IMG/VR virus record: IMGVR_UViG_2822120212_000001
Span: 45,704 to 65,703 of that record
Source: an uncultured virus (IMG/VR IMGVR_UViG_2822120212_000001)
Lineage: Duplodnaviria; Heunggongvirae; Uroviricota; Caudoviricetes
Strand: one strand, 5' to 3'
Length of the DNA stretch: 20,000 nucleotides
This document shows, piece after piece, positions 1 to 20,000 of this stretch. The translations under genes were made by a program, and so were the position numbers. Numbering within the stretch: the first letter of the stretch is position 1; each line of letters begins with the position of its first letter. The notes beneath the pieces were generated by a model that was not told where the DNA came from, searched no databases, and was given only the letters and a program-made list of their open reading frames with translations.

Positions 1-1
1 T

Positions 2-3000
2 ACACGAAGCCTTATCGATAGGTTATACGCACAAATCATGGGTAGCTTATCAAATAAAGCATCTAAAGAATTACTAGATTTGTTAGATAAGAAACTTCAA
101 GAAAATGTAACAGAAACAGAAGTCATTCGAAAAGAGTCGGAAGCAGCGAAGAAAATTGCTGAACAAGTGGCTGAAAACTTGAAGAATAATACCGTTGATA
201 TTATTGAAGGCGTAAATCCACCAACAGCAAACTTAAAGGATAGAAAGACGTTGTGGCAAGATATTAGTAAAGGGAAACCGGGTATTCTGAAATTGTGGAA
301 GGATGGCAAATGGGATCCTGTTATTCCTGATGTGGAATCCGTTAAGAAAGAAACGTTGGAACAAGTGAGCAAAGATATCGAGACCACAAAAAGCGAATTA
401 AATCAAAAGGTTCAAGAAGCGCAAAAACAAGCAACAGGGCAATTTAATGAAGTGAAAGAAAGCTTACAAGGTGTTAGTCGTATCATTTCTGATGTGCAAA
501 ATAAACAGGGTGAAATTGATAAAAAGGTAACAAAGTTTGAGCAGGATTCTAATGGGTTTAAATTATCTATTGAATCGTTAACTAAAAAAGATACTGATAT
601 CAGCAATAAATTAAATACAGTCGAGCAAACAGCGGAAGGTACGAAAAAGACAATTTCCTCTGTGCAAGAGACGATAAATAGTTTTGAATCAGGTTCAAGA
701 AACTTTCAGAAAAACGGTTCGTTTGCTGATGAAATACATGGATGGGGGCAATATGTAGCTTCTGGTCAACCGACAAATCAAAAACCAACACTTACGGTTA
801 TTGATGATAGTTTATCAGGTACAAAAAAAGCTGCAACAATTAAATTTATTGATAATTGGTCAAATGGTTTCTATAATCCACACACAGTGAAATTAACACC
901 AGGTGAAGAGTATACATGGTTCGTATTTCTTAAAGCTAACAAAGCTGGAAAGATTTCAGTCGGTAGCGAGCAAAGTGGTAGTGGTACTCGCATACTAGAC
1001 GTTACTACTACGGGAGCTTACTATTTTCATACTTTTAAAGCATCTGAAACCGGTGCATCAGCATTTAGGATATATTCGCTTGCAGAATTAAAAAACGTAG
1101 ATTTCTCTGTCACAGTAAAAGATTTAGTTCTTGTGAAAGGTAATATAAAACCTGCTGCATGGTTTCCTGCACCAGAAGATCAAGTTGCTCTACCAGATTT
1201 CAAAAAAGTAACAACTGAAATTACGGAGCAAGCTGGAAAGATTAGTGAGAAGTTAACAAGTGTAGAAAAGAAATTTGATGAGCAAGAAATAGGAGTGCGT
1301 AATTTAATATCAGACACGAAATATTGGGAAACAACACAAGTAGCTTCAAATTCAGCGTATGGAATATTTAAATATGATTTAAATCCATTGTTTAGTACAT
1401 TAGTTGAGCAAACTGTTACCTTCAGTTTCGAAGTGAAAATTATCACGAATGATAACACTGAGGGAAGGGTTCAATTTTATGGTGCTAATGGTTCTCCAAA
1501 ATATACTTTTGCTCAAAAAGTTTTTACAGGCATAAATAAAGATTTTCAGAGGGTTACTTACACTACTAAAATTCAGGAGATTCCTAGTAACGCTGGACAA
1601 GCAAGAATAGAGTTTTGGGGAATAGATGCTAAAACAACAAAAATCATTATTCAAAACTTTAAACTTGAAAAGGGGAACAAAGCCACTGGATGGACACCTG
1701 CACCAGAAGATCAAGTAACAAATGATGAATTCACAAAAAAAACAACCGAGATTGAAAAAAGTGTGATTGGAATCAAAGAAACAGTAACAAAAGTAGACAA
1801 TAATCAAAGTGGATTTGATAAGCGTGTAACAGCAGTAGAGAAAACCGCTGAAGGTATTTCTCAAAACGTTACCAAGTTACAAGAAACACAAACGACACAA
1901 GGTAAACAGATTACTGAAGCACAATCTACAATTAAACAACATTCTGATGCGCTGAATTTAGCTGTAAAAATGAAAGATGTTGAAGATTACGTTGGAGGAA
2001 TTGGTAACCAAACGGTTTTACGCAATGTTTTGTGGAAAAACGACACGAAATATTGGCAATTAACTTCAAACGCAGCAAGAGATACACAAGTAACTTATAA
2101 GGGGTGCAATTCACTTAGTGTTATCACTACAGGTAATGCGAGTAATTTGTATAAAGGGGCATCACACGATTATATAAACGCTGGGCCTGGATGGAATTAT
2201 GTTTTCTCTGCTTACTTTTATACAGATAATAAAGCTAGTATAGATGCCGGAGCTGCTATCGAACTTCAGTGTTACGATGTAAACAATAAAATGATTAAAA
2301 ATTACTTACAAGAAATAACTATTTCACAAGGTACATGGATTCGTACACATGTGGCAGGGCTATTAGTCGAAGGCACAAAGAAAGTTAAAGTGCTGTTTTG
2401 GGTTCGTAAAAATGGTCGTCTATGGATGGCGCAACCTATGCTACAAATTGGTGAAAAACCATCATCATTTATGGAAAATCCAGCTGATATTGCTGGTACG
2501 GATGAATTAATCGAAGAAGTGGGAAAGAAAGTAGCTACACTAGATTACAATCAGAAAACAACTGAACTAGAGCGTCTTATTTCTGCCAATGCGCAGGGGA
2601 TTAGTCTTGCTGCAGTAAAAAACGAAGTATATACAAAACAACAGGCTGACGGAAAATATGCGGATAAAGCGTATGTAGAAAAACAAGCAGGACGTATTGA
2701 CGTAACTGAAAAAGCGATTACTAGTACCGTCCAAAAAGGCGATATTATCTCGGCTATTAACCAGACGGCAGAACAGATTCAAATTGATGTTGCGAAGTTG
2801 AAAATCAACGCTGATACCATTGTAAAATGGCTCACTGCAACAGGTATTAATGCAGATGTAATTAAAATCGAAAATGGGAAAGTTACGATCGATAAGAATG
2901 GTATTACAGCAAAAATGGCTGACTTCTTTTTTGAAGATGAGCGCGGGCAGAAATTTTCAGTAACACCAAGAACGAATCTCATTCCAGATCATGACTTTTC

Positions 3001-3967
3001 ACACATTTCTTTTACTACTGTTAATAATAATTTTTTGAAGATCGAATACAGTCCTACATGGACAATTATGTCTAGTCCATATATTGAGAAACCAGTGGTT
3101 AATAATTATGAGCCAATGGTTAATCCGATGCGGATAGATTTAGGAAACTGGATTCGATTTACATTATTTGAAGGGGTAAAACCAGGTAAGAAATACACAT
3201 TGTCGGCTCATTTCAGAGCAACTACCAATGATAATCGTGTAAACATTACAAACAAGCCAATCATGAGAGCGGTATTCGGTAAATATAACGGTGACACTCC
3301 CGTGGAGCTTGGACGAGCATCAAAAACTTACGATGCACCAAGCATTCAAACTGGAAAAATAGTAAGATACGCTTTAACCTTCACTGTTCCGAGCAACTAT
3401 GTAGAAGGAAATGGGTATGTTTATATCGATTTATTTGGCGAGGGGCTCTTAAATAATATGCAAGCAATTGCTGTATCAGGTGTTCAGTTGGTGGAAGGTG
3501 ACGTTCCTTCCGTTTATAACTGGGATACAACACATGGACAACTCGTAAACGGAACACTGCCTTTTTCTACAATTGCACTTGGTACAAAAGATAATGTTAT
3601 TTACCACAATCATGTGAACAAATGGAACTATATGAATGCGCCACTTGAAATCATAAGTAATGGCGAAATGATGGCACTCGTTGGAAGCGATCGTGCAGGA
3701 CTCAGTTTTTATCCCCGTGGCGGTGGAGAACGTAGAAGTTACATCGGTCACATTTACAACAATGAAAATAGATTTCGGATTGAATCAAAAGATCCTGTTG
3801 CAACGACACAATCAATTGAATGTAATGGGATTAACGTATGTGGTGGATACTTTGGTGCTAATGCAGGTTCTATTCATTATACAAATGGTAGCTTAGGTTT
3901 AGGGTGGTATTTCCATGATGGCCGATGGAATTATGTTGATTTCACAAATATGACTTCTAGAACATAG
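2..3967 (+). CDS. Phage tail / minor structural (host-recognition) protein, 5'-truncated by the window edge
   Basis: Frame open from base 2 (TRSLIDRLYAQI before the ATG at 38). Coiled-coil spacers alternate with carbohydrate-binding-like modules (RN...KGN.....W.PAPEDQV); IISAINQTAEQIQIDVAKLKINA motif typical of siphophage tail proteins; lies just upstream of lysis genes. Confidence 0.88.
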   Translation, partial: TRSLIDRLYAQIMGSLSNKASKELLDLLDKKLQENVTETEVIRKESEAAKKIAEQVAENLKNNTVDIIEGVNPPTANLKDRKTLWQDISKGKPGILKLWKDGKWDPVIPDVESVKKETLEQVSKDIETTKSELNQKVQEAQKQATGQFNEVKESLQGVSRIISDVQNKQGEIDKKVTKFEQDSNGFKLSIESLTKKDTDISNKLNTVEQTAEGTKKTISSVQETINSFESGSRNFQKNGSFADEIHGWGQYVASGQPTNQKPTLTVIDDSLSGTKKAATIKFIDNWSNGFYNPHTVKLTPGEEYTWFVFLKANKAGKISVGSEQSGSGTRILDVTTTGAYYFHTFKASETGASAFRIYSLAELKNVDFSVTVKDLVLVKGNIKPAAWFPAPEDQVALPDFKKVTTEITEQAGKISEKLTSVEKKFDEQEIGVRNLISDTKYWETTQVASNSAYGIFKYDLNPLFSTLVEQTVTFSFEVKIITNDNTEGRVQFYGANGSPKYTFAQKVFTGINKDFQRVTYTTKIQEIPSNAGQARIEFWGIDAKTTKIIIQNFKLEKGNKATGWTPAPEDQVTNDEFTKKTTEIEKSVIGIKETVTKVDNNQSGFDKRVTAVEKTAEGISQNVTKLQETQTTQGKQITEAQSTIKQHSDALNLAVKMKDVEDYVGGIGNQTVLRNVLWKNDTKYWQLTSNAARDTQVTYKGCNSLSVITTGNASNLYKGASHDYINAGPGWNYVFSAYFYTDNKASIDAGAAIELQCYDVNNKMIKNYLQEITISQGTWIRTHVAGLLVEGTKKVKVLFWVRKNGRLWMAQPMLQIGEKPSSFMENPADIAGTDELIEEVGKKVATLDYNQKTTELERLISANAQGISLAAVKNEVYTKQQADGKYADKAYVEKQAGRIDVTEKAITSTVQKGDIISAINQTAEQIQIDVAKLKINADTIVKWLTATGINADVIKIENGKVTIDKNGITAKMADFFFEDERGQKFSVTPRTNLIPDHDFSHISFTTVNNNFLKIEYSPTWTIMSSPYIEKPVVNNYEPMVNPMRIDLGNWIRFTLFEGVKPGKKYTLSAHFRATTNDNRVNITNKPIMRAVFGKYNGDTPVELGRASKTYDAPSIQTGKIVRYALTFTVPSNYVEGNGYVYIDLFGEGLLNNMQAIAVSGVQLVEGDVPSVYNWDTTHGQLVNGTLPFSTIALGTKDNVIYHNHVNKWNYMNAPLEIISNGEMMALVGSDRAGLSFYPRGGGERRSYIGHIYNNENRFRIESKDPVATTQSIECNGINVCGGYFGANAGSIHYTNGSLGLGWYFHDGRWNYVDFTNMTSRT

Positions 3968-3975
3968 AGAGGGAG

Positions 3976-4380
3976 ATGAGTATGAACCCAGACAAATTTA
4001 TGCGTCCAATGCCACCTAATGAACAGTCACCATTCTTAGGTAGAGTAGTTGATTTGAAGAAAGGTGAAAATCAAGTCACCGTTAGCATTCCAAACGATAT
4101 GCTAGAATTTTGCGGTATCAAAGAAGATACAAAAGTAGAAGTTTGGGGGCTTCCTGATGGTACGCTGAGTATTCGCATTGCTACTGCATGTGACTTATGT
4201 AATAAGGGTGGCAGAGTTTACGAGATTGAGCTTTTCGGTAAAGTAAGTCATATCTGTGCAGACGATTATGTAAAGCTAACTGGAAAGAGACCAGGGGCTT
4301 CTGATGAAGTAACAATTGAACATGTGGAAGAAGTAGAAAATAGAGTAATAGAGGGGGCATTATCAGCAGATCAGTATTAA
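3976..4380 (+). CDS. AbrB/MazE/SpoVT-like DNA-binding protein with C-terminal Cys motif
   Basis: RBS GAGAGGGAG; GRVVDL...VSIPNDMLEFCGIKEDTKVEV resembles the swapped-hairpin fold; CDLC...HIC tail resembles Firmicute AbrB C-termini. Confidence 0.6.
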   Translation: MSMNPDKFMRPMPPNEQSPFLGRVVDLKKGENQVTVSIPNDMLEFCGIKEDTKVEVWGLPDGTLSIRIATACDLCNKGGRVYEIELFGKVSHICADDYVKLTGKRPGASDEVTIEHVEEVENRVIEGALSADQY

Positions 4381-4451
4381 CTAAATACATGTAAGCAAGT
4401 AGGGCAGCCCTGAGCTGTTTTTAATTTTGAATAAAATATTGTTTTTATAAC

Positions 4452-4479
4452 AAAGAGGAGCGATTTCGCTGCTCTTTTT
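4452..4479 (+). terminator. Intrinsic terminator-like hairpin before lysis genes
   Basis: AAAGAGGAGCGA TT TCGCTGCTCTTTTT imperfect stem plus T-run. Confidence 0.55.
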
Positions 4480-4501
4480 ATTTTGAAATGAGGTGGTTAA
4501 A

Positions 4502-4726
4502 GTGGAAGGGTTACAAGAGGTAAAAGGCGATGTTCAAGAAATTAAGCAAGAAATTAAGGAAATAAGGTTAGAGATTAAAAGTTTGGAGATGCGTACAACA
4601 GGCAACGAGAAAGATATTGATAATATCAACAAGCAACTAGATAAAATTAGCGCAAATACTACCTGGATTTTACGACTTATTGTAGGTGGACTTGTTGGGG
4701 CTGCTCTTACTTTCTTATTGAAATGA
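4502..4726 (+). CDS. XhlA (haemolysin)-family phage lysis protein
   Basis: RBS GAGGTGG then GTG at 4502; N-terminal coiled coil, then NTTWILRLIVGGLVGAALTFLL transmembrane helix; precedes holin. Confidence 0.8.
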   Translation: MEGLQEVKGDVQEIKQEIKEIRLEIKSLEMRTTGNEKDIDNINKQLDKISANTTWILRLIVGGLVGAALTFLLK

Positions 4727-4737
4727 GGTGGTATGTA

Positions 4738-4977
4738 ATGTTTGAAATTACAGTAATGATTGGCATTGTAGTAGGTCTTTCGCAAATTGGAAAAACAATT
4801 GGATTACAAACAAAATATGTTCCGTTACTAAATTTAACGCTTGGCATTGTGCTAGGCGTTTTATTTTTGGCCGGAGATATCAAAACAAATGTATTTCAAA
4901 GAATCATCATCGGACTGTCAGCAAGTGGACTATTTGATCACACAAAAATTATGAAAAAGGATGTTGATGAAAAATGA
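4738..4977 (+). CDS. Phage holin
   Basis: RBS GAGGTGG, ATG at 4738; three hydrophobic segments, GLSASGLFD motif, charged C-tail; overlaps endolysin start (ATGA). Confidence 0.85.
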   Translation: MFEITVMIGIVVGLSQIGKTIGLQTKYVPLLNLTLGIVLGVLFLAGDIKTNVFQRIIIGLSASGLFDHTKIMKKDVDEK

Positions 4978-6038
4978 AAAAGACATTAAAACATATTTCT
5001 TCTATAGTCTTTGCGGTTATTTTAGTTTTATCTATTGCAACAAGTGCTTTTGCTGATAGAACGCTTATTATTCCTGATTTACCTAAACAACCATATCGTT
5101 ACGGTGTTGGTGCTTACGAGGGCGTTGTAGCTCATTCTACGGCGACTCCAGAAGCTCCAGCTATTAACATTCAAAAATATGAATCTCGTACATGGAGAAA
5201 TGCATTCGTTCATTATGCAGTCGATTGGAATGAAACAATCCAAATTGCTGATACAAAGTACATTGCTTATGGTGGTGGACCTGCTGCGAATAAGCGTTTT
5301 GTCCACGTTGAATTATGTGAAACAGCAGACTATGCAAAATTCAAACGTTCATATGAAAAATACGTAAAACTTTTAGCGGAAATTTTAAAAGATAACAAGA
5401 TATCTGTAGAAAAAGGATTGTGGACACATAGCGATGTAACTCATCACCTTGGCGGTACAGATCATGAAGATCCAATTGATTACTTAAAGTCTCATGGCGT
5501 TTCAGAAGCTCAATTTAGAGCGGATGTACAACGAGCATATAATAATTCTAGTGCTGATGTTTCTGTTCCTGAAAAACCATCTAAACCAGAAGAAGTACCA
5601 ACAGCTGTAACAGACGGTATTGCTTATATTGAAGGCTACAACGTTAATTTACGTAAAGGACCTGGTACAAGTTATTCTAAGATTCGTCAACTAAACAAAC
5701 CAGAATCTTATATTGTGTGGGCGGAAAAGGATGGTTGGTTAAATCTCGGTGGAGATCAGTGGATTAAGAACGATTCATCTTATGTGAAGTTTAATAAGAA
5801 AAGTACAGTAGATTCTTCTATTGTTGGAAAGCGTGTTGTTTCAAAAGTTAACAATCTACGTTTCTATGATGCTCCATCTTGGCAGGATAAAGATGTTGCT
5901 GGTTCTGTAGATACTGGTTTAGGATTCACAATTGATGCAAAAGTAAGGGTAAATGGCTCACCGCAATATAAAGTACACAATAGTAAAGGTAAAACATACT
6001 ATGTAACAGCAAATGAAGCCTATGTGTATGTGAAATAA
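4974..6038 (+). CDS. N-acetylmuramoyl-L-alanine amidase endolysin (Amidase_2 + SH3b-like) with Sec signal peptide
   Basis: Signal peptide ending AFA; VAHSTA, AFVHYAVD, VELC, THSDV, TDHEDP amidase motifs; NVNLRKGPGTSY SH3b motif. Confidence 0.93.
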   Translation: MKKTLKHISSIVFAVILVLSIATSAFADRTLIIPDLPKQPYRYGVGAYEGVVAHSTATPEAPAINIQKYESRTWRNAFVHYAVDWNETIQIADTKYIAYGGGPAANKRFVHVELCETADYAKFKRSYEKYVKLLAEILKDNKISVEKGLWTHSDVTHHLGGTDHEDPIDYLKSHGVSEAQFRADVQRAYNNSSADVSVPEKPSKPEEVPTAVTDGIAYIEGYNVNLRKGPGTSYSKIRQLNKPESYIVWAEKDGWLNLGGDQWIKNDSSYVKFNKKSTVDSSIVGKRVVSKVNNLRFYDAPSWQDKDVAGSVDTGLGFTIDAKVRVNGSPQYKVHNSKGKTYYVTANEAYVYVK

Positions 6039-6042
6039 CAAG

Positions 6043-6080
6043 AAAAAGGGGAGCTACTCATAGAGTAGCTCCCCTTTTTT
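6043..6080. terminator. Bidirectional intrinsic terminator
   Basis: AAAAAGGGGAGCTACTC ATA GAGTAGCTCCCCTTTTTT between convergent genes. Confidence 0.9.
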
Positions 6081-6099
6081 ATAGTTCTATTTTTATATT

Positions 6100-6594
6100 T
6101 TACCAAGGTGCATTATAAAGCATAGTCACAACTTCAGCTCTTGTTGCAAATTCATTTCCACGAGTTCCATCAAAGATACCCAATTGCTTTGCACGAATAT
6201 CTGAGAAATAGAATCCGTTTTCTGGACTCCACACACTATTATTTCTCATTTGTAATACCATTGCAGCAGCTTCGCTACGTGTGATCCAATTGGTTCCACG
6301 AGAACCGTCTGATATGCCATTGTTTATTACATGTCTACGAGCATCGTCATAACTTACATTAACTGCTCCTCCATGGTTATAACGAGTGATCATTAACCAC
6401 ATATCTTGTCGAGTAGCTAGGTTATCTGCCATATAAGCAGTGATAATTCCGTTTCTCATCGCCCAATTCATTTGGGTATCTGACCAATGCGCTGATGCTT
6501 CTTTAGGAGCGACTGTTGCGAAACCAGCAGATAACATAACAGCTGCAGCAGCAACGACCATGATTTTTTTAAGTTTTTTTAACATACTTTCCAT
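6100..6594 (-). CDS. Secreted protein with SLH-like repeats (moron)
   Basis: Signal peptide ending EASA; HWS...WAMRNGII, ATRQDM, ITRSEAA, ATRAEVVTMLY resemble S-layer-homology motifs. Start could be 6585. Confidence 0.7.
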   Translation of the reverse strand: MESMLKKLKKIMVVAAAAVMLSAGFATVAPKEASAHWSDTQMNWAMRNGIITAYMADNLATRQDMWLMITRYNHGGAVNVSYDDARRHVINNGISDGSRGTNWITRSEAAAMVLQMRNNSVWSPENGFYFSDIRAKQLGIFDGTRGNEFATRAEVVTMLYNAPW

Positions 6595-6763
6595 CCCTTT
6601 CCCCTATGTAAAATTATTACATCTATTATATTACGGTATTTGGTTTTCAGAGTAAATTGATATATCAGAATTTAGGGTATTCTTTTAGTCATATTTTGTG
6701 AACTCGATAACAAAAATGGAATTCAATTAAACACTATGAAAGGTTGGAGGTATGAAGTTAAGT

Positions 6764-6802
6764 AAAAAGAGGGTCTACTCAACTTTGAGTAGGCCCTCTT
6801 TT
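6764..6802 (-). terminator. Intrinsic terminator after yolD-like gene
   Basis: AAAAAGAGGGTCTACTC AACTTT GAGTAGGCCCTCTTTTT. Confidence 0.85.
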
Positions 6803-7139
6803 TTAATTTATATTCACTAATTCATCAAATTTAAATTCCGTACTCAATCCAAATGCATCTGTACAATACACTGTTTTTAGCATTGGTTCGATGTGTAAAA
6901 CATTTATGTACATATCTTGAATCATCCCGTCACGGTAGTATGAAATTAATATTTCTTCATGAGATTGCATTGATTGAATAAGACTACGTTCAATCTGTTC
7001 TTGCATATCTTCACTAACAATTGGTTTCGGTACTTTATTTTTTATGACTTTTTACAATTTAGGTCTTGATAACGAACGGTTGCCATTTCACCATGCCACG
7101 ACCTTTTATTTTAGGTGTTCCCCAGCTTTGACTTTCCAT
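6803..7139 (-). pseudogene. yolD: YolD-like protein, disrupted (internal stop and frameshift)
   Basis: ATG 7139 with RBS GGGGGA gives MESQSWGTPKIKGRGMVKWQPF (YolD RGMxKWxPF motif), then VIKT-stop at 7059-7061; the NKVPKPIVSEDMQEQIE...FKFDELVNIN half is in another frame (337 bp total, not a multiple of 3). Confidence 0.85.
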
Positions 7140-7170
7140 GATGATCCCCCGATTCGTGTAATTTATGTTC

Positions 7171-7192
7171 ATTATACACGAGCGTACGTTCT
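7171..7192 (-). promoter_or_regulatory. LexA (SOS/Cheo) box adjacent to TATAAT -10 of yolD
   Basis: Minus strand AGAACGTACGCTCG TG TATAAT; one mismatch to the GAAC-N4-GTTC core. Confidence 0.65.
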
Positions 7193-7194
7193 TT

Positions 7195-7434
7195 TTAAAC
7201 TGCTTTTTCTGCGTTGTTTTTCCCCTCTAATTCCTTATTTAAAAATTCTATTCGTCGTTGGATAAATTCAATTTCACTTCGGCGGGCTGCATTATATCCT
7301 TTGAAATGCCCTTTTGCGTAACCATCAGCAGCTTTTATTTCATTTTCAAAATCATTAATGCTATCTGTTAAGAATTGAATGCGTTCATTCATTATTTCTA
7401 TTAAATATTCAACAGATTTTCGCTCCATACCCAT
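7195..7434 (-). CDS. Hypothetical phage protein (helical)
   Basis: RBS AAGGAG, 79 aa, co-oriented with the HTH gene. Confidence 0.7.
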   Translation of the reverse strand: MGMERKSVEYLIEIMNERIQFLTDSINDFENEIKAADGYAKGHFKGYNAARRSEIEFIQRRIEFLNKELEGKNNAEKAV

Positions 7435-7471
7435 ATAAACAGCTCCTTTTTTTATAAAATTACACTTTTTT

Positions 7472-7702
7472 TTACATATACCAAAAGTCGGTTACTTGTT
7501 TTCTTGGTTCATGCTTCCGAACAACCTTCATAACCTTCTGCATAGTAGTTGGAGATGGTACATAATCTTTATCGTTACATAATTGGCCCAACGTATTTCT
7601 ATTCACTTTACTCACCTTGGAAAACTCCTGTATTGAATAATCGTAGTTAGCTAGAAATTTAGCTAGCTTTGTTTTATGCCTACCGATACCTCTGCCCCAC
7701 AC
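7472..7702 (-). CDS. Xre/Cro-like HTH transcriptional regulator
   Basis: RBS GGAGGAG; SIQEFSKVSKVNRNTLGQLCN HTH, PSPTTMQKV and DFW signatures. Confidence 0.85.
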   Translation of the reverse strand: MWGRGIGRHKTKLAKFLANYDYSIQEFSKVSKVNRNTLGQLCNDKDYVPSPTTMQKVMKVVRKHEPRKQVTDFWYM

Positions 7703-7810
7703 ATGAATCTCCTCCGTAATCCTTTTTAATCATCCTTGTCCAAAATGCAAAAAACTATACGCAATTGCACAAAAGATTTGGCATATTGTCCAAGCCATCC
7801 ACAATATGAT

Positions 7811-7930
7811 GTATCAAGGTTGCTGCCAAAGTAGCTACCAAAGTAAATAGCCTAATCGCTATCAAGGTAACTAGTATTTGTACTATCAAAGTAGCTATCA
7901 AGTTATCTATCAAGGTAACACTACCAAGGT
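7811..7930. repeat. Array of 10-bp direct repeats CTAYCAARGT on a 12-bp period
   Basis: Units start at 7811, 7823, 7835, 7859, 7883, 7895, 7907 and 7921 (last one offset by 2 bp). Confidence 0.9.
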
Positions 7931-7993
7931 ATTAAGCCGATAAACCCATGTATCATAAGGATTTCAAATTCTGTTTATAAAGGGGAGTTTTAT

Positions 7994-8188
7994 ATGGTAA
8001 CTACATTTATTTCATTAGGAGTTTTAGGGGCAACAACAATTGGTGGAGCAATATTAGAAAAGCATCTTGTAAAAAATGATCACGTTGCTGCAGCTAAACT
8101 TTTAAGTGATGGAATGTATCACGGAATGAGGATAGGTGGAGTTTGTTTCATCGGTTACGTATTTATTAAAATTTTAATCATGTTCTAG
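7994..8188 (+). CDS. Small two-helix membrane protein
   Basis: RBS AGGGGAG; two hydrophobic segments; first gene of the FtsK operon. Confidence 0.75.
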   Translation: MVTTFISLGVLGATTIGGAILEKHLVKNDHVAAAKLLSDGMYHGMRIGGVCFIGYVFIKILIMF

Positions 8189-8199
8189 GAGGTCGTGAA

Positions 8200-9366
8200 A
8201 TGGGAATCATCAAAGAATGGCTTCATAAACAAAGTTTAAAGAATCAACTTATAGAGGTATTTGGAAAAGCGGGTTTATATGTGGACCATCAAACTAGGGG
8301 TGGGAAAGTCCCAATTTACCCGAAGATACATGATATATCCTCTTCGAAAGAAAAGGTTCGATATATATTCACCATTCCGAACGGTTTGGATCCAAAGACT
8401 ATTGAAAAGAAATGGTTTTGCTTTCAACAAATATTAGGGAGGAATGTAGCGATTGAAGGTGATATTAAAAAGTTTGTGCTCAATGTGTTTCATTCAGATG
8501 CAGGACTACAAACATACAATTACAGTTATAAGAAATGGCAGCCATTATTAAAACGGCATCGTCTTCCTGTTGTGGTAGGTCGGGACCAATTTGGGAACAT
8601 GATTGTGTATGACATGGTTGAAGCAAATACACCACATTTACTCATTGCAGGTGAAACAGGGAGTGGTAAAAGTAGTATGGTACGTGTTGTTCTTTCCACA
8701 CTCATTCAATATATGTCTCCTGAAAAGTTGCATTTATACCTGGGTGACTTAAAAAACTCTGAATTTCATTTCTTGAGAAGAGTCAAACATGTAAAAGAGG
8801 TTTGCATGGAAGAAATCGAAATGAAAATCATGCTTCAGAAAGTGTGGAAGGAAATACGCGAACGTAGAAAGTTGATGGAAGAGTATGAAGTGGATCACAT
8901 TGATGAATACAACAAATTGAATCCTGGTAATCAGAAACCATATCTCTTACTTGCTATTGATGAAGTAGCGATGCTTCAAGATGAAAAGGAATGTATGTCC
9001 ACAATTGAAAAGATATCGGCAGTCGGTAGGGCGCTCGGTGTCTTCCTCATGCTTAGTATGCAACGTCCTGACGCAAAAGTATTAGATGGTAAGTTAAAAT
9101 TGAATATGACCGTAAGAATGGGCTTTAAATGTGCCGATACAATCAATAGCAACATCGTGGGTACACCTGGATCAGAACACTTGGAGCAATCGGGCCAAAT
9201 GATTTTAAAATTAAATGGTTTAAAGAAAGTTCAAGCTCCATTTTTAGAATTAAGCAAAGCGAAACAAATTGTAGGACCTTATCGTATTCCGAAAGAGGAT
9301 ATAACGCTTCAGAATCCTCCACAAAAAGAAAATAAATTGTTTGGGGTGTTAGATTATGAACAGTAG
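8200..9366 (+). CDS. FtsK/SpoIIIE-family ATPase
   Basis: PHLLIAGETGSGKS Walker A, DLK, LLLAIDEVA Walker B, GRALGV, QRPD motifs. Confidence 0.93.
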   Translation: MGIIKEWLHKQSLKNQLIEVFGKAGLYVDHQTRGGKVPIYPKIHDISSSKEKVRYIFTIPNGLDPKTIEKKWFCFQQILGRNVAIEGDIKKFVLNVFHSDAGLQTYNYSYKKWQPLLKRHRLPVVVGRDQFGNMIVYDMVEANTPHLLIAGETGSGKSSMVRVVLSTLIQYMSPEKLHLYLGDLKNSEFHFLRRVKHVKEVCMEEIEMKIMLQKVWKEIRERRKLMEEYEVDHIDEYNKLNPGNQKPYLLLAIDEVAMLQDEKECMSTIEKISAVGRALGVFLMLSMQRPDAKVLDGKLKLNMTVRMGFKCADTINSNIVGTPGSEHLEQSGQMILKLNGLKKVQAPFLELSKAKQIVGPYRIPKEDITLQNPPQKENKLFGVLDYEQ

Positions 9367-9964
9367 AGACAAAGTGATACTAGGCGATTTGAAACGTTTC
9401 AGATGTATGTCGCGCGATGATATTATAGATTTGCATTTTCATGGAGTAAAAAACGCAGTTACTTGCTGTAATACTGTTATGAAACGATTGAGAAGAGACG
9501 GCCATGTGGATGCCAATATCACACAGCAGCCATTTGTATATTTTCCTCAACCTAGCACACTTCGAAAAACTAGCCAAAAGATTCCACACTTCCTCGGTAT
9601 TGTGGATATATATAAACAGCTTATCCATTATGAAAAACCTAAACTATTTAAAGTAGAACCAAAATACGGAAAGGATTATATGGAACCTGATGCATTTACA
9701 ATATGGCGCAGATCTCCATTCTTCATCGAAGTCCAGAAGTCGGTTTACAGTAAAAAAGTTATGCAGGATAAAATCAACAGGTATGAATTATATTTTCGCA
9801 GTCAGGAATGGCATAACGAGTCATGGCAGCCAAAAGGTTCTAAATTTTTCCCGTCAATCCTCATTATTACTGATAAGCAGTATGATATTAGTTCTTCTAA
9901 CTTACGAGTCTTTCAAGCTTCTTCAATTAGCAATTTCATAGATAGTATTGCTGTTAAAGCATAA
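9356..9964 (+). CDS. Replication-relaxation (Replic_Relax) family protein
   Basis: N-terminal wHTH, IPHFLGI, EPDAF, FFIEVQ PD-(D/E)xK-like core, KINRY; overlaps FtsK gene. Confidence 0.8.
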   Translation: MNSRDKVILGDLKRFRCMSRDDIIDLHFHGVKNAVTCCNTVMKRLRRDGHVDANITQQPFVYFPQPSTLRKTSQKIPHFLGIVDIYKQLIHYEKPKLFKVEPKYGKDYMEPDAFTIWRRSPFFIEVQKSVYSKKVMQDKINRYELYFRSQEWHNESWQPKGSKFFPSILIITDKQYDISSSNLRVFQASSISNFIDSIAVKA

Positions 9965-9990
9965 TAAGAAGAGTTTTATTCGCGGGAATC

Positions 9991-10146
9991 GTATCCGTTG
10001 TAGCGTTATGCGGAGGATTGTTCATTATGGTTGGTAGCCAGGAACGGGGATTCTCGCTAATAAGTCGTGCGGGGATTGGTTATATAGTGGTGCAAATGAT
10101 TCCGTTGTTTATGAGAGTGCTTGTTGAGATCGCTAAGGCTATTTAG
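9991..10146 (+). pseudogene. C-terminal remnant of a TrbC/VirB2 pilin-like membrane protein (not in ORF track)
   Basis: Frame reads VSVVALCGGLFIMVGSQERGFSLISRAGIGYIVVQMIPLFMRVLVEIAKAI-stop; in-frame TAA at 9955 and no RBS/start before this segment. Confidence 0.65.
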
Positions 10147-10169
10147 TCCTACTTAATGTAGGACTTTTT
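10145..10169 (+). terminator. Intrinsic terminator
   Basis: AGTCCTAC TTAAT GTAGGACT TTTT. Confidence 0.8.
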
Positions 10170-10332
10170 CATATGATAATAACCATCTATCGTTATTATC
10201 AGACAACATATCTTAACTCAACATTCGCAATAAATAGTTTTATGTTTCTAAAATTGTAATATATTTACATTTGTGAAAATCGAAAGTATGATGAAGGTGC
10301 AAGCTATAAAACTATTAAAGGGGGATTTTTTT

Positions 10333-10764
10333 ATGTTAAAGAAACTAGCAATGGGAGCATTAGCAACTGGAATTGCTTTATCTGGGGCCGGAGGAGCACT
10401 TGCAGCTGAAAAACCTCAGGTAGTTGATAAAAAGATTTCATCCAATTCCATAGCATCGGTTAATGTAGGTAACGGGCAAACTGACGGAACACTTTATTCT
10501 ATTAGTGCTTATCGTTTAATTCCAGTAAAAGCTTCGAGTTTAAGTCAAAAATCACTTTCTGTGGATTTATGGGGACACTCAGATACTAAAATTTCTATTT
10601 ATGAAGATAGTGAGTATGGTAGACTTTTAGGTTCATGGACAATGTCTGAAACACCAAAGACGGTAAGCATTAACCCTAGTAAAACTTATTATTTACGTAT
10701 TGGTGTAATGCCACATAGCCAAGATAGTTCGTGGAACTATGTGGTAAATTGGCAATTTAAATAA
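10333..10764 (+). CDS. Secreted hypothetical protein (beta-rich, moron)
   Basis: RBS AGGGGGA before ATG 10333; signal peptide MLKKLAMGALATGIALSGAGGALA. Confidence 0.8.
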   Translation: MLKKLAMGALATGIALSGAGGALAAEKPQVVDKKISSNSIASVNVGNGQTDGTLYSISAYRLIPVKASSLSQKSLSVDLWGHSDTKISIYEDSEYGRLLGSWTMSETPKTVSINPSKTYYLRIGVMPHSQDSSWNYVVNWQFK

Positions 10765-10766
10765 TT

Positions 10767-10800
10767 AAGAAAAAACCCTGTTTATACAGGGTTTTTTCTT
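10767..10800. terminator. Intrinsic terminator (bidirectional type)
   Basis: AAGAAAAAACCCTGT TTAT ACAGGGTTTTTTCTT perfect inverted repeat. Confidence 0.85.
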
Positions 10801-10801
10801 T

Positions 10802-10830
10802 GCAGGAATTTATCAATCATCATGGAATAC
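10802..10830 (+). promoter_or_regulatory. sigmaH-type promoter
   Basis: GCAGGAATT-tatcaatcatcatg-GAATAC: AGGA (10804) N17 GAAT (10825). Confidence 0.55.
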
Positions 10831-10855
10831 TGTCACTAGGAGGTGTTGTGACGTT

Positions 10856-11446
10856 ATGACGGACGAAATTGTTTATTCTGCTAGTGAAGTATACAAGCGA
10901 CTAGGAATTTCCGATAGCACCCTTAGAAAGTACATGGAAGTATTATCACGCGAAGGATTCGCAGTAAAGAAAGATAATCGAGGCAGACGCCAATACACAG
11001 AGCATGACGTTATGGTGATTGAGAAGTTAATTGAACTCAGTAAGCATGACGGTATGACGCTAGAGAAGGCAGCGAAGATGATTGCGCAGCAAATAGAGAA
11101 GGTTAATCCGGATCTGATTCAAGAAGATCCTGAGGAAACGGATTTAGTGCCATTCCACATTAAACAGCAATTACAGCAGCAGTACAGCGTTATGGCGCAA
11201 GAAATGAATCAGAGTATGTTAGCGATGGAGAAGCGATTAAGTGAGCAGGCGAAGCAAAGTAACGAGGAAATTAAAGCGAGTATAGAATCGCATAATGAAC
11301 GAGTGGAAAAACGATTGGAAGCTCGGGATGAGACGCTTATGAAGACACTACGTGAGATGCAGGAAACGAAGAGATTAATGCAGGAATTTCGGGATGAGGT
11401 TGCTGCAGCGAATGAGAAGAAAAAGCCGTGGTGGCGGTTTTGGTGA
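10856..11446 (+). CDS. MerR-type HTH + coiled coil + WW amphipathic tail (DUF3967 / RacA / TubY-like)
   Basis: RBS AGGAGG; YSASEVYKRLGISDSTLRKY...GRRQYTEHDV MerR HTH; RLEARDETLMKTLREMQE; ends KKKPWWRFW. Confidence 0.85.
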   Translation: MTDEIVYSASEVYKRLGISDSTLRKYMEVLSREGFAVKKDNRGRRQYTEHDVMVIEKLIELSKHDGMTLEKAAKMIAQQIEKVNPDLIQEDPEETDLVPFHIKQQLQQQYSVMAQEMNQSMLAMEKRLSEQAKQSNEEIKASIESHNERVEKRLEARDETLMKTLREMQETKRLMQEFRDEVAAANEKKKPWWRFW

Positions 11447-11598
11447 GAACAAGAAATATATGAAGTAACCAATAAAGTTGCATAAAATCAATGGTTTGAA
11501 AGTCTAATATCGCAAAATTATCTTTCAAAATAACTCGTATACTTTGTTATAATCAACCCAGGATATATAATACTGGTTAATCGAAAAGAGGGATAATA

Positions 11599-11772
11599 GT
11601 GAAACAAGTAGCTCTCCATCAATTGCACAAAGAGCATAATAAACGAATAGCAGAATTTCATAAAAAAAACGAAATTAAAATTCAACGTGGTGAAAATGGG
11701 AACGGTTTGCTAGCTAAATGGGAAAGATTTTTCTATAACAAGGTAATTTCCCCTCTAAAGAATGTTAAATAA
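11599..11772 (+). CDS. Small basic hypothetical protein, 57 aa (not in ORF track)
   Basis: RBS AAGAGGGA, GTG 11599; MKQVALHQLHKEHNKRIAEFHKKNEIKIQRGENGNGLLAKWERFFYNKVISPLKNVK; followed by hairpin 11781-11807. Confidence 0.65.
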   Translation: MKQVALHQLHKEHNKRIAEFHKKNEIKIQRGENGNGLLAKWERFFYNKVISPLKNVK

Positions 11773-11838
11773 TAAAAGAGAAGCAGGAGTGTTTTGGTTT
11801 CCTGCTTAAAATAAATAAAAAACAGAANNTTCTGTTTT

Positions 11839-12045
11839 TTATTTATTTTCTAACGTCTCGTAAAGACGCTTGTACATATCTTTATATGCTTTAGAATGTC
11901 GGTTGACTAGTTGAGAATCTACATAATGCTCAACTAGCATGTCAATGATGTTATTAATTGATGTTTTATCCATACCTTCTTGTTCCTTTATAAATGGTTT
12001 AAGGGTATTTAGCTTTAGCAAAACGGCTGGTGAAATTTTAGCTGT
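11839..12045 (-). pseudogene. 5'-truncated partition-associated small DNA-binding protein
   Basis: Frame TAKISPAVLLKLNTLKPFI...SINNIIDMLVEHYV resembles the C-terminal domain of the adjacent ParB-like protein (SIKIS...EIIDLLIDRYV); TAA at 12046-12048 upstream and no RBS. Confidence 0.55.
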
Positions 12046-12110
12046 TTAATCCGTGTATTTAAGTAAGTGGAAGAAAGTTGATTAGGTATAGATATATTAA
12101 AAAAAAGTGG

Positions 12111-12156
12111 AAATATAGAAATATCCCTATTTCTAAATAGGGATATTTCTATATTT
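12111..12156. repeat. Perfect 22-bp inverted repeat built from parS-like motifs (terminator and/or centromere site)
   Basis: AAATATAGAAATATCCCTATTT CT AAATAGGGATATTTCTATATTT directly after the par operon stop codon. Confidence 0.85.
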
Positions 12157-12531
12157 TTAAATCTCTGTTAATAGCTTGAATTTCCTTTTCTGTTCAGGTG
12201 TTAGCTCATTTTCTACATAGCGATCTATAAGTAAATCGATGATCTCATAAGCAAATTTTGTGTTTGTAAGTTTCATTAATACTTCTAGTTCTTCTTTTGA
12301 TTGATTAGAAATTTTAATGCTACCTTGTTGATTTTTAAATTTCTTTTTTGATTCAATTTTTTCGTTTCTTTTTTCTTTTCGAGTTACTTGTTTTTCTTCA
12401 GTCTTAGGTTGAGAAGGCGTAGCTGGAACCTCGTTATTTTCCACTACAGCTTGTCCTTGCTCTGGTACATAAGGCTCAGTAGGTTCAAAGTTACTTTTCT
12501 TTCTACCTAACAAACCAGGAGTTCTCGCCAT
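12157..12531 (-). CDS. Type Ib partition centromere-binding adaptor (ParB/ParG-like)
   Basis: Directly downstream of parA; likely ATG 12531 (MARTPGLLGRKK); disordered N-terminus and ribbon-helix-helix-like C-terminus. Confidence 0.7.
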   Translation of the reverse strand: MARTPGLLGRKKSNFEPTEPYVPEQGQAVVENNEVPATPSQPKTEEKQVTRKEKRNEKIESKKKFKNQQGSIKISNQSKEELEVLMKLTNTKFAYEIIDLLIDRYVENELTPEQKRKFKLLTEI

Positions 12532-12532
12532 T

Positions 12533-13354
12533 TTACACACCAACCTTCATTTTTTCAAACATATCAATACGAGATAGCAATTCATCACTAATCGTTTCGT
12601 ATAGTTCAATTACATTCATATCATGTCTATCTTTTTCAGTAATACCATTCACATCAAATCGTTTAATACGTTCCATTTGAGGGACGATGTTTTTAAATAG
12701 GTTTTCTTCACCGAAAATTTCACGAGCATTTTCCATGATATATTCGTCAACCTTACCGTTGTTTTTTAATAGGACAGGAAGAACACCAACTACTTCAATA
12801 TCAAGATCATATTGCTCTTTTAGCTTAATAAGTTCATTAACATAATTCTCAGCACCAGTTAGAGAACGCTCTTGAGTTTGCAAAGCAATTAGAACATAAT
12901 CAGAAGCTACAACGGCGTTCTTTGTAACTTCTAGTGACATTGGAGGAACATCGATAAATATGTAGTCGTATTTATGCTTTATCTTTTCAAGTAATCCTTT
13001 AAAGTAATGATCTTCTTCAGCTTCCGAAGAACAATTTTTATAAAGGAATTTTGCGAAATCTTGAAAATCAACGTAAGAAGGAAGTAAATGTAAGTTCTCC
13101 ATAATTTCCACTTCTAAGCCGTCTAGGTTCCCCTCTTGTATTCCCTTCATTAATGTTTTTTCTACTGTAACAATTTCATCAGGGTTAAGAATGGATTTTG
13201 TTAACATTAAAGACTTTGTTGCGTTACTTTGTGGATCAAGGTCAACAAGTAATGTACGCTTGCCCTTTTTAGCAAATTCATAAGAGTTCAATACAGCATT
13301 TGTGGTTTTACCGACTCCACCTTTGTAATTACCTACCGTAATTGTAATAGCCAT
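12533..13354 (-). CDS. parA: ParA/Soj-family partition ATPase (no N-terminal HTH, type Ib)
   Basis: NYKGGVGKTT deviant Walker A, LVDLDPQSNAT, YIFIDVPP; RBS GGAG before ATG 13354. Confidence 0.95.
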   Translation of the reverse strand: MAITITVGNYKGGVGKTTNAVLNSYEFAKKGKRTLLVDLDPQSNATKSLMLTKSILNPDEIVTVEKTLMKGIQEGNLDGLEVEIMENLHLLPSYVDFQDFAKFLYKNCSSEAEEDHYFKGLLEKIKHKYDYIFIDVPPMSLEVTKNAVVASDYVLIALQTQERSLTGAENYVNELIKLKEQYDLDIEVVGVLPVLLKNNGKVDEYIMENAREIFGEENLFKNIVPQMERIKRFDVNGITEKDRHDMNVIELYETISDELLSRIDMFEKMKVGV

Positions 13355-13382
13355 TTTTAACACTCCAGTTATATTATTTAAA

Positions 13383-13473
13383 ATTTCCCTATATCCCTTT
13401 ATAGAAATAGGGAAAAATAGAAATAGGGAAATAGGGATATTTCTAACTATAGAAATAGGGATATTTCTATATC
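13383..13473. repeat. parS/operator-like cluster I of AAATAGGG / ATAGAAAT motifs
   Basis: ATAGAAATAGGGAAAAATAGAAATAGGGAAATAGGGATATTTC... upstream of parA. Confidence 0.8.
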
Positions 13474-13640
13474 TTTAAAGAAATTATAACAATGATATTT
13501 GGGTTATGCAATAGAATCATAGAGTTAGTAATTAATAACAAAAACGTTGGTATCAAAAGATTATTTTGATGTATGAAGTAGAGAGAGTTAAGAAACAAAT
13601 ATGTAATTTCGTAGAGATGTTAGTAGAGGCAAAAATAATT

Positions 13641-13724
13641 AAAATAGGGAAATATAGATATAGGGAAAAGGGGAAATATCCCTATATCTATAAGTGGAAA
13701 TAGGGAAATAGGGAAATAGGGATA
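13641..13724. repeat. parS/operator-like cluster II of AAATAGGG motifs
   Basis: AAATAGGGAAATATAGATATAGGGAAAAGGGGAAATATCCCTATATC...GGAAATAGGGAAATAGGGAAATAGGGATAT (8-bp period). Confidence 0.8.
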
Positions 13725-13751
13725 TTATTCAAAAAGTGCGTAAATTCGCTG

Positions 13752-13780
13752 TTTACAAAGGATAAAGCTTGTTGTAACGT
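13752..13780 (+). promoter_or_regulatory. sigmaA-type promoter firing into the ORF-free region
   Basis: TTTACA-N17-TAACGT. Confidence 0.5.
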
Positions 13781-13888
13781 AGTACACAACAAGCACCATT
13801 CTACAAAACAAAACATAATTTGATATTTTACATAAACGAAGATCATGAAGATCGATAGAGCAAAATCAAAACAATTGAATATGAACAG

Positions 13889-14064
13889 AAAACAAAAAGC
13901 CACTCCATTTGCTATCGGCTACCAACCTTTAGCGGAGTGACTCAGTTCTAGTAATTGCTACCAACACTTACTAGAATGAACTGTATTAACCCACAGTGTT
14001 TACGTTTAAGTAGTGTACCATCACTTTCTTAAACAACTATGCCTTTTCACGAGGCTTCTTTGAT
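13889..14064 (-). ncRNA. Putative antisense copy-control RNA (~175 nt, three UGGUA-loop hairpins)
   Basis: Own promoter at 14071-14099; three hairpins; last one followed by TTTTTGTTTT on the minus strand; a stem mismatch on plus is a G-U pair on minus. Confidence 0.65.
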
Positions 14065-14070
14065 ATACCC

Positions 14071-14099
14071 ATTTTATCTATTGTTTGGATAAATATCAA
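14071..14099 (-). promoter_or_regulatory. sigmaA promoter of the antisense RNA
   Basis: Minus strand TTGATA-N17-TAAAAT. Confidence 0.7.
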
Positions 14100-14148
14100 C
14101 TAGTAAATACTAGTTTTGATTATTTTGTAGTCCAAAAGATATATAACG

Positions 14149-14219
14149 GGCATCTCTAAGCCTAGAAGTCTTGTGATGTACAGGCCATTTAGGGAATTAG
14201 AGATGCCTTTTTGTTTTTT
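14149..14219 (+). terminator. Long hairpin with U-tract, possible attenuator
   Basis: GGCATCTCTAA (14149-14159) / TTAGAGATGCC (14197-14207) then TTTTTGTTTTTT. Confidence 0.55.
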
Positions 14220-14224
14220 GTTCG

Positions 14225-14850
14225 CGTGGAATTGCCTGAAACCACGTAAATAAAACTGATAAGCCGTGATTCCGTGCTTCTATATAGAGGGAACGTGTTA
14301 CGGCGTGGCTAGCTGTTGGTCGTGCAGGGGGTACAGAGTATACGCCTACAAAAACAGCACCCCTCATTGGAATCCTGTTCTTCTGGTGAGGGTGGGCGAG
14401 AACTTGCCCAGGGACGATTCTCTAAAAGGTTCGGGTGGTTATCGTTAGCATTACGGTGCTAGGGAGTACATTCAGTTTGTCGTGTAGGGACGATATTACA
14501 AGGACAAGCCATAGTAAAAGGATGTATGCGGTGAAAATCGCTGAGTGAACAGGGTCTATACATACGGATACCTTATAAGTGACCGCATGGCGAAAACAAA
14601 GACGCTTATCCATCTATTTTGACTGATTACTTTTTTTGTAGTCTTTCAAAGTAGGGGATAAATCTGCCTTCCAGCCGTATTCCATAATCGTTCCCACATG
14701 ATAAAAACCCTCAAGACCTTCAGTCAAGCGTAACTGTGAAGAAAGGATGAAAAACATGAGTTTGTTTAACTTTTGGGGGAATGACTTACTAAGATAGAGG
14801 AATAAATAAGGGATTTACTATTTACTTGGTTAAAGGATAAGGGGACGGAT
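14225..14850 (+). ncRNA. Putative large structured non-coding RNA / replication-origin region
   Basis: GC-rich island with no RBS-backed ORF; nested long-range pairings, UACG and GAAA tetraloop hairpins, G-U pairs favouring the plus strand. Confidence 0.55.
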
Positions 14851-15124
14851 GATTAAAATATTTCCTATTGCAGAATTTGGTTTTACATATCGGATATAGT
14901 ACGTGAAATTAAACTTATATAATTTTAGTTTGATTGGTATATGGTGATATTCTAGCAGTTGATGAAAAAGCACGTTGAGAAGTGATGAAGTAAACAGAAA
15001 AAATATTGTTAGAAGATGTAGTGGTTAACCTCAGTAAACAAAAATTAACTTTTATTGTATATTTTGAAAATAGATATTAATTAAGGTAATCTTAATTTAA
15101 ACTAATAAGGGGAGGGATATCATT

Positions 15125-16066
15125 GTGAAAGTATTTAAATTAACTACAGAAAGTCATGCTCTTTTAGATTTGAATGAACAGAGCTGGGAAACTACTATTG
15201 CTTATTATGAGAAGGAAACTCATAAGAGAGCGCCCTATTATTGTGATCTAAAAAAGAAAACCAGATATTTTGCTGTTTGTCCTGGTTGTAATAATCCGGT
15301 TCAATTAGTAAATTTGTATGTTAATAAGAAATTACCAGGCAACGAAAAGAAGCAATCCCCACATGCTAAACATCAACCGCATTCAGTTATTGGAATAGCA
15401 ACCTATTATCAAGAAAAGTACGATACCTGTGAATTGAGACAGAGAACACCCTTCAGTGATACTGAGAAAAGAGCTGGAACGGAAGTACCAAATGAAATAT
15501 TGCAGCTCATACAACGATATCCAGACATTTTATATAAACATATACGAAAAATAATAGGTATCAATTTTTCTAGACGCGTATTTGAGCGCATGATTGATAA
15601 TTTTCTTCGTGCAAATGGACATTGTTATAAGCGTATTAATAAATTTAATTTGCCGTATGCTTTTCTATATATGCAAAAAAGTACAAGAATTATTAATCAA
15701 CATATTACAGAAGGTCATGCTTATCAAAAAGAAATAATTGATTGTATACAAAATAGTAAATATTTTACTGTATCTGATAATAAAATTACACCTATTAACC
15801 CGAAGGTTGATGGATTTGTAGAAATTGATTTTTACTTAACAAAACATAAAATAACACCAATTAAAAATATGATTACTCTCTGTATTACTGAATCTAAGGG
15901 AGGGGAAGTTGATAGTTTATTAGAAAAGGAATTTCCAGTAAATGAATCTGATTATATAAATGATATCAACGAGGCGATGGACAATGGGGATAATGAAATG
16001 GATAGTAATAAAGCTAGATCTCAATTGAGAGAGATGGTACTCAATTGCATTGAAAAAAATAAGTGA
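15125..16066 (+). CDS. Hypothetical protein with N-terminal CxxC...H...C metal-binding motif
   Basis: RBS AAGGGGAGGG, GTG start; FAVCPGCNNPVQL, PHAKH, TCEL; low GC. Confidence 0.8.
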   Translation: MKVFKLTTESHALLDLNEQSWETTIAYYEKETHKRAPYYCDLKKKTRYFAVCPGCNNPVQLVNLYVNKKLPGNEKKQSPHAKHQPHSVIGIATYYQEKYDTCELRQRTPFSDTEKRAGTEVPNEILQLIQRYPDILYKHIRKIIGINFSRRVFERMIDNFLRANGHCYKRINKFNLPYAFLYMQKSTRIINQHITEGHAYQKEIIDCIQNSKYFTVSDNKITPINPKVDGFVEIDFYLTKHKITPIKNMITLCITESKGGEVDSLLEKEFPVNESDYINDINEAMDNGDNEMDSNKARSQLREMVLNCIEKNK

Positions 16067-16086
16067 ATGAGAGGTTTAACATATGA

Positions 16087-16279
16087 TATGTTACGCTTTC
16101 TAATTAGAGAATCTGTTTTATAAAACGTGTCCACGATTTATGTCTTACTATATGTAATATTTGTTTAGTGTAATTTTTATGAATATATATAGTTACATAA
16201 AGTTTTTGAGAAAAAGAAAGTATACTTTGATATTGTGTAATAAGGACAAGGCCCGCCTACGGAAATAGGTGGGTTTTTT
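16087..16279. repeat. ~190-bp diverged direct repeat, copy A (PlcR-like box, TATACT, terminator)
   Basis: Aligns by eye with 17709-17900, e.g. shared CCTACGGAAATAGGTGGGTT and GTATACTTTG.TATTGTGTAATAA. Confidence 0.85.
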
Positions 16280-16286
16280 AATGCAT

Positions 16287-16314
16287 AAAGAAAAGACACC
16301 CTAAAGTGCCTTTC
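16287..16314 (-). repeat. Cassette-boundary hairpin repeat copy 1 (truncated)
   Basis: AAAGAAAAGACACCCTAAAGTGCCTTTC abutting the stop codon of 16314..16523. Confidence 0.75.
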
Positions 16315-16523
16315 TACTCTGTAACAAATTTAAATACATAGTACATAAAAAATAAACAAGATAGATATGCTAGTCTGCCAGCAATCGATTCTTTCATAAA
16401 TTTCATAAGTACCACTTTGATAATCAACGCTAAAAATAATGGTATAAACAGTATCATAGCCAGCTTGATTGCTAAGTCATTTATAGTTGGGTTAAATGGT
16501 TCAAAATTAATTATGATATTCAC
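16314..16523 (-). CDS. Small two-TM membrane protein
   Basis: RBS AAGGAAGG, GTG start, two hydrophobic segments. Confidence 0.75.
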   Translation of the reverse strand: MNIIINFEPFNPTINDLAIKLAMILFIPLFLALIIKVVLMKFMKESIAGRLAYLSCLFFMYYVFKFVTE

Positions 16524-16579
16524 TTACCTTCCTTTTATCCTTTTATATTTATAATAAAATTTATATTGTTTTGTCTAAT

Positions 16580-16636
16580 AGAAAAGAGACCATAAGGTGC
16601 CTTCCTCCAACTTGAACCATCTTAATTTTTATTATA
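16580..16636 (-). repeat. Cassette-boundary hairpin repeat copy 2
   Basis: AGAAAAGAGACCATAAGGTGCCTTCCTCCAACTTGAACCATCTTAATTTT. Confidence 0.85.
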
Positions 16637-16640
16637 TAAG

Positions 16641-16672
16641 AAAAGAAGACATGGATTAAGATGTCTTCTTTT
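16641..16672. terminator. Intrinsic terminator
   Basis: AAAAGAAGACAT GGATTAAG ATGTCTTCTTTT. Confidence 0.75.
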
Positions 16673-16777
16673 ACTTGTACACTTGGTGTTAAGAAGGTAT
16701 TGCATTGCTTAAAAACTATAAAAAAATATAACAATCATCGAGTAAGCCTATTATAGCATCAATAAATAGAGTTTTTA

Positions 16778-16793
16778 TATGTAATATTGCATA
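16778..16793. promoter_or_regulatory. PlcR box
   Basis: TATGTAATATTGCATA, exact match to TATGNAN4TNCATA; minus-strand TATAAT 22 nt away (16750-16755). Confidence 0.6.
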
Positions 16794-17229
16794 TATATAG
16801 ATTTATTTATATTTTATCTATATAGTTAAATTGTCTGTTATTTTTTTTAATTCATTTATTTATTTTATTTTTGTGCGCTCCAGCAATGGAGCCTTTTTTT
16901 ATGCAATAAAACATTTTCTTTGCGTTATTTAGTTGATCTATATTAACTTTACCTTCTTAAATTATATCTATATTTTACCAAGTAATTATATAGATAACCA
17001 GTTTTTTCTAATAATCTATTTGATAAATAACTTTAATGTTATTTATTATTTGTATATTATTATGTTATAATGGTAATCTCTAAAACTACCCAAAAAAGGC
17101 TGCCAGTAATGGTGGTCTTTTTTATATTGGTGAGATTGTACTAGTATGATAGAATAGAATTAACTGTATATTGTGAGGGTGATTGGTTATCCCTTCTTTC
17201 CATTTGGAAGGAAAGGGGGTGATATACCT

Positions 17230-17385
17230 ATGGAGTTTTTGTTTGAGCTTCTAAAAGAATTTGTGAAAGCCATTGTACGTGAAGTTTCTGCGTATGTTTT
17301 TAGGAAACAAATTTTAGAAAAAGATAACAAAAAACCCACTCCTCGTCGCCGTCGGAAGCAAAAGGGTGGGTTTCGTAAAAAATAA
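17230..17385 (+). CDS. Putative type I toxin peptide (51 aa)
   Basis: ATG 17230 after RBS AAGGGGGTGA that can be sequestered by a 5' hairpin; amphipathic N-terminus and very basic tail; promoter TTGGTG-N17-TAGAAT (17127-17155); terminator 17421-17450. Confidence 0.65.
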   Translation: MEFLFELLKEFVKAIVREVSAYVFRKQILEKDNKKPTPRRRRKQKGGFRKK

Positions 17386-17482
17386 ATGATATAACCACCA
17401 CCCTGACGGTAGCAGTTACTAGAAGAGATGTTAGCGCATCTCTTCTTTTATTATATACACAAGGTATTACTGTAATACTAAT
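17329..17482 (-). ncRNA. Putative antisense antitoxin RNA
   Basis: Minus promoter TTGATT-N16-TATAAT with extended TG (-10 at 17489-17494); minus terminator AAACCCAC...GTGGGTTTTTT inside the toxin 3' end. Confidence 0.55.
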
Positions 17483-17541
17483 ACAGTAATTATATCAAAT
17501 GTACATAAAAAATCAATGAGCACGTAATGGATATAATGTAC

Positions 17542-17602
17542 AAAAGAAAAGCCACCCTAAGGTGCCTTCCTCCGACTTGAACTACTTTAATTTTATATAA
17601 AT
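17542..17602 (-). repeat. Cassette-boundary hairpin repeat copy 3
   Basis: AAAAGAAAAGCCACCCTAAGGTGCCTTCCTCCGACTTGAACTACTTTAATTTTA. Confidence 0.88.
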
Positions 17603-17708
17603 ATACACGTATTACCCCTTTGTTATACGTGTAAACACATCCTATAAAACAGAATCGTCTATATACACCAGATTGTTAGTTCACAAAATATCAAGAGATT
17701 TGAGATCA

Positions 17709-17900
17709 ATATGTTACGTCTTTCAAAAGAATCTGCTTTATAGAATGTATCCACAATTTATATTTTACTACATGTAATATTTATATAGTGTATTTTTTAC
17801 AAATATGTATAATTGCATAAAGTTTACAAGAAAAAGAGAGTATACTTTGGTATTGTGTAATAAAGATATAACCCACCTACGGAAATAGGTGGGTTATTTT
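17709..17900. repeat. ~190-bp diverged direct repeat, copy B (PlcR box 17804-17819, TATACT 17841, terminator 17869-17900)
   Basis: TATGTATAATTGCATA exact PlcR consensus; hairpin TAACCCACCTA CGGAAA TAGGTGGGTTA. Confidence 0.85.
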
Positions 17901-17969
17901 ATATCGGTGAGCTTGTTTATGTAATCTAGAATAAATTCGGTGTATATGAGGATGCTGGAAGGGTATTAA

Positions 17970-18332
17970 TTATAGCGCCAAACTTTGTTCGTATCTCTCT
18001 ACATCTTCCATAGTTTTAAATATTAATACATCAAAAATTCCTTTTTCATTCCCACATACGACAACAAAACCATCCGTTGCTTCCAAAACTCTACCGACGC
18101 CGCCATCCGTAAGCTTAATACTGGTGAGATGTTTTACGTTCAGTTTTTCTTCTTTTTGAATATAAGTAGTTATGGGTGTCCCTACAGGAAATGCGCTTGT
18201 GATATCTTCTGTTGTATATGTACCATCTATTGATTGAGTTTGAGCTGCGATGGAATCAGTTTGAGTGGTACATCCTGTTGAGCTTATTAAAAGAATTCCA
18301 GTAATAATACTTACACAAGCTTTTTTTACCAT
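17970..18332 (-). CDS. Lipoprotein of unknown function
   Basis: RBS AGGAGG; lipoprotein-type signal MVKKACVSIITGILLISSTG-C. Confidence 0.8.
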   Translation of the reverse strand: MVKKACVSIITGILLISSTGCTTQTDSIAAQTQSIDGTYTTEDITSAFPVGTPITTYIQKEEKLNVKHLTSIKLTDGGVGRVLEATDGFVVVCGNEKGIFDVLIFKTMEDVERYEQSLAL

Positions 18333-18465
18333 TCACAAAATCCTCCTATAACTGTTCGTATTGTCAACCCATTTAGGATAACAAATTGTATATACGAAGT
18401 TTGTTGGTTCATGTGAGTCGTAAAACAATAAAGATACAGGTATTTTGGCAGAATGTGTTTCAAAC

Positions 18466-18503
18466 AAAAGAAAAGACACCATAAGGTGTCTTCCTCCGAT
18501 TTG
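18466..18503 (-). repeat. Cassette-boundary hairpin repeat copy 4
   Basis: AAAAGAAAAGACACCATAAGGTGTCTTCCTCCGATTTGA. Confidence 0.85.
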
Positions 18504-18579
18504 ATAATATGAAACCATCACTGTAGTATCTAAGATAAGAGTAAGCAGTTTATGCCGCCTTGCTTAGGACGGTAGTCCA

Positions 18580-19059
18580 TTATTTATTGATAGTGAAGAA
18601 ATCAGACTTCAAGTGCTTACCATTAATATAAGATACAGCAATGTAGGTGCCTGGTAAATAATTATCAGTGATTGTAGTGTCCCAGATCGCCTGAGTTACG
18701 CCAATTGCAACTACATGATAGTCGATTGTTTTATAACGAGATAATTCACCGCTACCATCATCTGCAACACGGAAAATCTTTACCTGATCCTTACCTAATG
18801 CTAAAGACGAGTTCCAGTCTGCCATAAGTGTGAAATTATACCCAGTTTTATAGCTAGACATCAATTTTTGCTTGTACGAATCTGGCATTGGGTCGATATA
18901 CTGTAAAATCCAAGTATTGTCAATTCCCCAAGGATCATAAGGATTCGCATATTGTACTGCTTTTTCTGACGCTGCTGCTGGTTTTGCATCCAGTGCCGCT
19001 AAACCTGTAAAGCCACCTAAAGCTAAAGCTCCGACTAATGCTAATTTTCCTAGTTTCAT
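18580..19059 (-). CDS. Secreted protein, DUF5065-like
   Basis: RBS AGGGGGA; signal peptide ending PAAA; VKIFRV...GELSRYKTI...YLPGTYIAV resembles the Bacillus DUF5065 family from recall. Confidence 0.7.
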   Translation of the reverse strand: MKLGKLALVGALALGGFTGLAALDAKPAAASEKAVQYANPYDPWGIDNTWILQYIDPMPDSYKQKLMSSYKTGYNFTLMADWNSSLALGKDQVKIFRVADDGSGELSRYKTIDYHVVAIGVTQAIWDTTITDNYLPGTYIAVSYINGKHLKSDFFTINK

Positions 19060-19161
19060 TAAAAATCCCCCTAAATATTTCTATAATTACAATCAATTAC
19101 TATATAATGATATAATTACTTGTATAATATTTCAAATATTTTCTAAAAAAGTTATAAATAT

Positions 19162-19219
19162 AAAAAAAGACACCATAAGGTGCCTTTCTCCGACTTGAAC
19201 CACTTTAATTTTAATAATA
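19162..19219 (-). repeat. Cassette-boundary hairpin repeat copy 5
   Basis: AAAAAAAGACACCATAAGGTGCCTTTCTCCGACTTGAACCACTTTAATTTTAATAATA. Confidence 0.88.
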
Positions 19220-19392
19220 TGTATTGGACTCTCATCCCGATATTATTTTACCATGTTAAGTTGTTTTGTTCATTGAGGGGGTATCATCATATCGCCATCT
19301 ACTTAAAAGTACTTACTACCCATTCTTGTTATAAATATTATTCTGCCAAGATTAATAAGAAGAGATGAAAAAAACACGCTAAGCAAAAAATA

Positions 19393-19422
19393 AAATAAGC
19401 TGCCCATATGGACAGCTTATTT
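19393..19422. terminator. Terminator-like hairpin
   Basis: AAATAAGCTGCCC ATAT GGACAGCTTATTT. Confidence 0.65.
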
Positions 19423-19619
19423 ACATGATTTTTGTTATCAGAAGTAAAATTTAACTCGAAAATAGCTAATTTTATCAGTTGTTGAATGTCTGAAAAAAAT
19501 TAAACTAATGATATTGTCGGGATCCTTTGGTAACTTCTTGCTGTGATGACTATCATAGTGACTTTTTCTCCAACAACCACTATTAGTGGTTAATTATCAT
19601 AAGGAATTATTTTTGAAAT

Positions 19620-19764
19620 TTGCTATTTTTTAGAAAGTATGTTAATTTAAGAAAGACCTATTTTTGTTCGGTTTGAGATTAAGAATAAATTTTGTTTTTC
19701 GTCTAAGGTATTTGAGCAAGGGTAGTAACATATGTGTGGGTATCCACACTAGGAGGCAACAATT
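19620..19764 (+). promoter_or_regulatory. csp promoter and long 5' UTR with cold-box-like motif
   Basis: TTGCTA-N17-TAATTT; TATTTTTGTTC (19659-19669) like the B. subtilis cspB cold box; GTGTGG GTAT CCACAC hairpin before RBS AGGAGG. Confidence 0.55.
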
Positions 19765-19965
19765 ATGGAACAAGGTAAAGTAAAATGGTTTAATGCAGAC
19801 AAAGGTTTTGGATTCATCGAGCGTGAAGGTGGAGAAGACGTATTCGTACATTTCTCAGCTATCCAAATCGACGGTTACAAATCTTTAGACGAAGGACAAA
19901 GTGTAACGTTTGAAGTAGAACAAGGACAACGTGGCCTACAAGCTACTAATGTTCAAAAAGCTTAA
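19765..19965 (+). CDS. csp: Cold-shock protein (CspA family, CspC-like)
   Basis: GKVKWFN, KGFGFI (RNP1), DVFVHFSAI (RNP2), 66 aa. Confidence 0.97.
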
Positions 19966-19977
19966 TATTAGTTCATG

Positions 19978-20000
19978 AAAGACCCTCTTGTAGGGTCTTT
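19978..20000 (+). terminator. Terminator of csp
   Basis: AAAGACCCT CTTGT AGGGTCTTT. Confidence 0.8.

Follow-up and report, generated by a model that had tools for sequence, protein, structure and literature searches.

The window analysed here is a 20,000-nt stretch of the genome of an uncultured member of the Caudoviricetes (positions 45,704 to 65,703 of IMG/VR record IMGVR_UViG_2822120212_000001). The first 20 nt of the phage genome are the same as its last 20 nt and it has no tyrosine integrase gene; the host element is a circular, integrase-less temperate siphophage, i.e. a phage-plasmid. Within the window, a gap separates a parA gene (12533-13363, minus strand) from an ORF at 15125-16066 on the plus strand. 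As had been noticed from the sequence, this gap is poor in ORFs: it holds only ORFs of 43-71 aa, none of them conserved, a Pfam scan of seven of them gave no match (0/7), and there is no replication-initiator gene.

The parA product is a ParA partition ATPase (AAA_31, E 3e-39; CbiA, E 1e-15; the ParA-like PHROG 164, E 3.5e-64). A small protein encoded 3' of parA (12157-12543, minus strand; PHROG 8975, E 9e-80) has a weak DUF5388 match that is under the cut-off (E 5e-4); its position makes it a candidate centromere-binding partner. Next to parA on the gap side are two parS-like clusters of AAATAGGG units with an 8-nt period, found by repeat search, which may act as the centromere. The first (13381-13476) has both direct and inverted units (repeat families D1/D2, inverted pairs I1-I25) and the second lies at 13642-13736. 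The remainder of the gap is an RNA module that is transcribed divergently from parA. Its GC content is 0.48-0.49 at 14150-14599 versus 0.26-0.35 in the flanks, and an AT-rich spacer (14740-15120, GC 0.27-0.29) precedes the next gene. This spacer is conserved with plasmid pALH1 as far as 14918 and is not conserved with small plasmids that carry the module; it is a candidate zone of DNA opening or of replication start.

A predicted antisense RNA and its target

A convergent promoter on the minus strand (TTGATA-17-TAAAAT, 14071-14099) scored 10/12 in a promoter scan. The region as a whole has nine promoter-like sites, which is not above the 8.1 +/- 2.8 expected by chance, and the case for this one comes from conservation: all 13 aligned relatives keep its -35 and -10 elements, and there are counterparts in pLS20 and pBFR_1. 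An intrinsic terminator follows on the same strand (13888-13941, with the stem at 13899-13941 and the U run at 13888-13898). It is present in 13/13 sequences with compensatory changes, and its pLS20 counterpart was picked up by the scan; pBFR_1 shares this arrangement of promoter and terminator with pLS20. Taken together, promoter and terminator predict an antisense RNA of about 175 nt (13888-14064, running from 14064 to about 13890) whose sequence is complementary to the sense RNA's 5' leader. The predicted RNA folds into five hairpins (z-score -3.46), three of which are found in the small plasmids and two of which are additions of this lineage; 14 of the 25 consensus pairs in the 13-sequence alignment show compensatory changes. 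The antisense promoter and the hairpins of the original prediction are thus upheld, and a convergent promoter and terminator that are both conserved are in keeping with its proposal of antisense control.

The sense promoter proposed at the same time has fared less well. The candidate (TTTACA-17-TAACGT, 13752-13780, plus strand) fails the criteria of the promoter scan, and its conservation does not extend beyond the large-plasmid lineage; the sole hint in its favor, a weak one, is a soil metatranscriptome contig that ends at 13788. Small plasmids have TTGATT/TTGCTT-17/18-TAAAAT aligned to about 13840-13866, where the window retains only CAAAAT. No strong sense promoter is recognizable in this lineage, an observation that counts against reading the module as a replicon.

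A terminator-like hairpin with a T run (14148-14222, plus strand; hairpin 14149-14207, then the T run to 14222), a candidate attenuator, separates the antisense target from the folded RNA described below. It was read from the sequence; the consensus scan missed it, its loop being larger than that scan allows. The attenuator-like stem that had been predicted here is nevertheless present in the minimum free energy (MFE) fold, where it forms without the antisense RNA, it is conserved with compensatory changes, and pLS20 has an equivalent. No conserved, trusted anti-terminator (pre-emptor) pairing was found by eye or in the MFE fold. This, and the formation of the hairpin without antisense RNA, speak against the replicon model. 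What lies downstream of the T run is non-coding RNA with no ORF.

A conserved folded RNA on the plus strand

The first element past the T run is hairpin P1 (14225-14259), a CGTGG/CCACG stem with UGCC in its loop, followed by the conserved AAAACUGA. Its stem covaries among CG, GC and AU pairs (alignment pairs 142-146 with 160-164), and in pLS20 its place is taken by CACCC-loop-GGGTG, with TAAAATAAACTGA after it. After a lineage-specific insertion seen as gaps in the alignment (14262-14305, missing from most small plasmids) comes a covarying core of 13 helices and 90 pairs (14312-14669). In this core 98.6% of alignment cells are paired, as against 39-49% when the partners are slid, and double (compensatory) changes occur in 35 of the 90 pairs versus 14.4 +/- 2.2 in shuffles (0/500 shuffles reach 35). 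The fold energy of -79.6 kcal/mol for the plus strand versus -31.8 for the minus strand, together with 231 G-U cells, points to the plus strand. The structure is under selection as RNA on that strand.

The nested GC-rich structure that had been predicted is thus real, although its length is some 360-450 nt and not 600. A G-rich stretch, which had been placed at the 3' end of the long RNA, does exist (14770-14850), but it is outside the part conserved with the small plasmids. An AGTCAAG motif about 55 nt past the fold (14722-14728) is common to the phage module, the small plasmids, pBGN_3 and pLS20, in alignments or in the sequences themselves.

Searching the module against Rfam, a check that the original prediction itself had named, gave no match to a described family at gathering score; snoRNA, miRNA and LhrC-like matches, all at chance level, were the only ones returned at E up to 10. 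A tRNA/tmRNA search found none, and Rfam found only tRNA in the chromosomal relatives.

Is the region transcribed? Contigs from RNA libraries cover the module in three of the four runs examined; these are contigs only, and DNA carry-over is possible. One of them, of 321 nt, spans only 14354-14675, and in one run the module contig has a depth of 616 versus 107 for the parA contig. Run X6 covers the parA side only and no RNA contig in any of the four runs extends beyond 14913, neither of which is evidence of absence.

Distribution of the module

The module is the only feature common to the phage-plasmid and a set of 4.5-16 kb Bacillaceae plasmids. In seven small plasmid records (6.9-16 kb), in pCI-14 and in a 4,555-bp circle it occupies the largest non-coding gap. 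Carriers include phage-plasmids as well as cryptic plasmids of 4.5-16 kb from the Bacillus cereus group, Peribacillus, Planococcus and Paenibacillus. It had been suggested that relatives be checked for rep genes; a search of 77 ORFs (70 aa or longer) in eight of the small replicons recognized no Rep family, and no protein family is common to all 11 replicons compared. In two small plasmids an HTH_36/DnaD_N-like protein adjoins the module, and this observation counts against the replicon reading. A copy of the module that is 92.5% identical over 1.54 kb is found on pALH1, and pE33L54 and pLVP1401 carry it too. All three are tabulated as 'NA, no reported' minireplicon in a 2013 survey (PMC4219350).

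More widely, the core was matched in 101 plasmid records and a match was found in 40 of 105 species genomes. Of 47 IMG/VR pattern matches, 40 are true members, and the other seven loci were not matched by R1, a covariance model of the family to which the window module belongs. A pattern scan of genome contigs gave 14 loci, five of which (L017, L018, L021, L023 and L029) were rejected as chance matches. Strong copies also occur on chromosome-sized contigs, so carriage alone is no proof of activity.

Homology to the pLS20 origin

Several papers bear on the best parallel, the origin of the conjugative Bacillus subtilis plasmid pLS20. This origin, oripLS20, is about 1.1 kb long, has no replication gene and is sufficient for replication (PMC8557374). 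Replication is autonomous, of the theta type, and independent of DNA polymerase I (Pol I) and of new protein synthesis (PMC8557374, PMC9743546): oripLS20 still replicates in a Pol I mutant, and chloramphenicol has no effect on it (PMC9743546). The module was reported as limited to Bacillus, with 35 matches (PMC8557374).

Our own comparisons used the pLS20 sequence NC_015148. BLAST showed no similarity between the phage module and pLS20, and nhmmer with the family profile returned nothing on pLS20 at E up to 10. Covariance models, in contrast, matched reciprocally. R2, which was built from seven pLS20-family sequences only, matched the phage module at 14437-14558 on the plus strand with 26.3 bits (E 1.1e-8; search space 87 kb, next background match at most 8.6 bits). 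It also matched 7/7 small replicons tested at the homologous place, with 16-25.3 bits against the same background. Conversely, R1 had its best match at the homologous place and on the plus strand in 7/7 pLS20-family origins (11-21 bits); on pLS20 itself it scored 16.9 bits, with one unrelated match nearly equal at 16.1 bits.

The two modules also share their anatomy. Both are ORF-free, of about 1.1-1.25 kb, and both adjoin and diverge from a partition operon (Alp7A in pLS20, ParA in the phage-plasmid). Both have a convergent antisense promoter with its terminator, and a strong hairpin and U run ahead of the fold. The hairpins of the fold come in the same order: a UGCC-containing loop and then AAAACUGA; a hairpin with a UUCCU loop and then GGCGAGrAC; a hairpin with a UACGG loop; AGGACAAGC; a GNRA-like GUGAAAA/GCGAAAG hairpin; and a long terminal hairpin with a U-rich loop, followed by AGTCAAG. 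Reportedly, Meijer et al. had found by 1995 that the pLS20 origin needs no plasmid protein.

There are also differences. The leader of the phage module has extra hairpins, and the module has a 44-nt insertion. It resides on phage-plasmids and 4.5-16 kb cryptic plasmids, whereas the pLS20 type is found on conjugative plasmids of the B. subtilis group. Finally, and to the detriment of the replicon reading, the phage module has no consensus DnaA box. The pLS20 origin has one consensus box and three near-boxes, which were offered as suggestive and not as defining (PMC8557374). The pLS20 box, TGTGGATAA, has no conserved counterpart in the phage module, there is no perfect box (TTATCCACA) in 13364-15124, and near-boxes with up to two mismatches are not enriched in the whole window (101 versus 86.8 +/- 9 expected).

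Given this homology, we regard the stretch from 13,740 to 14,990 as likely to be the replicon of the plasmid state of the phage-plasmid, and to belong, despite its divergence, to the oripLS20 (class E theta) superfamily, which needs no plasmid-encoded initiator. The parallel with pLS20 drawn in the original prediction is borne out, since the module is an ORF-free, antisense-equipped, structured-RNA region homologous to the Rep-less oripLS20. 'Rep-less' holds for the module but not for the whole element, which encodes a Phage_rep_org_N replisome organizer with a DnaC/IstB-like loader, and an FtsK and a Replic_Relax protein (a PHROG 'replication initiation protein').

A further possible relative is pHT1030, a plasmid of the B. 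cereus group. Its ori1030, a minimal replicon, is said to span about 1 kb and to contain no Rep ORF, and copy-up mutants are said to map in the origin. We compared it by description only, and it may belong to the same family as the phage module; in the literature searched we found only citations and vector uses of it.

Other ways to account for the module

Could the module be a true ColE1-style replicon, in which the long RNA stays hybridized at the origin, RNase H cleaves it and DNA polymerase I extends it, and antisense RNA blocks the process through kissing loops? Like ColE1/pMB1 with its RNAII and RNAI (class B theta), the module has no initiator protein within it. The predicted phage transcripts would likewise pair a short multi-hairpin antisense RNA with the 5' end of a long structured sense RNA, and there are G-rich stretches with AT-rich DNA downstream. 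There is no sequence or Rfam relation, however: no Rfam ColE1 RNA family matches the module (0 at gathering score, chance level at E up to 10), and the host is Gram-positive. Replication of the pLS20 relative in a Pol I mutant (PMC9743546) argues against ColE1 enzymology, and the many invariant unpaired nucleotides of the fold suggest that it is more than a primer.

The arrangement of the module points the same way. ColE1 is not known to have a terminator between antisense target and folded RNA. The conserved terminator at this place in the phage module makes the arrangement one of the attenuation type rather than that of ColE1. For these reasons a ColE1-style mechanism is unlikely. The original prediction is supported in part: the module is Rep-less, antisense-equipped and related to oripLS20, whereas a ColE1-like primer role for the long RNA is disfavored by the Pol I independence of the pLS20 relative and by the terminator ahead of the fold.

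Attenuation driven by a countertranscript is known from pT181 and pIP501/pAMbeta1, in which a sense leader, a convergent antisense gene and an intrinsic terminator just downstream control a rep ORF that the attenuator guards. The phage module has the same order of leader, convergent antisense gene and terminator. It differs from pT181 and the inc18 plasmids in that its attenuator precedes a non-coding folded RNA and not a rep ORF, and in that no pre-emptor pairing was found.

The phage-plasmid might instead be replicated by proteins, either Replic_Relax with FtsK or the replisome organizer with its DnaC-like loader, leaving the RNA a role in incompatibility, partition control, regulation or anti-defense. 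The genes are certainly there, FtsK and Replic_Relax occur on 346 plasmid records, and MOB-suite reports rep clusters for pALH1 and pN451-2.3. Set against this, pALH1 lacks Replic_Relax (0/5 records, with a positive control), the module-bearing small plasmids have none of these proteins, and the homologous pLS20 region is a replicon by itself (PMC8557374). Moreover, Replic_Relax pairs are also on megaplasmids of 250-400 kb, and the replisome organizer module is part of the early lytic region, together with Sak and RecU. We consider this explanation quite improbable.

Lastly, it is scarcely credible that the conserved region encodes one or more small proteins, such as the 63-aa ORF at 14422-14613 on the minus strand, and we rejected this reading: blastp does link ORFs at this place in 5/11 replicons, but the ORF is missing from the other six, it contains one-nucleotide indels, none of the seven gap ORFs scanned has a Pfam match, and the substitutions are pairwise-compensatory and specific for the plus strand.

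A working model

If the module is indeed an oripLS20-type replicon, the working part would be the plus-strand transcript, which would start upstream of 13,890. Its leader would be fully complementary to the antisense RNA (about 175 nt) that the convergent promoter (14099-14071) drives. The transcript would then pass the terminator-like hairpin (14148-14222) and fold into the ornate RNA, conserved in sequence and structure, at 14225-14669. The level of antisense RNA would track copy number, and pairing with the leader through the hairpin loops would favor termination at the hairpin, or misfolding downstream, and hence yield less folded RNA. The folded RNA may act in cis at or just past its own 3' end, where the AGTCAAG motif and the AT-rich DNA are, by opening the DNA, by priming or by recruiting the host primosome. 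Segregation of the copies would fall to ParA, its partner protein and the flanking repeats.

A bolder version, which we put forward tentatively and at less than even chances, is that the folded RNA, some 450 nt long, is itself the initiator, replacing a Rep protein through conserved tertiary contacts (for example by template invasion or primosome recruitment). There would then be a single ancient superfamily of protein-free replicons across Bacillales, comprising phage-plasmids, cryptic plasmids, the conjugative pLS20 family and tRNA-integrated islands, all copy-controlled by antisense RNA at a terminator before a non-coding effector.

Implications

The firing of the pLS20 origin was described in 2021 as a matter on which very little is known (PMC8557374), and class E was called 'not yet characterized' in 2022 (PMC9743546). 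Our literature search, confined to papers open without subscription, found none describing an RNA mechanism for an oripLS20-type origin, and the module family is absent from Rfam. A covarying RNA fold and a predicted antisense partner are what the relatives of the pLS20 origin have in common, and because they share these, the question of how pLS20 fires becomes one of testable helices, loops and promoters.

If ori1030 proves to be of the same family, replicon function in the B. cereus group would have been known since 1992. Several plasmids that carry the module are in print without a known replicon (PMC4219350). For the phage itself, the RNA module beside parA is probably the basis of its persistence as a plasmid, and phage-plasmids of a type common in the B. 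cereus group now have a likely replicon.

A covarying RNA in the gene-free gap beside parA

The ParA gene of the window lies at 12533-13363 on the - strand. The gap from it to position 15125 holds ORFs of 43-71 aa only, and none of the seven scanned matches Pfam. Clusters of the repeat AAATAGGG, with an 8-nt period, are found at 13381-13476 and 13642-13736, between the parA start and the RNA element discussed here. GC content is 0.48-0.49 at 14150-14599 versus 0.26-0.35 in the surroundings. The next gene past the element, an ORF at 15125-16066 (+), codes for 313 aa and has an RBS of its own; the product contains a CxxC motif, and searches of Pfam, PHROGs and PADLOC gave no match to it. Relatives carry different genes here: one for an MmcB-family protein in pALH1, and ones for GIY-YIG or HTH_36 proteins in small plasmids.

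RNAalifold predicted 87 pairs from 18 sequences, with compensatory changes in 39. A cleaner alignment of 16 sequences over 14306-14670 gave 90 pairs in 13 helices. Standard pairs fill 98.6% of its 1416 cells, versus 39-49% after shifting the partners by 1-3 columns, and both-side changes occur in 35 pairs, versus 14.4 ± 2.2 in shuffles (none of 500 reached 35) and 2-10 after such shifts. The two strands differ in consensus energy, with -79.6 kcal/mol for + and -31.8 kcal/mol for -; the + strand structure includes 231 G-U cells, and 247 cells turn non-standard on the opposite strand. Many unpaired positions are also invariant in the alignments. The folded RNA thus belongs to the + strand and its structure is under selection. 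A described RNA family with another function, an alternative raised in the original prediction, was not found in Rfam, which gave zero matches at gathering scores and chance-level ones only at E up to 10.

Contigs over the element occur in three of the four RNA libraries compared, as contigs that give neither strand nor transcript ends and could include DNA carry-over. One from a soil metatranscriptome spans 13788-14910, with an end at 13788; a tick metatranscriptome gave one of 321 nt, confined to 14354-14675; and in an isolate transcriptome the contig with the element has a depth of 616 versus 107 for the parA contig.

Promoters, terminators and the predicted antisense RNA

The upstream 480 nt were aligned across 13 relatives. 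The convergent - strand promoter of the original prediction was recovered by our scan (14099-14071, TTGATA-17-TAAAAT, 10/12). The scan total, however, was nine sites against 8.1 ± 2.8 by chance, i.e. no excess, so the case for this promoter rests on conservation: it is kept in all 13 relatives, with TTGAAA or TTGATA as -35 and TAnAAT as -10. An intrinsic - strand terminator is likewise kept in 13 of 13 (window stem 13899-13941, U run 13888-13898), and the substitutions in its stem compensate one another. Aligned on the antisense strand, the sequences have compensatory changes in 14 of 25 consensus pairs. The predicted antisense RNA runs from 14064 to about 13890, and its fold is better than those of shuffled sequences (z -3.46). 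By sequence reading, UUGG lies within GUUGGUAGC in two of its loops, which we take to fit the YUNR loop motif of antisense RNAs.

The sense promoter predicted at 13752 failed the scan criteria. Small plasmids have a + strand promoter about 25 nt upstream of the - strand terminator, with TTGCTT or TTGATT, a spacer of 17-18 nt and TAAAAT; the scan recovered this promoter in pBFR_1. The window shows CAAAAT alone at the aligned position, without a good -35, and neither the 13-relative alignment nor the scan identified a convincing sense promoter in its lineage. A direct repeat, GAAGATC twice at 13843-13856, stands where small plasmids have the sense-promoter spacer and may be a regulator site. Overlapping the predicted sense promoter, at 13767-13794, is a terminator-like element of the - strand, a 10-bp hairpin with a T-rich tail, which in the alignment belongs to the large-plasmid lineage only; it could end a longer antisense form or serve as an operator. 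All relatives carry, downstream of the antisense promoter, a long + strand hairpin and then a T run (14148-14222 in the window), and the MFE fold of this region identified no anti-terminator pairing.

Distribution and carriers

A blastn search with the 1.57-kb region found 174 plasmid records. In 32 of them the match extends over 80% or more of the region, with identity of about 88-92%; among these are pALH1 (52,166 bp, B. cereus G9241), pE33L54 and pLVP1401. The 621-nt core found 101 plasmid records, at 93-97% identity in large plasmids; in the phage collection it occurred in one unverified partial record only. The right-hand 400 nt of the core is 69-81% identical in small plasmids, whose hosts are B. 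cereus, B. mycoides, B. toyonensis, Peribacillus and Planococcus. Scanning genome contigs with a degenerate pattern added nine true homologues among 14 loci. One homologue is carried by a 4,632-nt contig of Paenibacillus gallinarum whose 77-nt terminal overlap makes it a 4,555-bp circle. With a covariance model, R1, built from 16 window-family sequences, 40 of 47 IMG/VR pattern loci proved true members (each at least 183 bits). Of 105 species-representative genomes from the family of one carrier, 40 contain a match at E <= 0.001.

A third branch of the RNA family is found in chromosomal islands (L091:4511-6159, L090:4718-6311 and L092:3409-5001) with the order tRNA, tyrosine integrase, folded RNA and a 270-aa protein whose match to HTH_36 is weak. 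These score 32-41 bits with R1, and L091 scores 78.3 bits with R2, a model built from seven pLS20-family sequences only. A contig of chromosome size, 5.28 Mb, has a strong (180.8 bits) and a weak (29.6 bits) copy 1.7 kb apart on the same strand (L093:4890-6984).

The IMG/VR virus record that ends with the 20 kb of the window is 65,703 nt long, and CheckV puts its completeness at 100. Nucleotides 1-20 of the record are identical to 65684-65703, a signature of circular assembly, and although labelled linear it is probably a 65,683-bp circle. It is a complete temperate siphophage, encoding terminase, portal, capsid and tail proteins and lysis genes, together with arbitrium AimR, an antirepressor, Sak, RecU, FtsK/SpoIIIE and Replic_Relax. 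It also encodes a replisome organiser (Phage_rep_org_N) with a DnaC/IstB-like loader. A six-frame search found no tyrosine integrase, and the ORFs scanned included no resolvase or recombinase. Gene content, ParA included, and circularity match a phage-plasmid.

Other loci of this record are of note. Relatives of the FtsK/SpoIIIE and Replic_Relax pair (window 8200-9964) occur in 346 plasmid records, of which 205 are from Bacillus and 123 from Priestia, 250-400 kb megaplasmids included; the FtsK part of the pair also matches the PADLOC SspH and mad8 models. Outside the window are candidate defence genes: an AriA/GajA-like OLD-family ATPase-TOPRIM protein (L009:4982-6691, E 2e-27) and a helicase-DUF2290 pair (L009:10998-13713; PADLOC Helicase E 3e-98, DUF2290 E 1e-16).

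Is the element a replicon? No replication gene is annotated on the small carriers and MOB-suite gives them no replicon type; in each the element falls within the largest gene-free gap. Eight small replicons contributed 77 ORFs of 70 aa or longer, among which Pfam found no Rep family; two proteins adjacent to the element have an HTH_36 match and a sub-threshold DnaD_N match. Clustering ORFs of at least 50 aa from the phage record and ten small replicons gave no protein family present in every one: all ten small replicons, but not the phage record, have a resolvase, and other families reach seven at most. Replic_Relax was found in none of five records searched whole, including pALH1, which carries the element at 92.5% identity; the phage record was positive in the same search. 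According to a 2013 survey, pALH1, pE33L54 and pLVP1401 have no reported minireplicon (PMC4219350), and the authors of the pCI-14 report saw no similarity to anything known (PMC2901330).

Relationship to the pLS20 origin

According to one study, oripLS20 is about 1.1 kb (bp 64,501-65,745 of pLS20cat), is without a typical replication gene, and contains all the information needed for autonomous replication, very little being known of its mechanism (PMC8557374). It may use DnaA according to the same study (PMC8557374), whereas the element in the window has no consensus DnaA box.

A sequence-only search gave no connection between the pLS20 origin region (from NC_015148) and the window family. In all seven pLS20-family origins the best R1 match fell on the + strand, at a corresponding position (11-21 bits), but this alone is marginal because one unrelated sequence reaches 16.1 bits. 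The reciprocal test is cleaner. R2 matches the window at 14437-14558 (+) with 26.3 bits (E 1.1e-8 in 87 kb), and matches all seven small replicons tested (16-25.3 bits) and pBGN_3 (26.2 bits), at the homologous place each time; its best background match is 8.6 bits. Seven pLS20-family sequences yield a covarying fold of their own, with 126 pairs of which 32 are compensatory; its elements come in the same order as in the window family, and the two have motifs in common. As in the window, pLS20 has a convergent - strand promoter (TTGACG-17-TAAAAT) and a - strand terminator; its origin adjoins the Alp7A partition gene and is divergent from it. The element is homologous to an experimentally Rep-less replicon.

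The 7,243-bp pBGN_3 (L089:6000-7243) bridges the window family and the pLS20 group. Its leader/antisense region shares 80% identity with the one in pBFR_1, but the core has diverged strongly (R1 8.1 bits, R2 26.2 bits), with one hairpin resembling pLS20. This suggests modular exchange between control region and effector RNA.

Proposed mechanism and significance

The anatomy is a selected + strand fold, a conserved antisense gene against its leader, and a conserved terminator between them. We propose that the antisense RNA would set copy number via read-through or folding at 14148-14222, and that the folded RNA would act in cis near its own 3' end, starting replication with host proteins. Plasmids pT181 and inc18 control copy number by attenuation in this way; there, however, the product under control is Rep, whereas the proposed product here is an RNA. 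The original prediction had likened the long RNA to the ColE1 primer. ColE1 enzymology is argued against because pLS20 is Pol I-independent: its replicons can be established in cells mutant for Pol I, and chloramphenicol is without effect on them (PMC9743546).

The kind of replicon is already known, as class E theta, pLS20. The origin of pHT1030 (ori1030), which we take to be Rep-less too, may be another member. What is new, within the non-subscription literature searched, is that a divergent B. cereus-group branch, sitting on phage-plasmids and small plasmids, joins the pLS20 superfamily, and that what is conserved is a covarying RNA which has an antisense partner.

What the first reader, a model, noticed from the sequence alone, without database searches (positions are those of the whole stretch)
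13889..14099. Three hairpins with TACCA loops mimic ColE1 RNAI/RNAII
Seen: hairpin 1 (13898-13942) and hairpin 2 (13946-13976) both expose GCTACCAAC (13918-13926, 13957-13965); hairpin 3 (GTTTAAG 14004-14010 / CTTAAAC 14028-14034) exposes GTACCAT. Hairpin 1 is preceded by AAAACAAAAAG, making it a minus-strand terminator, and TTGATA-N17-TAAAAT points at it. Known: ColE1 RNAII loops read GCTACCAG, GCTACCAAC and GATACCAA after an A-rich run, giving UUGG U-turn loops in RNAI. Inference: a ~175-nt antisense copy-number/incompatibility RNA, convergent with or distantly related to RNAI.
Basis: partly seen in the sequence, partly recalled or inferred. Interest (0 to 1): 0.8.

Follow-up and report, generated by a model that had tools for sequence, protein, structure and literature searches.

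The report
Antisense RNA in Rep-less plasmid origin
A conserved small antisense RNA gene made of several hairpins sits inside the protein-free replication region that Bacillus cereus-group phage-plasmids share with the classic ori1030 cloning-vector origin, and it probably sets plasmid copy number.

Summary
Window 13884-14068 encodes, on the minus strand, a ~175-180-nt RNA. It has five stem-loops (14041-14055, 14004-14034, 13980-13997, 13947-13975, 13899-13941), its own promoter (TTGATA-N17-TAAAAT, 14099-14071) and a hairpin plus U-run end.

- **Promoter:** kept in 64 of 64 distinct homologues.
- **Structure:** 98.1% of pair cells form pairs, and 11 pairs change on both sides.
- **Strand:** G·U pairs favour the minus strand.

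The window is a B. cereus-group phage-plasmid. The cassette lies next to parAB in a 1.7-kb unannotated gap. A homologue lies in the 2.64-kb Bacillus insert of a bla/erm/lacZ shuttle-vector-like plasmid, 99.6% identical to Bt407 BTB_15p. That places it in an ori1030/pHT1030-type replicon with no Rep gene.

Downstream on the plus strand come a long hairpin with a U-run and a GC-rich, G-skewed, covarying structured RNA (14226-14660).

My best reading is a countertranscript that controls a plus-strand origin or pre-primer RNA, analogous to ColE1. It is not an Rfam RNAI member, and relatedness is unlikely.

Still open: strand-specific expression, the sense promoter and the mode of action (attenuation or refolding).

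The parts
13884..14068 (-). Gene of the ~175-180-nt countertranscript. Predicted start is near 14064 and the end lies in the U-run 13884-13898.
   Evidence: Covariance model R1 scores 195.3 bits here. Fold. 71 of 71 homologous loci match at E <= 1e-20.
14071..14099 (-). Promoter of the countertranscript: -35 TTGATA (14099-14094), a 17-nt spacer, -10 TAAAAT (14076-14071).
   Evidence: 10 of 12 consensus matches. In 64 of 64 distinct homologues the -35 is TTGA(TA/AT/AA), the spacer is 17 nt (61) or 16 nt (3), and the -10 is TAAAAT (60) or TACAAT (4).
14041..14055 (-). 5' hairpin hpA (GCCU...AGGC), preceded by a single-stranded tail of about 9 nt.
   Evidence: 4 pairs, 100% paired, never vary in A5. 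It is lengthened to 8-9 bp in the BTB-type relatives.
14004..14034 (-). Hairpin 3. The loop is AUGGUA in the window. Among 60 distinct homologues it is GUGGUA (31), AUGGUA (12), UUGGUG (10) or another sequence (7).
   Evidence: 6 of its 11 pairs change on both sides (for example AGUG/CACU to GAGG/CCUC or GACG/CGUC).
13980..13997 (-). Short hairpin hpX (ACUGU...ACAGU) with the most variable loop.
   Evidence: closing pair AU 42, CG 11. Loop diversity 0.342.
13947..13975 (-). Hairpin 2. The loop is UUGGUAG in the window. Among homologues it is GUGGUA (38), UUGGUAG (11), UUGGUUG (8) or absent (3).
13899..13941 (-). Hairpin 1, the terminator stem-loop of the countertranscript. The loop is UUGGUAG. 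It is followed by CUUUUUGUUUUCUGUU (13898-13884).
   Evidence: In 32 of 32 sequence variants the minus-strand fold (-17.9 to -25.9 kcal/mol) is more stable than the plus-strand fold (-9.4 to -20.0). U·G pairs are fixed in its outer helix: 57 of 60 and 55 of 60.
14100..14113 (+). Invariant palindrome or small plus-strand hairpin CTAGTAAATACTAG, abutting the -35 box.
   Evidence: inner pair UA 45, UG 18, CG 1. The wobble intermediate pairs only on the plus strand.
14148..14225 (+). Long plus-strand hairpin (stem GGGCATCTCTAA / TTAGAGATGCC, invariant apex CCTAGAAGTCTTGT..AT.TACAGG) plus a U-run (14209-14222). It is terminator- or attenuator-like.
   Evidence: Folds. The apex is invariant in 64 of 64 sequences, a circular result because it was the search pattern. 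The stems covary in distant members. U·G pairs are fixed on the plus strand.
14226..14660 (+). GC-rich, G-skewed structured plus-strand RNA domain (module W), the candidate origin or pre-primer RNA. DNA conservation runs on to about 14860-14910.
   Evidence: GC 0.45-0.52 against about 0.30 around it. MFE -178.7 (z -4.69) on plus against -126.7 on minus. Consensus fold -131.9 against -62.8, with compensatory pairs such as 14372-14381, 14483-85/14498-500 and 14470-14523. GGG occurs 10 times and CCC twice.
13752..13780 (+). Candidate sense promoter TTTACA-N17-TAACGT. It is weak; the predicted start is about 13787.
   Evidence: Both hexamers are present in the W-type homologues printed. An RNA-library contig of a relative ends at 13788. 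This is inference only.
12157..13363 (-). parA (12533-13363) and a small partner gene (12157-12543), the neighbouring partition module.
   Evidence: Pfam AAA_31, CbiA and ParA hits for the first; a weak DUF5388 hit for the second.

Best explanation
The three hairpins belong to a five-hairpin, roughly 175-180-nt RNA transcribed from the minus strand. Its predicted start is near 14064, and it ends at hairpin 1 plus a U-run near 13885-13898. The gene lies in a ~1.1-kb protein-free cassette next to parAB. That cassette is the plasmid-state replicon of this B. cereus-group phage-plasmid and is related to the Rep-less ori1030/pHT1030 origin.

The RNA is a constitutively made countertranscript. Through its loops it pairs with the complementary 5' part of a long plus-strand RNA. 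That RNA must run on through the hairpin plus U-run at 14148-14225 into the G-rich structured domain (14226-14660) to activate or prime replication. Binding of the countertranscript stops this, either by favouring termination at 14209-14225 or by refolding the downstream RNA. The result is control of copy number and incompatibility.

Shown:
- The gene, its promoter and terminator, and strand-specific conserved structure.
- Homology of the cassette to one inside a shuttle-vector insert that carries no Rep gene.
- A structured plus-strand downstream RNA.

Inferred:
- That transcripts exist on both strands.
- That the target is the plus-strand RNA.
- The effect on replication.
- The mode of action.
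For: **A small RNA gene**
- The promoter is kept in 64 of 64 distinct homologues.
- Hairpin plus U-run end.
- 98.1% of 2665 pair cells are paired, against 31.7-47.1% for slid partners. 11 pairs and 41 cells change on both sides, against 2.5 +/- 1.0 pairs in shuffles, 0 of 500. The seed alignment, not fitted to a model, gives 95.0% and 8 pairs.
- 121 G·U cells against 15 A·C cells, so 98.1% are paired on the minus strand and 94.1% on the plus strand.
- Hairpin 1 is more stable on the minus strand in 32 of 32 variants.

**Replicon context**
- Plasmid CP041081.1 carries TEM bla, ErmB, a lacZ fragment and RNAI. Its only Bacillus-like DNA found is 2640 bp that are 99.6% identical to Bt407 BTB_15p 1273-3914.
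- That insert differs by a 4-nt AGCT insertion typical of a filled-in restriction site. It holds no Rep-like ORF.
- The cassette homologue (R1 112.3 bits) lies in this insert.
- ori1030 is used as the sole Bacillus origin of vectors in B. subtilis and other Bacillus species (passages of PMC5678133 and PMC10101014).
- The cassette occurs in 79-91 Bacillus plasmids of 10-260 kb, with no annotated feature under the match in any listed row.
- Among them is pALH1. Records matching pLVP1401 and pBWB404 by size and strain are also among them. Zheng et al. 2013 list all three as having 'no reported minireplicon' (PMC4219350 Table 1).

**An autonomous module**
- The genes downstream differ. The window has a 313-aa ORF with no family, pALH1 has a 458-aa MmcB-like protein, and BLASTP between them gives E 0.18.

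**A plus-strand structured RNA follows**. The small hairpin 14100-14113 and the apex of 14148-14208 use wobble pairs that pair only on the plus strand. This implies plus-strand transcription across the antisense promoter.

**RNA libraries**
- 13 of the 24 listed runs are recorded as RNA and hold part of 13700-14700.
- A soil metatranscriptome contig covers 13788-14910.

**Co-resident plasmids.** pBC07-2 and pBC07-3 of strain BC07 carry cassettes with the same stems but different loops in 3 of the 4 loops compared (hairpins 1, 2, 3 and hpX).
Against: - No strand-resolved transcript data. All 4 runs laid were contigs, X6 gave nothing, and DNA carry-over cannot be excluded.
- No plus-strand promoter is conserved at one place. 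The best W-type candidate has a weak -10, TAACGT.
- No conserved anti-terminator pairing was found. For the window, 64 of 200 shuffled arms pair as well; for pALH1, 126 of 200. Only some relatives do better: 3, 5 and 8 of 200.
- Loops are no more variable than linkers (0.191 against 0.172; stems 0.051). So there is no signal of diversifying selection on the loops.
- The window's downstream module W has no detectable sequence homology to the ori1030-type module B (nhmmer). Replicon function of the window's version is therefore inferred from the shared cassette, from position and from like composition.
- Relatives of this phage-plasmid also encode phage-type replication initiators and helicase loaders (passages of PMC8026635). 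These might serve the plasmid state instead.
- BTB_15p carries a weak RepA_N-like ORF just upstream of the cassette (E 9e-4, below the Pfam cut-off), although it lies outside the vector insert.
- The claim that the minimal pHT1030 replicon is about 1 kb without an ORF is recalled from Lereclus & Arantes 1992. I saw only its reference entry.
Confidence: 0.6

Rival explanations
1. The minus-strand RNA is real but regulates something other than replication. Candidates are the neighbouring parAB operon, the lysis-lysogeny decision of the phage-plasmid, or host or phage mRNAs in trans.
For: - The gene lies about 520 nt from parA, between centromere-like repeats and the rest of the gap.
- A second minus-strand terminator-like hairpin at 13794-13767 stands between it and parA.
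- A third GCTACCAAC copy, a possible trans target, lies at 10030-10038.
- The loop core UGG is kept across three hairpins, which a cis-antisense mechanism does not require.
Against: - The cassette travels with the origin-type modules W or B, not with parAB. Small plasmids and the vector insert carry it without parA.
- The third motif copy lies inside a small ORF with a good ribosome-binding site, and one extra copy is not significant.
- The RNA ends at its own terminator before reaching parA.
Confidence: 0.15
2. The hairpins act only as the structured 5' domain of the plus-strand RNA, or as DNA cruciforms or single-strand initiation signals at the origin. The minus-strand promoter-like site is not used.
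For: - The plus strand of 13880-14100 also folds well (z -4.97).
- 94.1% of pair cells can still pair on the plus strand.
- Promoter-like sites in the region are no more frequent than in shuffles: 9 found against 8.3 +/- 3.0.
Against: - Fixed U·G pairs in hairpin 1 pair only on the minus strand (57 of 60 and 55 of 60).
- Hairpin 1 is more stable on the minus strand in 32 of 32 variants.
- The -35 box, spacer and -10 box are kept in 64 of 64 homologues, including a TAAAAT to TACAAT change that keeps a good -10.
- The U-run follows hairpin 1 on the minus strand only.
Confidence: 0.1
3. The element is a true evolutionary relative of ColE1/pMB1 RNAI-RNAII, sharing descent with it.
For: - The UUGGUAG loop is identical to stem-loop 2 of RNAI, and CUGGUAG occurs in stem-loop 3.
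- It is a multi-hairpin antisense RNA in a replicon without a Rep gene.
Against: - No Rfam RNAI match in the window at gathering score or at E <= 10, while the positive control scores 73.7 bits.
- It has five hairpins rather than three.
- Loops drift within the family to GGUCGAAA, GUGCGAA and others.
- Matches are confined to the B. cereus group: 91 of 91 plasmid records are Bacillus, and 19 of 105 genomes of the family have a hit.
Confidence: 0.03
4. The sense-antisense pair is a type I toxin-antitoxin or similar addiction module.
For: - The arrangement has overlapping sense and antisense transcripts with strong hairpins.
- Plasmid stability loci are common next to origins.
Against: - No conserved small ORF. 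The 31-codon frame starting at 13845 lies partly in a stretch that many homologues delete. The 19-codon frame starting at 13881 has no Shine-Dalgarno sequence and is broken by indels in homologues.
- No hydrophobic peptide is encoded.
Confidence: 0.03

Closest known systems
ori1030, the replication region of B. thuringiensis plasmid pHT1030 (basis of the pHT304/pHT315/pHT370, pGP380 and pBS0E vectors)
   Same: The control cassette is homologous: countertranscript gene, its promoter, the CTAG...CTAG palindrome and the long hairpin with an invariant apex and U-run. Evidence is 70-85% identity by blastn and 112.3 bits with R1, against Bt407 BTB_15p and the vector-like plasmid CP041081.1. Both lie in noncoding gaps of 1 kb or more with a GC-richer, G-skewed plus-strand domain downstream.
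   Different: - BTB_15p lacks hairpin 2.
- The window's downstream module W shows no sequence homology to BTB_15p's module B. Other phage-plasmids (L042, L055) carry module B at 72% over 900 bp.
- That pHT1030 needs no plasmid protein is recalled from Lereclus & Arantes 1992. I saw only the reference entry.
ColE1/pMB1 RNAI-RNAII (class B theta replication)
   Same: - A replicon without a Rep gene.
- A short multi-stem-loop antisense RNA with 6-7-nt loops and a short 5' tail, complementary to the 5' part of a long structured sense RNA.
- The loop heptamer UUGGUAG is shared with stem-loop 2 of RNAI.
   Different: - Not a member of Rfam RF00106.
- Five hairpins; the host is Bacillota.
- A strong hairpin plus U-run sits between the target and the downstream domain.
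- No rom gene was seen.
- Dependence on RNase H and Pol I is unknown.
Antisense-RNA transcriptional attenuation in Gram-positive plasmids (pT181 RNAI/II, pIP501 RNAIII, pAMbeta1)
   Same: A Gram-positive host, a multi-hairpin countertranscript with its own terminator, and a terminator-like hairpin on the sense strand directly downstream of the target.
   Different: - Those systems attenuate a rep mRNA. Here no rep gene follows, and the downstream genes are unrelated between relatives.
- No conserved pre-emptor pairing was found.
- No Rfam countertranscript family matched at E <= 10.
pLS20 oriV (class E theta replicon of B. subtilis)
   Same: A noncoding replicon of about 1.1 kb without a typical replication gene, in Bacillus, with mechanism not yet characterised (passages of PMC9743546).
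   Different: No B. subtilis plasmid appeared among the listed rows of the 91 plasmid records matching the cassette by blastn. No direct comparison with pLS20 was made.

Membership tests
cis-encoded plasmid countertranscript (antisense RNA gene) | Own promoter on the strand opposite to the target | tested here: met
   TTGATA-N17-TAAAAT at 14099-14071, kept in 64 of 64 distinct homologues. This is a consensus match plus conservation, not a mapped transcription start.
cis-encoded plasmid countertranscript (antisense RNA gene) | Intrinsic terminator and stem-loop structure conserved on that strand | tested here: met
   98.1% of cells paired, 11 pairs changed on both sides, 121 G·U cells against 15 A·C cells, and a U-run after hairpin 1. 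The simple terminator scan did not flag it.
cis-encoded plasmid countertranscript (antisense RNA gene) | A discrete transcript of the predicted size and strand | tested here: inconclusive
Contigs from RNA libraries cover the region, but contigs carry no strand or end information.
cis-encoded plasmid countertranscript (antisense RNA gene) | Negative effect on copy number, and incompatibility in trans | not testable with these tools
   Only a natural hint: two co-resident plasmids of strain BC07 differ in 3 of the 4 loops compared.
ori1030/pHT1030-type replicon | Homologous control cassette | tested here: met
   (112.3 bits on L075 and L076).
ori1030/pHT1030-type replicon | Homologous downstream (origin-proximal) module | tested here: not met
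   nhmmer with the W-module profile finds nothing in BTB_15p or the vector. Composition and strand bias are alike. L042 and L055 do carry the BTB-type module.
ori1030/pHT1030-type replicon | Autonomous replication without a plasmid-encoded initiator | not testable with these tools
   For the homologue: the vector insert has no Rep-like ORF, and ori1030 vectors replicate in B. subtilis. For the window's own version this is inference.
ColE1 RNAI (Rfam RF00106) | Covariance-model score at or above the gathering threshold | tested here: not met
   No hit in the window at gathering score or at E <= 10 in 13300-15300. The positive control scores 73.7 bits in L075.
ColE1-type (class B) replication | RNAII pre-primer forms an R-loop, is cut by RNase H and extended by Pol I | not testable with these tools
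   Only compatible features: a G-rich structured plus-strand RNA, with GGG 10 times against CCC twice.
Antisense-driven transcriptional attenuation (pT181/pIP501 type) | Terminator on the sense RNA just downstream of the antisense target | tested here: met
   Hairpin 14148-14208 plus U-run 14209-14222. This is structural only.
Antisense-driven transcriptional attenuation (pT181/pIP501 type) | Mutually exclusive pre-emptor pairing that includes the target region | tested here: inconclusive
   Best upstream partner of the 5' arm: window -14.8 kcal/mol (64 of 200 shuffles as good), pALH1 126 of 200, some relatives 3-8 of 200. The partner site is not conserved.
Antisense-driven transcriptional attenuation (pT181/pIP501 type) | A rep gene as the regulated downstream cistron | tested here: not met
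   The downstream ORFs have no Rep family and are unrelated between relatives.

The most novel reading that the evidence does not exclude
The cassette and the G-rich RNA together form a ColE1-like, initiator-free, RNA-primed replicon native to Bacillota. A plus-strand pre-primer RNA must read through an antisense-controlled hairpin and U-run gate (14148-14225). Its G-cluster-rich domain (14226-14660) then forms an R-loop for host RNase H, Pol I and the primosome. The control cassette is a portable module joined to at least two unrelated origin RNAs (W and B). This would explain how ori1030 vectors replicate without a Rep protein. It would also name the missing replicon of pALH1/pBClin29-type phage-plasmids. 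A bolder side reading is that the kept 5'-UGGN-3' loop cores pair with the NCCA ends of uncharged tRNAs, tying copy number to amino-acid supply.
Probability: 0.3. Interest if true: 0.85.

Novelty: new variant of a known kind. Interest (0 to 1): 0.62.

Why it matters
- **A mechanism for a widely used origin.** ori1030 is a common Bacillus vector origin. As I recall, its Rep-independence was reported in 1992, and I found no later account of how it works in the library. A defined countertranscript, a gate hairpin and a structured plus-strand RNA turn that question into direct experiments. They also give handles for tuning vector copy number and compatibility.
- **A candidate replicon for many phage-plasmids.** The same cassette marks dozens of B. 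cereus-group phage-plasmids and larger plasmids. A 2013 survey lists several of them as having no known minireplicon. A 2021 survey of plasmid prophages describes only their par and phage replication genes.
- **A new host range for the ColE1 principle.** If the mechanism is RNA-primed, this would be a Gram-positive counterpart of class B theta replication. The classification read exemplifies that class only by pColE1 and pColE1-like plasmids.

Tried and rejected
- **Rfam.** No family matched at gathering score in the whole window. Only chance-level hits appeared at E <= 10 in 13300-15300, for example an LhrC-like hit of 26 bits against a threshold of 110.
- **Phage collection.** One partial match only: phage C30-2, 95 nt at 78%.
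- **The genome search by genus from the window.** I used pattern scans and a handle reached through a fetched locus instead.
- **Earlier findings of this scan.** Nothing by place, by sequence or by words.
- **Pre-emptor or anti-terminator search.** Not significant and not conserved.
- **A-run and U-run pairing.** In the full-length fold, the A-run at 13883-13899 pairs with the U-run at 14204-14222. I judged this a by-product of two similar terminator tails. The weak R1 hits on the plus strand next door (E 6e-4 to 5e-3) have the same cause.
- **Homology of downstream modules W and B.** None by nhmmer.
- **Hypervariable loops as a sign of diversifying selection.** Not seen.
- **Small ORFs as a toxin.** Rejected because they are not conserved.
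- **A conserved sense promoter directly upstream of hairpin 1.** TTTACA or TCTACA with AACAAT appears in many relatives, but the window and pALH1 types carry a 20-nt insertion there.
- **RNA runs.**
  - X6 gave no contig.
  - X2's 3598-nt contig at depth 616 starts in the repeat region and says nothing about transcript ends.
  - X10 covers only 14354-14675.
  - Absence of cover elsewhere is not evidence.
- **Lereclus & Arantes 1992.** Not held in the library.
Full report
**What the window is.** The window is the last 20 kb (45704-65703) of a 65.7-kb virus record. It encodes phage lysis genes (amidase, XhlA), FtsK and Replic_Relax proteins, and a ParA with a small partner gene. DNA from 13400-14300 matches 79 plasmid records, all Bacillus and mostly B. 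cereus-group plasmids of 50-70 kb. Among them are pALH1 and a 52,166-bp plasmid of B. cereus G9241. No annotated feature lies under the match in any of the 30 listed rows. Published surveys treat pALH1-like plasmids as plasmid prophages (passages of PMC8026635). The finding lies in a 1.7-kb gap without long ORFs (13364-15124), between parA and an unrelated 313-aa ORF.

**The observation.** The stretch folds better than shuffles on both strands: z -3.55 on minus and -4.97 on plus. There are in fact five hairpins on the minus-strand RNA. From 5' to 3' they are hpA 14041-14055, hairpin 3 14004-14034, hpX 13980-13997, hairpin 2 13947-13975 and hairpin 1 13899-13941. A U-run follows hairpin 1. The simple terminator scan flagged neither hairpin 1 nor the plus-strand hairpin at 14148-14208, so their terminator-like nature rests on the folds and the U-runs.

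**Comparative evidence.**
- A 21-specified-base pattern from the invariant apex at 14161-14184 retrieved 10 loci from species genomes and 62 from viral contigs. Together with the window, pALH1 and BTB_15p these gave 71 distinct 1-kb regions.
- The hairpin segment is the least conserved part (mostly 81-94% identical to the window). The next segment is mostly 84-96% and the downstream domain mostly 91-98%.
- Folded one by one, every variant of each hairpin keeps its stem-loop. Hairpin 1 is more stable on the minus strand in 32 of 32 variants. Hairpin 2 is missing in 3 sequences.
- On a seed alignment of 26 diverse sequences with a structure I wrote by hand, 95.0% of cells pair (31.7-48.1% when slid) and 8 pairs change on both sides.
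- A covariance model built from that seed found one full-length hit at E <= 1e-20 in each of 71 sources.
- On that model-fitted alignment (60 distinct rows), 98.1% of 2665 cells pair. 11 pairs and 41 cells change on both sides, against 2.5 +/- 1.0 pairs in shuffles (0 of 500). Slid controls give 31.7-47.1%. Because the alignment was fitted to the structure, it leans towards it.
- 121 cells are G·U on the minus strand. Only 15 are A·C, which would be G·U on the plus strand. Two U·G pairs are nearly fixed in the outer helix of hairpin 1.
- The promoter is kept in 64 of 64 distinct sequences. This includes a TAAAAT to TACAAT change that still gives a good -10 box.

Together this makes a minus-strand small RNA gene the best reading.

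**Loops.**
- Hairpin 1: UUGGUAG (31), UUGGCG (21), UUGGUG (5), other (3).
- Hairpin 2: GUGGUA (38), UUGGUAG (11), UUGGUUG (8), absent (3).
- Hairpin 3: GUGGUA (31), AUGGUA (12), UUGGUG (10), other (7).

A UGG core is kept, but loops as a class vary no more than linkers (0.191 against 0.172; stems 0.051). Four distant members found in 105 genomes of the family (19 of 105 had a hit) keep the architecture with compensatory stem changes. Two of the four carry other loops in hairpin 1 (GGUCGAAA and an AUGU-type loop), and hairpin-3 loops also drift.

The RNAI of a pMB1-type origin, read from a control plasmid, has UUGGUAG and CUGGUAG in stem-loops 2 and 3. The Rfam RNAI model, however, does not match the window. 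I read the likeness as convergence or chance, not descent.

**Where it sits: a Rep-less replicon.**
- The 351-nt cassette also matches small plasmids at 74.5%. One is Bt407 BTB_15p, where it lies in a 1.3-kb noncoding gap.
- Another is CP041081.1 (9926 bp). It carries TEM bla, ErmB with its leader, a lacZ fragment and RNAI, so it looks like a laboratory shuttle vector. I recall the pHT304 series as fitting this; no call names it.
- Its only match to BTB_15p is one block of 2640 bp, 99.6% identical to BTB_15p 1273-3914. The block differs by a 4-nt AGCT insertion typical of a filled-in restriction site and by six single-base homopolymer deletions. None of these lies in the cassette.
- That insert contains the cassette, about 750 bp more of noncoding DNA, a 58-aa ORF, a skipping-rope RNA and a PBECR-fold gene, but no Rep-like ORF.
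- Vector papers call ori1030 the Bacillus origin of such plasmids, including in B. subtilis (passages).
- I recall that Lereclus & Arantes (1992) delimited a roughly 1-kb ORF-free minimal replicon. I saw only the citation, and the paper is not held.
- Two 50-kb viral contigs (L042, L055) match BTB_15p over 1404-2305 at 72%. This is the size expected of such a minimal replicon.
- Zheng et al. 2013 list pALH1, pLVP1401 and pBWB404 among plasmids with 'no reported minireplicon' (Table 1). pALH1, and records matching the other two by size and strain label, carry the cassette.

**What follows it on the plus strand.**
- Next to the -35 box lies an invariant palindrome (14100-14113). Its inner pair runs UA 45, UG 18, CG 1, and the wobble form pairs only on the plus strand.
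- Then comes a long hairpin (14148-14208) with an invariant apex and a U-run. Its stems covary in distant members and it has fixed plus-strand U·G pairs.
- Then comes a GC-rich island: GC 0.45-0.52 against about 0.30 around it, with positive GC skew.
- That island folds far better on plus (-178.7 kcal/mol, z -4.69) than on minus (-126.7, z -2.71).
- A consensus fold of 67 distinct sequences gives -131.9 on plus against -62.8 on minus. Compensatory pairs include 14372-14381, 14483-85/14498-500, 14470-14523, 14467-14526 and 14528-14541.
- This module W has no detectable sequence homology to the corresponding BTB_15p module B. Module B shares the composition, though: GC 0.42-0.46, GGG 8 times against CCC twice, and a more stable plus strand.
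- One locus (L012) combines a BTB-like cassette half with module W.

So the control cassette is a portable unit joined to at least two origin-type RNAs.

**Expression.** Of the 24 listed runs holding part of 13700-14700, 13 are recorded as RNA; the 24 runs come from 16 studies. I laid four runs, and all were contigs.
- A soil metatranscriptome contig (depth 10.8) covers 13788-14910 and runs on into unlike sequence. Its end at 13788 is one base from the start predicted for the weak TTTACA-N17-TAACGT promoter. That is a hint only.
- A tick metatranscriptome contig covers 14354-14675.
- One transcriptome has a 3.6-kb contig across the region.
- One run gave nothing.

None of this gives strand or transcript ends, and DNA carry-over cannot be excluded.

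**Mechanism.** The topology matches replication-control countertranscripts. A short, stable-looking multi-hairpin RNA is complementary to the 5' part of a long sense RNA that must reach an origin-proximal domain. Two modes fit.
- Attenuation at the hairpin and U-run 14148-14225, as in pT181 or pIP501. I found no conserved pre-emptor pairing.
- Refolding of a pre-primer RNA, as in ColE1. The G-cluster-rich downstream RNA would suit R-loop formation, but that is inference.

The downstream protein genes differ between relatives, which argues against a rep-mRNA leader. Two co-resident plasmids of strain BC07 carry cassettes with the same stems but different loops in hairpin 1, hairpin 3 and hpX (hairpin 2 is the same). 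This fits loop-determined compatibility but does not prove it.

**Verdict.**
- The copy-control antisense RNA reading is the best supported (about 0.6).
- Membership of the RNAI family is rejected.
- The link to ori1030, and to the 'missing' replicon of B. cereus-group phage-plasmids, is the most useful new point.
- In the library I searched I found no paper describing an antisense RNA in ori1030 or pHT1030. The 1992 paper itself could not be read, so this may already be in print there.

Noticed in passing
L075 3068-3179 (= BTB_15p about 2886-2997, opposite strand) and L076 3061-3465: A skipping-rope RNA (RF02924, 65.7 bits against a gathering score of 36.7) lies inside the ori1030-type vector insert. 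It sits directly beside a PBECR3/PBECR2 nuclease-fold gene. This could be an RNA-toxin stability pair, and may correspond to the stability locus I recall being named spbA.
   Followed up: partly
window 9965-10272: A small ORF of 46 codons starts at ATG 10028, with a GGAGG ribosome-binding site. It is followed by a terminator hairpin near 10147-10172. It contains the third GCTACCAAC copy (minus strand, 10030-10038), which is probably chance.
   Followed up: partly
window 13380-13480 and 13640-13725: Arrays of GGGAAATA/AATAGGGA repeats flank the parA promoter region. They are probably the centromere for the ParA and small-partner system rather than iterons of an initiator.
   Followed up: no
window 13767-13794: A 9-bp hairpin (GCTTGTTGT...ACAACAAGC) followed by a T-rich run on the minus strand, flagged as terminator-like. 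It may stop read-through of the countertranscript before parA. It overlaps the weak candidate sense promoter.
   Followed up: partly
window 13883-13899 and 14206-14222: The U-tails of the minus-strand and plus-strand terminator-like hairpins are near-identical, forming an inverted repeat of about 17 of 18 bases that brackets the control region. In a full-length plus-strand RNA fold the two ends pair.
   Followed up: partly
L076 101-1141 (BTB_15p): The 346-aa ORF just upstream of the cassette has weak RepA_N (E 9e-4, 19.5 bits, below the cut-off) and HTH_36 hits. It lies outside the vector insert, so it is not needed for ori1030 function, but it may be a second replicon.
   Followed up: partly
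L089 (G007:C4, a 457-kb contig) and L088: Diverged copies of the countertranscript gene (54.9 and 64.8 bits) lack the long hairpin and the GC-rich module. They sit next to sigma-54, PAP2 and beta-lactamase-family genes. They are possibly remnants of integrated plasmids.
   Followed up: partly
PQ069203.1 547-642 (Bacillus phage C30-2): The only hit in the phage collection. It matches window 14166-14260 (hairpin apex, U-run and the next small hairpin) at 78%.
   Followed up: no
L014 and L022 (one 61,746-bp viral contig); CP003692.1: Two different copies of the module lie on one contig or record. This could be a cointegrate, an assembly join or a two-replicon element.
   Followed up: no

What the first reader, a model, noticed from the sequence alone, without database searches (positions are those of the whole stretch)
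14225..14850. Two large nested RNA domains with tetraloops and strand-specific G-U pairs
Seen: domain 1 closed by GATAAGC (14258-14264) / GCTTATC (14604-14610), containing GCTGTT/AACAGC, CCCTCA..TGAGGG, TGGGCGAG-AA-CTTGCCCA (14393-14410), TAGCAT-TACG-GTGCTA (14446-14461) and GCGGT-GAAA-ATCGC (14528-14541), with an alternative ATGCGGT/ACCGCAT pairing. Domain 2 nests ATCTGCCTT (14662) / GGGGACGGAT (14841-14850), TATTCC (14678) / GGAATA (14799) and TCGTTCCC (14688) / GGGAATGA (14777). Inference: a ~600-nt plus-strand structured RNA (primer, ribozyme or unclassified large ncRNA). I do not recognise group I/II intron cores.
Basis: partly seen in the sequence, partly recalled or inferred. Interest (0 to 1): 0.78.

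Follow-up and report, generated by a model that had tools for sequence, protein, structure and literature searches.

The report
Plasmid-borne pseudoknotted RNA, likely replication module
A roughly 440-base, tightly folded RNA with two pseudoknots sits in a gene-free stretch of a Bacillus phage-plasmid and of many unrelated small plasmids that have no recognisable replication protein, so it probably forms the core of their replication machinery.

Summary
Window 14225-14665 (+ strand) folds into 13 helices, two of them pseudoknots. On 27 diverse homologues 94.5% of pair cells are standard pairs, against 38-44% when partners are slid. 60 of 103 pairs show compensatory changes. G-U cells outnumber A-C cells 344 to 26. 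The fold z-score is -3.97 on + and -0.97 on -.

No Rfam 15 family matches. The RNA occurs on 101 PLSDB plasmids, 73 viral contigs, and genome and metagenome contigs from Bacillus, Peribacillus, Paenibacillus, Planococcus and others. It is always in non-coding DNA and has no constant protein neighbour. The smallest carrier is a ~4.56-kb circle with no recognisable Rep. In B. cereus FRI-35 p03 a rep gene occupies the same slot beside the same parAB.

Best reading (about 0.55): it is the RNA core of a ~1.17-kb replication and copy-control module that encodes no protein. It may be the ori1030/pHT1030 type. That link is recalled, not tested.

The parts
13745..14913 (+). Gene-free module (~1.17 kb) that moves as a unit between phage-plasmids carrying different partition genes
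   Evidence: In one search, records H160-H165 match only query 1646/1653-2811/2814, which is window 13745/13752-14910/14913. The close-relative alignment breaks at about 14918. No ORF above 71 aa lies inside it.
14149..14219 (+). Hairpin 0 (GGCATCTCTAA 14149-59 / TTAGAGATGCC 14197-207) plus a T-run at 14208-19. It looks like a terminator or attenuator just 5' of the RNA.
   Evidence: Present, with changed stem sequences, in 19 of 27 aligned members, read off alignment A1. U-G pairs in L012 and L007 fall on the + strand. The 8 members without it include the 7 that have a tyrosine-recombinase gene directly upstream.
14225..14246 (+). P1 hairpin, with conserved loop AAUUGCCUGAAA
   Evidence: helix 1: 3 of 5 pairs compensatory, 88.9% paired. 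The misses are 4 rows that are misaligned. GCC in the loop is invariant.
14260..14305 (+). Variable insertion hairpin. It is not part of the conserved core.
   Evidence: Present in 12 of 27 representatives and absent in 15. Folded as a hairpin in the MFE structure.
14312..14358 (+). P2 (14312-17/14353-58) enclosing P3 (14327-33/14341-47)
   Evidence: helices 2 and 3: 5 of 6 and 5 of 7 pairs compensatory.
14361..14392 (+). P4, a 12-bp hairpin. Its loop CCURUUC (14374-80) forms pseudoknot PK-A.
   Evidence: helix 4: 8 of 12 compensatory, 99.1% paired.
14374..14553 (+). Pseudoknot PK-A: P4 loop 14374-14380 pairs with GAAYRGG 14547-14553 (7 bp)
   Evidence: 27 of 27 sequences are paired at all 7 positions. 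14377/14550 is A-U in 22 and G-C in 5. 14376/14551 is U-A in 25, C-G in 1 and U-G in 1.
14393..14432 (+). P5 (14393-14410, loop GAGAAC); optional P5a (14410-23); possible PK GAAC 14400-03 x GUUC 14429-32
   Evidence: P5 variants read off the alignment. P5a is present in 13 of 27. The GAAC/GUUC helix is invariant in 27 of 27, so covariation gives no evidence either way (helix 6).
14440..14495 (+). Pseudoknot PK-B: 14440-14444 pairs with the P10 loop 14491-14495 (UAUCG/CGAUA in some members, AGCCA/UGGCU in others)
   Evidence: helix 7: 5 of 5 pairs compensatory, 100% paired. It crosses P8 and P9.
14445..14462 (+). P7 hairpin with a UACG loop
   Evidence: helix 8: 5 of 7 compensatory, 99.5% paired.
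14466..14527 (+). P8 (14466-73/14520-27), P9 (14475-81/14503-09), P10 (14483-87/14496-500)
   Evidence: helices 9-11: 5 of 8, 3 of 8 and 3 of 4 compensatory; 95.8-99.5% paired.
14528..14541 (+). P11 hairpin with a GNRA (GAAA) loop
   Evidence: helix 12: 5 of 5 compensatory. G-U pairs fall on the + strand.
14600..14665 (+). P12, a long irregular hairpin. The base (UUAUCC/GGAUAA) is nearly invariant; the apex (14618-57) is variable and covarying.
   Evidence: helix 13: 11 of 25 compensatory, 85.8% paired. The apex is the most variable part of the RNA among 84 close relatives (0.077 against 0.00-0.05 elsewhere).
14666..14728 (.). Conserved 3' block. On the minus strand, 14727-14698 reads TTGACT-18-TATCAT (promoter-like). 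It could drive a ~100-nt antisense RNA across P12.
   Evidence: scores it 10 of 12. At the same place it scores 10/12 in 11 of 26 representatives and at least 8/12 in 18 of 26. On the minus strand the P12 complement is followed by UUUGUUUUC in the window, but this tail is not universal. The function is inferred.
14783..14844 (.). Two direct repeats of the type ACCACTAAC-TAAGATAGAGGA (14783-14812, and a degenerate copy at 14821-14844)
   Evidence: TAAGATA lies downstream of the RNA in 15 of 26 representatives, often as two copies. The role is unknown: origin site, protein site or the 3' part of the RNA.
14071..14146 (.). Divergent promoter-like region: minus-strand TTGATA-17-TAAAAT (14099-14071), palindrome CTAGTAAATACTAG (14100-14113), plus-strand TTGATT-18-TATATA (14116-14145)
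   Evidence: One search lists the minus-strand site at 10/12. A CAACTAGTAA-type motif lies upstream in 16 of 26 representatives, found with a crude regex.
13889..13942 (-). Minus-strand terminator-like hairpin (13942-13899) plus a U-run (13898-13889). With the promoter at 14099-14071 it would bound a ~165-nt minus-strand small RNA.
   Evidence: The same hairpin, with changed stem letters, is seen in L100 and L009. The single mismatch is C.A on the + strand and U.G on the - strand (read). Inferred, not counted across the family.

Best explanation
Window 14225-14665 encodes a plus-strand, roughly 440-nt RNA. It has ten covarying hairpin or stem elements and two covarying pseudoknots.

I read it as the cis-acting core of a ~1.17-kb replication and copy-control module (13745-14913) that encodes no protein. 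The module is used by Bacillaceae plasmids and phage-plasmids that have no initiator protein of their own for the plasmid state.

Proposed mechanism (inferred, by analogy with ColE1-type replicons):
- The RNA is transcribed rightwards from the divergent promoter region at about 14116-14145, through hairpin 0, which acts as an attenuator.
- It folds into the compact pseudoknotted body.
- It runs into P12 and the conserved block 14666-14728, where it primes or licenses DNA synthesis by host enzymes.
- A short antisense RNA from the conserved minus-strand promoter (14727-14698) pairs with the variable apex of P12 and sets copy number and incompatibility.

Shown: the RNA structure, its strand, its plasmid-only and gene-independent distribution, and its positional equivalence to a rep gene.

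Inferred: transcription start and end, priming, and antisense control.
For: Structure and strand:
- 103 pairs, 94.5% of cells paired against 37.7-43.6% when partners are slid.
- 60 pairs have compensatory changes, against 19-27 when slid. 0 of 500 shuffles reach any measure.
- G-U 344 against A-C 26; 94.2% paired on +, 82.3% if read on -.
- Fold z-score -3.97 on +, -0.97 on -.
- G+C is 0.44-0.48 against 0.25-0.35 in the flanks.
- No coding signal. Variable sites by codon position are 11/11/17, 14/18/11 and 11/13/11.

Distribution:
- 101 PLSDB plasmids, from about 7 to 260 kb among the rows listed, with no annotated feature under any listed match.
- 73 viral-contig, 18 genome-contig and 29 metagenome loci, 2 of the last being chance matches.
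- All 18 genome contigs are 129 kb or shorter.
- Only 1 of 91 genomes in one host's family carries it.

No constant protein partner:
- The commonest neighbouring protein clusters are found in only 9 of 26 representative loci.
- The whole 65.7-kb record has no tblastn hit to the small-plasmid clusters A, B or I.

Carriers without a recognisable Rep:
- L135 is a 4,632-nt contig with a 77-nt terminal overlap, so a circle of about 4.56 kb. Besides the RNA it holds only a 189-aa HTH/RHH-like protein, a 124-aa HTH protein, an 87-aa ORF and a serine recombinase.
- Three 7.3-7.6-kb plasmids have no Rep-family Pfam hit.
- 9 of 11 PLSDB carriers I inspected have no MOB-suite replicon type.

Module swap:
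- B. cereus FRI-35 p03 shares parA, parB and both repeat arrays up to window ~13836.
- It then carries a 492-aa PriCT_1 'replication protein' gene where the window carries the RNA module.

Other context:
- The RNA lies beside partition genes (window) or directly downstream of a tyrosine-recombinase gene (7 of 26 representative loci), which is the usual setting of a basic replicon. Serine-recombinase genes lie within 3 kb in 5 of 26.
- Divergent copies coexist in one isolate (94% and 70% identity).
- The P12 apex is the most variable paired region.
- Analogous precedent: ARRPOF lies in a gene-free 1-kb region that is sufficient for replication of pKH9 (passages of PMC5737381).
Against: - There is no direct test of replication.
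- No clearly conserved plus-strand promoter was found.
- The antisense promoter scores 10/12 in only 11 of 26 representatives. Peribacillus-type members have no good match at that position, and the U-tail after the P12 complement is not universal.
- On the minus strand P12 is weakened by A.C mismatches.
- Two pseudoknots and GNRA/UNCG-type loops are more elaborate than known primer RNAs. That fits a ribozyme or a protein- or RNA-assembly role equally well.
- All small carriers encode the uncharacterised cluster A and/or B proteins, and some encode a small HTH_36/DnaD_N-like protein (4 of 26). These could be unrecognised initiators.
- According to PMC8026635 (passages), related plasmid-prophage groups encode their own replication initiators. 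I did not annotate the part of this record outside the window.
- GC skew of the record is uninformative.
- DnaA-box-like matches are at chance level: 101 against 86.8 +/- 9.
- RNA-library contigs cover the region but give no strand or ends.
Confidence: 0.55

Rival explanations
1. It is a large 'ornate' non-coding RNA carried as cargo by mobile elements, with a role other than replication. Examples would be plasmid maintenance or addiction, interference with host or competing elements, or an RNA-only or RNA-protein assembly as in ROOL, GOLLD and OLE.
For: The tertiary design is elaborate: two covarying pseudoknots, a GNRA loop and a UACG loop, and invariant single-stranded blocks. It occurs on phage-plasmids, plasmids and one phage record, like ROOL and GOLLD. 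Related plasmid-prophage groups have their own replication initiators (PMC8026635 passages). Two copies lie on one metagenome contig.
Against: No Rfam family matches, ROOL, GOLLD, OLE and raiA included. A ~4.56-kb plasmid with no recognisable Rep gives about a quarter of its length to the non-coding RNA locus. The RNA occupies the positional slot of a rep gene beside the same parAB. It was not found on Mb-scale contigs.
Confidence: 0.25
2. The element works as folded single-stranded DNA: a single-strand origin or primosome-assembly site for lagging-strand synthesis. In that case it is not a transcript.
For: Covariation cannot by itself tell RNA from ssDNA. The authors of the plasmid motifs ARRPOF and GEBRO raise the same possibility (PMC5737381 passages). 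The structure is strand-specific, as single-strand origins are.
Against: No rolling-circle Rep (Rep_1, Rep_2 or Rep_trans) was found in five complete small carriers. Carriers reach 50-260 kb, which is not rolling-circle size. There are 344 G-U (G-T) cells. GNRA- and UNCG-type loops are RNA stability motifs; that point rests on established knowledge, not on a test here. At ~440 nt with two pseudoknots it is far larger than the roughly 150-300-nt single-strand origins I recall.
Confidence: 0.07
3. It is a cis-regulatory leader or attenuator controlling a downstream gene, such as the 313-aa ORF at 15125-16066.
For: A terminator-like hairpin 0 sits at the 5' side. A plus-strand ORF follows about 400 nt downstream of the conserved block.
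Against: Homology to other carriers ends at about 14913, before that ORF. Downstream genes differ between carriers: GIY-YIG, HTH_36, small ORFs or none. No downstream protein cluster occurs in more than 4 of 26 loci.
Confidence: 0.05
4. It is a chance fold or a decayed protein-coding gene.
For: ORFs of 56-63 aa overlap the region.
Against: Compensatory changes occur in 60 of 103 pairs. There is no third-codon-position excess. 33 alignment columns carry indels within the ORF span in close relatives. The ORFs are kept in only 5-6 of 26 loci.
Confidence: 0.01

Closest known systems
ColE1/pMB1-type replicon (pre-primer RNA II with antisense RNA I)
   Same: A gene-free region of about 1 kb. A long structured transcript is proposed to lead into the origin. 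A short antisense RNA with a strong constitutive-type promoter is proposed as the copy-number and incompatibility determinant. Small carriers appear as high-coverage contigs.
   Different: The hosts differ (Bacillales rather than Enterobacteria). There is no sequence or Rfam relationship. This RNA is pseudoknotted and far more constrained. The candidate antisense RNA covers the 3' hairpin, not the 5' end. Priming and RNase H processing are untested.
ori1030 of Bacillus thuringiensis plasmid pHT1030 (basis of the pHT304/315/370 and pBS0E vectors)
   Same: [quoted passage not shown] The title and citation were seen in the reference list of PMC13001229. Use of the vectors was seen in passages of PMC10101014 and PMC5678133.
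   Different: I could obtain neither the sequence of ori1030 nor any text on its mechanism (searches; supplement unreadable). Identity is therefore untested. No source I saw describes an RNA structure for it.
ARRPOF, PAGEV and GEBRO plasmid-associated RNA/ssDNA motifs (Weinberg et al. 2017)
   Same: They are moderately long structured motifs on plasmids thought to act in replication. ARRPOF lies in a gene-free 1-kb region sufficient for pKH9 replication (passages).
   Different: They come from other phyla and are 223-349 nt long. No Rfam family at all matched the window or five small carriers. I did not check that these three motifs are among the 4,227 models searched. No pseudoknots are mentioned in the passages I read.
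pAMbeta1-family theta replicons (Rep with PriCT_1, origin downstream of rep)
   Same: It occupies the same slot next to the same parAB and repeat arrays in B. cereus FRI-35 p03. From established knowledge, this family uses the rep transcript as primer.
   Different: That system needs a Rep protein of about 490 aa. The module here encodes none.
ROOL, GOLLD and OLE large ornate bacterial RNAs
   Same: They are large, highly structured RNAs. ROOL and GOLLD are often found on phages and mobile elements.
   Different: None scored, even at E up to 10. This RNA is smaller than those classes as I recall them. Its distribution is strictly plasmid or phage-plasmid.

Membership tests
Any Rfam 15 family (searched as a whole library; ROOL, GOLLD, OLE, raiA, ARRPOF, Bacillus-plasmid RF01691, RNAI and group I/II introns were the ones I had in mind) | Covariance-model score at or above the family's gathering threshold | tested here: not met
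   0 matches at gathering score over the whole window. Only chance-level snoRNA, miRNA and sRNA hits at E up to 10 in 13300-15200. 0 matches at E up to 0.5 in five complete small carriers, 38.4 kb in all.
ColE1-type RNA-primed replicon | Replication of a gene-free fragment without a plasmid-encoded initiator | tested here: inconclusive
   No recognisable Rep in a ~4.56-kb carrier or in three ~7.5-kb carriers.
ColE1-type RNA-primed replicon | Antisense RNA overlapping the 5' end of the pre-primer | tested here: not met
   The candidate antisense promoter lies at the 3' end (14727-14698). It scores 10/12 in 11 of 26 representatives. Nothing comparable was found opposite the 5' end.
ColE1-type RNA-primed replicon | RNA-DNA hybrid at the origin, RNase H processing, Pol I extension | not testable with these tools
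   Needs biochemical or genetic mapping.
ori1030 / pHT1030 replicon | Sequence identity to the published pHT1030 replication region | not testable with these tools
   No ori1030 sequence is in any collection or paper I could read.
Single-strand origin (sso) of rolling-circle plasmids | The carrier encodes a rolling-circle Rep and a double-strand origin | tested here: not met
   No Rep_1, Rep_2 or Rep_trans hit in the proteins of the small carriers L001, L002, L003 and L135. Many carriers are 50-260 kb.
Intrinsic protein-coding gene (decayed) | Third-codon-position excess of substitutions and frame-preserving indels | tested here: not met
   Variable sites by codon position are 11/11/17, 14/18/11 and 11/13/11. 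33 columns carry gaps.

The most novel reading that the evidence does not exclude
This is a self-sufficient RNA origin in Gram-positive bacteria. A ~440-nt double-pseudoknotted RNA, with no plasmid-encoded initiator protein, recruits or activates host replication enzymes. It may cut itself to create the primer end. It therefore defines a new replicon class shared by small plasmids and tailed phage-plasmids, and it may be the unexplained basis of the widely used ori1030 vectors.
Probability: 0.3. Interest if true: 0.88.

Novelty: new variant of a known kind. Interest (0 to 1): 0.7.

Why it matters
It would give a replication mechanism to a large set of Bacillus cereus-group phage-plasmids and small cryptic plasmids. 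Of the 11 carriers I inspected, 9 have no replicon type.

It adds a strongly supported, large, pseudoknotted RNA class to the short list of such bacterial RNAs, which is of interest for structural work.

If it proves to be the ori1030 type, it would explain how a standard family of Bacillus cloning vectors replicates and controls copy number, and would let those properties be engineered rationally.

The modular exchange of a protein-based replicon for an RNA-based one beside the same partition genes is also a clean natural experiment in how plasmid backbones are built.

Tried and rejected
- **Rfam.** Gathering and permissive scans found nothing.
- **P1-loop pseudoknot.** My first model paired the P1 loop (CCUG) with YAGG. 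I replaced it with the P4-loop pairing, which is 7 bp and 27 of 27 paired. The P1 loop is complementary to the same target (25-27 of 27 paired; L073 has a matching C/G change), so it may be an alternative partner. This is unresolved.
- **All-against-all covariation scan.** It gave many isolated column pairs caused by shared ancestry. I used only runs of adjacent pairs.
- **DnaA boxes.** The TTATCC motifs in P12 are 2-mismatch matches, and the window total is at chance.
- **GC skew.** In the 65.7-kb record it follows gene orientation and does not mark the RNA.
- **Shared protein partner.** Clusters A and MerR/DUF3967 are unrelated by hhalign, apart from a 23-column HTH stretch at probability 2%.
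- **RNA libraries.** 15 of 23 holder rows are RNA runs, at 0.22-0.30 of sampled words. Contigs laid from 3 of 4 runs cover the region. One 321-nt contig spans exactly 14354-14675, and one 3.6-kb contig has depth 616. Contigs give no strand, ends or proof of transcription.
- **Literature on ori1030/pHT1030.** Searches gave only citations and vector usage. The supplement of PMC5678133 was unreadable. PMC3026805 lists other small Bt plasmids as rolling-circle or unknown.
- **E. coli genomes.** Searched for a shuttle-vector copy: no match.
- **Scripts that fell short.** My script to count hairpin 0 failed, because flanking A- and T-runs paired. My regexes for upstream motifs were crude.
- **Prior description.** A search for a prior description of such an RNA found only the general motif-discovery papers.
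Full report
**Setting.** The window is the last 20 kb of a 65.7-kb IMG/VR virus record with a 20-nt terminal repeat. It carries:
- a tail-fibre-like ORF at 2-3967, identified only by its size and place;
- an amidase endolysin (Pfam);
- FtsK- and Replic_Relax-type proteins;
- a MerR/DUF3967 protein;
- a parA gene with a small DUF5388-like partner gene on the minus strand (12157-13363).

It is close to the ~50-56-kb plasmid-prophages of the Bacillus cereus group.

The finding lies in a 1.7-kb gap between parA and a 313-aa ORF of unknown family. The longest ORFs inside 14197-14613 are 56-63 aa. G+C rises to 0.44-0.48, against 0.25-0.35 around it.

- On the refined core, 14225-14667, the asymmetry is strong. 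The + strand gives -143.9 kcal/mol, z -3.97, 0 of 100 shuffles as good. The - strand gives -101.4 kcal/mol, z -0.97, 20 of 100.

**Relatives.**
- blastn found the region on 101 PLSDB plasmids: 98 Bacillus, and one each of Peribacillus, Pseudalkalibacillus and Planococcus. A second query added Sutcliffiella. Nothing is annotated under any listed match.
- One phage record also carries it.
- A pattern built from three invariant blocks found 73 viral contigs, 18 species-representative genome contigs (Bacillus, Peribacillus, Paenibacillus; all 129 kb or shorter) and 29 metagenome loci.
- Two metagenome loci (L110 and a near-identical one) did not align and were dropped as chance matches.
- The true members form 26 clusters at 88% identity. 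The window's own cluster has 92 members.

**Structure.** I aligned one sequence per cluster plus phage C30-2, 27 in all (alignment A2).
- RNAalifold predicted 81 pairs, 44 of them with compensatory changes.
- My curated model has 103 pairs in 13 helices. 94.5% of cells are standard pairs, against 37.7-43.6% when the 3' partners are slid by 1-3 columns.
- 60 pairs carry double changes, against 19-27 when slid. That is 341 cells against 38-64. No shuffle out of 500 reaches any measure.
- The helices are P1, P2/P3, P4, P5, P7, P8/P9/P10, P11 (GAAA loop) and the long hairpin P12. Coordinates are in the parts list.
- Pseudoknot PK-B pairs 14440-44 with the P10 loop at 14491-95. All five pairs are compensatory and 100% paired.
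- Pseudoknot PK-A pairs the P4 loop (14374-80) with the invariant-looking block GAAYRGG (14547-53). It is 7 bp, with 27 of 27 sequences paired at every position. It switches A-U (22) to G-C (5) at one position and has a C-G variant at another.
- A third possible pseudoknot, GAAC with GUUC, never varies, so it stays open.
- G-U cells outnumber A-C cells 344 to 26, which fixes the plus strand.
- There is no coding signature.

- The segment 14260-14305, which holds the 5' strand of the proposed closing helix, is an insertion. 15 of 27 representatives lack it.
- The alternative ATGCGGT/ACCGCAT pairing is broken by a change that P11 tolerates.
- The three helices of 'domain 2' show breaks but no pair in which both sides changed to another Watson-Crick pair, across 84 distinct close relatives.
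- Variability rises from 0.00-0.05 inside 14218-14617 to 0.10-0.21 beyond 14718.
- Distant relatives stop aligning at about 14728.

**Known families.** No Rfam 15 family reaches threshold in the window. Permissive scans give only chance hits. Five complete small carriers give nothing at E up to 0.5.

**Context and function.**
- *No constant neighbour.* Among 26 representative loci with up to 3 kb of flank on each side, where the contig allowed, the commonest clusters are:
  - a ~190-aa HTH/RHH-like protein (9 of 26);
  - a ~93-aa HTH_3 protein (9 of 26);
  - a tyrosine recombinase directly upstream on the same strand (7 of 26, plus a shorter fragment farther upstream in an eighth);
  - MerR/DUF3967 (5);
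  - serine resolvase (5);
  - a small HTH_36/DnaD_N-like protein (4);
  - ParA (3).

  The whole 65.7-kb record has no tblastn hit to the small-plasmid clusters.
- *Carriers without a known Rep.* The smallest carrier is a 4,632-nt contig with a 77-nt terminal overlap, so a circle of about 4.56 kb. Besides the RNA it holds only four ORFs of 87 aa or more, and none is a known Rep. Three 7.3-7.6-kb plasmids also lack any Rep-family Pfam hit. 9 of 11 PLSDB carriers I inspected have no MOB-suite replicon type.
- *The module moves as a unit.* Phage-plasmids with other partition genes share only window 13745/13752-14910/14913.
- *The module replaces a rep gene.* B. cereus FRI-35 plasmid p03 shares parA, its partner gene and both AAATAGGGA repeat arrays up to window ~13836. 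It then carries a 492-aa PriCT_1 'replication protein' gene in the place of the RNA module. This swap is the strongest single argument that the RNA module supplies the replication function.
- *Sporadic spread.* The element was found in 1 of 91 genomes of one host's family.
- *Coexisting variants.* Divergent copies coexist in one isolate. The apex of P12 is the most variable paired part.

**Mechanistic model (inferred).**
- A divergent promoter-like region lies upstream. It has a palindrome at 14100-14113, a minus-strand TTGATA-17-TAAAAT, and a weak plus-strand TTGATT-18-TATATA.
- Hairpin 0 with a U-run (14149-14219) follows. It is present in 19 of 27 members.
- Downstream of P12, the conserved block reads on the minus strand as TTGACT-18-TATCAT. 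At that place it scores 10/12 in 11 of 26 representatives and at least 8/12 in 18 of 26.
- Together with the P12 complement and a U-tract, this could give a ~100-nt antisense RNA.
- Two ACCACTAAC-TAAGATAGAGGA repeats follow.
- I therefore propose a ColE1-like logic: a structured pre-primer, antisense control at a variable hairpin, and host enzymes doing the synthesis. None of the transcription or priming steps has been shown.

**Prior knowledge.** The closest analogues in print are the plasmid motifs ARRPOF, PAGEV and GEBRO (passages of PMC5737381) and, from established knowledge, ColE1 RNA II/RNA I.

From memory, the pHT1030/ori1030 replicon of B. thuringiensis was described in 1992 as a novel Gram-positive replicon without a Rep ORF. 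I saw only its citation and the use of its vectors. I could not obtain its sequence, so identity is untested. My searches for a description of this RNA found none. Supplements that I could not read might hold vector sequences that bear on this.

**Verdict.** This is a real RNA family of about 440 nt with two pseudoknots, uncatalogued in Rfam 15 and carried on plasmids. Most likely (about 0.55) it is the core of a replication and copy-control module that encodes no protein. The second domain and the closing helix are not.

Noticed in passing
window 13380-13470 and 13640-13725: Two arrays of AAATAGGGA-type repeats, direct and inverted, lie upstream of parA. They are shared almost base for base with B. 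cereus FRI-35 p03, which has a Rep gene instead of the RNA. They therefore probably belong to the partition system (centromere), not to the RNA module.
   Followed up: partly
window 13889-14099, minus strand: This is a candidate ~165-nt minus-strand small RNA. It has a promoter-like TTGATA-17-TAAAAT (14099-14071) and a terminator-like hairpin (13942-13899) with a U-run. The hairpin recurs with changed stem letters in Peribacillus and Pseudalkalibacillus relatives.
   Followed up: partly
window 14100-14113: A perfect palindrome, CTAGTAAATACTAG, lies between the divergent promoter-like sites. A CAACTAGTAA-type motif lies upstream of the RNA in 16 of 26 representatives. It may be an operator.
   Followed up: partly
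window 14783-14844: Two direct repeats of the type ACCACTAAC-TAAGATAGAGGA lie downstream of the RNA. They are conserved in distant relatives (TAAGATA in 15 of 26). They could be origin or protein-binding sites.
   Followed up: partly
window 15125-16066 (+): A 313-aa ORF with a CxxC-containing N-terminal part has no Pfam or NCBIfam match. It lies outside the conserved module.
   Followed up: no
L105/L106 (one 11,045-nt metagenome contig): Two copies of the RNA, 85.7% identical, lie on one contig. This may be a cointegrate or a two-replicon plasmid.
   Followed up: no
L036, L048, L084 (three contigs of one isolate genome): One isolate carries three copies of the RNA on separate contigs. Two are 94% alike and the third is about 70% alike to them. 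This would fit compatible variants of one replicon type.
   Followed up: partly
L135 1192-1761 (-) and relatives (alignment A3): A ~190-aa protein family is found on all the small carriers. It has an N-terminal HTH-like part, a low-complexity middle and a conserved C-terminal RVYRGFYWDKDII..NKSDL motif that looks like a ribbon-helix-helix. It has no Pfam or NCBIfam match.
   Followed up: partly
window 17173-17385 (+): A 70-aa ORF has a weak, sub-threshold match to the epsilon antitoxin family (E 0.008).
   Followed up: no
L073, L091, L109, L117, L123, L124, L126: In a sub-family the RNA follows directly after a Xer-like tyrosine-recombinase gene on the same strand and lacks hairpin 0. It may be co-transcribed with the recombinase gene.
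   Followed up: partly
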